A stretch of 64,000 bases of DNA from Hyphochytrium catenoides (GCA_900088475.1 FLMG01000823.1:3576-67575), one strand, 5' to 3'; counted from the first letter of the stretch, positions 1 to 64,000 are shown. Program-made: numbers and translations. Notes: generated by a model from the sequence alone, not told the origin.

Positions 1-395
1 AAGAGCTGGAGCTCGTCCTTTCCGGTGTCCCTGACATTGACGTGGATGACTGGGAGCAGAACTACGAGTGCACTGATAACCTTCGGGGAACAGACCTTCT
101 AGGATGGTTCTGGGAGACGATCAGAAAGTTCTCGTCCGCAGAGAGAGCCAAGTTCTTACAGTTCTGCACTGGTTCTTCTCGTGTTCCTCCTCAAGGCTTC
201 AGAGCGTTGACGTCCTATGACGGTCGCGTGTGCATCTTCCAGCTGCGAGGCATTCCTTTGGAGTCTAACGCTTATCCTCGAGCTCACACGTGCTTCAACC
301 GAATAGACCTGCCGCTGTATAACACCAAGGAAGAGCTGGTCGAGGCGCTCAACCTGGTGATCAATATGGAGTTTACTGGCTTCTCAGAAGATTAG
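1..395 (+). CDS. HECT-type E3 ubiquitin ligase, C-terminal part (5' truncated by window)
   Basis: The frame is open from position 3: ELELVLSGVPDIDVDDW...WFWETI...FLQFCTGSSRVPPQGF...YPRAHTCFNRIDLPLY...FTGFSED*. This is the canonical HECT C-lobe, with the catalytic Cys in HTCFN and a C-terminal Phe. Confidence 0.96.
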   Translation, partial: ELELVLSGVPDIDVDDWEQNYECTDNLRGTDLLGWFWETIRKFSSAERAKFLQFCTGSSRVPPQGFRALTSYDGRVCIFQLRGIPLESNAYPRAHTCFNRIDLPLYNTKEELVEALNLVINMEFTGFSED

Positions 396-984
396 AATAG
401 ATAGGAACAAGCAGGAAAGAGAGAGAGAGATTGAACAAAAGAGAGAGAGAGAGAGAGATCGGGAGAGAGACAAGCGAGAGGGACCCCTCTCTGTACCATA
501 GCCCTACTAGGCAGAGCCTTAAACCAATAGAGTTCTTTTATTTATTCTCTTAATCATGGACCAGACAGCGCGAGCAATGTCACCCTCTCCTCCGGTTCTA
601 ACAGAGACTTACTGCTTCGTCCCATGAACTGAGCATACGACTTCCTGAGAGCACATAAAGCCCACTGGCACTAAGAAAAATGGGGCCCAGGCCAAGCTTC
701 AGACTCAAGAGCAGCACAAGGGCAGACAGCATACAGACAAAGCCTCTGCTCTAACGGAGCTACTGCTTGGACCGCACGTGCTTCCACTTTCCATTGTCGC
801 CTTTTATGGCCCAAGACCTTCTACTACCTCGTACGTCGAAGATAACAACGTCAGTTGCATCCTCTCAACCTCGTCTCACAAGGAAGATAACCTGCTGAGG
901 CCGATAAGTCCTGGTAGCAGCTGGAAGCATGCGGAAGCTCTGGGCTTCTACTCCTACCAGCCTGACAAGCCAGAGCAAACAGGG

Positions 985-1050
985 AGCAGCAGCAGCAGCA
1001 GCAGGAAGAACAGCAGCAGCAGGAGCCGCAGCAGCAGCAGCAGCAGCAGC
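985..1050 (+). repeat. (AGC)n trinucleotide microsatellite, interrupted
   Basis: Runs of agcagcagc are directly visible. Confidence 0.85.
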
Positions 1051-1309
1051 AAGGACGAAGCGAAAAAGTCGTGTCAGGAGGCAGACTGAGATACTGTGGG
1101 TTTGATAGGCAACTCTTTAAGCCTTAGGTTCTCTTGACACACACCTTAATACCCATAGTAAGCACCATCATAGCCTTATTACAGGAGCCAAGGGGAATGT
1201 GGGTAATACGGGTAGGTCCTAATAACAAGGAGAACGGTATACCCTCCTTCCCATATCCCTATACCCATGACCCAGGTACCATGTACTGGGGAAGCGTTAC
1301 ATAAGAAGC

Positions 1310-1314
1310 CTTCT

Positions 1315-1346
<32 letters not shown>

Positions 1347-1435
1347 NNNNNNNNNNNNNNNNNNNNNNNNNNNNNCTCTCCCTCTTTCTCTCTCTCCCTC
1401 TCTCTCTCCCTCTCTCTCTCTCTTTCTCTCTCGTC
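1310..1435. repeat. (CT)n microsatellite spanning an assembly N-gap (1347-1375)
   Basis: CT repeats on both sides of the run of Ns. Confidence 0.95.
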
Positions 1436-2048
1436 TCTTACGTTTGTCGCCTCTAAGAAGCTTCTTACCTTGTTGTTCGCTCGCTGCATGATCTTTCGCC
1501 ATTGTTCTTCTAAAGGCCCTTGTCTTAGTCCCTTGCCCTCTTCACTTCCCTTGGGCCCCATACTGGCTGCATGTGCACCATGAGGGAAGGAGACACAGCT
1601 GCCTGGAAGGTGAGGAGCCTCCTTCCCTCTTCAAACAAGGGTGTGAGACTCTAAGAAAAGGCGCTTCTGAATGAGAAATCCATGTGCAGTGTTCGTCCTT
1701 CGCTGGTCCTTCCCGCTCCCTTATACTAAGAAGGAAGGAGTCTCAAAAGGATCCTGCGCCTGCCTTCCTTGTTCTGCCTCCTCTCATCCCTCTCTCAACT
1801 CCTTATCCTTGCTCATGATCTGCAGTCCGTTCCTTAGCAACTAGACCTTACTCTACGCCCTTGCTGCCCTGTTAAAGCCCTTCCTCCTAACGTGAAGTAA
1901 GAACTAATAAGCAAGATCCGAAGGCGCTCAGTTGACAATTTCCTAAAGAGAACGTCCTGCACAGCCCGCATATAATCCTTGCTATCTTTCTTCGGAAGAG
2001 TCATCGAAGTAACAAGTCTTGCCTTTGGCCCTCCATCCCCTAACCAAC

Positions 2049-3143
2049 ATGAACACCATCACCGGTTCTCAGACGCAATCAAGTGACCTTCATCACCATC
2101 AGAAAGATCCAGACCTGGCTGGTCGTGGCCTCGCTGGACCAGAGGAGGAAGATGACATTAGAAGTGGCAGAGGAACTGGACGATGCAACTGCCCGCCAAA
2201 CCAGTGCAAATGCCCTACTACTTCTTCCGCTTCGTCGTCGTCTAACGCCCAATGCGATGTCTGTCAGCCAACTCTCGCTCGCTCCGCTGAAGGCGCGGAG
2301 AGAGGAGTGATGGAGCACATGACTGAAGAGGAGACTATCACTAGACCAGCAGTGGTAAAGGAGGTAGTCCACCACAAGCACATACATGTCATCCAGCCAG
2401 TCGTGACACGTGAGGTAGAGGTGCAGCACGTCGTGCACCACAGAGTAGTGAAGAACCAACATGAAGGAACTAGAGCCATCGATGAGGGAACCTGCAGTTG
2501 CCCTGCAGGCACGCATAACCTCGGTGAACACGCCCAATGGCTCAATTCAGGCAAAACGACTAGCGGCCTCAAGAGAAGTGGCTCCTCGTCTAGCTCTTCT
2601 TCGTCCTCCTCTGATGAAGAAGGCAGGGAAGGAAGAAGAGAGAGAGTAGGCAGAAGAAAAGACAAGACGACCACAATGGGGACTGCCGTCTCCGGAGGAG
2701 CTACTACCGGTGGCCCAACCGGCTTGGTAGGAGGAACTCACCATCAAGAAGCTCCCAGAGTGACAGGACACCATGAAGGCGCAGCTCCAACGGGTCTCAC
2801 GGGCAACCAGCCCCCAACAGCCACCAGTTCCACCGTTAGCCAAACTTCTAGCGCCTCATCTGCTGTCCCAGCCACAACCGGCACTGGACTCACTGGTATG
2901 GGCCAACAAGGTACGACGGGAACCGGCCTGACGGGGCAGCAACAACGCACTGGCTTGACTGGTTTCACTCCTGGTCATCACGCTGGCGGTACCAGCACGG
3001 GCCTGACTGGGCCACAGACGACCACAGGTACTACTGCCAGTGGCATGACGGGAGGAGGAGTACAAGGCGCTGAGACTCAACATAAGGAGAAGAGGTCATT
3101 AGGAGAGAAGATCAAGACCCTTTTTAAGGGCCATCACGAGTAA
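2049..3143 (+). CDS. Dehydrin/LEA-like hydrophilic protein, paralog 1 (364 aa, intronless)
   Basis: ATG at 2049, TAA ending at 3143. Contains GPEEEDDI, a Cys-rich insert, one HVE module (PAVVKEVVHHKHIHVIQPVVTREVEVQHVVHH), an S-segment (GLKRSGSSSSSSSSSSDEEG), a Thr/Gly-rich region and the C-terminus KRSLGEKIKTLFKGHHE. Motif conservation with three neighbouring paralogs supports coding status. The dehydrin-like label is inference. Confidence 0.85.
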   Translation: MNTITGSQTQSSDLHHHQKDPDLAGRGLAGPEEEDDIRSGRGTGRCNCPPNQCKCPTTSSASSSSNAQCDVCQPTLARSAEGAERGVMEHMTEEETITRPAVVKEVVHHKHIHVIQPVVTREVEVQHVVHHRVVKNQHEGTRAIDEGTCSCPAGTHNLGEHAQWLNSGKTTSGLKRSGSSSSSSSSSSDEEGREGRRERVGRRKDKTTTMGTAVSGGATTGGPTGLVGGTHHQEAPRVTGHHEGAAPTGLTGNQPPTATSSTVSQTSSASSAVPATTGTGLTGMGQQGTTGTGLTGQQQRTGLTGFTPGHHAGGTSTGLTGPQTTTGTTASGMTGGGVQGAETQHKEKRSLGEKIKTLFKGHHE

Positions 3144-4659
3144 TGAGAGAGAGAGAAGAAAGAAGAGAGAGAGATAAGAGAGAGAGAGAGAGAGAGAGAT
3201 GGGCTCCATTGCCCTGAAAAAAGACGAACAAAGAAGAAATGTATGATAGTTCAGCGCATCACTGGTGCCATATGTTAATTGGACAATAATCCCCATCACT
3301 GACTCATTCTTCCGCGACCCTTAGTTGTCATTGTTGGCATCTTCTATGATCTTCTTCCAATCGCTATTTTGATGTGCAGTTCCGCGCCACTACGGCGCCA
3401 CATAGAGAAGAACGTGGAGGTTACGTATCGACTGTTGGCACTCCTGAGTTAAGGTGAGGATGTCTTAGGACTTGGACAGAGGGAAGCTTTAGGATCGCCG
3501 TGTTTGCCATCGACATGCTGACAGAACTCAAAAGGAGTTCACGCTCTCTAGAGACATAATATTCGTCTTCAACCTCTATCAAAGCTAGCGCGATCGAGAG
3601 AGAGAGAGAGAGAGAAGAAGAAGACAGAGCTAGCCACGGCAGGGTAGTAGACTGTTTTCGTTATGTTATTTACTATTAGCGTGTAAATACTCAGCAGATG
3701 CTGTTGTCCCTTCTTTCAGTCTCTCGCATCGCGCAGCCCCGATAAATTCCTTCTCCCTTTCGTCTCGCACTTCTGAGCCAACCTCCATCCTCTTTAAACC
3801 CCCAGTGCCTCTTGACGACTCAATATATTGGCCCCGCTCCATCCCTTGTGGAACTTGTCCACTCTTTGCCCAGGGTAGTTACTCTGAGCACTTCTATCAC
3901 TCTCAAACGCCCATTCCTATAAGACTCGTGCATCAACCAAGAGATATAATGGTGTGGCTCTTGCGGCTTCTCGGCGCAGCACCAGGAGAACAGTGGCCGT
4001 TCGCCAGGTGACAATGTGACGGGTGTTGTCGGCTACCTATTTACACTGGCTCAAACCATCAGCGGCTCACCAATCTGACATTATTAGCACGCTCTTGCCA
4101 CATTATCGCGGCTTCAGCCTGACCGCAATGGATGATCATCAGCCGGCAAAGAAAAGCACGAACGGCGTACACAGATTAAAAAATAAGTCCAACCGCAACT
4201 GAGATCCTTGTTGATGGTACTTTATCTCCTCTGCACAGATCAGTCTATCTCTATGTGCTCTCTACTCACTTTTGCCACGTCCAGGAGGAGACATGACGCG
4301 TGGCGCTAATCGCTGTTCTCAGAGCTCCATGCAGGGGAAAGAGCCATGCATGCACCTACCCTCACAAGGCCACCGACCACTTGCTCCAGGCTGCAGCGGT
4401 GGGCCTACAGCTGCTCGCAGCGCGTCCTACTGTTCCTTGCTTATGATTGGAAGCTCGTCGTTCTCTTGGACATAAGTAATACTGAGAAAGTGGCTGAGTC
4501 CTATATGTCTGTTGGCCGTCTGGCGTTTGGACGCTAAGTGTGGGACAGCGATCAGGATTGAGGGTCGCTTTCTTCACTTTTTCCTCCTTGTTCCTTCTCT
4601 CCTTCGGCTCTGTTCCCCAACTTGGATCTTCTTCCTATGTCGCATCATGTTCGTTCATG

Positions 4660-4972
4660 AGTTCTCTCTCTCGTCTTTCTCTCTGCTCACATCCTTCTTT
4701 GTTGTCTGGCACCTTTTTCTCTTCACACACTCTCTTTCCCTCTCCCTTTCTCTCTTTCTCTCTCGCTTCACTCTTCTCTCTCACTTCACTCTTTCTCTCT
4801 CGCTTCTCTCTCTCTTTCTCTCTTTCTCTCTCGCTTCACTCTTTCTCTCTCATTTCACTCTTTCTCTCTCGCTTCTCTCTTTCTCTCTCTTTTTCTCTTT
4901 CTTGGTCTCTTCCTCTCTCTTTCTCGGTCTCTTTCTTTTTCTTTCTCTTTCTCTCTCTCTCTCTCTCTCTCA
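4660..4972. repeat. Compound (CT)-rich microsatellite / polypyrimidine tract
   Basis: About 310 bp of degenerate ctctct/tttctc units, with an internal larger unit (ctctcgcttcactct...) repeated. Confidence 0.9.
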
Positions 4973-6308
4973 ACCTTTGCAGGTGGCTCGCTCTGTCTCA
5001 CCTCTATTGTGAGATCTTTACACATCCTGTCTTCCTTCGTTCCTTCTTTTGGCCCTTTTGTACGCCTAAGAACAGGAAGTAACCTTCCTTCCTTGTCATG
5101 CAGGTCGTTACGTCCTGGATTCCGAAATTAAAAGCAACCACTCCTCTTTCAAAGAATGAAAACCGAATAAGGAAAGTCCATTGGATTCAGTTTGATTATA
5201 TGATGGTGTTGTTCTCCAGTAAAGAAAATAGCCTTCATGGCCGGAGGTAATAGTGAGGTACCGAATTGAGCCCTTTCAACAAGTTTCTGATTCTGATCTT
5301 TCTCATGTTTCTCTTGATCTTCTTCTCTTCTTCTTCCTTCGCTCTCCTCTCTCCTCTCCAGCCTTCTTTCCTGTCCTGTCCTCATCGTGTTGTTGGCCCT
5401 TGCCAGCTTTTGCACAGAAGGTAGCAGGAGCAAGAAGGAGAGGCTTCTTCCTTGCATGATGGCGTCAGCGGCAGCGACAGTCAAATGATCTTGACATGCC
5501 TCTGCTTGAGCTAGTCAAAATGAGCGATCTGAGCACTGAAGCAAGGAACATCGAGGTCAGAAGAGAGAGAGGGAAGTGCACGAACTCGCCACGTTCTTTG
5601 CTGCTCGTTCTTTCCCCTTTAGAACTTCGCCTTTCCTCCATTCTCCAGACCATTGCCTTATCCGCTGTGATCAGGCTGTCCAGCAGGTGGATCGATCTTT
5701 CTGGTCATTCCCGCAAAATTAGGTTGTCGCGTTCCTTCTTCGTTTGTCTCTATTCGCTTTCTTTGTTCACTCAGCTATGGAGAATAGTGAATAGGCAAGG
5801 AAGATGTAAGGAGAGAGTGGTAAGGCTTTATAGACGGATAATAAGAGGGAGCAACGCTGGAGAAGAGGGAATAGATCTAGGAGGAAGAAAGCGTACATAG
5901 GATGCAGCACTTCTCATTGCATTGTCGTTCATAGAACTCCATTCTGAGAAGCAGAGAAGTAACCGGCGAAAGGGCAAGAAGAAGATGCACCGACCCTTTT
6001 CCTTCTCTGGTATTCTGCCTTTGTCCCGTTCTCTTTATCCCTTTCCTTCTTGTCTATGAGCTTCTCTTTATGTCGCTCCTTATCCTGTCTTTTCTCTCGT
6101 TTCTATATATCTCTCTCTCTCTCTCTCTTTGTCTCCCTCTCTCTGCTCATACCTGTGAGCTAGCCGAAGAAGCCTACCTGTCTTCGACCAGGCAGCTGGC
6201 ACGAGCGTTCTTTCCCCTCATTATCAAACTTCCAAGCAACATCAAAGATTCAATCTTAAGCAACGATATCTACGAGCATACAGCAGACTTTTATATTATC
6301 TAAGAACC

Positions 6309-7109
6309 ATGAACGCTCTTTTCGGAAGCCGCAACGAGACCAACCAACAGAACCCCCAGGCCACCAAGGACCCAAACCTTGCCCGCGACCGGGCCGGCCC
6401 TGAGGAGGAGGATGACATCAACAGACGCCAGACTGCAGGCGTAGCAGGCACTGGCCTGGGATCTTCTACCACTGGCACTCAACAAACTAGTGGCGTGACT
6501 GGCACCCACCACACCGGCCTCCCTGGCACCCACCACGGCACTGGTACGGTGCAGCACCTCAAGGAGAGAGATGTTGTCGTAGAGCAGCCTGCAGTGGTCA
6601 ATGAGATTGTCCACGACAAGAACGTCCATGTAGTGCAGCCAGTCGTTAACAGACAGGTTGAGGTTGAGCACGTGAAGCACCATCAGGTGGAGAGGACCGA
6701 GCACGAGGGCAAGAGAGTCATTGATGAGGGACATGTAGCTGGTGCCCCTGCTGGCTACCATGGTGGAGAGAGGGGGCTGGGCAGCCGTCTGCAGAGAAAG
6801 GGCTCCTCTTCATCATCTTCTTCTGATGACGAGAAGAGGAGAACTGGCACCACCCACAGAAAGACTGGGACTACGGCTGCTGGCACTACCGGCGGCCTTA
6901 CTGGACACCACACTACCGGCACTGGCCTCACTGGTCACTCAACGACCGGCGCTACCGGCACTGGTTTGACTGGCCACCCTACCACTGGCACTACCGGCAC
7001 TGGTCTAGCTGGCCATTCTACTACCGGCACTACCGGCACCACCACCACGGAGCCACACCATAAGACCATGGGCGAGAAGATCAAGGATGTCTTCAAGGGA
7101 CATAAGTAA
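6309..7109 (+). CDS. Dehydrin/LEA-like hydrophilic protein, paralog 2 (266 aa, intronless)
   Basis: Contains GPEEEDDI, one HVE module, the S-segment LQRKGSSSSSSSDDE, (TG(T/A)TGTGLTGH)-type Gly/Thr repeats and the C-terminus HHKTMGEKIKDVFKGHK. Confidence 0.9.
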   Translation: MNALFGSRNETNQQNPQATKDPNLARDRAGPEEEDDINRRQTAGVAGTGLGSSTTGTQQTSGVTGTHHTGLPGTHHGTGTVQHLKERDVVVEQPAVVNEIVHDKNVHVVQPVVNRQVEVEHVKHHQVERTEHEGKRVIDEGHVAGAPAGYHGGERGLGSRLQRKGSSSSSSSDDEKRRTGTTHRKTGTTAAGTTGGLTGHHTTGTGLTGHSTTGATGTGLTGHPTTGTTGTGLAGHSTTGTTGTTTTEPHHKTMGEKIKDVFKGHK

Positions 7110-7537
7110 ACAGTTTAACCAGTGGACATACAGGCGGTGTACTCTGTCCAACTCTCTTCTTCCTCTTCTCTTTCTTTCCTTTTTTGACGAGCCGAGTTAT
7201 AGCCCTGCCATCTCTTTTTTTGGCGATGTCTTCCTTTCTTTTGGTCCTTTCCCAGTAGTTGTAGGACGTCTAAGGAATAACTAGCTAAATGAAGTGGCAG
7301 CATGAAGCATCTTCATCTCTTTTTACTCTCAATAGTCTGGCTCCTGTCCACATTCTCCCTCAACGCTACAGCGCGGCTGAAGCATTTGTCTGACCGAGAG
7401 GGAGTGTAGAAGACTTACCTTTAGAAGATGGTCTTTTCTTATTCTTAGCATGGACACTAGTGTTTCATGTGGGCCCTAACCTTCCACTCATCCGACAGTT
7501 GGTCGTCTCTGCTTCTTATTATCTTCTTCCTTAGATG

Positions 7538-8345
7538 CAGCCAGCACAGCTGGGCAGCTCTGCTACCTACGCATCAGCATCAGCCTATTTCTTCAGCGAT
7601 CAACCAATTTATTTCTATCTTAGAGACAAGGTCTCTATGTTCATAGCGACCGCGAAGCACCCGCTAAGCACCCGTCCTACGGCTCTACCTTAGCCAGCCG
7701 GATAGAGGGGACGTGCTGGTCCTAAATTTCATTGTTAGTAGGGGAAGGGAGTGCTAAGTCGGCCTGCATTATTAGTGACCGTCGCTGCTGTTTGTGGCGC
7801 TTTTTGCCGCGGCTGCTGCTCCATCGCGTGCAATTAGTTCATGCCCGTCTGCGGCTCTGTTTAAAAGGCCTCAGTGCTGCCATGACAGACGGCGGCATGA
7901 AAGGTCAGTCCTTACATAATAGGAGTGTTACTCTGCTTCTTTTTATATTCCTTAAAATCAGCCATAGCAGGTGGGCAGCTCTGCTTCCTACAGCACGCAT
8001 CAGCCTATCTCTTCAGCGATCAACCAGTTTATTTCCATCTTAGAGACAACGCCTCCTCCATGATCATAGCGGCGGCTAAGCAACCGTCCCCTGATGTTCG
8101 CTCGGCTCTACCTTAGCCGGCCGAGAAGAGGGGAACCTGCTGGTCCTAAATTTTATTGTTCGTAGGGGAAGAGAGTGCTAAGTCGGCCTGGATTATTAGT
8201 GACCGTCGCTGCTGTTCGTGGCGCTTTTTGCCGCGGTTGCTGCTCCATCGCGTGCCATTAGTTCATGCCCGCCTGCCATGATTAAAAGGCCCCAGTGCTG
8301 CCATGACCGGCGGCGGCATGAAAGGTCAGTCCTTACATAATAGGA
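7538..8345. repeat. Diverged tandem direct duplication, period about 420 bp (copies at about 7538-7925 and 7959-8345)
   Basis: Shared blocks include ttcagcgatcaacca, ttagagacaa (7620 and 8040), gtgctaagtcggcctg-attattagtgaccgtcgctgctgtt and ggcggcatgaaaggtcagtccttacataatagga. Confidence 0.92.
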
Positions 8346-8462
8346 CAGTCTGTCTGAGGCGGTTGGGGCGCTTTACTTGGTTCCAGCATGCTCAGCCGCA
8401 GCGCCCATGATGGCTGGAGGCCGGGAAGAAACAATGGGAGGGGAGAGTAGAAAGAAGAGGAC

Positions 8463-8570
8463 GAAGAGAGAGAGGACAGAGCGAGAGAAAGAAGGAGAGC
8501 GAGAGACAGACACACACACACAGAGAGAGAGACACAGAGAGAGAGAGACACACACAGAGAGAGAGAGACG

Positions 8571-8611
<41 letters not shown>

Positions 8612-8720
8612 ACAGAGAGAGAGAGAGTGAGAGAGAGAGAGAGAGAGAGACAGAGACAGAGAGAGAGAGACACACACAGAGAGAGAGAATGAGAGAGAGA
8701 AGAGAGAGAGAGAGAGAGAT
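8463..8720. repeat. Compound (GA)n/(CA)n microsatellite
   Basis: Directly visible. Confidence 0.95.
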
Positions 8721-9658
8721 GGGGGAAGAATAGAAGAGCGCTTGCCAATCCCTTTGTAGGGGAGGAGTGGCAAGATGAGGAGACAAAAGCCCAAATTCAT
8801 CCTAGAGTATGGAAGAAATACGAATTGGAAAAGAACAATTTCCGAGTTTAGTAGTCTAGAGGGTTACATAATAACTATTGGAGTCGAGAGCAAGATGTTT
8901 TTCTCGAATACAAAAGGCTCTGACCGATAAGAGCGGTCCTCATGCGGCGAACAGCAGGTGAACAAAGAGGAGCGGGTCTCGCAGCAGGAGTGAGAGGCCT
9001 CACAGTGTACATACAGCGGCCTCTGTCTTCTCTTCCTTCTTCTGCGTGCTCCATGCTCTTCTCCTTCTCCTGTAGGCAGCAGGCTGCTGCTGCGTGGTGG
9101 CTCCCTTTGACTCTCCTGCTACTGATCCCTTGCATGGCTATTCTTTCTTCTTCTCTTCTTCTTCCTCTGTTGCCAAGTGCGAAGAGAAGGTGGGTGGTTA
9201 CCTGGCTCAACCAGCTCCTCTTCTTCTTGGGACAGTAACGTTCAGCGCTTCCAATGCTTCTGCTGAATCTTTTTGTTCTTCGATGACATCAGGGAATGTG
9301 CAGTGGATGAAGAGACAAGAGAGAGAAAGTGTCAGGTGTAGTTCACTGACTAGCTTAGGAACTTCCCAGCCCACATTATCCAGCTCCAAGAGGGGAGAAT
9401 TCTCTGCTGCACTTCTATGAGGCTTCTTCTTTTCCTTGGTCTTTGTACCTACGAATGCTTGCTCTTCTCCCACTCCCAGAGCTTCCTTTTTGACATACCA
9501 GGGTCCTTGACTTTCTTAGGACTAGTCCTAGCCTGCACTTCTCCTTAAAAAGTAGGAACGGCAAGGTTGGAAAGAAGGATGGAGGCATCGCCCGACCCCC
9601 AGCTGTTTTTCCCAGGCCACTCACTGCCTTAATTATAGGAAAAGGGTTCGCAGGATGT

Positions 9659-9693
<35 letters not shown>

Positions 9694-9713
9694 CTCTCTC
9701 TCTCTTCTCTCTC
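9659..9713. repeat. (CT)n/poly-T microsatellite
   Basis: Directly visible. Confidence 0.9.
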
Positions 9714-10088
9714 ATGTTACCCAGTATCACTCTTTTCGTTCTTCATTCTGTTTGCCCTTTTATCTCCCACCCATAACTTGTAGGCCTCGAGAATCTAGAG
9801 ATCTTCCCTCTCCCTGGCTAGGCCCTCTCATGGTGGTAGCAAGAACTCTTATCTGAGAGCCTCCTTCTGTCCCTCTAAGCTGCCTCCTATCCTCATCCTT
9901 CTCACCGAAGCTGCGCTTCACAATAAAATCTTCAGCAAACGCCGAAAGAAGAGCAAAAGTATCGACATAACAACGCTTTCCTTGTCTCATCTGAGGTTCT
10001 CTGCTTCTTTTCTCCTTTGTGTTGTCTGAGCATCTGGCATACTCATCGACTAGAACTTTGTGGGCCGAAGAAGTGTAAGCGGGAAGCA

Positions 10089-12548
10089 ATGGATACTCTC
10101 TCTCAGTCATCGGCTAGGAATAGCTCCAATGCCGCGTCCTGCTCTTGTGCCAACCCGCTCCCTGAGCAGCAGTGCTGCCGAGGGAATAAGCAGCAGGAGA
10201 GAGCTGAATGTTCTGCCCCAGAGGAGGAAGAGGACATTATGAAGCTTGAGAAACGAATGAAGAACGTCGTAGAGCTCACAGCCGCAGACAACATTGCCCA
10301 GAAGACGGTAGAACACGTGCATGAGGCGGTCCAGATCATAGAGAAACCGCCCATAGTCCACGATATCATCCACGACAAGACCATTCACATTGTGGAGCCT
10401 ATTATCAACAAGGAGGTGGAGGTCGAGCATATCAAGCATCACACCGTGGAGAAAGAAGAGTTCGGAGGAAAGAGAAGAGTGGATGAAGGACAGAGCTCTG
10501 TGGCTCCTGAAGGATACACTATCTCTGAGCAGGCTCTACGATCCGGCGAGGCCCACAAGAATGTCTCCCATGTGAGAGAGAAGGACGAGCGGAAGCATCA
10601 AGTGCCTATCGTTAACACACTTGTCAAAGAAAGAGACGTCCACGTGGTCCAGCCGATCGTTAACAAGGAGAGAGAAGTAGAGCACGTCAAGCATCACACT
10701 GTGGAGAGAGAGGAATATGGGGGAAAGAGAAGAGTTCAAGAAGGAGAGAGCAGGACCGCTCCTGCTGGCTACCAGATCTCGAAAGAGGCAATTGCACAAG
10801 GAGAGCAGCACAAGAATGTGTCTCATGTTGGAGCAAGAGAGGAGCTTCGAGAGCAAGCCCCAATCATCAACAAGTTCGTGCACGAGAGAGATGTACATAT
10901 GGTCCAGCCTATTATCAACAAAGAGAGAGAGGTGGAGCACGTTAAGCATCACACTGTGGAGAGAGAAGAATACGGAGGAAAGAGAAGAGTGGATGAAGGG
11001 GAGAGCAGAGTGGCTCCTCAGGGCTATACTATCTCTGAGCAGGCCATCAGAGAAGGAGAGGCACACAAGAATGTCTCTCACGTCGCAGAAAGCCGGGAGC
11101 TAAAGGAGCAAGCCCCTATTATCAACAAGCTTGTGAGAGAGAGAGACGTGCATATGGTCCAGCCTATTATCAACAAAGAGAGAGAAGTGGAGCACGTCAA
11201 GCACCACACAGTGGAGAGAGAGGAAAGCGGAGGAAAGAGGAGAGTGGACGAAGGCGAGAGCAGAATGGCTCCCCAGGGATATGCTATCTCAGAGCAAGCT
11301 CTGCGGGCTGGAGAGGCGCACAAGAATGTCTCTCATGTGGGCGTGAGGGAGGAGCTCAGAGAACAAGCTCCTGTTGTTAACCAGCTTGTGCGGGAGAGGG
11401 ACGTCCACATGGTCCAACCAATCATCAACAAAGAGAGAGAAGTGGAGCACGTCAAGCATCACACAGTGGAGAGAGAGGAAAGCGGAGAAAAGAGGAGAGT
11501 AGACGAAGGCGAGAGCAGAATGGCTCCCCAGGGATATGCTATCTCAGAGCAAGCTCTGCGGGCTGGAGAGGCGCACAAGAATGTCTCTCATGTGGGTGTG
11601 AGGGAGGAGCTCAGAGAACAAGCTCCTGTTGTTAACCAGCTTGTGCGAGAGAGGGACGTCCACATGGTCCAACCAATCATCAACAGAGAGAGAGAAGTGG
11701 AACACCTCAAGCATCACACGGTGGAGAGTGAAGAGTTCGCAGGAAAGCGAAGAGTGGACGAGGGAGAGAGTGGAGTCGCTCCTGCTGGCTACCAGATATC
11801 CCAACAAGCAATAGCACAGGGAGAGACACACAAAGATATCTCTCACGTGCGTGGGGGCAACGCTCTGAGAGTGCAGCCAGCGGTGGTAAATCAGGAGGTA
11901 CATGAAAGAGACGTCCATATGGTCCAGCCAGTGATCAATAGAGAGAGAGACGTCGAGCATATCCAGCACCACACCGTGGAAAAAGGAACAAGGGGGGAGA
12001 AGAGAGTGGTTGATGAAGGCACCACAGCGTCGGCTCCTGCCGGGTACAAGCTGAGTGAGAAGGCCTTGAGAGAGGGAGAAGCGCACAAGAACGTACAAGT
12101 TCAAAGAGAGAAAGACGCAGTCCAAGAGAGAGAGGCAGCAGTAAACCAGATTGTCCACGAGAGAGACGTCCACGTCGTCCAGCCCGTTGTCAACAAAGAG
12201 AGATACGTGGAGCACGTCTTCAGGCACAGGGTGGATGAGACCGAGCATGGTGGCAAGAAGGTGGTAGATGAGGGATATGTGGCTGGTGCTCCGGCAGGTT
12301 ACCGGATGGGAGAAGAAAGACATCAAGGAGGTTTGCGAAGGAGAGGTTCTTCCTCATCTTCGTCTTCTTCCTCTAGCTCGTCGTCTGACGATGAGAGTAC
12401 GGCCAGGACGGGATACCGTACCAAGAGGAGTAGTGGGACGACGACGGGCACTACTACTGGCAGTCAGAGCACCGTAGAGAGTGATAGCACCGTGCCGAAG
12501 AAGTCTCTAGGACAAAAAATCAAAGGAGTATTCAAGGGCCATCACTAA
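10089..12548 (+). CDS. Dehydrin/LEA-like protein, paralog 3 (819 aa, intronless), with eight 85-aa His/Val/Glu-rich repeats
   Basis: First ATG at 10089 in an 843-codon open frame. Contains a Cys-rich N-terminus, APEEEEDI, eight repeats, the S-segment GLRRRGSSSSSSSSSSSSSDDE and the C-terminus KKSLGQKIKGVFKGHH. Confidence 0.92.
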   Translation: MDTLSQSSARNSSNAASCSCANPLPEQQCCRGNKQQERAECSAPEEEEDIMKLEKRMKNVVELTAADNIAQKTVEHVHEAVQIIEKPPIVHDIIHDKTIHIVEPIINKEVEVEHIKHHTVEKEEFGGKRRVDEGQSSVAPEGYTISEQALRSGEAHKNVSHVREKDERKHQVPIVNTLVKERDVHVVQPIVNKEREVEHVKHHTVEREEYGGKRRVQEGESRTAPAGYQISKEAIAQGEQHKNVSHVGAREELREQAPIINKFVHERDVHMVQPIINKEREVEHVKHHTVEREEYGGKRRVDEGESRVAPQGYTISEQAIREGEAHKNVSHVAESRELKEQAPIINKLVRERDVHMVQPIINKEREVEHVKHHTVEREESGGKRRVDEGESRMAPQGYAISEQALRAGEAHKNVSHVGVREELREQAPVVNQLVRERDVHMVQPIINKEREVEHVKHHTVEREESGEKRRVDEGESRMAPQGYAISEQALRAGEAHKNVSHVGVREELREQAPVVNQLVRERDVHMVQPIINREREVEHLKHHTVESEEFAGKRRVDEGESGVAPAGYQISQQAIAQGETHKDISHVRGGNALRVQPAVVNQEVHERDVHMVQPVINRERDVEHIQHHTVEKGTRGEKRVVDEGTTASAPAGYKLSEKALREGEAHKNVQVQREKDAVQEREAAVNQIVHERDVHVVQPVVNKERYVEHVFRHRVDETEHGGKKVVDEGYVAGAPAGYRMGEERHQGGLRRRGSSSSSSSSSSSSSDDESTARTGYRTKRSSGTTTGTTTGSQSTVESDSTVPKKSLGQKIKGVFKGHH
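10311..12305 (+). repeat. Coding tandem repeat, 255-bp unit, about 8 copies
   Basis: The Glu codon of the VEH motif recurs at 10425, 10680, 10935, 11190, 11445, 11700, 11955 and 12210, an exact 255-bp spacing. Confidence 0.97.
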
Positions 12549-14147
12549 GCAGCCGGAAGTAAGGGATAAAAGTTAGTTGACCTAAGTCACAGATGTCACT
12601 ATTAAAAATCATTGACTAGTGTTGCCTATGTACCAGCTTCGGAGCTTGCCTTCATTGTTATAGGTTACTTGGCGAGGCATAAGGGATGGCACTGTTGAGA
12701 CTTCTTTGTCCATGGCTTAGAGACCTACCTGACCGTGGGTAAAGAAAGGATGATTGTTGTGTGAAGAGAAGAGAATACGGCTGTTATAAAGCAATCATCA
12801 GAAGCAGAGCTCTTAGCTGATGATCTTCACCACCACTTACAGCAGACCCTTCTGCGTTAGTACCGCCGTTCTTTAGTTCACTCTGTGCTTCATCCTGAAC
12901 TCACGGTGGCTGCAACGAAGTAACCCACTGCTGCGGAAGAGGAGAAGATGAATGAACCGGTACCTCCACTGCTGCGGCGCTGTGACGGCTTGGTGGGCTG
13001 CTGGGCCATCATAGCATCAAGGCCCGACAGAACCTGCTTCCCTCCAACGATGGAGTGTACTTCTCCCTAGGGAGAGACATAGAGACATAGAGAACACTAG
13101 CTTCTCAAGCAGTTGTTGGTCTAGAGTTTCCTGCGAGGAGTTCTACCAAGAAGAGAATCATCATCATCAACGCCCTGAAAGGGGCGATTGTAGAGAAGAA
13201 CGAACACAAGTACAGGTACAGTAAGTACTACTACTTCTTTCACAAGTACAAGTACTTGTACCTACACAAGCAAGTGAAAGACGACAATTCTCAATTTGTA
13301 CTAGTAAATTCTGGTTCTTGGCCTCTCATCTTCTTCCCAGCAACCCTCCTTATGCACCGCCTGCTGTGCCCCTTGTACGCCAGAAAGGAAGAAGATCTTA
13401 CGAACCGCTGCGCTCGAAGTTTTGCTTCTTCCCTGCTGCTGGTGCTCTTCGTCCCTCGCTGCTCGGTAAGGGTGTTCTCTTTCTCCTCTCTAGTTCTTCT
13501 CGTACATGTGCAAAGGGCTCAAAGAAGAGTGGCAGCAGCGGTGGTAGTAATGAGTTGTACCTCTATGGCTTTGGATTGTTGTTATTTGCTCTGTCATCCC
13601 TCATCATACATAAGAGCCTTATTATACAAAAAGGACTCAAGCTTGTTTGACGACGAGCCCATGAGAGCACGGCTAGCTTTTTATGTTGTTAGGAAGAAGC
13701 TAGGGGGAGAAGAGACAACTATCCAGTCAATGTGCTTGCTTAGCCCTAAGCGGCTGCCTGTTTATTCTTCTCACCCTTCAACAAAAGCTTACGTTTTTCT
13801 GACTAACCTTCGTGCCAGGAAAAGTGCCTCAGCTTTCAATAAAAGCTGGTTCTCATTAGGTTTCATAAATGGTCTTTCTTTGCTTCTTTTCCTAACCCCG
13901 ACCCTCCTGTCCTCCACAATGTTCTGTACTCCTGCGGGACTGTAAGTTCTGAGCTCTCGTTGTTCTTGACAATCCTGGTGGTGAGAGCACACAAGAAAAC
14001 TGCTGCCAGTTTCCGTTCTGCCAGATATCTCACAGACGACCACAGCTCCTAGTAAGAGCATTCAAGTCCGAGAGGAGAGAGAAAGAGGACTGCAGCAGCG
14101 ATATATCTTTTGAACCAACTGGTGCCCGGTCGTTCAGCGATCACACC

Positions 14148-14717
14148 ATGTCGTCCTACCAGAGTAACACCGTTATGGGATCAGCCCAGCAAGAAGGCAG
14201 CCGCCCGGTCGCCAGCGGTACTTACGCTGCAGACCCGCTCAGTCAGCAAGGGGTGGAGAACGTTCAAGGAAGAGATAGATATCAAAAGGGCGAAAGGCAA
14301 ATGGATACAAGAGGTCCGGAGGAGGAAGAAGACATTATAAGGCGGCAACAGGGCGGCCTTCCAGGAGTGCAAGAAGGAGACATCGTAGTGGAGAAGCCTG
14401 CAGCTGTCAGGGAAGAGGTACATGAAAAAAATGTCCACGTTGTGCAGCCAGTAGTCCACCGCCAGCAGGAGGTGGAGCATGTGCAGCATCACACAGTGGA
14501 GAGCAGGGAAAACCTGGGAAAGGAGGTGGTGGAAGAGGAAGGCCAAAGGGGCCTCACCCATGGCTCTACGGCGCCTCCAACCGGAGGGCCGATGGGAAGA
14601 GAGGCGGCGAGCGTCGGGCCAACGACGGAGGAGCATCACGAGAAGAAGACAATGGGAGAGAAGATAAAGGATGTCTTCAAGGGAGGTCGCCATAAGGAGA
14701 AAGGCCAGCACCCTTAA
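14148..14717 (+). CDS. Dehydrin/LEA-like hydrophilic protein, paralog 4 (189 aa, intronless, no S-segment)
   Basis: Contains GPEEEEDI, one HVE module (PAAVREEVHEKNVHVVQPVVHRQQEVEHVQHHTVE) and HHEKKTMGEKIKDVFKGG near the C-terminus. Confidence 0.88.
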   Translation: MSSYQSNTVMGSAQQEGSRPVASGTYAADPLSQQGVENVQGRDRYQKGERQMDTRGPEEEEDIIRRQQGGLPGVQEGDIVVEKPAAVREEVHEKNVHVVQPVVHRQQEVEHVQHHTVESRENLGKEVVEEEGQRGLTHGSTAPPTGGPMGREAASVGPTTEEHHEKKTMGEKIKDVFKGGRHKEKGQHP

Positions 14718-15389
14718 GAAGAATGGTGGTCGTCGCCTTTCCATTTTCCCCGTCTATCTGTCTAAGAGAGTCACGGATGACCTCTCCTGGTCGAGGTTGA
14801 TGTACATAATTCATAATGAACATATGTATTTTTGCGTGACGAGCGGAAGGATGATTAGGGCCATGGCGAGAGTTGTGGCAGCATAAGCACTGCGTAGTCT
14901 CACTCTGGTTGCTGTCAGTCCGCTTTCTTGGGTTCTCTCTTTATGTGGAATATTGTCCTTCTTTGCTGCTCTTCCATGTCCGGAGCTTTCGACTGTCTTA
15001 GCCTTTGTAAGTCCTTGCGGCTCTTCTTGCTTCTTCCATGCCCTGCCAGAGAGGGCCTCCTACACTGGGCTGGTGGTCAGGCGAGGCTCTCTTTACTCGC
15101 CACTTTTATCGTGGACGGCCTTCTATGCTAAGGAGTCGAGCTTCTTTCTCTGTGCTGCTCTCTGATTCCCTCTTCCATCTTCTCTACTATGGCATTGTAC
15201 ATGGGACTCAATAAACTCATGAAGCTTGCCTGCCGTCTCCATTGACGAAAAGGTTGGGACGGCTATGCATTTTAACGCAAACAGATAAAACAACTGATAC
15301 TTTCTACCACCTTATGATCTTCCTAGTCTACTCATAGTACCTCATGAGAAGCTCTGGTCAGTAAAGCGACAATTGTAAGACAGCCCAGA

Positions 15390-15422
15390 TTTCGCGCCAC
15401 AAAATTTCTTAATTTTCGCGGC
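15390..15422 (+). promoter_or_regulatory. Two candidate E2F-like sites upstream of HUS1
   Basis: TTTCGCGCC (15390-15398) matches the E2F consensus TTTSSCGC. A near-match, TTTCGCGGC, lies at 15414-15422. Both are about 400 bp upstream of the ATG of a checkpoint gene. Confidence 0.4.
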
Positions 15423-15796
15423 AACTGCAAGAAGTATTGCAACTCCAAAATTCGCTCGGACTCAGACGAGACTGCCTCTTCCCCAGAGCGCTTGGTTTCT
15501 TCGGACAATCTCAGTCTGCATATGGCACAAGGGCAGTGTGCTAGGGGAACAAAGAACTCTTAACTCACATATTTCACGACTGCATCGCATAACACTGATT
15601 GACAGCCAGGGGCGGCAAGTTCCATCGCCATTCTCTCCTTGATCGCGGTTAGTGACCGATAGCTTGAAGGTGATCCATCATCCAAGTGTCCGGTTGTGAA
15701 GAACATTATGGCCAGCAGCTCAGGGCCGCCAAGTGCGTTCCCTTTGGATTGGCAAAGCCTCATCGTGCCTGAGCTGAGCTCTCCTTGACAAGGAAG

Positions 15797-17707
15797 ATGA
15801 GGTTCAAGGCTAAAATTGCGAGGGACTTAATCTTAGCTTTTAGAAGTAAGCCCAATCTGCTACTCTTTCTTCTACTTTCTCTCCCTGCAAGCCGCGATCC
15901 GTGATTGACACTACCATTGCTTGTGTGGACAAGTAGACGTAGTGCAGACGCTGGAAAAGGTTAAGAAGATTGGCATCGTTCAGCTGAAGCCGGACTCCTT
16001 TAACATCATCATCAAGGACTCGAGCGCAACTGACACGGTGCAGTGCTACTGCGTCCTGAAGTCGGTGAGCCCTCTACATAGTAGCTGCCTGGCGTCCGCT
16101 CCTCATTCGTTCCTATGATACTCACTTCTAAATTCTGCTCTGTGGACTCCAGGACGCATTTTTCCACGACTATCGGATTGAGAGCCGCGCTGAAAATAGG
16201 ATTGGCTTTCACATTAGTCTCTCCAGCTTGGTACAAGCTCTGCTGTCAGGAAAAAGCGCACCGCTAATAGTTCTAAGCCTTTCAAAGACCAAGGAAGACG
16301 GCAGGCCTTGCCTCTCTATGCAGGCACAGGTTCGTAGCACCACTAGGGCTCACTTCTCTTTCTTTCACTGTTCCACCTTCTCATGTCCCTATTGTCGTCC
16401 CTCTCCTGCTCTTCTATCTCAGTGATAATCTTCGCTCGCTCCTCGTCGCTCCCGGCTCTGGGCGCTGAGTTCTCTGCCGACTGGTTCTCTTCTTGCATCT
16501 TCTTGCATCCCTAGTCTGTGGACATCCACATAACCCATGACATACCAATCGCCCTCATTCCGGACCCTGAGATGGTCGAGTACGCTGTCCCCGACATCCC
16601 TGCACCAGAGGTACAGAGTCTGTGGCTTTCATTTGCTGTTATATTTTCCATTGATAGCGTGATCCTGAAGCATTACTTCCTAACCGTTGCTTCCTCACCG
16701 TGATAACCTCGTTGTCCGTCTCATGGATTGTCGGGTTACTTCCTCTCTGACTGACCGAACGTCATACTCTGTTCCGGTCCCTGAATAGGTGGCTCTTGAA
16801 ATGCCGCCACTCAAGTCAGTGAAGGCAGTAGTGGAACGGCTAAAGGGGATCAATCGTTTCATCCAGATGGAAGCCACCATGGGAGGCAATATCACTCTGC
16901 GAGTAGAAACAGAAGCAGTGCGCATTCAAACTTTTTATACAGGACTAGAAGCTAGGCCTGACCTTACAGGTAAGACAGCACAAGGACAGCGGTCCTATAA
17001 CAGGATTGGATGTTGCCATATGTGATGCCGACGAATCGGACCAATCAATGTTGTCTCCGAGAAGCCGAAAGGCGCACATGATCGTTCAATCACACGCACC
17101 CAAGAGAGGAGGTGATATTTGTTTCTGGAGGCATCTAATATGAATCCTTGCCGTTGTATGTTTCTTGTTGTTCAGAGGAAGGAGGAAGCCAGACACAAGG
17201 CCAACCGGTGGAGGTCAAGGTTGATGCTAAGAATCTTCTATGTACCATTCAAGGCTTGATCCAGCCACAATCAGTGCTCTGCCGTAAGTCTCACTTGTTG
17301 GCTGCTGTGCGGCTTGGTCTAGCTCTTGTCATCTATCGAAGTCTTTGATATCATTGACCTTTCCCAGTTGCAAGAATGTGAACGGTTCAGCCTAAAGCCC
17401 CCACCTCTGGGTCAAGAGGCTAGTTTTTGTCTTGCTAACTTGATCTAGGCAGTTTCGCTCGTCTAATGTTTTGCCTTTATCCCTTACAAGGACGTTCTGA
17501 CTCCCTGATCCTTGCTTATTTGCTCTCTCATTTCTGAATTTCCACTTGCCTCTTCAACTGTTCTCTTCTCGGAAACTATCTTTTTTGACCCGGGCATACG
17601 CGGTGTCGGACTCAGTGATCGCGGAGAAATATGCAGTTGCAATGCACGTTATCCTATGGGGAGAAGCGGGGACAATTACTTATTTTATCCCTGTCCTGAT
17701 AACTTAG
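15797..17707 (+). CDS. HUS1: Checkpoint clamp 9-1-1 subunit HUS1 (about 7 exons)
   Basis: Spliced reading: MRFKAKI...|VVQTLEKVKKIGIVQL...|FFHDYRIESRAENRIGF...LVQALLSGKSA...LSKTKEDGRPCL|ITHDIPI...P|MPPLKSVKAVVERLKGI...LRVET...IQTFYTGL|VEVKVDAKNL|...TITYFIPVLIT*. GT-AG introns at about 15846-15936, 16065-16152, 16330-16514 and onward. Confidence 0.9.
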
Positions 17708-17746
17708 AGGGAAAAGAGGAAATGGGGAATAGGCTAGAAGTACTGG

Positions 17747-20700
17747 CTATGCTACAACTGGAGCCTCGTGGGCTTCTAGCACAGGCTGCAATTGCCTGTG
17801 CTCAGGGAAGAGTTTCAAGAAAAACGCATCAATCACAGAAAAGCCCAAATTTTTAACCATCACTTCGCTCTGGAGCATTTCATGCAGCTGATGACAGGGA
17901 GAGGAACGGGTGCAAGAAAGGTTAGACGGACGCGAGGGAGGAACCAGAGGACAGCGATTAGGGAGGATTGATATCATAGTGATGATGCTTAGCTAGCACA
18001 TTAAGATATGCAGTGGACTGTAGAGGGCGGGCGGAACTAAAAGCAGGGAAGGAACTCTCGCGGTGTTGGGGCAGAACCAATATGTTCTTTACCTTGGTAG
18101 CTCCTTGGAAGGCTGCGTCATCTCCTATGAGGGAGATTAGAGGCGTCGGAATAGCTCGCGTTAAGAGCTGAAGTGACTACGGAACAAGGAAGATGCGTTA
18201 GGCATCCTAAGGTTCTCCATGCCTTTCAGGCTCATCTCTCTCCATCTCTTTAAGTCCTGTCACTCTCTTCCCTTGCCAGTTTGCTTCCGGCTGATGGCGC
18301 TGGCAATTCTGCTGAACAAATGCTGGTTAGCCTTTGGTCTATACCCTACCTCCTCCTTGGTCTTCCACTTCTCTTCAGCACTCCTAGCCTTTGTCGGTGT
18401 TGGGCCAGCTTGTTCCATTAGCTTTCCTTCTAAAGGCCAGATCTGCAATCTAACGCTCCGAATAGCACGGCTGACGCGCTCAGAGCTGAGGAGCTTTTGA
18501 ATAAAGCAGAGGAGCATTTGCAAAACCACCATCAGACGGCTATGGAAGGCAAAAAGAGGGAATAGAGATCTGGCGCCAGCATTTGAGCTCAGGTGTCGCA
18601 TCACATTAGCGAATAGCATATAAAGCTAAGGGCACCACTGGCCAGGAGGCATTCAAGTAAGACAAGAAGGGAGATCGATTGTCTGGAAAGGCCCCCTTCG
18701 GACGGGGGAAGCGGCATTTCGACGGTTTTTGAAGCTCTCACGCACGCGCTACCTGGGGAAACTGAGTGGAAAGCCATCTATTGATAGATCCGTGAAGCAG
18801 GAACTGCACCAGGCTCTGGATTAACAGCAACACTTGTCGCCGAACCATGCCTAGCTCTTCCAAGCGAAATATCTCTTTCACTAGAGCGTAGATCTGGGAC
18901 TCCAGCGACTGAAGAAGATTAAAGATGCGAGAAACATCACCCAAAGTAGGTAAGTTCAAGAAAAGAAAAGTTAGGTTCCATTAGCCAACTTGGCGACAGT
19001 AGAGACGCTTGGATTAAAGATACCACAGAGACCACCGGAGAAACGGGTCAACGAGACAGCATGCGGCAGAACAGTGACTGGTGTAGGCCAAGAGTTCAAG
19101 AACTTGACCTGAAGGGATGCATCGGAGACGATCCAGGCGGATGAAGGCTTCCTCGTGATTTGCGGCTCTCCCTTCTTCCCTAGCCAGACGATGTTTCCTG
19201 CAGTGCAGCCTGTTAGCGTTTCTGGCACCATTTGAGGGAGCCTTGGAAAGACCAAACCAGATCATCAGTGGGGACGTTCTGCTTGGGTACTTTACGATAG
19301 GCTTAGGCAGATCAAGTGGAAGGGCAGATAGATGTAGGGCGACACAGCGGAGGGATAAGTAGACGGGGTAAACCTGGCACGTGCTCGGTTATCATCAGAA
19401 AGTCTTGTATCTCCTTCGCAGCTGGAAGGGTCTTGGCCTGGAGCAGGCTGCAGAGGTAGGAAGATAGGCTGTCGCATAGCGAGGAGAGAGAACTTGTAGA
19501 GAGAACTGCCCATCCAGGAACATCCTACAGCAGACAGGAAAACGAAGAGAGAAGGGACAGACCATGTGCCTTAGCAGTAACTCGACCCATGAGATGTGGC
19601 AAGGAAATAGGAGATAGACGAACGCAGAATAAGGAAGAATGGGATGAAACAACAAGAGAATCAACTCGCTCCCTCTTAGAGGTTCCCTTTAATGGGAAGG
19701 TGGAGGCGCACGATACTACATACTGGTGGTCGCCTAGCATCTCGGATCTCTGCGTAGCGGACGCTGCTGGACGCCGAAGAAGGTGACATGGATAAAGAGG
19801 ATGAGGATGCCAGCTGTTGTCGTCTAAGGTTGTCAAGTCTTTCGTGGAGAGCTACAAAATCATTCGCAGTTCGTCGGACTTGCCAAGAGAGGTACTGTCC
19901 TTCCCTCTCCTGCCCTGGCGTTGTTCTCAACTCAGCAAACATCTGTAGGAAACAACCCCGTGCATGAAGTTAGCGGTTAATTCAAACAAGGATCAAGAGT
20001 CTAGAGCACGTGCCAGGAACCACGAATGTTAGGAAGGGGAAGGTTGAGAGGAAGTTTCTATGAGATAGCAGGGTTACCTGGATCACTATTTGGGGATTGC
20101 TGTCGAGGCAAATGCCATCGTAGGTGGGCGAGTCTATGGCGATTGCTTGCATCTGGATGTGGAAGGGGAGACCTGAGGTTTGTCCCTGGGGTACAAGGTT
20201 GTAAGCCGAAGGCATTGAAAGAAGGAGTGACCCACAGCAAGCGGGCTGCCACTAGAAAGAAGGCTTGGAAAAGGGCTATTCCCTTGGAAGGAAGTAGGGA
20301 GCGAAGGAGAGTGTGATAGCTGTCCAGGAAAATGGTTCTCATACCTGGAACTCTACCATTGTCCGCCCTTCCAGCTCAACTAACGGTTTACCAATCTTTC
20401 CGTTTAAAGGCGTATCATGAGATCTGACATGAGAGGAAGGAGTAAGCTAGAAAAGCTCGTAGAGACCGTCAACGAAAGAAAAAAGCACTAAGAGAAGAAA
20501 GCGTGTGAGCCCAAGACGTCTGATCGGCTTCTGGAATCCTCTTGGGCCTCTTCATCGCTCTCTATCCTCTTTCTCTTCCTTTAGCTCTGACTGGTAGTCA
20601 ATCAAGCCTACCTTCTTGATTCTGCCTGATCCGTACGTTTGACAACATTGGCCTCCTTCCTTCTCCTTAACCTCACCCAGCACCTTCTTCTAACGCAGTC

Positions 20701-23700
20701 ATAGCCGCGGTGGGTAGGATGGAAGGAGTGGTCGAAGCCCAACGCGTACTCCCAGCCAGACAAGTCTGATAACCGCAGCGGAGTGGGAGAACAGTAGAGC
20801 GCAAAGAGATGTAGGTAAGTTCTCGGTTAACAAATATCCAGGCATGGCTCTTCTCCTTTGTTTCGTGAGTTTAAATGCCACTCTCCTGAGGATCGAGCTT
20901 CCATAGGTGAAGGTAAACCTCGTACTCGACCTCCTCCATTGTGATTCCTGCTTCCAGCTCTAGCGTTTTCTGTTCCATGCGTCTTCTATTGAATCTATGC
21001 ACTAGAGCTAGCTTGTTCTCGAATTTTTACCTTCGGAGGCCAGTCTATGGATGACCACTCTCCAAGGCCCATCCCAGACCCAAAGTGGGGGAAGAACAAC
21101 GTTCTTCACTTCCCTTTCTTCGCCTCTACTGTCGGGTCTTTGCACCTTTATCCAGCCCTGCAGAGGTAGATATCTTTCATGCTCATAAACGCGCTCCAAG
21201 TAGCTCTCTAATTGAAGGTAAGAGGAGCGGATTGGGCGCGAAAGTCAATAAATGTGCGAAAGAGATAGAGAAGGTTGCGCGTAGTGGCCAGATTTAGGAT
21301 GAGGATACTAGGGCACTGATCGTCTTCAGACTTAGCAAACGATGTACCACCAATCTCTTACCCTCTTCTCCTTGCTCTTGCTGCCTCGCAAGCTCCTGGC
21401 GCTCTGGAGTCAGAGGAGAAGCCGGAGATGGTGACGAAGAGAATTGCAGCTCCAAATGATTTAGCCTGCTGAGTAGCTGCAGCAACTCCCCAACCGCAAG
21501 CTCGTTTCTGAGAAGTGCTTCCGCGGTGTAGAAATCTCTTGTGACCTCCTTAGAAATAGAGAAAGCTGCGGCGAGGTACATGAGACGGTAATGAAGCAGT
21601 AAACGGGAGAACAATAGAAGGAAGACCTTTGAAGACAAGAGCCACAGAGCAGAGAAGCACCGAAAGAAAGAGAAAGCGGGTGAAGAGGTATGGGAGATAC
21701 AAACGACAACTAAACGGACGCTACGAACGCCAGGCAGGCACTTCTTATACGTTGCTACCCACTAACCGTTAAAGAACTCCCAGAGATCGCCCTCTTCTAG
21801 ACAGGAAAGAATCCACCGGCCACCCTCTGGACTGTTAGCCCAATCAAGGGTTGGAAGTTCATCGCACTCTAGCGAGAGGATACTGCCAAATTGAAAAATG
21901 CAGAAGTCAGATTTCGAAGCAGAGTGGACCAAGAGCATGCGAAGCAGATGTAGCACTAACAGAGGTTGTTAAAGGAAGGGAAGACTGGCCTCACCGCTGG
22001 CCAATGAATGGTGCGAAAATCCTACTCTCGCAGACGTATGACCAGTACGAGGGACGATCTTCAGCCTTTTCTAACGGCTGCTCCCCGCTTTCTCCAATCT
22101 TTTCATCTTTCTGCTCCGGAGACTCTTGAGGATATTCCGCATCTTCCTCGGGACCTTGGTTTGCTCGTTTTGCTCTGTTCTCTCTCATCCCGTGTAATAG
22201 AATTTTCTCTAGCGCAACCACAAAGCTCTGCACCTCCGCAGCATCTACTGGCAACTATGTGCGTGGCATACAGACAGACAGTCAGTTTAACATAAAGTTC
22301 TTGAACAAATTGGTAGCTCTCTGGCTTAGAAGATATTGTGTCGAATAGCGGGCCGGCAAAATTCAGGACTAGCAGAAGTTATACACGAACAGCAGGAACA
22401 GAGCGCAAGGTAAGTGCTGAAGAGAGAGCTTCTGACTTTGCAATCCGTAGGTAGCTGTCGGCAAAGTCTAAGAAGATTCTCCTGTGCGATGCCGAGGTGA
22501 AGTAGGAACTCATGATACTTATCCTCTGTGAATAGAGAAAGTGACATGGTAGCAGGTGGCGACCAGAGGTCCAGACGGGATTGATTCCCTACGATAGTAG
22601 GCGAACTAGATCTCGCCTAGAGTACGAGAGTCATAGGGAGGAACGAAGGAAGGAGAAGGAAGGTGATTCTGTCAATAGCTGCTGAAAATGGAAGAAGTCT
22701 GGCAGTGGGATAGATTGCGTTGAGTCATGCCATTGCTAGACATAGAGACGGACGGAGTGGAGGGCTAGAGCTTACGACTCTGAAGTAGCAGTTCGCAGCG
22801 AAAACAACCGAGAGAAGTAGAGTAACCATAACTGCAAGGGAGAGATTGTCAAAGAGTGGGAACTCGGTGGGCGGAGTTCTCAAGCGACGGTGGGAGAGCT
22901 TGCTTAAGCCTGACCTTCTCTTGGGAAATCGCTCTTCTGAGTTTGTTGGGAGCGTCAAGAATCTTACTCTTCATGTTACGGACGCCTCGTGCGCTTTCCC
23001 CTCTCACCAGTCTCAATAGCTGTGCCCCGGATTTGGCTGAAAGCTGTGGACTGAGACTGCTGAATGATGGACTGGAGTTGTGAAAGGTAACCGCATCAGA
23101 GCAGTGAGGAGTCATGAAGGGTAGGCAACCCAGAGAGGGAGCAAGACTACCAGAGGGAATACGAGGGAAGGTCCAAAGACGGCCAGCAGAAGAGACTAAA
23201 GACGGTTGCCCTGGTCTCTTTAGTAGCACGGAAATTGATTAGCAGCGTAGAAGACAAACATCGGTAGTGCACAGGTAGGCTTATGAAGGGCCAAGAAAAA
23301 GAGAGATTCACCTTATACTGCCGTCAAGATAAGGGATCTTAACCTTAGACTTTTTGGCCTTGACATCAGATATTTGTCCTGGCAGACGTGGAGGGTAAGC
23401 ATGCTTCAGATCTAATGCTTTCCTTCTATATCACATTACTTTGGCTCCGAATGCCATGTTCTTCCGTCTCTTCTCTCTCAACTAACAACCATCTACCCAT
23501 AGGTTCTCTATAGTTACTTTTGCGGACGGACTAGCGACGCTCTTACCGCTAGCGTTTTGTCCAGATTGAAGAAACTCACGCAGAGAGACTGCCTGTACGG
23601 TCTCGCAGAGAGAGGTCATCTGTAACAGAAGGAGAAGTTCTGTTAGACCCTAGAGAGCAAGGGATAACTTGGACGAGAGAAAATCCAAGATAGATTTAGC

Positions 23701-26284
23701 GAGGAAGATAGCGACCGAATGACTGTTGAAGAGCAATGTGACGGATCTTCCCTCAAAGAGTGGAGGGGAGGGCGGCCACTCGCTTGCAAATAGCATTCTA
23801 AAGAAGTTTGAAAAGAGGCATTGGTCACCTGTTCCTCAAGCAATGCAGGTGCGCCTGGAACCCGAGAGTAAGTGTCCGAAGTCGGAGGAGACGGACTGGA
23901 AGCAATTCTCACTTCCTCATTACTCGGTAGCATCAGCTTCTGCTCTATTGCTTCTCTCTCCAGTGACGGAAGAAGGGAAGCAGAGGGTAGTGTGGACGCA
24001 GGTGTCTCTTTCAAAGAAGAAACAACCAGCTGATTAAGGAAATCTGGCTCCCACAGAGCCATCAGAGGCTGGAGGACGGAGCAAGAAAGAACTTCTGTCC
24101 CAAGCCGTAGGGTGCCAGACATCAGAAGAGAGCTTGATATAGGAGTAGCCTGACAAGAAGGGTCGCTGGATCCTTCATTGCTTCTGCCTAACCCCAAGAG
24201 AGAGAGAAGAAGGAGAGAAGAAAGCCTTCTTAGGTAATCCCTCTCTTCGGCTAAAGCAGGATGAAGACAGCCTTGTTTCCTCAGGGCATCTTTGAGGAGA
24301 TGGTCGCAATGATCTATCCTTCTCCCCTCTCCATCTAGTCCTTGTCTTTCCATTCCAGCGAGATAATGGACATGAGAAATATGAAGTCGAAGGAGTTCAC
24401 CAATCTCTTCTAATAGTGACACGATGAAGCCACCGTCTATCTTTCGCAAGCGCACAGAGAGCTCTCCCAGGATATGCACCAGGACTCTCTTGGTGTCATC
24501 AGGGAACTCTTTGTCGTCGGTCAACCCTATTCAGAAGAAGCATGAGAAGAGAGACTTTGGACTGAAGAGAGTCACGTAACGGCAAGACCAAGATGCCGTG
24601 CAGTGGCAGCTTGCCTGATTTCTTACCTTGATACCACGTCTCGATGAACTGGCTGATAATTTGATTAACAAGCTCGCCTGAGTAACAGCGAAGTAAGAAA
24701 GACGGGCCGACTTTTGGCTGCCAGTGGCAACAGGAGAAAGAGAGCAAGAAAGACAGAAAAGGGAAATGAGAAGTACGGGACGGGAGCAGAGGCTACGAAC
24801 CTAACTCGTGAGCCACATCGGGACTCAGATCCCAGTCTTTAACTAGAGCTTCAGCTGGAGAGAACCTCCGCAAAGACTTTTCTCCATCAGAAAGACCAGC
24901 AAGGAGCGAATGCAGTTCCAAAATCGACCTCCTCAGTCTCTTTCGACCTGTGGAGTCCCGGGTGGATGCTAATGGCTGCTGCCGATGGCGGAGACTGTTG
25001 GAGTGCTTCTCTAGCCATCCCAAGACAAAAGCGGTGACGCCAAGGTAGGCGATGAGCTGGACTGCCTGTCGGGCAAGGTGTACGATAGCCTGGGTTGAAA
25101 TTTAAGAAGGTGGACGTCAGAGGAGCCGAAGTCTGCTGCTATACTACTTCTTTTCCGTCTCTCTTTGGTTTCTGCAGAGGTAGACATCAGTCTCTTAGCC
25201 TTTACATCTCCTTCTCTTGCTGCGCCTTCTGATGTATAGTGGTGTTCGGAGAGCCACATGGCCTTTTATTAAGGCTTCCAGCGCTGATGACGTAAGCCAT
25301 GCCTTACGCTCAGGGGTGATAACCCTACCCCTTCATCTCTTCCCTCTTCCCTAGTCATGTCTTACCTGCCAGAAAGCCTGTAAGATGCCTACGTGGAGCG
25401 CCAACACTAGGGCCACTAAGCTGCAAGTGAGCAGTCGAGACCGTGAAGCGGCTTCCTCTCCCGCCATATACCTAAGCACAGTTGCACCTATGCTTGGTCT
25501 GGACATTGGGCAGCAGGAAGGGAGAGCCCCACGGTCGATTTCAGAAGGGACTGGGCTAATAGAGATAGTAGAGCGCGGCCATCAGCTCTAGACTGCAGGC
25601 GTGATCGTCCCTTCTAGAGCAACATTCCGGAGGCATGTGCATCCTTCCATCTATCCTGCCCCCGCAATCAGAGTGCCTCTGACGAGCAGGCGACAGGTCT
25701 GGACCCCCAAGAGCCAGCCAAACTCTGCAATTCGAGCCTGGGGCAAATAGCAGGGACAGAAAGGGGACGGTTGACCGGCTGGAGCTCCCCGCGCTTTTAT
25801 CTACGCTGCATCCTCTCCTCTTCTCTCGCTCACCTGCTGCTAACCGCACCGCTTCAGACTTCAGGGCTTTGGCCTCGTGGGATCAGACTTCCAACCAACC
25901 TCTTAGCCCGTATACAGACCTACCCCTGGAGCAGTGATGTAACGACCGGCCTTTCCTCTCTTCCTGTCTCTTACATGTCCTACGAGGCACGGACGGAGTG
26001 AGAGAGCGCCTGAGAGGGCCTTACAGATGCGAGAGATTGCGTATGAAGCCTGGCGTAGAGGCGATATGTTCTCTAGCCCCCATAGGGAGGAAGACAATCA
26101 GTCGCCGCAAGTGCACACAGAGACCACGCTCCTAGAAAGAGTGATAATGGGGTGGAACAAATCTCTTCCTGGTGCTTCCTACTGAGTGAGGCCTGTGTGT
26201 CAAGGCGACAGTAGCTGGCCGCGGTGGGTTATCCATTTTGTCAGACTGCGCACATCCACCGTTCACCTCTACGCCATCGTCCAT
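17747..26284 (-). CDS. Large sorting nexin-like protein (SNX13/14/Mdm1-related): TM-PXA-RUN-DysF-PX-PXC, multi-exon; start approximate
   Basis: PXA: IISQFIETWYQ/TDDKEFP, LHPALAEERDYLRRLS, EVLSCSVLQPLMALWEPDFLNQ. RUN: LEKILLHG, YWSY, GRWILSCLEEG, FYTAEALLR. DysF: VYEHERYLPLQGW, WVWDGPWRV, VRRRCWVR. PX-like: WQVRRTANDFVALHERL. PXC: LVKEIFRL..MVRRQV, QIWPLEGKL, LHEMLQSEVMVKNLGFSVID..FLKLFPE. Stop at 17747. Confidence 0.8.
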
Positions 26285-26999
26285 TGTTGGTCTTGGCTTT
26301 AGATGACATTAGCTTGATGAACGCTATCGCCGTTGTTGTTTCCTGAATTTGGGGTAACATTTGACATTGTCATGCTTAGACTGATAGTTCTCAACAGTAC
26401 TACTACTAGTATGGCCAGCAGCTCACCACATTTCTCTTGCTACGAAGTGCTGAAAGCAACTTCTCAGTAGCAGTTCGGAATGAGAGGCGAGGAGAAGGTG
26501 CCGTCGGGACGAGTGAGTTTGAGCGAAGTCGTACTAGAGATACGTCTTGGACAAGACATTACACTGCCTTTGAGGCTTAGACATAGAAGTTCCATCCAAG
26601 CAGACAACTAGATTTCGGTAAAAACAGTTCAGTCTGTGCCTATCTATGGTCTGTTCGCGCCATAACTAGCTGGATCTGTCTGTCATGCCCCACGGCTCTG
26701 CAACTCTAGCGGAGTCAATGGCTCTTAGTGTCGAGCGAGGCACACGATGCAGCACACGTCTAAGCAAAATGTCAGTTCGTTGCAACGGCAGCACTAGAGG
26801 CAGCTGGTCTTACCAGGGTTCTGAAAAAAAACTTAATGAACCGCGCATCGCCTCCCGACATTAGCAGTAAAAGTAGGGAGAAGATAGGGTCATTTTGAAC
26901 AGGAGTGTGATCCCCTTGGGCGTTGCGCCTTGTGATTGCGAGCGGCATTAGAGAGTTGAATAGAGAATGGGGCCGGAGGCCGCAGAATGTTGTCCTGGT

Positions 27000-29140
27000 C
27001 TAGCTGTCTGGATTTTTGAAGAAGCTGCGGATCAACGGCTTCGTAGAGGTCATTGAATCCACCAGCTTGATCAGCTGAAAAGCTAAATTTCTTTCCCTAT
27101 CTTCCTGCTCCGATCTCTCCTCCCTCTGTAAGATAGCTGGTCGTTTCTCCGGCCAAACCGTGTTCAGGAAGTTCACAGCGACTTTGGCAAACTTCGAGTG
27201 CACAAAAGAGCTGTACGAGGACTCCTCGCTGCGTGACTGGGAGACGGCGTGTTGATCGCTTCGCCTACAGCAAAACCCGCAAAATAATGGAGTGCGACAA
27301 GGGTCATTCTCTCATTTGCCTAACTAGTCAGGTCGCTGGTCTACGTCACTTTCATAGTCCTCAACCGCCACCAAAGCTGCCAGCGCCCTTGCCATCTCCT
27401 ATATCGAGTGCTGACCTGATGGCAAGTTCCTTGTCCGCCATAAGGTAATGTCTCGCCACGGCAAGAGATTCTTCTGTGGTTTGGAAAGTGAGCCCTCCTG
27501 CCTTCTCTCCTTCACCATCCGTGGTGGAAGGCAAAATGGCTTGTAAAAGCTCGGAGCGATAAATAGCGGCCTCCTAGTGACCAGTACCCGCAAGTGAGGA
27601 TACAGGGCGATTGATCGGACACAATGATCAGGCAATAGCCAGATATGAATCAGAACACTGCACAGACCTCGTCAGGATAAGGAGGTGGATCTAACCCTTG
27701 AAGACAGTTGACAGAGTGATCCAGTTCATTTACCATCTGCAATAACTGCACAAGTGGCGCGTTGTAAGTAGAGGAAAAAAATCCTAGGCACATTGGGCGA
27801 AGAGGAGATGTGGACAAAGGCGGAATAAGATACCCGTACAGATGACCGAAAGATGACAAGCAGAGCTGAAAAGGCTTGGACTTGGTCTAGAGATAGTCAG
27901 GAGCACGATGTCAACAAGAAGAGAGATGAGGAGCTACGTAGTCTTGCACTAGCGCAATTCTCACTTTTCGCACCTTGTTCATCTTGTACCAGCCGGAAAA
28001 GCACTCCTCTAAATTATCAGATGACAGAGAGAGGACGATCTGAGGATTATCCTCACTTATGTCTCGTTTCACTGCGGCCCGCAGCTTTCCGTAAGCTGAT
28101 ATTAGGGCTCCCAGTTGGCTGCTACTTACTGCCCCTTGCCGTTTCCCTTTAGCCGCGCGAAGAGTGGTGAGAAAGAGGTCCTTCTTTCGAACTCCGATAG
28201 GGGAAAAAGAGCGTGAAGGGGCCGATTTGCCGGCAGCCCTCGACCCGGAGAGTTCGCCTATCTCCGACTGCAGTCTTAGCACTTCTTCCCTAAGCTTGCG
28301 ATAACGGTCGGGCAACCTAAGTGGAGGGGTAGGCTGAACCTTGATTTCCTCTATCTCCTCCTTGGTAAGGACGATTGGTTCAGGAAGTGATGGTGGAGGT
28401 GCAGAACGAGGAGGAGAGTAAGCTTGAACGTTCTTCTGTTGTTGGCCTTTATAGTCTGGAGCCGTACTACTGGATGCAAGAGCCTCATCAAGTTTCCTCC
28501 TTGCTTTAGAGCCTGCAGACGTGGCTGTCGCCATTGGCTTTCCTCGCTCGTCCTTTCTATCTTTCCCCTCAGCACTTGCTTTCGAAGGTAGGCCCCTGCT
28601 TGGCGGCTGTCGTGATGCTTTTTTGATGGTACTGACGGGACCAGGAGAAGGTTTCCTTGGTCCAACCGCCTGAGACTTGGATTTTGCTTGACGTGTCGCT
28701 ATTTTCTTTGTTTGCTTTGAGGCTAAAGATGGGTCAGTAAGAGGCCTCTTCTCAGTCTCTTCTTTTGTTTCTGCCTTACTCTCCTCGACGCTGTGGCGCA
28801 CCCGTTTTGCCTTGAGGAGCAGGGCCTCCAATGACCTCTCCAAGTCATTCACGGGGCCCTTATCGTCAGCGGAGGAGATAGGAGGGGGAGTCGACAGAGA
28901 GGATGCAGCATGAACCACGACTTCCTTTTGCTGGGCAGCTTCTTTCTTCTGTGCTATCAACCTGTCAATCCTTTGCTGTATGATGAGTGATTTTCGGTTG
29001 CCATAGAGGTCAACCAGATCCCTCAGACCTTGTACTTCTTCTTCGAGGAGGGCACACCGAAACTGTGCTTCGCTATTGCAATAATACAGCTCAGAGAGAA
29101 GCTGTGCTATAGCCCTCTCTGCGACGTTCTCCTGCGCCAT
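27000..29140 (-). CDS. TEDC2-like (tubulin epsilon and delta complex 2) protein, multi-exon
   Basis: A long first exon (29140 to about 27975) plus downstream exons to the stop at 27000. The motifs LERSLEALLLKAKRVR, PLRLPDRYRK and KKDLFLTTLR occur in the same order as my recollection of human TEDC2 (LEFLTQALEKAVRVR, LRLPAAFRK, KTQFLQNM). Coding status is strong; the identity is moderate. Confidence 0.55.
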
Positions 29141-29954
29141 CGTTGCATCCTATCTGTAGCTCAGCGAATAAAAAATGGTGCCTGAGCCCACTGCTCTCTT
29201 CTTAGCAGTAGTGGAACCATTTTGATCCTTTAACAGCATTGTTGACCGACCGCCCAGTAGCGTGAAACAAAGCACAATTGATCTCCTCTTCAGATGGGCT
29301 TGACGTTGCTTACCTATGGTTCTACAAGCGGCCACGGGCTGCGATTGAAGTGAGACAGCAAGAGCAGTGCCAAATCGCGCTGCGCCAGTGCTGAAGATGC
29401 CCTTATATTTAAGAGGATGGACGTCTGACAGACACACCACACCGACTGTACGAGTAGCTCTTCAAACGCCTTCCCTGGGGGGCATCTGAGTAAGATCAAT
29501 GATCAAAATCGGAAACAACGTTTAGTTACTGATAACCGGAGAATGCCTTATCTGGTGATATCGCTTTGTTGATATTTTGAAAGGCTGCAAGGTAATGAAA
29601 TTGCGCTTCGGAGCTTCGGATCTCGCCTTCATCTTCAAAGCTCGGCCCAGTGTCAGCATCATCATCATTCGCTGGCACTCGGTCGCCGCCTTCTTCTGCA
29701 ATGCAGCTAATAATAGCCGCGCAGATTGGGAAGCGCAAACTAGATGGAACGAGGAGCCGTAGAGAGCTCTCCCTCAATCGGGCTTAGGAGGTGATGCCGG
29801 GGTAAGTCTAAGCTAGTTAAGTTCGCTGAAGCCTTCACAGAAGGACGTATTTAGAAGAGGTAGCCGTGGAGCATTTGACGTTGAACGTTACTATGCTTCG
29901 GTAAAACACACGAAGGTTAACGCATCGAGAGATAGGGAGGCCTTAGCTCCTCCC

Positions 29955-32900
29955 ATGACCAGCGGTCTCTCCCTGGGCCATGCCCTGCCCAGCGGAACCT
30001 TTATTGGGCAGTGTACGAGTGAAAATGGCCGAAGTAAGAACGAGAAGCTCTTCTTGGAGTTTCACTCTGGATCTATCAATGGAGAAGGTAACAACCACCA
30101 GAAGCAGAAGCGGAAGAACGCTTGAGAGCTAAGCTTTGGACACCATGAATATCTTCCCTGATAGTGTCTCTCCTGAGTTCCATATGCCGCATTTACCTAA
30201 CCTATTCGTATAGTGCTCCCTGTCGACCTGTCCTACTTTTCCTTCCCGTTCTCTCTGCACCAATGTCAGAAACTACTGGCGTCCTATTGAATGTGCTACC
30301 GCCTGTAGAGCATAGTAAGATTGTAGCCCTCTTCCTTCTCATGTCTCTTCCTTACCTGCCAAGCTCCCTGTCTTACCTGCTTTGGCCCACTACGCAGTTA
30401 AATCAGCGACGCGGTGATGCTTCGCCCATTTCTCCCGCTTTTTGATGTCCAACGATCCTCATCTCCTCTATTCCTAGGCATCAGCGAAGGGTCCACTTTT
30501 TCATTGGCTGGGGAGTATTCATCTTCGGACGGTGTGTTTTGCTTCTCCAAGCTTGAGCTACCGAATGGAGAAGAAGAAGGGCCACAAATGTTCCAAAGAA
30601 AAGTCTTCCAGGGAAGAGTGACTGCAGATGAGGAGGGGACTTTCATTCTAAAGGTGAAAGGAGATTTGGAGTCCTCATGATCAGGCTAAAGTTCTTCTTC
30701 TCTCTCAGGTCCTTCCACGCGATGAGGAGGCACTATTTCTGCACTCGTTCCTGTCATAGTCTTTGCTTACTATCAATGCTCAAGCGAGTTCTTTTGTTCC
30801 ATCATCTGCGGGCTCTGGCAGTTGGTATCGGGCAACATACTTACTGACCTGCGTTGGTAGGTTGACACAGAGCTGACAGATTGCTTTCTCGTAGGGTAAG
30901 TGGAGATATGTGGACCTACGGAGAGGTGATGGAGGAGAGGAGGATGAACAAAAGGTGGAAGACCTAGGAGACAAACGGGGCTCTTTCGTCTACCGATTGC
31001 TCTCGATCCCCAATATCCTCAGAGACGCAGAGGAGCTCCATGCTCAGGTGACCACACGATGTCTTTCCCTTCCTTGGGCAGCACTATGCACTATTGCCGG
31101 ACTGACTAAAATGAAGGATCTTTCTAGACCTGTTTGGAAGGTCGAGTGCATCTCTCTACGTGTCTTGTTCAGTTATTCTTACCTCTGCTCGACCTGTTGT
31201 TGCTTCAGCTATCGTCAAGGAAAGCACCCACGTCGCAAGGGATTGAGGCACATGACACTGGAGATGAGGAGCAGAGGAAAGAGTTCGACGGCCAAGGAGC
31301 CGCACAGGAAGGTGGCGTATCTGTGCAATCGTCACCTCAGCAAGTCCTTACGAACGTGAAAGAAGAGGCTCTGGAGCAGCAGCTTGTGCAAATCGAGGAG
31401 GAAGAAGAAAGCGAGGAAATTGACGAGTTTCTGAACTATGCGCTATTCGACAGTTCTCTCTCCCCAGTTAGGGCAGGAGAGCGCCTCTACCTCTCAGCAG
31501 TTGAAGAGTCAGAGGAGCTGGCGCAGCAGTTGGCTTCTTCGTCTCTCCAAAGGGCATGGAGAGACAGTCGAAGAGACAAGGAAAGGCCGGCGAAAGAAGA
31601 ATCTGCCGTTAATCCAGTTTCGAAGTCAGAGGTCGGTAACCCTGACTCTAACCCTACATCTCTGACATCCGCGTTCGTTTACACCAAGCTAGGGTAGTCT
31701 GAGCACCTGGGTCACTTGATCTCTTCTTACCCCAAGGCCCGACCCAGCTTTAGCTTGATAATTCTCTCAGTTGAGGTCAACACTGTTCATCCCATTTGCT
31801 TGGGGCTAACCCGTGGTCGATAGCTACCTGCAAATGGTGCCTCCATCCCTGCTTTGACTAGCTGGGTACAAGATGAACCCGATGCTCCTGAAGAGGCAGA
31901 GGGTTCAGACAACCGTCTCTCCTCGGCTCAACAGCTCCATCAACGGGAGAAAACAGCTGCGATCACTCTTCAAAGAGTGTGGAGAGGGATTCGAGGGAGG
32001 AGGCTGTATCAAGATCTGAAGCTAGAAAGATATTTCCAGCATGAAAAGGACGATGTTTTGCGAATGGCAGAGACAGAAGCCGCCGCAATCCTGTGAGTGC
32101 GCCACGCAATAACAATTTATTTCTTCTCGCCGCCGGAGATGTATCAATATATGATATCTGTGTTCTCTCCGCAAAAGAAACTTTCAGGGCACCGTCACTT
32201 CCTACCCCCGAGCCGCCTTCTCTAGCTGTCCTTCTGCTATCCACTCCTCTAGCATAAACCTATAATCCGTGTATAAACCCCTCTTCGTTGTCCTGCTATT
32301 TTGACTCCCTCTTTCTGCTTTCGCTAGGGGTATGGCTGGTGCAGGACGTCCTGGAGAGATGGAGAGTGTCAGCAGGCTGGTAGAGAAAATGGTGCACATT
32401 GTAGCTGCAGCAAACACCAAGCTCCAGGAAAGCAGAAAGGTATTCTCCTTCCTTGTCGCGCGTGGTACCCGATAATCGAAGAACGGGGCCTCTTTCAGCG
32501 CCGTTACTCTTGCTGCGTCAATCTATCAGACGACCATTCCAACCCCTTCGCTCCGTTACTCATCATGCCTCCGCTAGGCCCCAGCTAATGCGACGTCTAC
32601 TCTGAAGCCTCCGTAGCCTTCTGTTCCCTTATTGGATTTAAACCGTTCACAAATGCCTGTTGACTAGGAAGGAGAGAAGCTTCGGACAGCATTGATCAAG
32701 ATGGAAGGGAAAGCTGCCCGTTTGCAGGAAGAGAAGCATCAGACTAATCTTCAGATGCTCAGCACTGCAGACGACTGTTCGAAAGCCATTAGCAAACTGC
32801 AGACAGCGCTTCAAGAAAAGGTTGGGAAGACCATTTCGTCCTCACTCTTTATATTCTTGTCCGTCTACCTGTTGTTTTTTTCTCGCTACTGGGATAGCGA

Positions 32901-35900
32901 GGTGGTTACCGAGGAAGAGTGGCTTCGGCGCTCATTGTTGAGATCACGAAGCCTGTTTACCGGTGCCACTCGCCTCCTGAGCTTGGCTGCTGTATCAGTA
33001 GTGCCTTTCCAGCTTTCGATCTCTGCGGTGGCACTGTCCCTTAACCTTACCGCCTTTTGCTGTGTTGTTTGTCCTTGCACGTTTAGGAGCAAGCGATCAT
33101 ACTCCTGCGTGCCCAGCTCTCTCAGATGGAAGATGTCGTGGAAGAGAGTTCTCTCTCCCAGTCATCTGTTGCCGCAGACTCGTCACGCTATAGGATATTG
33201 GCAGCTTCGCGAGCTGCTGAGGCTGAAAGCTTAAAGAGAGAGCTGCGAAGGGAAAGAGAAGGGAAGGAGGAACTAAAAGCTAAACTTGACCACGCTATCC
33301 AAACGGTGACTAAGTCCCTCTGGCTTTGACTTCAACTAGTTCTATTGATCTTGGTCGAGGTACTCCTCTTCGCATCCCGACTTGACTTAACTAGGAACCT
33401 GGGCAAACCCTCTCGTTTTTGATATTGCCCTCGCCTTTGAATGAGCTCTTCAGCGTCTGTTTGACCTTTGGCTAATTTTTCTTTGGGGGCTGCTTGTGCT
33501 AGATTCAAGAGCTGATGGCGGAGAATCGCAGGTTGCAGACGCTGACGGGAGAAAGTGTCCCTATAGAACCAGCAGAACTCCAAAGACAAACCCAACTCTC
33601 GCTTGAATACGACTTGTAAGGCGATCCTAAGGGCATCTTCAACCCCTTGTCATAATCTCACTTCCGTTGAGGTGTTACGTCTAGCCCTGAACTTTATACC
33701 TCCACATTTTACTTTCCGTTGACTAGGCATTGCTTTGAGATTTTGGAGACACCTGCCGTCTTGGATGATGTTAGACCTGATGTTTCTAACTCTTTTCTGA
33801 CGTACACAGAGTTGCCAAGATGAATGTGAGTGCGCAGAGTCGAGTGGCCGCTGCTGAGGCAGAGATCCGCCATTTGTCCTTGCAGCTCTCGAAGGCAGAG
33901 ACCTCCAACTCGGCGCTCAGGGCTGAAGTCAAAACACTGACTCGAGAGGTAACTCTCTTCCTTCAGCCAGCCTAGTCACTCAGTATTACTGGTATTCTGT
34001 GCTTAGGTTTAACCTCACAGTGCCAACTTCATGGTCCAGGCAAAGCAACAGGCGGAAGTACTCTCAGACCTCAGTGCCAAGCACACTGCACTCAATGCGG
34101 AGCGGCGTAGACTACTGCTAGAGGTAAGAAATGAAAGCATGAATGGGATGATCTTTAGTGAAGAGAGATTCCCACAGACGAATGAAGGCACTGCAAAGCT
34201 GACGCTTAAGCCTCCTCCTTCTTCCGTCATGTCATATGTGTTACTGGGTAGCTAAACTCTCTCCAAGACTTCATCTCGGATTTAAAAGACAAAACGCACA
34301 CTACGGAATACAGCGTGAAGGAGAAGATAAAGGAGAGTCAACGCTTGGGAGAGGAGAAGAGAGAGCTCAAGGATAGGATCCTGGCATTGGAGGAAGAAAG
34401 AGAGAACCTGAAGGCCTTTCAGGCTTCTGCTACCGCACACCTCCACGCTCAAGCTTTAACCTTAAAGAAGGTTCGGCATCGCCCGCCTTATGTTACACTT
34501 GTCCGAGGCTTAAGCTTTCTGGATCCCCACCTGATACATAGATGTTACCGATTTCTTCACTTGGAAACCTTCTCATTGTCTTTTTGTTCTTCACCTTTCT
34601 TTTACATCTTCTTGTAGCCTTCGCTTCTACGGACTCTTCACTCGTGTGGCCCTCTTCCGCGTAAAATCTGCAGCTATAATGATCTCTTCTCTGTATGGCG
34701 CCTAGAACTACTACTTCCTCACTCTTAAACTTTGCATTATCTGTCAGATGATTTCCGCCCGTCAAAATCTAGCCGCCACCTACCAGGAACTGCATAAGTG
34801 CAATACACTGCGTGCCTTTCTCCGCACCGTACGAGAGGAGGTGATAACAATGCAGCAGGAGTTTCTGGCCTACGTAGAACAGCTCCGCGGACCGCTCCTG
34901 GAGTGGGTGAAGGGCGCCGAAGTATACGCGATGAAGACTCACAGTCAGGATCGAGCGCTCATCTATCTCTACTGGCGAGAGCTCTCTCAGCGGAGGATGC
35001 TGCATAATCAGGTAGCGATGGGTTGGCAGCGATCAGCATGTTTTAGGAAGACAAAGGGAAAGAAAACTTGTTACTCAGAGGCTGACATATTAGCAAGCCC
35101 ATCCTTCCTAAGATGCTTCTTCTGTCAGCCCTCACTCATATATGACATTGGCGGAGAGGTCTTTTCGTCTTGTTGTCATTGTCGCTAAGCTCTGAAAGCT
35201 AAGCTTTGTGACTCATTACCTTGATATTTGAGCTGTCTAAGCTCCGCCCTGAGCTTTTAACATCCCATTCCTCTTACCAGCTTTGGCTGTCACGCCGAAA
35301 CATGACTGTTTGCTGTCGGGTTCTCTCGTCGAGTGCTTTTGCGCATCTGAAAGTCGAGACACCATCCGAGGAAGATAAAAGGACTGAGATCGTAGTGGCT
35401 GATGCCCGAACCCAGTGCTTATCCGTTATCAACCAAAAGGGAGAGAGACAGACATTCAACTTCGATCATGTCTTCCCGACGTCGTCTGGTACGCACGCAT
35501 TCCTTCCTCAGTAGTTAGCGCCATTGGATTGTATGCCTCTGTAGGTCGTCCTCTTCCTCTGGCTCACTTTTTCGTCGAATTCACTCCTGCCATACCTCTT
35601 CGGCAATAGGCCTCTTTCCACAATCATTTTGTCTCAAAGCTATGGCCTACCTACCTTCTCTGCCCCACCATCGCCACAATATTTTAGCCACCTCTTGTCG
35701 TTGAAGAACCAAAGGAACAAATGTCCTCCCACATTGTTCTTGGACCATACTCACTCAGAACCTATTCCCTCGATTAGGTAACGCCTTCGTCTCTGATGCC
35801 GTTCTGCCTATCCTCCAGAGCGTGCTAGATGGCATAAGCTCCGCCATCTTCCTCTACGATATTGCTGGGGCTAATGAGGGAGAAGAAAATTGTTCGACAA

Positions 35901-37288
35901 CCATCATAAGTCTGTACACGAGTAGCTCCCTCTTTGACTCTCCTGGCAATGTTTAATTCATTAAACCTCCGTTCCTTGGCGTCAACCTGCCCCACAGGGA
36001 CTGGTGCCATGGAGATTACTTCAAGAGAGCCGTGCTTTTGACCTCGGCAGCCTCTACTTAGTCCTATGCCTTCGAACTGTAGAGCTCGATTTCCCCTACT
36101 TTCTTTTTGAATTCTTAACATATAGCACCTTGCTCCCATTCCGCTCATCGATGCTGATATCCTTTAACACCTGCTTTGTTCTCAGGAGAACTCTTCGGGG
36201 CATGTGCACTCTGCTCAGGCATCTCCTCCACAACCTTGCTGGACTTTGCCTTCACAATCAGCTATGTTGAGGTGGAGGGCGAAGTGACCAATGATCTTCT
36301 CTCTTCTTCGCCACTAGGGGCGCGCCCCCCTGCCCTCACGGTGGTAGAGGTGAAAAACGTCGAGGAAGCGCTTCTGGTGGCTGCAGAAGGTTTGTTAAGC
36401 TATATCCGAAAGTTTGTATGGTCTTGCTTATAGGATGTTGGGTGGTTAAGCTTTCTGGCTCTTTGTTGGCTAGCTCTCTAGAGGATGCGTGATCAAACGA
36501 GTTATCCCTGCACTTATCTTCCTCTATGGCGACAACTATTGACTCTATCGCATTCAGGACGAAAAAGGCGCCTATCCCGGTCGGCCATGAGTGCTGTTGT
36601 CACTCTCTCCGTGTCTGTCACCAACTTCATCACCAAAGAGAGTTACGAGGCGCGGCTCCACATTTGTGAGCTACCGACATCCCAAACAGAGGACGAGAAG
36701 ACGGACATTATAAGGTATAAAAAGATCACCTTCCACCTATGAAGGCTCGGGAGGGTCTGAAAACGTTGAGCGCGTTTAGTTTTGGCGCCCTATGAACTTC
36801 TATGGCGAGTGTTGGTATAGAAGTGCGTATATTAACAGTCTACGCAGGATTAGGGGACTACAAGGCACCAGTGACTCCATGGCAGGAGAGAGAAGCCCTA
36901 GTCTCGAAGCCCTTATCAATGTAATCGAAGCGATTCAAACTGAGGCCATGCACCTTCCTTACACATCATCAAGGCTCACAACTCTTCTACGAGATGCCCT
37001 CAACCGTCAGGTACTCGTTCCTTCCCAGACATTCTCTTCGTTTCCTCGTCCATTGTTCTCTATTGGATAAAGAGTCGATCAGCGCCACTTGTGTTGCCCT
37101 TACGTTTAGGGTATAAGCTTAGACTTTCCTGCTCCATAAACTTCTGCGCATATATTACAGTCGAAAGTGCTGTTGCTAGTGTCCCTGCCTCCTCGTCTCG
37201 TTCCATCGGGCTCGGAAGAAAGGTGGCTAAAGGAAGCAATGGACCTTCGTCGAGCGATGAAGAGTCAGAGCAAGAAGGGCAAGACTAG
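29955..37288 (+). CDS. IQ-motif/coiled-coil protein with C-terminal degenerate kinesin-14-like motor domain (many exons; start approximate)
   Basis: IQ motif AAITLQRVWRGIRGRR (about 31956-32005), then long coiled-coil exons. Motor-region motifs: neck RRMLHNQ|LWLSRRNMTVCCRV, FNFDHVF, PILQSVLDG, ISYVEV...NDLL, SLEALINVIEAI...HLPYTSSRLTTLLRDAL. Confidence 0.8.
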
Positions 37289-37788
37289 TGAAATGGTAGT
37301 GGGACCTTCGGCTTTATCAAAACTATCTTCCAGTTGACTAGTGTCTTTTACATCGTTGTAACTATCTCTCGTAGGGAGTCTTTTCGATTGCTGCTTCGTC
37401 ATGTTGCCCTGTCCCTCTGCTGTTTCGCCTTCATTCTCTATCCCTGCCATCTCTGGCCAAGTGTGGCTCCTTAGGCTAAGAGAAACGGGGCGCTAATCGA
37501 GAAAAAGATGGAATCTGATGTCTCGTTTTCCGTATCGCCTTGACTACTACCGTGCAGGAGGTAGATGTGCCTGCTAATCCTGGCAACTTACCCATTGAGG
37601 TTTTTCAACCGGTTCCTTGGCCATGGAGCTCTCAAGCGGATGACCACAATTTACAGGTAAACCCTTCATGTGTGTAGACCACTGGCCTGCTCCATGCTCA
37701 ACCCGGTTGCGCTTTGGTGTTACGCCGAACTGCGTCTCGCCAGCAGTTTCCCCAGCTAGCAGCTCATTGGCGGCTGGCCGCCGTGGAC

Positions 37789-38951
37789 ATGGAACAAAGA
37801 GACAACTACCAACGCAACTTTATGCCGGACATGATGCCACAAAAGTCTCCAAGAAAGCCTTCTGAAGGCGGTTCAAGGTAGCTCTCATGAGATGACAATG
37901 TGGCTCCCCTTCGTTTCTTGTACCGGGTCCTCACTGGCTTCCAGTCCACAAAACGCGCTCATATCTGTGCCTGCGATCACTCTATCAGGACCATGAGCCA
38001 TGAGAGATCTCACTCTGTCAGGACCATGAGTCACGAGAGACAAAGCACTCCAGGGAACGGAAGGAGAAATACCCTTCCATCACCGTCTCGTGGAGGTCCA
38101 CGCCAGTCATCTGTGACACCCTCTCTTCGCCATGTTCCACATCGACAACGCCCCTTAGTATTTGAGACTTCAAAGCCTGCTTTGGCGCGAGTGTATAAGC
38201 ATCTGCAAAAGGAGCACCTCAGAGTCCGCGACCTCTTTTCATCACGGCAGATCAGAGGGACGGGAATCGTTACTGCTGGCGATGTAGAAGCGGCTCTGGC
38301 TAGACTAAACATTAGACTGTCAGCGGACGAGGTATGTTCTGAGACAGAGATATGCAAGGGGAGAGAGATAGCGGCTTATGTTGCCACTTTGGTCTCCTTA
38401 TTGTGCCAGTACCTTGTCTCTTGCGATGCTCTATTCACCCGGACAGATGTTTCCTACAAACACTAGACAGTCAGCCTCCACGCAACCCACTCGTAACTTT
38501 CCACTTATCTTTCAACCTCTTATTCTCACTTCGTGCACCAGATCATCTCAATAGTGCAGGAAGGCGACAAGGACGGCGATGGGAGAATTCGCCTCACTGA
38601 CCTGGAAAGTGTGATTAACTCCTCAAAGAATGCACTGGCTGAAGCAGAAACCATACTCTCCAGGCCTGTAAGCGTCACCAAGAGACGCAAGAGCACAGTC
38701 AAGCCTCTCTTAGAGAAGGATGGTAAGAACCCTGCTACTATACTCTCGCTATCACATGCTCTCTCACCCCTCTCTAAGTGCGGCTCCCCGTGTCTCACTC
38801 ATTGTTCTCCTCCTTGTTCGTAAGTCGCATTTGTTACTCTGTCTTTCGATTGTTGCATGAATTCTCATCATTATATTGTCTGCCTGCCTATGAAGATCCT
38901 ACTCTCCAAAAAATGCGAGAGGTGATGCAACGTTGGGGCTATCAGACTTGA
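37789..38951 (+). CDS. EF-hand protein (about 4 exons)
   Basis: Exon 1 MEQRDNY...GGSR splices in frame to RTMSHER. A degenerate EF-hand (LRVRDLF...GTGIVTAGDVEAALARLNIRLS) is followed by the canonical loop DKDGDGRIRLTD. Last exon DPTLQKMREVMQRWGYQT*. Confidence 0.75.
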
Positions 38952-39557
38952 GCCCAAGACAAAAACGGACATATTCTCTTCAGCTCCTTGCTCTTATCAG
39001 TTATGGGAGGCTTGGTGATGGGGAAGTTGGGCACCGTCTTAAGGTCTATATATCGGAGTAGACGAAGAGCTTCGGCCGCAGTACGGCCGGCGAACTGGCA
39101 TGATCAAAGACGCTCTTGAAGGTGAATGGTCCTTTCCGCATAGAAAGCGCCCAACCTTAGTAAGGTATGCGTACCTGAAGAGGAGGATAGAGAGCCCAGA
39201 GCTGCATCTGGGCACAGAGTCAAGAAAGGGGAGCGCCCAAATCGTAAGCAGGAGCTGCTCTCCGGGACGATAGACGATAGACAATCCTCGGATGAAGTGC
39301 ACATCGTGCTTGATCTTCACACCGCAAGCGATGGCTGTTCACTTTTGCGACAATATCGGAGTACATTTACTTCTGTTCTCCCTGATTAATTCCGATAAAG
39401 AGTAATCCTCATGGAGTAAATTGTCTTGTTGTATGGGCCTGCTGAGTGATAATACGATAAAATAAGGTCCACTGGAGTTTGTCTGTTTCTTTGGTTGAAG
39501 TTTCAGACGCAGATTTTCAAAGAGAGAATCTGCACCAATCTTCAAAAGGCGGCCCAG

Positions 39558-39630
39558 GCACAGAGCTCGGAAGCGGAAGACGGCACAGCACAGAGCTCGG
39601 AAGCGGAAGACCTGAGCCCTGAAGCGGAAG
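39558..39630. repeat. Short tandem repeat, 30-bp period (gcacagagctcggaagcggaaga), about 2.5 copies
   Basis: Directly visible upstream of the gene at 39799. Confidence 0.8.
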
Positions 39631-39798
39631 AGGGGGCTAGCGCTGCTGTGGGACTAGCTCATAAAGCTATAGAACGATTCTTTTGACTCTCTCATCTCTT
39701 GAAATAGTAAGGATTCGCCCGGCAAGAAGCTACAGCTAGGATGCCCGTCAAGGACTGGGTTTGAGCACTTGCATATTGGAGGCACGTAGTCGGGCGGG

Positions 39799-42700
39799 AT
39801 GCTTTTCTCACCGACTTCGGGTCCCGAGGTCTTCGTTGGACTGGAGGCAGGAGTAGGAGAATGGCAAAACATCCCCGATATTATCCGTCTCGCATTCGAA
39901 AGTTTTCTTCCTGTTCTTAGACTCTACGAGCAAGGGAAACTAGAGCTCCAACCTGCTCAACGACTTCTACCTCCAGATCCCAAACTAGCTGCAGTAAGAC
40001 TCGACGTGATAACACTTGATCAAGCCCCGTTGTCGTGTGATTGCTTAATATCTGTCGGTCCTGTGCCTCTTCTCAATGCCTCTACATGCAGCATGAGGAG
40101 CTTTTTACCCAGCTCAAGAGTCGATACAAGAACCTCTCTTCCGAAGTGATGTCCCTCAAGGCAATCACCGCGACCAAGGCAGATCTCTCTTATGTCAACC
40201 AGTGCCTCGAGACCAAGGCAAATCGGTCAGAGGCTCTCGACCATAGTCAGCAGGTTATAACTTTGACCAGTCAGGTGAAGGACCTCGAATCAGAGGTGAC
40301 GCAGATGAAAGGCTCAATAGCAGGACTGAGTAAAGAGCTCGAGAACCTCGAACAACGGGTATGGATATCGTCCCCACACCAAAATATCGCTCTTACACCT
40401 GTCTTGACCTATCTAGGAACCTATCCCCTTCCTGCCCACCGCAAAAGGTTCTCACGGTGGTGCGCAAAAGCTGGCCGAGCTACAGCGTGAGATACAAAGA
40501 AAGGCGACAAAGGAGATTGTGGCTGAAGCTCTGCATCGGAAAGCTAGTAAAACAGCCGTCGAAGAGATCAGAAGAGTCCTAGAGGAGCATGAGCTGAAGC
40601 TCTCTCTCTTGCAGCCCAATGCTTCTTCGGGTCTGTCATTTACCCCTATTCTCGCTCTTTAGACTTGCTACTGACGATGGAAGAGCTTCTCTCCACTACC
40701 TCTTTACGTTCCAAGCCCCTTTCTAGGCGCCTCTTCTATTAATTGGCCAGCCTCTCTATGTGCAGCTGTTTTTGATCTTTTAGCACTTCTGTGCTGTCCG
40801 GTATGCTCCTCATTCCCATCTCAATGTACACTGGAACTTCAAGGTCTCTGTCTCTTAGCATCTGAGGCTTCCGTTTACAGAGTACGACGCCGTCAGCAAA
40901 CGATCAGACTTGGGCTCTCCTGCAGCTGATAACATGCTAAAAGATCGCCTCAGGAAGGCCAGAGATGAAGGTCCAGGCGAGCCCCCTCCTCTTCCATCCT
41001 CCCCTGCCAGAACGATTGTGTACACTTCCTCATTCGTCCGCTCTATCCCTCAAGCTTTGTTCGCAATGTTCACTGATACTCCTTGCCCATTGCAGCAAAC
41101 TCGAAGACGATGACTGAAGCTTTGAAGAGGTTGACAGACCGAGTGAACGAGAACTCCAAGAGCTTGCAGCAGTGCCTCACCGTAGACGAAGCAGCGGCTC
41201 TACTTGCCAACAAAGCTGATTGCGAGAGGGTAGAAGAACTTGGGCTGGTAAGAAGACAGGTTTGGTTATGACGGCTTAAGGGAGACAAACAACGTCAGGG
41301 GAAAGAGTATTGGATCAGCCACGAACGATTGAAGGGGAAAGGAGAGTGAAAGACCAGGGGAGCCGATATAAGGAGGTTGCCTTCCTTGAGACAAATCTGG
41401 TGTTAGGGAGCGGTGCCAAGGCAGTAGTCGTGCTTCCTAATCTGACTTATGCGCTACAAAGGCAGTTGAAAAGCTTCGTGGGAGCTTCCATAGGGCGAGT
41501 ACACTATGTGGGGTCGTGCATTCACAGGCGCAAGAGCTAGAAAGCCGGATCTCGTACCTCCAAACCAAAGTAGACCAGCAGCAACCCCCTCCTTCTGCAA
41601 GGTGAGCTCGTAGACTAAGCAAACTCACTCGATGATGATGTCGCAATCAGACGGGAGATCTAGTGGAGTTAGAGGTGTGACATACGCCCTGGTGAAGGCT
41701 CAAAAGAGAAAACCTTCTAAAGGGAAGGGTGGACTACCTTCCTAGAAGGGAAATGTCTAGACAGACAGGAGGGGAGGGCAGAACCGCTGGTCAACCAGCC
41801 AGCGGACTGACGAAAGCTGTTTCCCGCCCTCCTGTGTCAGGGACCTTGAGCAGCTTTGTCAGTCCACCGTCTTACGGGTAACAGAGCCGTTGACCAACGA
41901 GAGCAGAGAGCGAGCTGAGGATGTTCAAAAGCTCTTGAAAGCTGTCGAGGATAAGGTATGAGGAATGGTTCTGCATAGATATGGAAAGGCTGGACGGCGA
42001 GCGCCCAAGGCATTATATGGTTGGGGACATAAGCGCCAATGCGAGGTTGAAAGGAGCAAAGACCTGTTTGCTTAACCCTTTGGACTTCGTACTTGGTTCT
42101 CTTACCTAGACGTCTACTGCCGTGAAGAAGATGAGTGCACAGCTGAAAAAGACAGCGACGAAAGAGTCTCTCTTCGCAGCTATTGAAGGTACAGAACAAA
42201 GAGAACAACTCTGCGACTCTCCGCTTTTTCTTGGGTTGACGTTCTCCTTCTTCCTAATTCCTAGCCCATCGAAAGCATGAGGCGGCCCGTGACCAGCAGA
42301 TTGAGGAGCACATTATAACCCTTAAGAAGGTAAGCTAAGGCTTGGCTGCTGAGTTAGTACGCAACATCTAAGCGGCTTTACCTTTAGGAGATCGATGTCC
42401 TACGGACAATGGAGCAAGGAAGGAAGAGTATGGGAGACGAAGAAGAGCATATTCGGAGAGTTGAAGACAGAGTCCAAGAGCTAGGTTTGAATCTGGTACG
42501 ACGCTTCCTCTCCTCTTTTCTCTCGAAATCTCGTCATCCTAGGCTTCTGTTACCTTCTGTTCCCCTGACAATATAGAAGATGTCTATCAAGGTATCCTCA
42601 TGCTTATAATCCTTAGAGAAGGGAAGTGACTGAGCATGTCTCAAGACAGTGCCAGGATCTGATTGAGGGCAAACAAGCCGCTCACGAGGAAAGAATGACT

Positions 42701-43827
42701 GTGCTCCTAGAGAAAGAAGAGGCGCTGCTCAGAGAACTAGTAGCAGATGCAGAGAAGAAAGTATGATTTTACTAGCAACTCTCCAGCTCTTTTGTCTCGG
42801 CTGTGCCTCTTCTTTACTTGGGGTTTGTATCTTTCGCCACTGAGCATTATCCTTAAACAGCGTTCTGATGGTTCTTGGACTCCTTTGGTCCTTTCTCAAG
42901 CTAAGTCACTGCCTTAGTTGCAGAAGGGGTTAGCAGAAGTCTTAGCTACGGCGGAAGAGATCCAGGAACTGTTAAAAACATCAAAGGGAACACGAAAAGG
43001 AGAATCTAACGCCATTCAGCAACAAGTTGCAGACCTGTCAGCAGGGCAAGGTTACGTCATGTCCTCAACTTTCCTGCCTCTAGTTCTTATGTTTGCCTGT
43101 GTATGCCGTCCCTCCTGCCCCTTCGCGTACGTCGGTTTTAGGATAGTGCTCTTGGCATAGTGCTAGCGCCGTGCTGACTCCGCGGCCACTGTTTCCTATT
43201 CCGCAGATAAGGTTCGGTCCCGACTATCATCTACCACTCAACTCTTGACCTCTCTGTCACGTCGGATGGAAGAAAGGATGGCGAAGTTTGAGGGTTACAC
43301 TTCCAGTCTAGAGATTCGGATGAGGTACTCTCGCTTAACGCCATTCCGTAGGGGCCGATCAATCAAGAAGATTGCTAGGACGATATAGAAAGTGACGGAG
43401 GAGAAGAGAATGAGAGCGAGGGAGAGCGCGAGAGAGGAAAGAGAGAGAAAGAGAGAGAGGGAAAGCGGGGACTTCCTTCTTGAGCTCAATCGCTTCAGTT
43501 CGTCAAGGCTTCCAACGCGGATTTGTGAGTTCTCTTCGTGTTCCCTTTGCCGACTGATCTAAGGAAACTTTATACAGGGTGATGGACGAGGACATCCGGA
43601 AAGCGATGGATACCGTGGACTCTGTAAGGCATCAAGTCAGGCTTGACATGAGTCAGCGAGATGAAAGAGCACTGAGAGAGGAGGAAGGAAGTATCAGCAG
43701 GTCCTATCTCTCATCAGGTATGATAATCACTAGACTACCTCATCTCTTCTCGCTACATCTTCTCAGCATGGCCGCAACTTGACCAGCGCTCGTAGGTGAC
43801 AGGGTTCAATTGTCCAAAAGAAGATAA
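39799..43827 (+). CDS. Uncharacterised coiled-coil protein with repeated KA(D/N/S) motifs (multi-exon; 3' end approximate)
   Basis: Exons encode WQNIPDIIRLAF, TKADLSYVNQCLETKANRSE, HRKASK and ANKADCERVEE plus heptad-rich segments, separated by GT-AG introns. Confidence 0.65.
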
Positions 43828-44023
43828 CTTCAGGATAGAACATTTTAAGAGTGAAGGTAAAAAGGACCAACAAGGTCTATATTTACAGCCCACGACAGGA
43901 AAATTGCCCAGTCCTGCAGAGCTCAAGTACTGAGATGAAGCCGCAGGAAGACGTATCAAAATAGAGCTACGAGAGTAGAAGAAACGGATGCGACTCCTCC
44001 ATCATTGCTTCCTGCCTTCAAGT

Positions 44024-45981
44024 CTAAGGAGCCAGACTGGTGATTACTTCAAGGTCTTGACGGGGCCGGGTTTGAAGGGCCCTTTTTACATCTGCCTCGA
44101 CTCTCTGGAGGTCAAAGGAGGAGAGGAGATTAGTCAGCACAGACCAGGGCTTCGCCAAGAGATCTCGCACACTTATACATTTGAAGGCAAAAGAGAGGCG
44201 GAACAACCAAATTGATAGCCATCTCACTCTAAAGGCTAAGGGAAGTGGCGGAAAGCAGACGGAACGAACGCAATCGTAACTCTAAAGTAACATGTGCCAA
44301 GGCACATTGAAGGGCCCGGAGTATGTTCTCTAAGAAATCATCAACAAAGCTTAATTCACCTAGTAACACCTGTAGTGACTCCCTCCTACCGGATTGCTTC
44401 CCTTACCTGGAAGATACTCTTCACCTGCTCATCTTCTCTCGGTAGCGGATCCGTCATTAGGGGCCTTACTTGCGGGCTTCCTTTCGCAAGTTGGGGCAGC
44501 CCATTTAGGGTTTTTATGGCTGAAGCCACGGCCCCTGCCTCCTTGTTAAAGTGGCCGCAAGCGTTAAGCAACTCCTTCCTTATAACCTTAGCTATAAATC
44601 GGAGCAATGACAAATCAGATAGGAAGAACGAACGACATGCTGCTGCAGTACCTTGCTCAGGATCAAGTCTGCTTCGAGGAACGACATCAATAAGCGCTGC
44701 ATCTACATTGGCCAAAAGCGCCGCTAGCCGCTCATCCTCTCCTTCGTCTAACAAAATTTGAGTAGGTTATGTTTAGAAAGAAGACACAGAAGCAGCAGAG
44801 AAAGACTACCATCTGGCCTCATTTGGCATACCTTCTCCTTCCTTATGCCCTCCGACGTCCTCCTGATACTGCATATGCTTCTCTACCTCCAGCCATCGTC
44901 TAACCAGATCACTGTCCGAGATCTCCGGGTCCTGAAGAATGTTGACTGCAAAGAAGATGCGCAATTATCTCAGACTTTTGGCCACTCCAGACCCATGTCT
45001 CAGCGAAGATCACCTAAATAGAGCTGCAGCTTTGATCTCCTCTTCTCTAAGAAATCCCGTTCAAACCTGAAGACGAAGATGAGAACGTTTATCCAAGCTG
45101 AAGGTTAGGATAGGTAGGTCCTGCCGCTAGGGACTAGCATCACATCAATCAGGGGATGTAAAAGTAACTCGCACGACAGAATCTGCGGGACGGGACGACG
45201 AGTCACGTTGCATTCAAGCGCAGGTGATCGTTTCGTCCACGAGCAAGACCTCAGTGACGTCCTTCTCTTCAAGTTCCTCACTAGCACAACTGAAGAGCCT
45301 CAGGAGACCGGCAGGCTCGAAAGCCCCAAGCAGAAGGAGATGTTCAAGCCAGAAGATCTTCATCGACCAAAGGTGGCCATCAGAGCAGGCAATTGGGCTA
45401 TTCATATACATCTCACTTCGCCTGCGCGGCCAGCCAAGGGAGAAGATAAGAGGAGGAAGAGTGAAATAGATAATAGAGAGCTAGAGTAAGGACAAGGGCA
45501 GAATAACGGCTGGCCGACGGCACTGTCTCTGACTGAGTCTATCAAGAGGTGCAGGGTACTCTTCAGATAAGATCAAGCGATTTGGTAATCATCGGTCTAG
45601 CATCTTTAGAAATCGAATGGGTGACTTTGCCGTGCTCGGTTTGCCGGGCAGGTGAATCCTCTCACCGCCAACTCCACTAGTACGGAGGCGGCAAGAAGGG
45701 GTAGAAGGGGCTTAAGCGATAGGTCTCTGTTACCTGCCAAACCATTGCTTTTCAGGCAGTGTTGCCTGAACGCGGAATCTGCTAGTAAGTTGAGCGTGGA
45801 GCTGATCAAAGTCGCTAAAGCGGCGGAGGATGACCCATTCCACACCACGAAAAGTCACCTGCAGCTCTCCAGAGTCAGCTCCAGTTCTACGCGGCACCTT
45901 GGCCCTTAGCCTCACCTGGATTTGGTACTCTGTGTGTCCACTAAGATTCTCAAAGCCGAGCACCCTGGCTGTTATGTCCAT
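44024..45981 (-). CDS. PX (phox homology) domain protein, multi-exon
   Basis: MDITARVLGFENLSGHTEYQIQ|VTFRGVEWVILRRFSDFDQLHAQL...LPEKQWFGR|FERDFLEKRRSKLQLYL is a classic PX signature. Helical C-terminal exons run to the stop at 44024. Confidence 0.85.
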
Positions 45982-46902
45982 TCTGCTGTCTGACGATACC
46001 GCTCTTCCCCAGACTTGGAGGTAAGACTCGTCTCTAGTCCGCGGTAGAAGGTCGATACTTACAAGGCTTCAAAGCTAGGACTATTATGGCCGTGTCCAGC
46101 GCATTGTTGCGTCCCGGCTATCGCTCAGGCAGAGATACTTCTCCTGCGCTGGTCTACGTATCTTACAGGGTAGTGTCTATTCCATATCTTATAAGCCTCC
46201 GCACCAGAGCTCTGTTCATCAAACCTTGCCCTTCTGCGGCGTGTAGCTACCGATCTCAGTGACAGCCGGCGACCTTTGCCTCTCCTTCTCAGCTTGATCC
46301 CTTTCATCGACTGCCCTGGACGAGCTCTCACGAATCTCAGTCTGGTCTTCAGATCTCAAGCAGGAGAAAGGCACACCCATCATACAGTGTAGGATCTAAT
46401 ACAGACGCTTAGTAACTATAGAGAGATTCTCAGTTTAGTTACTATTGAGAAGGTAATGGACTGATATTGCTGAGTGTTCCCCTTGACATCAGCACTCAAT
46501 GCCCTTCCTTCTTATCACCAAGCTCATCACACTCGAAGAAAAGTTGAGATGTTGTTGACAGGCGATGACTAGGAATTAAATAATTCTCAATGATCGCTGT
46601 CTCAGAAAGAATTCAAGCTTCTGATAATCATGGCTCAGTGGGAGGTCCTGGTCACCACGATCCAAACTACCTTGATTCATTTGATGATCGAAGCTGCGAC
46701 ATCGTCACTTCCCCCTTGCCTTTCTGTCTTGGTTCTTCTCTGTCTCTCGCCATCACGCTCCCCTCCTCGCCTCCCTCCCCAAAATGAGCTAGAGTGCCTT
46801 CCCTTTGCTTTTTTGGTCATCCTCACGCTTCAACGATAAGGAGGGATATAATACGGAAGTCTCAGAATCTTTATCGCTAAGCTTGCACCATTCTGGTGAA
46901 AG

Positions 46903-47646
46903 ATGGCGGAGCCGGACTATACTATGCTTGATCGTACTCTTTCCGAAAGGGAGATTGTTATCGTTAACCTGGGCGAGACTCGGTGGACAATACCATCCAT
47001 GACTAGGATTCCCAACTTTGTTCACTTCCTAACCCATGGACCTTTAAGAAATGGCGAGATGCGTGTCTCACTGCCAAGAGCTGTGTTTGAGAACTCCTGT
47101 TCTTGGATTCACTATAGCGTGTATGAAAGTTCGCGGTATTGCGATGCCATTATAAGGCAACTGTTGACGAACTATGGATTCCCCACTACAAGGAGTTCAA
47201 AGCGGTTACGCATTATGGTGAAGGGACTTCAGACAGTGCGATCTGTCATTCAAGAAAAGGAGAGAACCGTATTGGACAATCTGCGTCGAAAGGTCGACAA
47301 TGAAGCAGTAGACATAAGGCTGCAAGTATACTGTAAGGTTTGGGAAGACGATTGGCAATATCATCAGCAACGACTCAGGCAAATTGACTTCTGGACGACA
47401 GATTATGACCTTGAGGCGACAGAAAGTGGTCTTCAAGATTATATTGAGAATGCAATTTCTGAGTCACGGAAAGGAGGAACAGAGGAGTCTGACAGCAAAG
47501 GAGATCCATTCCTGATGTGGGGCACGGTAGCGTCTACGGAAAAACATCATCTCAGGGACGCCAAGTCACAGATATGGAATGCTATTGCGTCGGAAGTAAC
47601 GAAACTTGAGACATTATTACGGGAAGACAGTTCGTCAAAGCAATAG
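46903..47646 (+). CDS. Hypothetical intronless protein (247 aa)
   Basis: Uninterrupted ATG-TAG ORF with globular, non-repetitive composition. The N-terminus weakly resembles a BTB/POZ fold start. Confidence 0.55.
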   Translation: MAEPDYTMLDRTLSEREIVIVNLGETRWTIPSMTRIPNFVHFLTHGPLRNGEMRVSLPRAVFENSCSWIHYSVYESSRYCDAIIRQLLTNYGFPTTRSSKRLRIMVKGLQTVRSVIQEKERTVLDNLRRKVDNEAVDIRLQVYCKVWEDDWQYHQQRLRQIDFWTTDYDLEATESGLQDYIENAISESRKGGTEESDSKGDPFLMWGTVASTEKHHLRDAKSQIWNAIASEVTKLETLLREDSSSKQ

Positions 47647-47699
47647 GATGGATTCACAAACAATATGTAGGAATGGTGGCACTCTTGTTGACACGGTAG

Positions 47700-49020
47700 A
47701 AGATGTCGTTAAAGCCCTTTCCTCAAGACCGCAGCCCACACATTGGCCTCGAGCTCAACCTTGGCAAGTGGGACCTCTGGCTGGCCCAAGTAAAAAATTG
47801 GAAGGTCTCCCAGTTTCCCTGCAACGGCGCTCGCTTAGCGGGTGCCCATTGGTTCTGTCCTCTTTGGGGGGTCTCTGATATTGCTTCTTATGGGTCCTGT
47901 CCGGGAAGTAGACATGAGGCTTCGTCTTGCTGGGTCCTCCCTTCAGACTCAGCTTTGCCTCTTCGGAGGTTGTTCAGCTTATTATGCCAAGGTTAGCTGA
48001 TCATGCCAAGGTCAACCACCTCCTTCGGGGTGGTTGTCTTCCATCTCATCTGACCTCCCTCTGCGCTCAGTTTGACTTCGCTAACGTGGGCTTTCGTTCG
48101 GCTATTGGGTCTGCCTTCCCTCACGGATCTGGTAAGGCGACAGGCTATACCTTACCCATCCGCTTCGGTGGCCTTGGTCTCACATGGCCTTCTTCTCTCG
48201 CCATTCCTGCGTCTCTTGTTTCTGTTGGTGCCTCACCACTCTGATTGCGCAGCTACTGCGTATGGCGGACGTCAAGGCTTACTCACCTCCGTTGCCCCGT
48301 TGAGGTGGACGATGTCTTCCTGAACGCCAATGATGTCCACGAGAGCACCATTTGCAACGGTATCTGCTACATTTGTTTAGTTGACGTCTGCCAAACAAGG
48401 CCCTCCCGTCTCATGATGATGGACTTGCGAAAAATAGAACTCTTGTGCGGGCTACTACTTCTCCCCAACACGCGGAATCTCTCCTCCGGGCTGCCCCTAT
48501 TCCCTGGCTGCAATGAGGTCGCCTTTCAAATTTGTGTGATATGTGGCGATGTTTTAGGTATTCTCTTGTCTGTGCTTCTGTTTTCTGTCAGTCCTGTTCT
48601 TTGCGAATGGATGCCTTCGGTTACTATGGTTAAGGCTGTCGCTGTTTGTGTAGGTGGAGCTAACCAGCATCATCATGCGTTCAAGACATCCCGTCCATTC
48701 TTTTCGACCCTGGTCTCTAAACCACTCGGGAAGCTCGTCAACTGCTTCCAGGCTTCAATAGATATATTAAGTCGTGGGGCGTTCAACTAGTTCAGCACAC
48801 GGCTTGTGCTGTGCTCATCACAACCTTGCTGCACCTCACAAACCTTTCCTAAGCAGCAGTTCATGCCGAATATCAGGGTCAGTTTTCTGTTCAAGTTGTA
48901 AGAGGAGGCTCGCTGTAAAGGTGTAGGGCTGCAGGTTATCCAGGGCGTCTGCGACGTTTTTGGAGGAACTATGGCTCGCGTCCTGATTGTGGGTAGTGGC
49001 TTGTGAAGCTTCTTCAATGT
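47700..49020 (+). mobile_element. Decayed, 5'-truncated non-LTR retrotransposon of RLE type (CRE-like)
   Basis: Frameshifted motifs occur in the expected order: PHIGLELNLGKWDLW, VPIGS, LPIRFGGLGL..PSSLAIPA (RT C-terminus/thumb), QHAESLLRAAPIP, CQSC..MDAFGY..C (CCHC knuckle), GG..HH, DIL, and RCKGVGLQVIQGVCDVFGG (restriction-like endonuclease end). Multiple stops are present. Confidence 0.75.
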
Positions 49021-50357
49021 GGGGGCTCGCTCTTCTACTTGATACTTTTCATCAGCATTAACGTGGGCAAGGGTCTCGATTGGAGATGGCTTTAACTCTT
49101 CGTTCTAGAGCTCTGGCGTCAATTCCTATCTTTGGTGGTATGTGGTTCCTACCTTTCTCTCACGCTACATGTAACAAAGTCGTGCTCTTTCTTGACTGAC
49201 AGTTTGCTTTTACGTCGGCACTTGCACGGCCAGGAGAAGCTCTCTCCTTACAGGCAGGGCAGAGAATCGAAGGAAATCGAGTGAACGTGCCTTCTTCTCC
49301 CTTCTCTCTTGCTGACTTCTTTAACCTACGAGGATGCACAGCTGTGCAAGTACTAAGTAACGAAACCACATATCACTTCACAAAATGCTGTCCATAAAAC
49401 GGTACTTGTACTTGTAAAACGGTATCAAACGTTGCCTGTACAGTACTTATGGACGATCGTTAGCTGTAGTTCTAAGTAAAGTAGTTTCTATGGTTTGCAA
49501 CAATGTCCGGAGTGATGCTCTCATTCAAGTACATAAGTCCTACTTGTAGTAGGCGCAAGTCCTGCCGCGGGTCGGTCCGTTACAAGGCATCACCGTTATA
49601 ATAAAACCCTAACGTTTGTTTAGAAGGTTCTCGCAGCTGCCTCGCATTCTCCTTCGCACCTACTCAACGATCCACCAGCACCATCATATAAGGGTACTGG
49701 CTGCGCCCCTGTCACACAGACTATACTTCTTCTCTTCTCCTGAAGCAGGCTGCTCCCTCTGAGCAGTTCAGGCAAGAGGGGTAGGGCGTATGCTATGTCG
49801 AAGGGAAGAGAAGGACGAAGGGCCGCTCCTTGTTATTGATTTCGTCCGCCATTTCCTGTTGCTTGCAACACTTTTGCAACCTGGTTTGGGAAGACTAGGG
49901 GTTAATGATGATGTGCTTCTGACAAGTGGCAGTCGACACTTCGTGCACCCTACCGCGTGTCCTGCGGTGCAGGCGTCATCCCCCGCCCACTTGCCTTGGT
50001 TTATGCGAAAGGTTCTGTCCTCCAAAAAGGAACTACTACTGCTTATGATGGTGCTACCACTAGTCACAAACATGCAGCAGTGACATAGTCGTCTCCGCTC
50101 CGTGAAATGCAGTAGCGAAGGGAGAAAACGCTTTGTAACGCAAGGAAAAGGAGCCTCTTGCATCAGACAAAGGAGTGAACCGTCGCCACCACTAGTAGCA
50201 CTCAGTACCGCGCGGCGGCTCTCCCGTTCTCTTGCTCCCTTAGTCCTGACTTTCCTCTCATACCCTGCTACCAAGGGCCCGTGAGTCAAGGGTCAATTAC
50301 CTCAACCTCTACGGCAAGGCGAGGTTTGGTTCAAAATCAGTACTAGGGGCCACGGGA

Positions 50358-52739
50358 ATGAGAGAAACGGCAGAGGAAGGTCTTAAGCCCCCTGGCAAAG
50401 CTGGAGCAATGAGAAGGTTACCTAGCCTCGCCAGTACGTCTTCACTATCTGCTGGCAGCGAGACATCTTCTACTCTATCTTCTTGTTCTTCTTGCAGTCC
50501 TCCCAGCCAACAAGCTTCTTCCTCTTCGTTATCAGCATTCCTTTTGTTCCTTAAAGACGTATTCCTCCTCTTTTTCTTAAGCTTTGTGATCAGTGGGTGC
50601 CTCTTAGGGCTGTACATTATCCTCTGCATTCTGTTGCCGTCTCCTGTCAACCAGGAGTGGTGCCACAGCCGCTGCCTCTCCCTTACTGGCGAGCCAGATT
50701 GTCCAACGCAACCACCCTGGAAGACTTCTTGCGGTCTCTCAAGCAGTGTCGGCCACTTTCTCTTCGTTCTACTGATCCTTCACCCTGGAGTATATTTGAC
50801 GTGTTCCTTCGCCTACAAGGAGACTTATCGGAATCGCAGTGCAAGGCCTGGGGCGATAGAGCGAATGACTTGGATGACTCTCCTGGTCACTATGATTAGC
50901 AGCGCACTTTACGTAGTCCAAGTGCTGGTCGTAAGGAGGGTTGCCTTTTATCCTGGCCAGATTGGGTTTGTTGCCTTGTTGTTGATCCTCCATTCCGACA
51001 GGTCTGCAGGCCAATGGAGTTGGTCCCGGTATATCTTAGAAATAGGGGCGCAAGTGATCCCTTCTCTGGCAGTTATTGGCTCTCTAAACTTCCTGTTCCC
51101 TCTTCTTCTTCAGCGTCTGTCCATCTCAAGACGCCAGCTTATTGTCGGCTACGCTCTTCCTGCCGGTTTCTTCCTCTTGTCGGCGGCGACAAAGCAATGC
51201 GTGGTTAAACTCAAAGAGAAGAACAGCATGAGCTTATCCACAGTCCCTTTGGCAGACCCAGGGCTCGACGATTCTAGCGTCTCGTTTTCCCACTCTTCCC
51301 ACTCTCAGGATGGCACTCGGACGAAAAAGACAGTGAGAAAGATCATTCCTGTCATCAGCAACAATAGTACAGAAGTAGCTAAGATAAGCGATCAACCAGT
51401 GTGGGCAGCGTGTCGATTAGAGGAATTTCAAGAGCGAAAGCGGTTGGCTAACAAGACGCTAAAACCTACAAGGCTCCCGTTGCTAGACATGGAAGGTACG
51501 AAGATGGTGACAGAAGAGGAGATTAGACATCAGAACAACACTGAGAAAGACAAAGCTGGGAAAGTATCGCTTCCAGCCCTGGCAGAGTTGTCCCATGATG
51601 GAAGTGAGGTAGAGATGAGTGGACAGAATCAACCTGAGGCAGGAAAGCCATCGCCAACAAGTGAGGAGCTCGCGGCCAGTAAGAAGAAGATCATTCTAAA
51701 TAAGACATCAACGGAGACCCAATGCAGTAGCGGCGAGTGTACGGAGTTGCCCTCTAAAGGACCGCTCTCTAAGAGTGTAAGAGTTGATCCCCTTCTCTTC
51801 ATGCTGTACTTGACGCTTCAGTCCATACAAGCCTGTGCCAGCATCAGCAACACACCAGAGACTAACGCGGCCTTAGTTCTCCTAGCCACCTCCACCGGCT
51901 CCTCTTGCCTCACTTTCATCTCTCTTATAGCACTGAGAGTATTTCGAACGCGGTTCATTGTCAACCTCCAGGGGAACATCCAGCGGAGGAAGGCAAGAGA
52001 CACAGGCAAAGAACGCGCAGGGGAAGAGCAACAGGAGGAACCTGCTGCGGTTCGAGACCAAGTCAGCCCCGCCGGCAGACCTCTAACCATCTCAAAGCAA
52101 GCTTCCCAGGATCCTACGGCCTCAAGGAAAAGGGAAGTGGGGTCAAAGGAGGGCAAGAGTATAGTAGGCTTCTTGTTCCTTAGAAGCTCCCGTGGGCTCC
52201 GGCCGGTTAGGATGAGCATCCTGCTGCTTTCTCTGCGGGATGCGATATCTCCCCACTACGAACCCTCTGACCACTGTCACAGCCACGAAATCAAGGAGAA
52301 ACTTTCGTCCTTGCGCAGAATGGCAATGAACATGACATTGGGGACTGTCTGCTCCGTTGCCATCCTCATCGTTATACTTCTCTGCAGGAACTTCGTTAGT
52401 AGTAGGCTGCTCACCCTTGATACCTGCGCAAACCAACTTGGGGAAGCAAGAGGCAGAGAAAGCGGGGACTCCATGCTGCACGCACAGACGTCTCAAGATA
52501 ATCTTTGGCTCTCCATGCATCCTCAAATGGAGTACGGTCTCTACATCCTGGTGGTCCTGGGCCTACTGTTTGGGTTTGTCGGTGTGTTGGAGCTGATGGA
52601 CATGCAGTTTCTACGAATCTGGAGAAGAGAGAGGAGAGAACATCTTAAGAATGCGCTGCTCCTTCAGACGTTTATGTGCCCCTTCTTGACCACTGGGCTG
52701 CTGTTCGCTGTACTCACAGGGAGCTCAGACGCGTGCTAG
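50358..52739 (+). CDS. Intronless multi-pass membrane protein, paralog A (793 aa)
   Basis: About 10-11 hydrophobic segments by eye. Shares the blocks WCHSRC, LHPG, FYPGQIG, VIGSLNFLFPLL, DP.LFMLYLTLQSIQ, RRMAMNMT, LLCRNFV and FM.PFLTT with the ORF at 54443. Confidence 0.85.
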   Translation: MRETAEEGLKPPGKAGAMRRLPSLASTSSLSAGSETSSTLSSCSSCSPPSQQASSSSLSAFLLFLKDVFLLFFLSFVISGCLLGLYIILCILLPSPVNQEWCHSRCLSLTGEPDCPTQPPWKTSCGLSSSVGHFLFVLLILHPGVYLTCSFAYKETYRNRSARPGAIERMTWMTLLVTMISSALYVVQVLVVRRVAFYPGQIGFVALLLILHSDRSAGQWSWSRYILEIGAQVIPSLAVIGSLNFLFPLLLQRLSISRRQLIVGYALPAGFFLLSAATKQCVVKLKEKNSMSLSTVPLADPGLDDSSVSFSHSSHSQDGTRTKKTVRKIIPVISNNSTEVAKISDQPVWAACRLEEFQERKRLANKTLKPTRLPLLDMEGTKMVTEEEIRHQNNTEKDKAGKVSLPALAELSHDGSEVEMSGQNQPEAGKPSPTSEELAASKKKIILNKTSTETQCSSGECTELPSKGPLSKSVRVDPLLFMLYLTLQSIQACASISNTPETNAALVLLATSTGSSCLTFISLIALRVFRTRFIVNLQGNIQRRKARDTGKERAGEEQQEEPAAVRDQVSPAGRPLTISKQASQDPTASRKREVGSKEGKSIVGFLFLRSSRGLRPVRMSILLLSLRDAISPHYEPSDHCHSHEIKEKLSSLRRMAMNMTLGTVCSVAILIVILLCRNFVSSRLLTLDTCANQLGEARGRESGDSMLHAQTSQDNLWLSMHPQMEYGLYILVVLGLLFGFVGVLELMDMQFLRIWRRERREHLKNALLLQTFMCPFLTTGLLFAVLTGSSDAC

Positions 52740-54442
52740 TATAAATATTCATCTGCTGCTCCTCCTTGCCGCTGACGACAGTCGGTCTAATCCTTTGATT
52801 ATTCTCCTTAATCAACGGCTGGCCATATTCGAATAAGTGGACGACTCTTCTTGCGTGTTCTACGAGTCATCACACTATATATCTGGCTAGCATTCTAAAT
52901 CCTCAAGACATTCTTTATTCCGTGAGTTCTACCACCTGCTTCTTGTTGGGAGAGAAGAGGCCGCCGGGTGAGGATGTCCGAAGCGATGTTATAAGTATAA
53001 GCGTGACTTAGCTAGGAACATCGCTTGGCGCTACCTACTTTGTCTCTCCGCTAATGCTATTCTTCGAAGCACTGTCATGTTGTCTGCCGGCCTTCTTCTG
53101 TGAGAGAACAGAAGAGAAGAAAGGAAGTAGGTGACCATCAGCTTTCAGCCTCCCTCACGTGGGCCAGATCTGTGCCTATGGGAGGCTGCTTTGTACTGGC
53201 AAGTCCCTTCTTCCTCCCTCTCAGAGGAAGGAGATTCTACTACTACTCGGTAGTAGCAAAGATGTAGATCTGCCTGTTGTCTCCTTCTTCAAGCGCACCA
53301 GAAGATAGGAGAAAAGAAGCGACGAAGGATCAACAGACTCTCTTCTCCTTGCTCCGTCTGCTATGATGATAAGGAAGCCGCGGATCAGAGATCTCCGTCC
53401 TCTAAAGTGAGCTCTACTTGTGGGCACTCGTACACCAGGGGGATGTCTGAGATGATAGCCTAATAAAGTGATGGGGTAGTGGGGGGAACGTTTGTCGTCC
53501 GTTACGTGGAGACGACGGATGGGTTCATTGAGACAGAATGAGTGCACTCATTTGACTTCCGCTGACTGCTCTGCGGGCTCCTCCTCCCCTGCTTACTTGC
53601 TTTGCCATCTGCCTGCTGAGCCTTGCTGCTACCTAGGGCTTATCAAGGGCTTCCTTATCTTAACTACTCGCATCTTTGACAAGGAGTGCCTCTTGCCGTT
53701 GCCTTCCATTTCTTGAGCTGGCCGATGAGGGAACAGTCCGTCTTGCTGGTCTACCATTGTCTCTGTTTCAGTCCCAACATGAGGAGGTGGTCTTAAGCTA
53801 GACAGGGGTAGAGGATGAGAGTCGTAGAGACTATCAGAAGATGAGAGTGGAAGAGACGAAGGAAGCTAGTCTTGTGCCGATCAACACTTTGCGCTTTCAG
53901 GGGCGGTAAGCACCCTCCTCTATCCTTTTCCTCTTTGGCCTACCACCAATTACGAGCTCTCCTGGAACATTTACAGCGGGGTGGTGCAGGTCGATATCGC
54001 CTCTAAACGGAGGGAAACTTGTGGTTCGTTCACATCGTGCTCAACCACCACCACAACAAGACATTCTGCTTGGTTTGTTATGATGAGAGCCACCATAACC
54101 GGCGCATGTCAGCAAGGTGACTGAGTGAACAGTCTTCCCAAGAACTGCGGTCCTTCTTTCTCGCCTCTTTCTTAGCCGCTAGTAAGGAAGGGCATAACGA
54201 GAGAAGCGGAGCTGCAACCACGCCAAAAAGCTAGGGACTCATTCAGGTCCATGGCATATCGTTTGTCCCTCTGGAAGTATTCCTGCGACCAGAGAACGAA
54301 GTAGCACGGTTCATAGTGATTTGCAATGACAGCCTTCTCAGCAGTCTTATACTTTGAACCCTTTGGTCCAGCTCGTTCTTTGAGCCAGTACGGGTTTGAC
54401 GAGAATCAGCGGCGACGAAACGTTTGACGGTCTTCTGGAATA

Positions 54443-56854
54443 ATGGCAAGTGCTTGCAGAAGGGTCGAGCCACATCCCTTACCTTTCTCTCTCTCAAAAG
54501 AGTCCTATCAGGAGGCCGCCGCAGCTCTTCCTTTAGCGCCATCCTCAACGGGCGCCACGACCGGAACCATTCCTTACCACAGTTCGCCTTGCTCAAGCTT
54601 CCTCAAGTTCCTCGCTGATGTCCTCATACTCTTCTGCCTCAGTTTCACTATCACAGCAGGAGTCCTCGTTCTCTACATCTTCCTCTGTATCTTTCTTCCG
54701 TCTCCAATCTCTCTTGCTTGGTGCCACAGCCGGTGCTCATCTCTTTCTGGTGGGACTGAGGTTCAGGATTGTAGGGGTGAGATACCCTGGATCTCCTCCT
54801 GCGGCATATTGACCAGCATGGGCCACTATGTCTTCGTTCTCTTGGTGCTGCATCCAGGTAGCTTTCTAACGTGTTCCTATGCATACAAGGAAATCTATCC
54901 GAGGAGAAACGCTCAGCCTGGAGCTCTACGAAGGTTAGTTTGGTGGACCGTCGTGGTGACCATCGCCAGTAGCGTGCTTTATACGTTGCAAGTGCGTGTG
55001 ATTGGTAGCATCGGCTTCTATCCCGGGCAGATTGGGTATGTTGCCTTGTTGCTCATCGTTCATTATGACAAACCCGCGGGAGGCTGGAGTCGGTCGCAAT
55101 ACTTCACAGAGATTGGGACACAGATGATCCCCACCGTAGCGGTGATTGGATCACTGAACTTCCTCTTTCCTCTTCTCTTCCAACATCTCTCGTTCTCTCT
55201 GCGGCGGATAACTGTAGGCTACGTCCTCCCAGCTTGCTTCTTCCTCCTTTCGATAGCAACTAAACGTTGTTTGGCTAGGCTCCAAGAGAGAAGCAGTAGT
55301 AGAGCGTCTGCAACGGCGCCGGGCAACGATCGAAAACTCTCTTATCCTTTTCCTTCAGCTCTCCTGGCTGTTGCGCCCGGTGCGATCGTGACGAAGATCA
55401 AGAAGATAATCCCGGCTAGTGCCGTAGGCCTTTCTAACAGACAAGAGCTGGGCGAGCCGGCAGGTGGACTGCGCAGGGAGGAAAGAGAACAATGCTCAGC
55501 GCTGATGGGCCCCAACAGGGGAGAGGAATGTCGAGAGAGATCAGCCGCCACACCTGCTGCTGGTACCACGGTACGGGAAGAGGAGCCTGGAGAAGCGTCG
55601 TTAGAGCAAAGACACCACAGAAAGGGAAGAGAAGCAGCAGGTCATATGTCCGCAGTGCCCGAGCACACCTCGTCAAGTAAGCCAAGAGAGATGAAGGAGA
55701 AGCAACAATTGATGGAAAGAGACGGACAGGAGAGGGAAGCAGTCATAAACGAGGACGGTCACCTCAGATCAGGAAGTAAGGCAGCACACCTCGTCGGAGA
55801 TTCTCACAACGAGGTGGTGGGAGGAAGAGTTGAAGATCAGAGACGTCAAGAGAGTGCCCGGGTACTGCAAAAAGGACTGGAAAAAAGCAGCACTACTTCC
55901 ACGGAGTCTATCAGTGGAGATCCCATTCTTTTCATGCTCTATTTGACACTTCAATCAATCCAAGTCTGCGCGAGCATTAGCAACGCCCAAGAGCTTAACG
56001 CACTTCAACTTATCGCCACCTCTACGGGCTCTTCTTGTCTAAACTTCATTGCTACGATTACGTTTCGGATCTTCAAGGCCAGGCTTTCTCTTTCGAATGC
56101 GCATGCCAAGAAACGGAGAGAGACAAGAGCAGCGGTGAGAAGGGAGAAGGAGGAAAGAGAAAGAGCAGGCACTATAGAGACTCAGGAAGAAGTCACAACA
56201 ATCGCCAAGAAAGTTGTGATGGTGGGATCAGCTTCCATCTCGACGCCCTTTGCTGGTGACGAACCCCCGAAGAGAGAAGAAATGAACATCTTTGCAAGCC
56301 AGCATAGGGAAGAAGAAGCAAAAATGGCCCCGAGGATGAGCACTATTCTTACTTCTTTCAGAGACTCACTGACTCTTCTCTCTTCTTCCTCTCTCGACAA
56401 CAATGAGGAACTAAAGGCACGCGTAACCTCCTGGCGACGAATGGCGATGAACATGACGATTGCGACGGTCTGTTCCATTGCAGTTCTGGTTGTTACTCTT
56501 CTCTGTCGAAATTTCGTGCGCAGCGGGATGTTAAGGCACGGCACCTGCTACACAGGTCTTGGAGACGCTAGCTTAGAGACTGGTGACTCTGAGTCTCTTC
56601 TTTTACAGATATCTGTCTCGGGTTTTTGGGCATCAATGGATCCTAGAATAGATTATGTGCAGTACGTGGTCGTGGTGCTGGTCCTCGTGTTAGCCTTTGT
56701 CGGCATACTGGAGCTGATGGGGCTACACTTCTTGTACACGTGGTCGAGAGAGAGGCGGATGCATTTCCAGAATGCTATCCTCTTCCAGATCTTTATGAGC
56801 CCTTTTCTGACCACTAGCCTACTCTTCGCACTCATCTCCCCTGCCATGTGCTAG
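54443..56854 (+). CDS. Intronless multi-pass membrane protein, paralog B (803 aa)
   Basis: Same conserved TM blocks as 50358-52739; the two hydrophilic loops are divergent. Confidence 0.85.
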   Translation: MASACRRVEPHPLPFSLSKESYQEAAAALPLAPSSTGATTGTIPYHSSPCSSFLKFLADVLILFCLSFTITAGVLVLYIFLCIFLPSPISLAWCHSRCSSLSGGTEVQDCRGEIPWISSCGILTSMGHYVFVLLVLHPGSFLTCSYAYKEIYPRRNAQPGALRRLVWWTVVVTIASSVLYTLQVRVIGSIGFYPGQIGYVALLLIVHYDKPAGGWSRSQYFTEIGTQMIPTVAVIGSLNFLFPLLFQHLSFSLRRITVGYVLPACFFLLSIATKRCLARLQERSSSRASATAPGNDRKLSYPFPSALLAVAPGAIVTKIKKIIPASAVGLSNRQELGEPAGGLRREEREQCSALMGPNRGEECRERSAATPAAGTTVREEEPGEASLEQRHHRKGREAAGHMSAVPEHTSSSKPREMKEKQQLMERDGQEREAVINEDGHLRSGSKAAHLVGDSHNEVVGGRVEDQRRQESARVLQKGLEKSSTTSTESISGDPILFMLYLTLQSIQVCASISNAQELNALQLIATSTGSSCLNFIATITFRIFKARLSLSNAHAKKRRETRAAVRREKEERERAGTIETQEEVTTIAKKVVMVGSASISTPFAGDEPPKREEMNIFASQHREEEAKMAPRMSTILTSFRDSLTLLSSSSLDNNEELKARVTSWRRMAMNMTIATVCSIAVLVVTLLCRNFVRSGMLRHGTCYTGLGDASLETGDSESLLLQISVSGFWASMDPRIDYVQYVVVVLVLVLAFVGILELMGLHFLYTWSRERRMHFQNAILFQIFMSPFLTTSLLFALISPAMC

Positions 56855-58169
56855 ACAAGTGGTGCATTCTTCCCCATGTCTTTTTCTCTCGTGCCCATGT
56901 TATCACGTCTCAATATTCCTTGCACAATGCGTCTTCGCAGGCCTAACGCAAGTGCCTAAGCTGCTAGAAGACAGACTGCTTATCCAATCTAAGTGCGTGG
57001 CTGAGAGGCATTCCCTCTTCGGTGAATAAGAGTACTGCTTCACTCAACATAATGCAAATGCTCTTATATTTCACCAACCCACAGGGAGGTACCGTGAATA
57101 AGGTTGCTTTTATATATAACAGACCGCTATACCCTTCCTCCTGCTGATATTGGCGTCAAAATAGATGGGCAACGTAGACAAAGAGTGAAGGGATGACAGA
57201 CAAAATAGACATGAAGCATGAGAATGACGATAGAGGAGAAGGAGACAATATGAAGGAGTAGATAGTACTAGCGATAAGGACGAGAAGAAAGAGAGGGGCA
57301 ACCTCTTATTGCTCAAGATTCCTCCAATGTGGCAAGCAAGCAACTTGTGAGGCCTGTCATGGGTGGCCGCGACTCCTCACCATAACGGCCCCAGCTAGCA
57401 GCACTGCGTTCCTTCTTCTTTCCCCATCTTGTCCCTTGACTCTTACGAGGCGTTCGTCAGCGGTCAATTCAAGTGTAATTGGACCAGTTGGCCTTTTGGC
57501 GCTAACTCTGCTCCACAGGACCCAATACTCTTCAAACCTCGCATCCAAGCTCTTGCTTCCTAAAACCAGTCATCAAGTGGTCTCCAGCACCTGATGCTGC
57601 TGCTTTCTTCAGAAGAAGAATGGGGCACTGAGGCCTTGGAGACGGAAGAGCTTTATCAAAAGAACACGGGATCTGCCTGAAGATTGACAGAAATAATGGA
57701 GTAGTGCCAAAGGTCAGGATTCGCAAGCGTATCGCTGCATTTTTGAGCTCACCATTTCAGAGCTTCTCCAGGAGTCGTCCAGCACCACCCTCGGAGTACA
57801 GCGCACGATACGAGTTTGTATAGTGGAGCTTCCACATATCTTCAGAATAGTTCTGAGTCTTGAGATGAAGAATATTGAGAAGATAGTAGCTCTTCAGCCT
57901 CCTAGTACAGTTGTAGTCTTAGAGAGAAGCGTAAGGTCTCTTCCAAAGGGAGCTAGGAGCCCGTATACTCGGGGCAATACCTAGTAGCCCAAGGTCTACC
58001 CCTAGATTCAGCGCTTTGCGGGGCTCTTACTATGTTCTCTGTCCTTCTCTAGCTTGTCGTTTATTCCGGGGGCTCTTTTGGAGGTTTGTCCCCATTTATC
58101 ACACTGCTGAACCAGAGTGTCGAGGCATTCCCCGGAGCACGTCAGCACAGAGGAAGCTTGTGCAGCATC

Positions 58170-61071
58170 ATGCAAGTTGGCAATGGCAAGAGCAGGAAAC
58201 GGAGCTTCCGGCAGGTACATGTGAATCTTGAGACTCCCTACACTGCTCTTTCTTTGATTCTTGCTGGCACGGTTAAGCTTAAGCTTGTCGTTATGTTTTA
58301 GGTCTCCTTGGCTGAACCTGTGCAGAAGCTCAGTTTCCCCCATAACATGCTCCCAACAGCTATTCACCTAGCAAACGTCGATAACTCACTTCCTCCAGAG
58401 TCCGCGCTAGTTGTTGGCGGTATCGATGGCCATCTGGCAATATTCAAGGTTTCACTCTCCGCCTTTTCCTATAAGCTGTACTGCTCGCTCAGGCTTGATG
58501 AGCCTCTTTTCTGCTATTTGCACTCCCGGCCGGCCATCAATCGATGCTTGTGGTTCACTTCTCTATGTCTGCTCGTACGACAGGGTACAGTGACAAGCGC
58601 CCCACGGTACGTCGCCCAGAGCTTGGGTACCATCACTTTGATCGTGTCAGGAGACATATGGCAGACCGGAAAGGTGGACGTCTACCCTCTACCTCTACAT
58701 TTTTTCTTGACTAGCTCTGCTTTACATCTCTAACTCTCCTTGAATTCTTCTTTGACTGTCTAAGAAGCTCCAGGCTGACCCGCTTGCTTTGCCTCTCTCT
58801 CCGCACCATAATGTATGATGACAGAATGATCTCATCGTCATCTGTGCAGAGGGATATGCTTTCCTCTTCACCTTGGCGCCATCTACTGACCTGGATCCGG
58901 TTCTTATCCACCCCTCAGGAACTTATGTGAGTTCTTCACTTTGCCTTGTCCTACCTGTCTATGCCGCTCACCTTCAAAACTTGGGCGCTCCACCACCTGT
59001 CAGCCTCTATTTCCTCCATCCTTCATTCTAACGTTTACATCGCGGCAGCAAGTTCCTTGCAATGTCACCAGCGGATTGCTCCAACCCATCAACGGTTCAA
59101 AGGGTCCATTGTTAGTCTTAGGTACCCAAACAGGCGAGGTGTACGCCTACCGGTTTGTAGAGCGGGTGAGCCATTGCTCGTCGCTCTTCTAATAGGATAC
59201 CCTTTCTTATCTCTCTTATTTCCCATTCTGATAGGAAACCTCTTCCTGTCCCTTCGTAGAATTAGCGCGGCTGAAGATCGCCGAACCGGTAAGTGATCAT
59301 GAGATATTATTTGATGCCTAAAGCTCTTCTATTTCTCTAACTAGAGTTGGCTTCCTTACACTCTAGATCCATTCTATTGCCCGGTCTACAAAAGGCTGTC
59401 TGGGCCTTGTCAAAGAGGGTGATGGCTTGATACTTGGCCTTCGTTCAGGAGGCGTAGCCGTTGTCGACTGCCAAACTTGGCAGATGAAGAGGACTGAGTC
59501 CGGTATGAGCTTAGAAAGCTATTTCTCTTTCCCTAGGTCCCAGAACAACCCACCTTCTCCCTCAACAGGCTGACACGTGCTTTCTTGCAGCGGCCAATAT
59601 TGAGGAGGAGTTTGGAGGGATCTTTGTTCTCTCCCATTTTCCAACATCTTTAGGAGCAACGAGCAGGTCAGACATCCCTTAAATGACGGACACAGGGTGT
59701 TTGACCGTTATGGCAAGAAGTTGGCAGGATGGAACTCTGCGCCTCAGCATAGCGAACCTGATGATAGGCGGTGGCTTTAGCTCTATTATTGTCGCCCCTA
59801 ATGATCGCTTCCTCAGGCTGGCGAGTTCATCTGTTGCTATTATTTCCCTAAGCGGCAGAATAGAGCTTCTGTCAGAGAATACCGGAAGCGTCCTAGATAC
59901 CTTCTCACTTGAGGATGAGATTGTGTCACTTGGTGCTCTGACATTGGATGGGAAGGAGGTATGTATATTGCATCTATGTGCCGTCCAATGAAGTGGTGTA
60001 GAGTTTTTGGTTGTCACTCTTTGGACATCGCCTTGTAATCCGCTGCGCTTTTCCTCGCTGGAAGGCTGCACCAAGTGGAGGTCGCCCTCTAATCTTCCTC
60101 TAAAGCAGTGTTATGCTAAGGAGAAGGCCAACGAGAATTATTGCCTGTCTGAATGCTAACCCAATGCCTTATTCGCTGCTCTATAATTCTTTACAGCTTC
60201 TAGCTCTTTGCTCGTACGATGGTGTCGTACACTTGCTAGATGACAGGATGCGGGAGTGCCGGATCCCTCTTCCAGCACAAGTCCGAGCATTCATTGCAGG
60301 TAACCGTAGAACTGATCAGCGAGACTACCCAGAAGAGGTTACAAAATGATGCAGAAGATAGTTAGCGCATGAGGAAGAGCAGGTATTTAAGAGCTAAGTT
60401 ACTGAAGGTGAAGCCTGAGAAATGGCTGAAGGGCAAGAATAGAGGAAGGTAGAGAGAAAGGATCCCAAGAGCTGACAATTGGCCAAGGGTGGAGCTATCC
60501 TTCATTCCTAAGTACAGAGTTCTACGCTTGAAATCGAAGAGCTTGTCTTAAAGGATGATGCATTCTCCTAGGCTCTTATGCTACCGAGGAAGGATTAAAT
60601 GAGTCTGTCCTCGTCACTGTCTCGACCTCGGGAGACATTCTCCTCTATTCAAGACTGGAGAAGCTGTTACCCGTTCTACAGCGGAGGACGATGGTAAGAT
60701 GGAGCCATTATAGCTTTTGGGCAGTGATCTATCTTCTTTACGTTTGAGTTGCAGACTGATTTTCTCAGTCGCTTGCCCTTTAGCTATCGGAGCTTTGTAG
60801 GATGGACTCTGAAGCCGTTGCGAAGATCCGGACGCTTGCTGATTCGTTCCCGTCCATCATCTCCAGCCTTCCAGCGTACCTGGCCGAGCGAGTGCCAAGC
60901 GCACTTAAGGACACGGAAGACTCGCAGGACAGAGCCGGCGAACGCTTGTGGAGGAAAGGAGAGTTTGAGCTTCGACACAAAGACCGAGACCTCATTCAGT
61001 TCTGCAAATCTTTGCAGAGGAATGATATGGAGGCTCTCAACCAGGCCGCTTCGACGATGCAGCAAGGGTAA
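58170..61071 (+). CDS. ITFG2: KICSTOR subunit ITFG2-like FG-GAP beta-propeller protein (multi-exon)
   Basis: Spliced motifs: VSL...MLPTAIHLANVDN...LVVGGIDGHLAIFK, GTITLIVSGDIWQTGK|NDLIVICAEGYAFLF, VPCNVT...NG...LVLGT...VYAYRF, DGTLRL, LALCSYDGVVHLLD...VRAFIAG|SYA...LVTVS. These parallel ITFG2 motifs along the whole length. Confidence 0.8.
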
Positions 61072-62806
61072 AACTGACCCACCATAGGCCAAAAAGTGCA
61101 ACCCTTTACAGAGCTAGACACGTCCTGGAGTTGACTACTGACTACCGTGGCGGAAGCCTTCAGGAAGCCTTAGTTTTCTACTTAGGACCTCATATACTAC
61201 CATCTTTGCGCTCCTGAGTTGGCCAAACGCCAAGCCTGCTACCGCTCAGCGAAGGAAGGAAATCCTCCAGGGTTCCATTTTATCCAAGAGGAATATGGGC
61301 TCAACGGAAGCCAGCAAGTAGGGAACAGTCCAATATCTCCCGGGGTCAGCTCATCACTCTGGTACCCTCATGTTCCCTATTGTTGCTCTGAGACTATGCC
61401 TCTCCATTCCAGCAGTGGCTTTGCAGCGCGCTTTATATGGCGTGGTTTTGCAGAGTTAATAAAAACAATGAAGAAGGGAGGAAGTTAGGTTATCCTCAGC
61501 CCCGCTCATTTGCTTGTGTCCTTTCCGTCATGAATATGCTACCCCTATCTCCGACGCCAAAGCCCTCTATCAGCGGCGCCGTGGACTGCCTTGGGCCGGC
61601 AGCTGGGCGTCCAACTCTTCAAGCTCACAAGCCAACGCGGAGGTGTTGACCTGGTGCTTGAGATGGAAGCGACAGTCTCTGACAAACTGGCGAAAGCTCA
61701 CATCATCAAATGTGTATAGAGACCTTTAGACCTAGCGACGACTCATAATTTTGGTTTGAAGCTTTCGTTCTTATGACTTCAACCGGGGTTGCGTGTTGTT
61801 GTTGCAGTTGTTCCTCAAATGACATGAAACGGATCTCTTTACCTTGATGGTGAGATCACCGATCTTGGTGGGGGCGAGGGCGGTGGTGGCTTGGCAGTGG
61901 GAGAGCAAAGGTGTGGGCGGTGCTTGCGACTAAGTAAGGCGTCATAGCCTTTCTTCTCATCAGTGCTGGACAGGATGGTGGATTGCTGGCTGGCGTCCTG
62001 TCAAGCTCCATAATGGTATGATGGGAGTACTGGGCCGTGCTGGGATAGCCATGGCATATGCAGGAACTTTTCTGCCGATGGCTCGAAGACGGTTGACCTA
62101 TAAATGATTCACAGGAGCGGTGATGGAGCACCTCTCCCCCGAAGTACGTTGCTTTGGTTTGACAGCTACATACACACAGTATGGAACTAATCTTTATAAT
62201 AAAGCGCCAGCCCTAACAATGGTCTTTCTCATGGGTCGAGAGGACTCATCCCCTTGCCGGCCCACCGCCTTCTTGCTCTGACAAACCCATTCTCTCCTTA
62301 CACTTCTAATATTCCTGAGACCACGGATCGGTGAGGCCACCGCCTTCCTACCACTACGTAACATGCATGACGTCCAAGGCTTCCAACGCAAGCTCATAAC
62401 GCTCCTATGATCCGCCTAACATGCAGGCAGCATGTCCCGCAGCTTGAAGCCCATCATCTTCACCGTTGGCTGGTCATCACAGCCCGATGATGAAGCCCTA
62501 GCCCGAGCTGCAGCCAGGCAGCCGCAGGATGGCGATGATGAAGTGAAGATCAAGAGCTTCTTCAAGTGGAATAAAGCGTCGTTGTTGTTAGCCAGCTGTA
62601 CAGTAGATCCAACAATCAATATCCCTGATATTACCTATATATTAGGGACAACCAAAGCAATGGTGGGACTGATTCTGGATCGGTGGTTGGAAGTTGAAGG
62701 TTGGACACATACTGGGGCGCGGGTTCTGATCAGCTTCCTCATCGAAAAAATGAGCGGAGCTTCCTGGTCTGCGCCTGATAGTCAGTCAACATCCTGGGCT
62801 GTCTCG

Positions 62807-62807
<1 letters not shown>

Positions 62808-62867
<60 letters not shown>
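62808..62867. repeat. (CT)n microsatellite
   Basis: Directly visible. Confidence 0.95.
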
Positions 62868-62876
<9 letters not shown>

Positions 62877-63108
62877 GTCTCTGTCTCTCTCCCGCGGTTT
62901 GTCTTCAACCGCATCAACATCCGGCGCCAGCACCTAGTAGCAGTGAAGAACTAGATTGGCACTCTAGCCATCTCGCACAGCCTTGCTAGTTTCCTCCAGA
63001 GTCATTGAAGTCTCCTTGCCTTGTCCAAGACCTACCACTACCGTGTGATCGGCAGCCCTAGAAGCACAGTGCAGCAAGACGTAGAGCCTTCCACAATAAT
63101 TATCCACT

Positions 63109-64000
63109 ATGGTTGCCACGGAGATAACGCCCACCGCCAATACCTCGTACGTGGCAGATGCCACGGTCGAAGTGGCGAGTCTCCCAGTTATTGATATTGA
63201 GTCTTTCATGAGTTGGAAGAACGGAGAGACCGACAAGGAGAGTGATGCGAAGGTTGAGAGCAAGAAGCTTGCCCATGCACTCCATCACTTTGGCTGCTTT
63301 GTCGTCCGAGACCCGCGGGTGTCTGAGGAGGATAATAACCGCTTCCTTGACCTTATGGAGAGATACTTTGAGCAGACCAACTTTAGAGATGATGCAAGAC
63401 CAGAATATCACTACCAGGTGAAGCGCTTGTCGTCTCTGTTCGCCCTGCTTTCAATCTTCCTGCTCTCACTGCAGCTAAGTTTTCGAGCTATTCTGCCCAT
63501 GGAGGCCTTCAACCTATTTAGCTAGAAAAAACCTCTCCCGGCCCTTACTCTGTCGGCATAAGTGCCTAGCTCTTTCTCGCCTTTCTCTCTTCCCTAGCGA
63601 GGTCTACGGTTCCCCGCCTTGATATTCTACTTACTGTCTCAGCAATGCTCAGGTTGGCGTGACCCCTGAAGAGGTGGAGAAGGCAAGAAACCACTGTGGA
63701 CGGATGAACAATCTGAAGGAGGCGAACAAGCCACTAACACTCTGTCCACCGGAGCACGATCTCAAAAGCCGCTTCTTCTGGTGAGAACTCCGGCTTCTTG
63801 TTTTCATCACTTGCGAGTCTAGGTGGTCAGCCGTGGGAAGTCCTGTTTATCTTAGGGGCAGATCTGTCTCACAGATCTAAGACCTGGGTGTGAGCCCAGC
63901 TGCTTATCATTGGTGTACCTGTTAACAATGTAAAGTCCTGCTGAAGAGATCCTTGCATCCGCCCTTGCCCATGACATCATGCAGGAGAATTGGAGACAAG
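63109..64000 (+). CDS. 2-oxoglutarate/Fe(II) oxygenase-like (isopenicillin N synthase/clavaminate synthase-like superfamily) protein, 5' part
   Basis: LPVIDIESF...LAHALHHFGCFVVRDPRVSEEDNNRFLDLMERYFEQ...DARPEYHYQ|VGVTPEEVEKARNHC...DLKSRFFW. The gene continues past the window end. Confidence 0.75.

Follow-up and report, generated by a model that had tools for sequence, protein, structure and literature searches.

A tandem cluster of four genes for predicted dehydrin-like hydrophilins in a probably stramenopile genome

Can the segment order of plant dehydrins occur in a genome that is very probably not that of a plant, and if so, by which route? Dehydrins are hydrophilic, glycine-rich and intrinsically disordered proteins which lack cysteine and tryptophan and in which the S-segment is optional. 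The question is raised by four neighbouring genes in the window, a stretch of 64 kb of DNA that was analysed as a whole, since they encode chimeric proteins in which a repeat module rich in histidine, valine and glutamate is followed by a tail resembling that of dehydrins.

The gene cluster

All four open reading frames predicted from the DNA alone were confirmed at their coordinates on the plus strand. Features are listed with protein lengths counted from the first ATG.

2049–3143, plus strand: gene 1, 364 amino acids; PEEEDDI, Cys-rich stretch, one His/Val/Glu module, CxCPxGTHxxGEHxxW, S-segment, long Gly/Thr/Ser linker, K-like C-terminus
6309–7109, plus strand: gene 2, 266 amino acids; PEEEDDI, one module, S-segment, 13-residue repeats of TGTGLTGH type, K-like C-terminus
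10089–12548, plus strand: gene 3, 819 amino acids; PEEEEDI, eight His/Val/Glu units of 85 amino acids, S-segment with 13 serines, short linker, K-like C-terminus
14148–14717, plus strand: gene 4, 189 amino acids, the minimal member; PEEEEDI, one module and K-like segment, without S-segment
2139–2159, 6399–6419, 10218–10238 and 14316–14336, plus strand: PEEE[DE]DI motif of genes 1–4, once per gene (regular expression and DNA-repeat scan)
2334–2459, plus strand: His/Val/Glu core of gene 1, 42 amino acids (DNA-repeat scan)
6576–6701, plus strand: His/Val/Glu core of gene 2; variants between RNA contigs lie here nearly all at third codon positions
10302–12341, plus strand: eight-unit array inside gene 3, with repeat units of 255 nt
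14385–14510, plus strand: His/Val/Glu core of gene 4 (DNA-repeat scan)
2568–2621, plus strand: S-segment of gene 1, LKRSG-Ser10-DEE followed by GREGRR
6789–6833, plus strand: S-segment of gene 2, LQRKG-Ser7-DDE
12333–12395, plus strand: S-segment of gene 3, LRRRG-Ser13-DDE
3090–3131, 7059–7100, 12498–12539 and 14643–14684, plus strand: K-like segments of genes 1–4, motif [KH][KR][ST][LM]G[EQ]KIKxxFKG
6242–7247, plus strand: region of gene 2 covered by RNA contigs, which run beyond the reading frame by about 67 nt on its 5' side and 140 nt on its 3' side

Regular expressions and DNA-repeat scans recovered the acidic motif, the C-terminal segment and the predicted module counts (one, one, eight and one core copies in genes 1 to 4, spaced by exactly 255 nt or 85 amino acids in gene 3). 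The C-terminal motif is found in all four proteins and L-x-R-x-G-Ser(7-13)-D/E in those of genes 1–3. The idea of a single segment grammar holds for these three genes; gene 4 departs from it, as it lacks an S-segment and has hardly any Gly/Thr linker. No family motif was detected outside the four genes in any frame of the 64 kb, and no further or decayed gene copies were found there by tblastn. The comparison supports the view that the four genes are paralogues forming one coherent family, whose dehydrin-type segments are arranged as in dehydrins.

Transcription, selection and relatives

That gene 2 is transcribed is shown by RNA contigs, which cover positions 6242–7247 only and stem from metatranscriptomes of soil, plants and rhizosphere as well as from runs on single organisms. 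The contigs are colinear with the gene, their joints within the coding region being repeat-number variants only, and 29 of their 32 variant sites lie at the third codon position. The four genes had also been predicted to be intronless. RNA shows this directly for gene 2 only, and the complete transcript contig of P0006, an orthologue-like relative of gene 1, indicates it indirectly for the gene 1 type; expression of genes 3 and 4 is at best weakly evidenced. The Hyphochytrium catenoides genome has 3.64 introns per gene (PMC5795050). Between neighbouring repeat units of gene 3 dN/dS is about 0.08–0.27, while dS between the paralogues is saturated. The cluster genes are real and are under purifying selection.

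Such proteins are very rare, an exhaustive search of 1.84 billion representative proteins having given eight matches. The family members P0001–P0005 are 94–59% identical to gene 2. No description of the four-gene family was found in the literature searched, in line with the original prediction that it was undescribed.

Composition and predicted disorder

The reading frames had been described as very hydrophilic, and the grand averages of hydropathy of the four proteins, −0.81 to −1.15, bear this out. Glycine amounts to 6.8–16.2% and histidine to 6–8%, and none of the four contains a hydrophobic N-terminus, a signal peptide or a transmembrane segment. All four thus combine the two features of hydrophilins in the definition of Garay-Arroyo, glycine above 6% and high hydrophilicity (as cited in PMC1550403). 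Gene 1 encodes eight cysteines and one tryptophan and gene 3 five cysteines; genes 2 and 4 encode neither residue. AlphaFold2 models were disordered (mean pLDDT 54 and 35), with a helix predicted on the K-like segment only. In the model of gene 4 this segment is the sole structured element, a helix of residues 169–177 in a block with a pLDDT of about 74. The helical hydrophobic moment of the K-like segment is 0.46–0.54, compared with about 0.28 for shuffled sequences. The cluster proteins are predicted to be soluble, disordered, histidine-rich hydrophilins.

How far the tail resembles dehydrins

When a profile of the tail was run against 5.8 billion proteins, its top matches outside the family were PF00257 proteins (36, 32, 31 and 28 bits), two of which are grass YSK2 dehydrins. 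The alignment to a grass dehydrin spans the region from LHRSG-Ser7-DEDD to the terminal K-segment and scores 32.4 bits, as against 3.6 bits for the reversed control and −13.6 ± 3.4 bits for shuffled sequences. By sequence comparison the tail is thus collinear with dehydrins. Of these approximately 32 bits, 19–22 are supplied by the S-segment and 5–7 by the phi and K part, and the K-like profile alone gave −5.4 and −7.7 bits on the grass dehydrins. Proteins which have only an S-segment reach 27 bits on the tail profile.

The Pfam Dehydrin search proposed along with the original prediction placed no protein of the window at the gathering cut-off of 30.6 bits: genes 1–3 gave no match and gene 4 gave 11.5 bits. 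Of the relatives, P0006 scored 27.1 bits (E 6.5e-6, profile positions 53–154) and P0005 14.8 bits. In none of the four proteins was there a match to the PROSITE K-segment [KR]-[LIM]-K-[DE]-K-[LIM]-P-G or to the core (D/E)KIK(D/E)K, whereas each expression matches twice in each of the grass controls P0015 and P0016; the relaxed core [DEQ]KIK[DEGT] is the only K-type pattern that matches family proteins. Likewise the strict pattern LHR(S/T)G-Ser(4-6)-(S/D/E)(D/E)3 and the PROSITE S pattern, S(5)-[DE]-x-[DE]-G-x(1,2)-G-x(0,1)-[KR](4), matched none of the four. The S-segments of genes 1–3 read L-[QKR]-R-[SKR]-G-Ser(7-13)-D/E(3), and gene 1 falls one residue short of the PROSITE pattern, with RRER in place of four K/R. 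In an exhaustive search of 1.84 billion representatives no plant dehydrin appeared at E ≤ 0.001. The claim of dehydrin segments consequently stands as to segment order and to PF00257 proteins being the nearest outsiders of the tail profile, and is qualified by the results for the Pfam cut-off and the PROSITE K and S patterns. As these thresholds, together with the (D/E)KIK(D/E)K core, were missed, the tail is best called dehydrin-like, a likeness which comes mainly from the S-segment, with dehydrin identity unproven.

With plant dehydrins of the SKn and YnSKn types (PF00257) the cluster proteins share the S-segment with its L-x-R-x-G prefix and acidic suffix, a Gly/Thr/His-rich phi region with TGxGxTG-like repeats, a terminal lysine-rich amphipathic segment that has KIK at its core and Gly-His after it, and the segment order, disorder, hydrophilin composition and richness in histidine. 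They differ in reading KIKDVFKG where the K-segment consensus has KIKEKLPG, in having no Y or F segment, in the cysteines of two members and the tryptophan of gene 1, which are unusual for dehydrins, and in their host, probably a stramenopile. Plant dehydrins, for their part, do not possess the N-terminal half consisting of PEEEDDI and the His/Val/Glu module.

Other dehydrin-like and LEA-like proteins of microbes

The fungal proteins TbDHN1, DprA/B/C, DlpA and AbDhn1-3 are likewise Gly/Ser/Thr-rich disordered hydrophilins from outside the plants with repeated modules, and genetic work supports their having roles in the tolerance of oxidative and osmotic stress and of cold and heat (PMC1550403, PMC3103405, PMC3788798). 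They are without the S- and K-segment patterns (PMC1550403), whereas in the cluster family both an S-segment and a K-like segment are present. Conversely, neither the DPR signature [GRK]-[PV]-H-x-[ST]-x(3)-N-h-h-D-P-[RTP]-V-D-[SN] (PMC1550403) nor its DP[RTP]VD core matched any family member.

In Toxoplasma gondii, too, four genes for disordered LEA-like proteins, TgLEA850-880, stand in tandem, and this cluster has been shown to protect against salt, freezing and drying (PMC10128015). Its proteins resemble LEA class 6; their amphipathic repeats, 22–29 amino acids long and rich in Ala or Trp, are delimited by WW in LEA860, and one of the proteins has a signal peptide. Such repeats are absent from the four proteins studied here, which are rich in Gly, Thr, His, Val and Glu and have at most one tryptophan; none of the cluster motifs was found in the TgLEA proteins. 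Identity of the two clusters was rejected, there being no sequence relation.

Closer in layout are the metagenomic proteins P0007/P0017 and P0014, which carry precomputed Pfam Dehydrin hits and combine Val-rich repeats, a poly-Ser/acidic segment, a TGTGLTG-type linker and a K-like end; on the phi and K profile alone they score 22–36 bits. P0007/P0017 differ in an N-terminal repeat of the alveolin-like VPV type, and P0014 in several internal K-like segments and one intron.

The His/Val/Glu module

The module is much better conserved than the remaining sequence. Every copy has invariant histidine positions, each protein contains two to eight HH pairs, and the Cys/His motif of gene 1 occurs three times in P0006. 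The module had been labelled beta-rich, a description that finds no support because AlphaFold2 predicted disorder except for the helix at the K-like segment: two module units gave a mean pLDDT of 35, with neither a confident fold nor beta structure, and in the model of gene 4 the module has a pLDDT of 60–68 and no secondary structure.

Nor is the module confined to the family, since related repeats sit in microbial proteins that have no dehydrin tail. It matches a QPV(I/V)xRE repeat (hhalign probability 96.7%, E 3e-10), and proteins with this repeat, P0009–P0012, scored 35–41 bits when the 1.84 billion representatives were searched exhaustively. They share the module of about 40 amino acids (xPAhhxExVxxxxhxxhQPhhxRE...HH), often in tandem, but have neither the PEEEDDI motif nor the S-phi-K tail, and are uncharacterised. 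Their Atlas clusters are automatically named 'Allergen' or hypothetical and are mostly ascribed to Ascomycota and Basidiomycota, on nothing but weak Atlas feature scores (0.79).

Origin of the dehydrin likeness

A convergent origin, in which lineage-specific disordered proteins that may still be protective acquired their poly-Ser cluster of CK2 type, Gly/Thr linker and short basic amphipathic end without shared descent from plant dehydrins, is a serious contender to which we give somewhat less than an even chance. It agrees with the distribution of the alignment score described above, negative for the K-like part by itself, with the failure of the PROSITE patterns, with the score reached by unrelated proteins having only an S-segment and with the lack of plant dehydrins among the 1.84 billion representatives. 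It does not readily explain why the order of the three segment types is shared, nor why the K-like segment, like its counterpart in the grass proteins, stands right at the C-terminal end with Gly-His after it, nor the flanks common to both S-segments (L-x-R-x-G before and, in gene 1, D/E-G-x-x-G-R-R after), nor the loss of about 29 bits in reversed controls, and intermediate K-like forms do exist, RKKGLGEKLKEKIG in P0014 and KKSLLQKIEDKIMPG in P0007. The end-to-end collinear alignment with grass YSK2 dehydrins would fit a horizontal transfer, in which a true dehydrin fragment came from a plant, or by way of a fungus, and was fused to a resident His/Val/Glu-repeat gene before tandem duplication. 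The module occurs alone in other microbial proteins and the tail with other N-terminal modules (P0007/P0017, P0014), and as the two are found apart the pattern is that expected from domain shuffling; the probable host, moreover, was isolated from pine pollen. Transfer nevertheless appears doubtful in view of the low scores, a K-segment diverged beyond the family patterns, and the lack of a nameable donor, a tree being infeasible on such sequence. Given the saturated divergence between the paralogues at the codon level, any transfer would be old.

Possible function

We favour, with little more than even confidence, the view that the cluster represents a new variant of dehydrin-like hydrophilins, that is, four old tandem paralogues encoding lineage-restricted chimeras which act like dehydrins or LEA proteins. 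Their N-terminal part consists of the acidic PEEE(D/E)DI motif and one or eight strongly conserved modules, and their C-terminal part is arranged like an SK-type dehydrin, in which a poly-Ser/acidic S-segment of CK2 type leads through a flexible linker of Gly, Thr and His to the terminal lysine-rich amphipathic segment. Dehydrin- or LEA-like stress protection may be inferred, and a lack of introns might, as originally suggested, serve rapid induction. In hydrated cells the proteins would remain unfolded; the K-like segment might respond to loss of water, to freezing or to salt by folding to a helix that coats membranes or proteins, with the linker serving as a hydrated spacer. The many histidines could bind metal ions, phosphorylation of the S-segment could tune ion binding or localisation, and the conserved module may add a specific binding or self-association function. 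The probable host, Hyphochytrium catenoides, is a stramenopile pseudofungus and saprotroph of soil and pollen that has to survive drying.

So tight a conservation of the module would be unusual in a purely entropic disordered protein and may reflect another function. The Val-rich repeats might assemble, like proteins of the articulin/alveolin type or spore-coat proteins of the CotD type, into filaments or a resistant layer, with the tail as a solubilising or regulatory appendage. Besides the conservation and the eightfold repetition in gene 3, this is suggested by P0007/P0017, where the same tail is paired with an alveolin-like Val/Pro repeat, and weakly by protein-language features, by which proteins with the module lie close to the CotD, DUF2382 and IMCp clusters, at Atlas scores (0.5–0.6) far under a meaningful level. 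A structural role is improbable, however, for proteins so hydrophilic overall, without a signal peptide and without a confident fold or beta structure in the models. Still less probable is a primary role as buffers or metallochaperones for Zn, Cu or Ni. The histidine content, the HH pairs, the invariant histidines of the module, and the CxC...H...H...W motifs of gene 1, with their threefold counterpart in P0006, speak for it, but no known metal-binding family was matched in Pfam. A metal role would be compatible with a dehydrin-like one, because plant dehydrins bind metals through histidine (PMC10358736).

Beyond the favoured reading of dehydrin-like hydrophilins, there is an unlikely but far-reaching one, namely that true homologues of plant dehydrins exist outside the green lineage. 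A stramenopile would then have captured an SK-type tail, by transfer from a plant or fungus or from an older shared ancestor, fused it to a microbial module and amplified the product to a four-gene stress locus. If this were true, the segment grammar of dehydrins would be a mobile cassette used across eukaryotic kingdoms.

The gene cluster

The cluster consists of four open reading frames, which were found exactly where the original prediction had placed them:

2049-3143, + strand, gene 1, 364 amino acids
6309-7109, + strand, gene 2, 266 amino acids
10089-12548, + strand, gene 3, 819 amino acids
14148-14717, + strand, gene 4, 189 amino acids

A motif scan covering the four proteins and the window in all six frames yielded a single copy of PEEE[DE]DI in each protein, one, one, eight and one copies of the His/Val/Glu module core in genes 1-4, those of gene 3 being spaced by exactly 85 amino acids, and a K-like segment, [KH][KR][ST][LM]G[EQ]KIKxxFKG, 2-10 residues before the C-terminus of all four. 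The S-segment, L-x-R-x-G-Ser(7-13)-acidic, was detected in genes 1-3. It is missing from gene 4, so that the modular grammar thought to be common to all four genes stands for PEEE[DE]DI, the module counts and the K-like end, but not for the S-segment. None of these motifs occurred outside genes 1-4 in the six frames of the window, and tblastn revealed no additional or decayed gene copies within the 64 kb. In a scan for DNA repeats, family D4 corresponded to the module core (11 copies), D12 to the K-like end and D16 to PEEEDDI, and a 255-nt tandem array was located inside gene 3. Protein identity between the paralogues, which extends across aligned parts only, is 25-57%, and synonymous sites in their module cores are saturated; judged by these values the four paralogues are old. 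No k-mer of 7 or more was common to all four 700-bp upstream regions, and Rfam gave no match across the whole window.

Every spacer of the cluster is filled with long (GA)n/(CT)n microsatellites (window 394-472, 1318-1438, 3145-3199, 4730-4971, 6071-6139, 8465-8719 and 9659-9713), one of which contains an assembly gap of 29 N (1347-1375). A tandemly duplicated stretch of about 420 bp (7512-8356; five co-linear repeat pairs, 76-93% identical) is located in the spacer that separates gene 2 from gene 3. A HECT ubiquitin ligase, the gene of which runs past the window start, ends with its C-terminal lobe (42-395) at the left edge of the cluster. The microsatellites together with four tandem hydrophilic genes had first suggested the TgLEA850-880 oocyst cluster of Toxoplasma. 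This identity was ruled out, as repeats and composition differ and no motifs are common: the TgLEA850-880 proteins have amphipathic Ala- or Trp-rich repeats of 22-29 amino acids (PMC10128015), which are lacking in genes 1-4.

Transcription and selection

Gene 2 is present in soil, plant and rhizosphere metatranscriptomes and in small single-organism runs. RNA contigs placed on window 5400-7900 were colinear with the DNA and confined to 6242-7247, with silent flanks. The transcript thus has short 5' and 3' untranslated regions and a coding region without any intron, which confirms for this gene the intronless structure that had been predicted. Third codon positions account for 29 of the 32 variant sites in its reading frame. 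Gene 3 was only weakly represented in a few RNA runs (5-8% of sampled words), and its neighbouring repeat units yield dN/dS values of 0.08-0.27. The number of 39-nt repeats encoding the 13 amino acid Gly/Thr unit TGTGLTGH (6894-7040) differs among the window, the RNA contigs and P0001-P0003, database proteins of the gene 2 type; these differences are allelic variation. The family is real, transcribed, as shown by RNA for gene 2, and selectively constrained.

Protein character and the His/Val/Glu module

With GRAVY values of -0.81 to -1.15 and 7-16% glycine, all four proteins classify as hydrophilins; histidine amounts to 6-8%. No hydrophobic N-terminus or membrane segment was found in any of them, the maximum hydropathy over 15 residues being below 0.8. 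An AlphaFold2 model of gene 4 based on the family alignment had a mean pLDDT of 54 and a helix at residues 169-177, i.e. the K-like segment, as its sole secondary structure element, and a model of two repeat units of gene 3 had a mean pLDDT of 35. The module had been described as beta-rich, which is without support from these models, since they show only the K-like helix in gene 4 and a pLDDT of 35 for the two units; both alignments were shallow. The helical hydrophobic moment of the K-like segments is 0.46-0.54, as compared to about 0.28 for shuffled sequences. In gene 1 there are in addition the Cys-rich stretch CNCPPNQCKCP and the motif CxCPxGTHxxGEHxxW (window 2184-2216 and 2493-2540), which are not found in the other paralogues and represent a candidate Cys/His metal site; the latter motif occurs three times in P0006, a database protein of the gene 1 type.

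The 42 amino acid core of the module aligns to a repeat of the form xPAhhxExV...hQPhhxRE...HH occurring in tandem in the database proteins P0009-P0012 (hhalign 96.7%, E 3e-10). The module therefore belongs to a wider, uncharacterised repeat class and, by this alignment, is not peculiar to this cluster. By protein-language features of the ESM Atlas, module proteins and P0009-P0012 were nearest to fungal clusters which are unnamed or named "Allergen" and have no Pfam family, with scores of at most 0.79; this fungal affinity is a lead only. Histidine, proline, valine and glutamate positions are invariant in every copy of the module, whereas the linker is variable. Because of this strong conservation a specific interaction of the module is suggested, which may be metal binding, self-association or binding of a partner.

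Distribution

When the family profile was scored against all of 1.84 billion representative proteins, eight had an E value of 0.001 or below. These were the close relatives P0001 (gene 2 type) and P0006; the distant P0008, which has module, S-segment, linker and K-like end without PEEEDDI; P0009-P0012, which have only the module in common with the family; and one low-complexity match. A word-indexed set of 5.8 billion added P0002-P0005, whose identity to gene 2 is 92-59% and which all lie on contigs of about 1 kb; with the module alone this search returned the close family only. Neither the viral contigs of IMG/VR nor the genomes of bacteria and archaea yielded relatives, the exact gene 2 product was absent from the assemblies index, JGI metagenomes gave two transcript-like contigs of 1.1 kb and no further genomic loci, and the family profile found no relatives among PDB sequences. 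Pfam gave nothing meaningful for P0008-P0012. As judged by these searches the family is very narrowly distributed.

The gene of P0008 is located at 10001-10678 of JGI contig Ga0395899_0000383 (52.8 kb, 41% GC), which has dense, long, intronless open reading frames on both strands, almost without Pfam matches, and no match in IMG/VR. The contig could be that of a giant virus or of a compact eukaryote.

Relation to dehydrins

The cluster is best classed with dehydrin-like hydrophilins in a probable stramenopile. According to a review, genomic searches revealed no dehydrins even in algae (PMC10358736), and non-plant "dehydrin-like" proteins are immunological cross-reactions or fungal DPR proteins (PMC10358736, PMC1550403). 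The DPR family was ruled out, its signature being missing from genes 1-4; DPR proteins have no S- and K-segments (PMC10358736, PMC1550403), whereas the cluster family reproduces the layout of S-segment, Gly/Thr linker (phi) and K-like end. In agreement with the original prediction of an undescribed family, no description was found in the literature searched, and the terms dehydrin, late embryogenesis and desiccation are absent from the Hyphochytrium catenoides genome paper. This species, in which the kalium channelrhodopsin class was described (bioRxiv 10.1101/2022.09.26.509509), is the probable host; the occurrence of the family in soil metatranscriptomes makes an origin from a land plant unlikely.

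That the proteins contain dehydrin segments proved partly tenable. With a profile of the tail alone, from S-segment to C-terminus, the next proteins found after the family were four with a precomputed Pfam Dehydrin match (36, 32, 31 and 28 bits), two of which come from grasses and have Y-, S- and K-segments of textbook form. The alignment to one of these, P0015, spans LHRSG-Ser7-DEDD through the terminal EKKGIMDKIKEKLPGQH, and P0006 matched Pfam Dehydrin with 27.1 bits (E 6.5e-6, profile positions 53-154). Genes 1-4, however, gave nothing above cut-off in Pfam, Dehydrin reaching at most 11.5 bits versus a cut-off of 30.6. None of the four proteins matched the K or S pattern of PROSITE, the core (D/E)KIK(D/E)K, or the Y- or F-segment (K, S, Y and F patterns from PMC1550403 and PMC10358736), the S-segment of gene 1 being one residue away from the S pattern. 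The layout is thus dehydrin-like, with a convincing S-segment, a linker alike in composition and a divergent K-like end for which the K-segment match is weak; membership in PF00257 is not established.

A purely convergent likeness is a serious possibility, if somewhat short of an even chance. It is favoured by the split tail profile, in which the S part supplied 19-22 bits (reversed 10-12) and the phi plus K part 5-7 bits (controls -9 to -18), while the K part alone scored negative on the grass proteins; proteins with an S-segment only reached up to 27 bits with the whole tail profile. Against it, the score of 32.4 bits for P0015 dropped to 3.6 bits upon reversal and to -13.6 +/- 3.4 in shuffles. 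Some metagenomic proteins carry K-like segments of intermediate form (RKKGLGEKLKEKIG in P0014, KKSLLQKIEDKIMPG in P0007/P0017), which score 22-36 bits on the phi plus K profile, and a chain of similarity is therefore possible. That a dehydrin tail was acquired and fused is considered rather unlikely.

Two further gene types were observed on other contigs. In L006, a fungal-looking gene at 4975-6903 is split by an intron near 5904-6000. It joins modules of the QPLYDERTE type to a poly-Ser/acidic segment, contains RKKG(L/F)GEKxKE segments four times, gives a faint match to Pfam Dehydrin, and is a possible bridge from plant K-segments to the K-like segment of the cluster. On transcript-sized contigs, L001 and P0007/P0017 have alveolin-like Val/Pro repeats fused to the same S-segment, a TGTGLTG linker and a K-like end, KKSLLQKIEDK[IL]MPGH; they are a second chimera type bearing a dehydrin-like tail.

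Proposed function and significance

The proteins would act as disordered protectants in the manner of dehydrins. The amphipathic K-like end would fold on membranes or proteins as water activity drops, the Gly/Thr/His linker would serve as hydrated spacer and metal binder, and the S-segment, which the minimal gene 4 lacks, as ion-binding site regulated by CK2-type phosphorylation. The module would contribute a conserved function in binding or assembly, which gene 3 would have in multiplied form. That the repeats serve as structural or scaffold elements is improbable, AlphaFold2 having given no confident fold for gene 4 or the two gene 3 units, and metal buffering as the main role is more improbable still.

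The practical value is modest, the proteins being candidate protectants of enzymes or cells in drying and freezing. The family also draws attention to an unannotated conserved repeat module common to many uncharacterised microbial proteins. Its natural variants, with no S-segment or with one versus eight modules, allow the roles of the segments to be dissected. Dehydrins are commonly regarded as a plant family, and their S-phi-K layout is seen here in a probable stramenopile, in a family which is under purifying selection and of which transcripts occur in soil as well as in plant-associated samples. The family provides a tractable test of whether this layout evolved repeatedly or moved between kingdoms.
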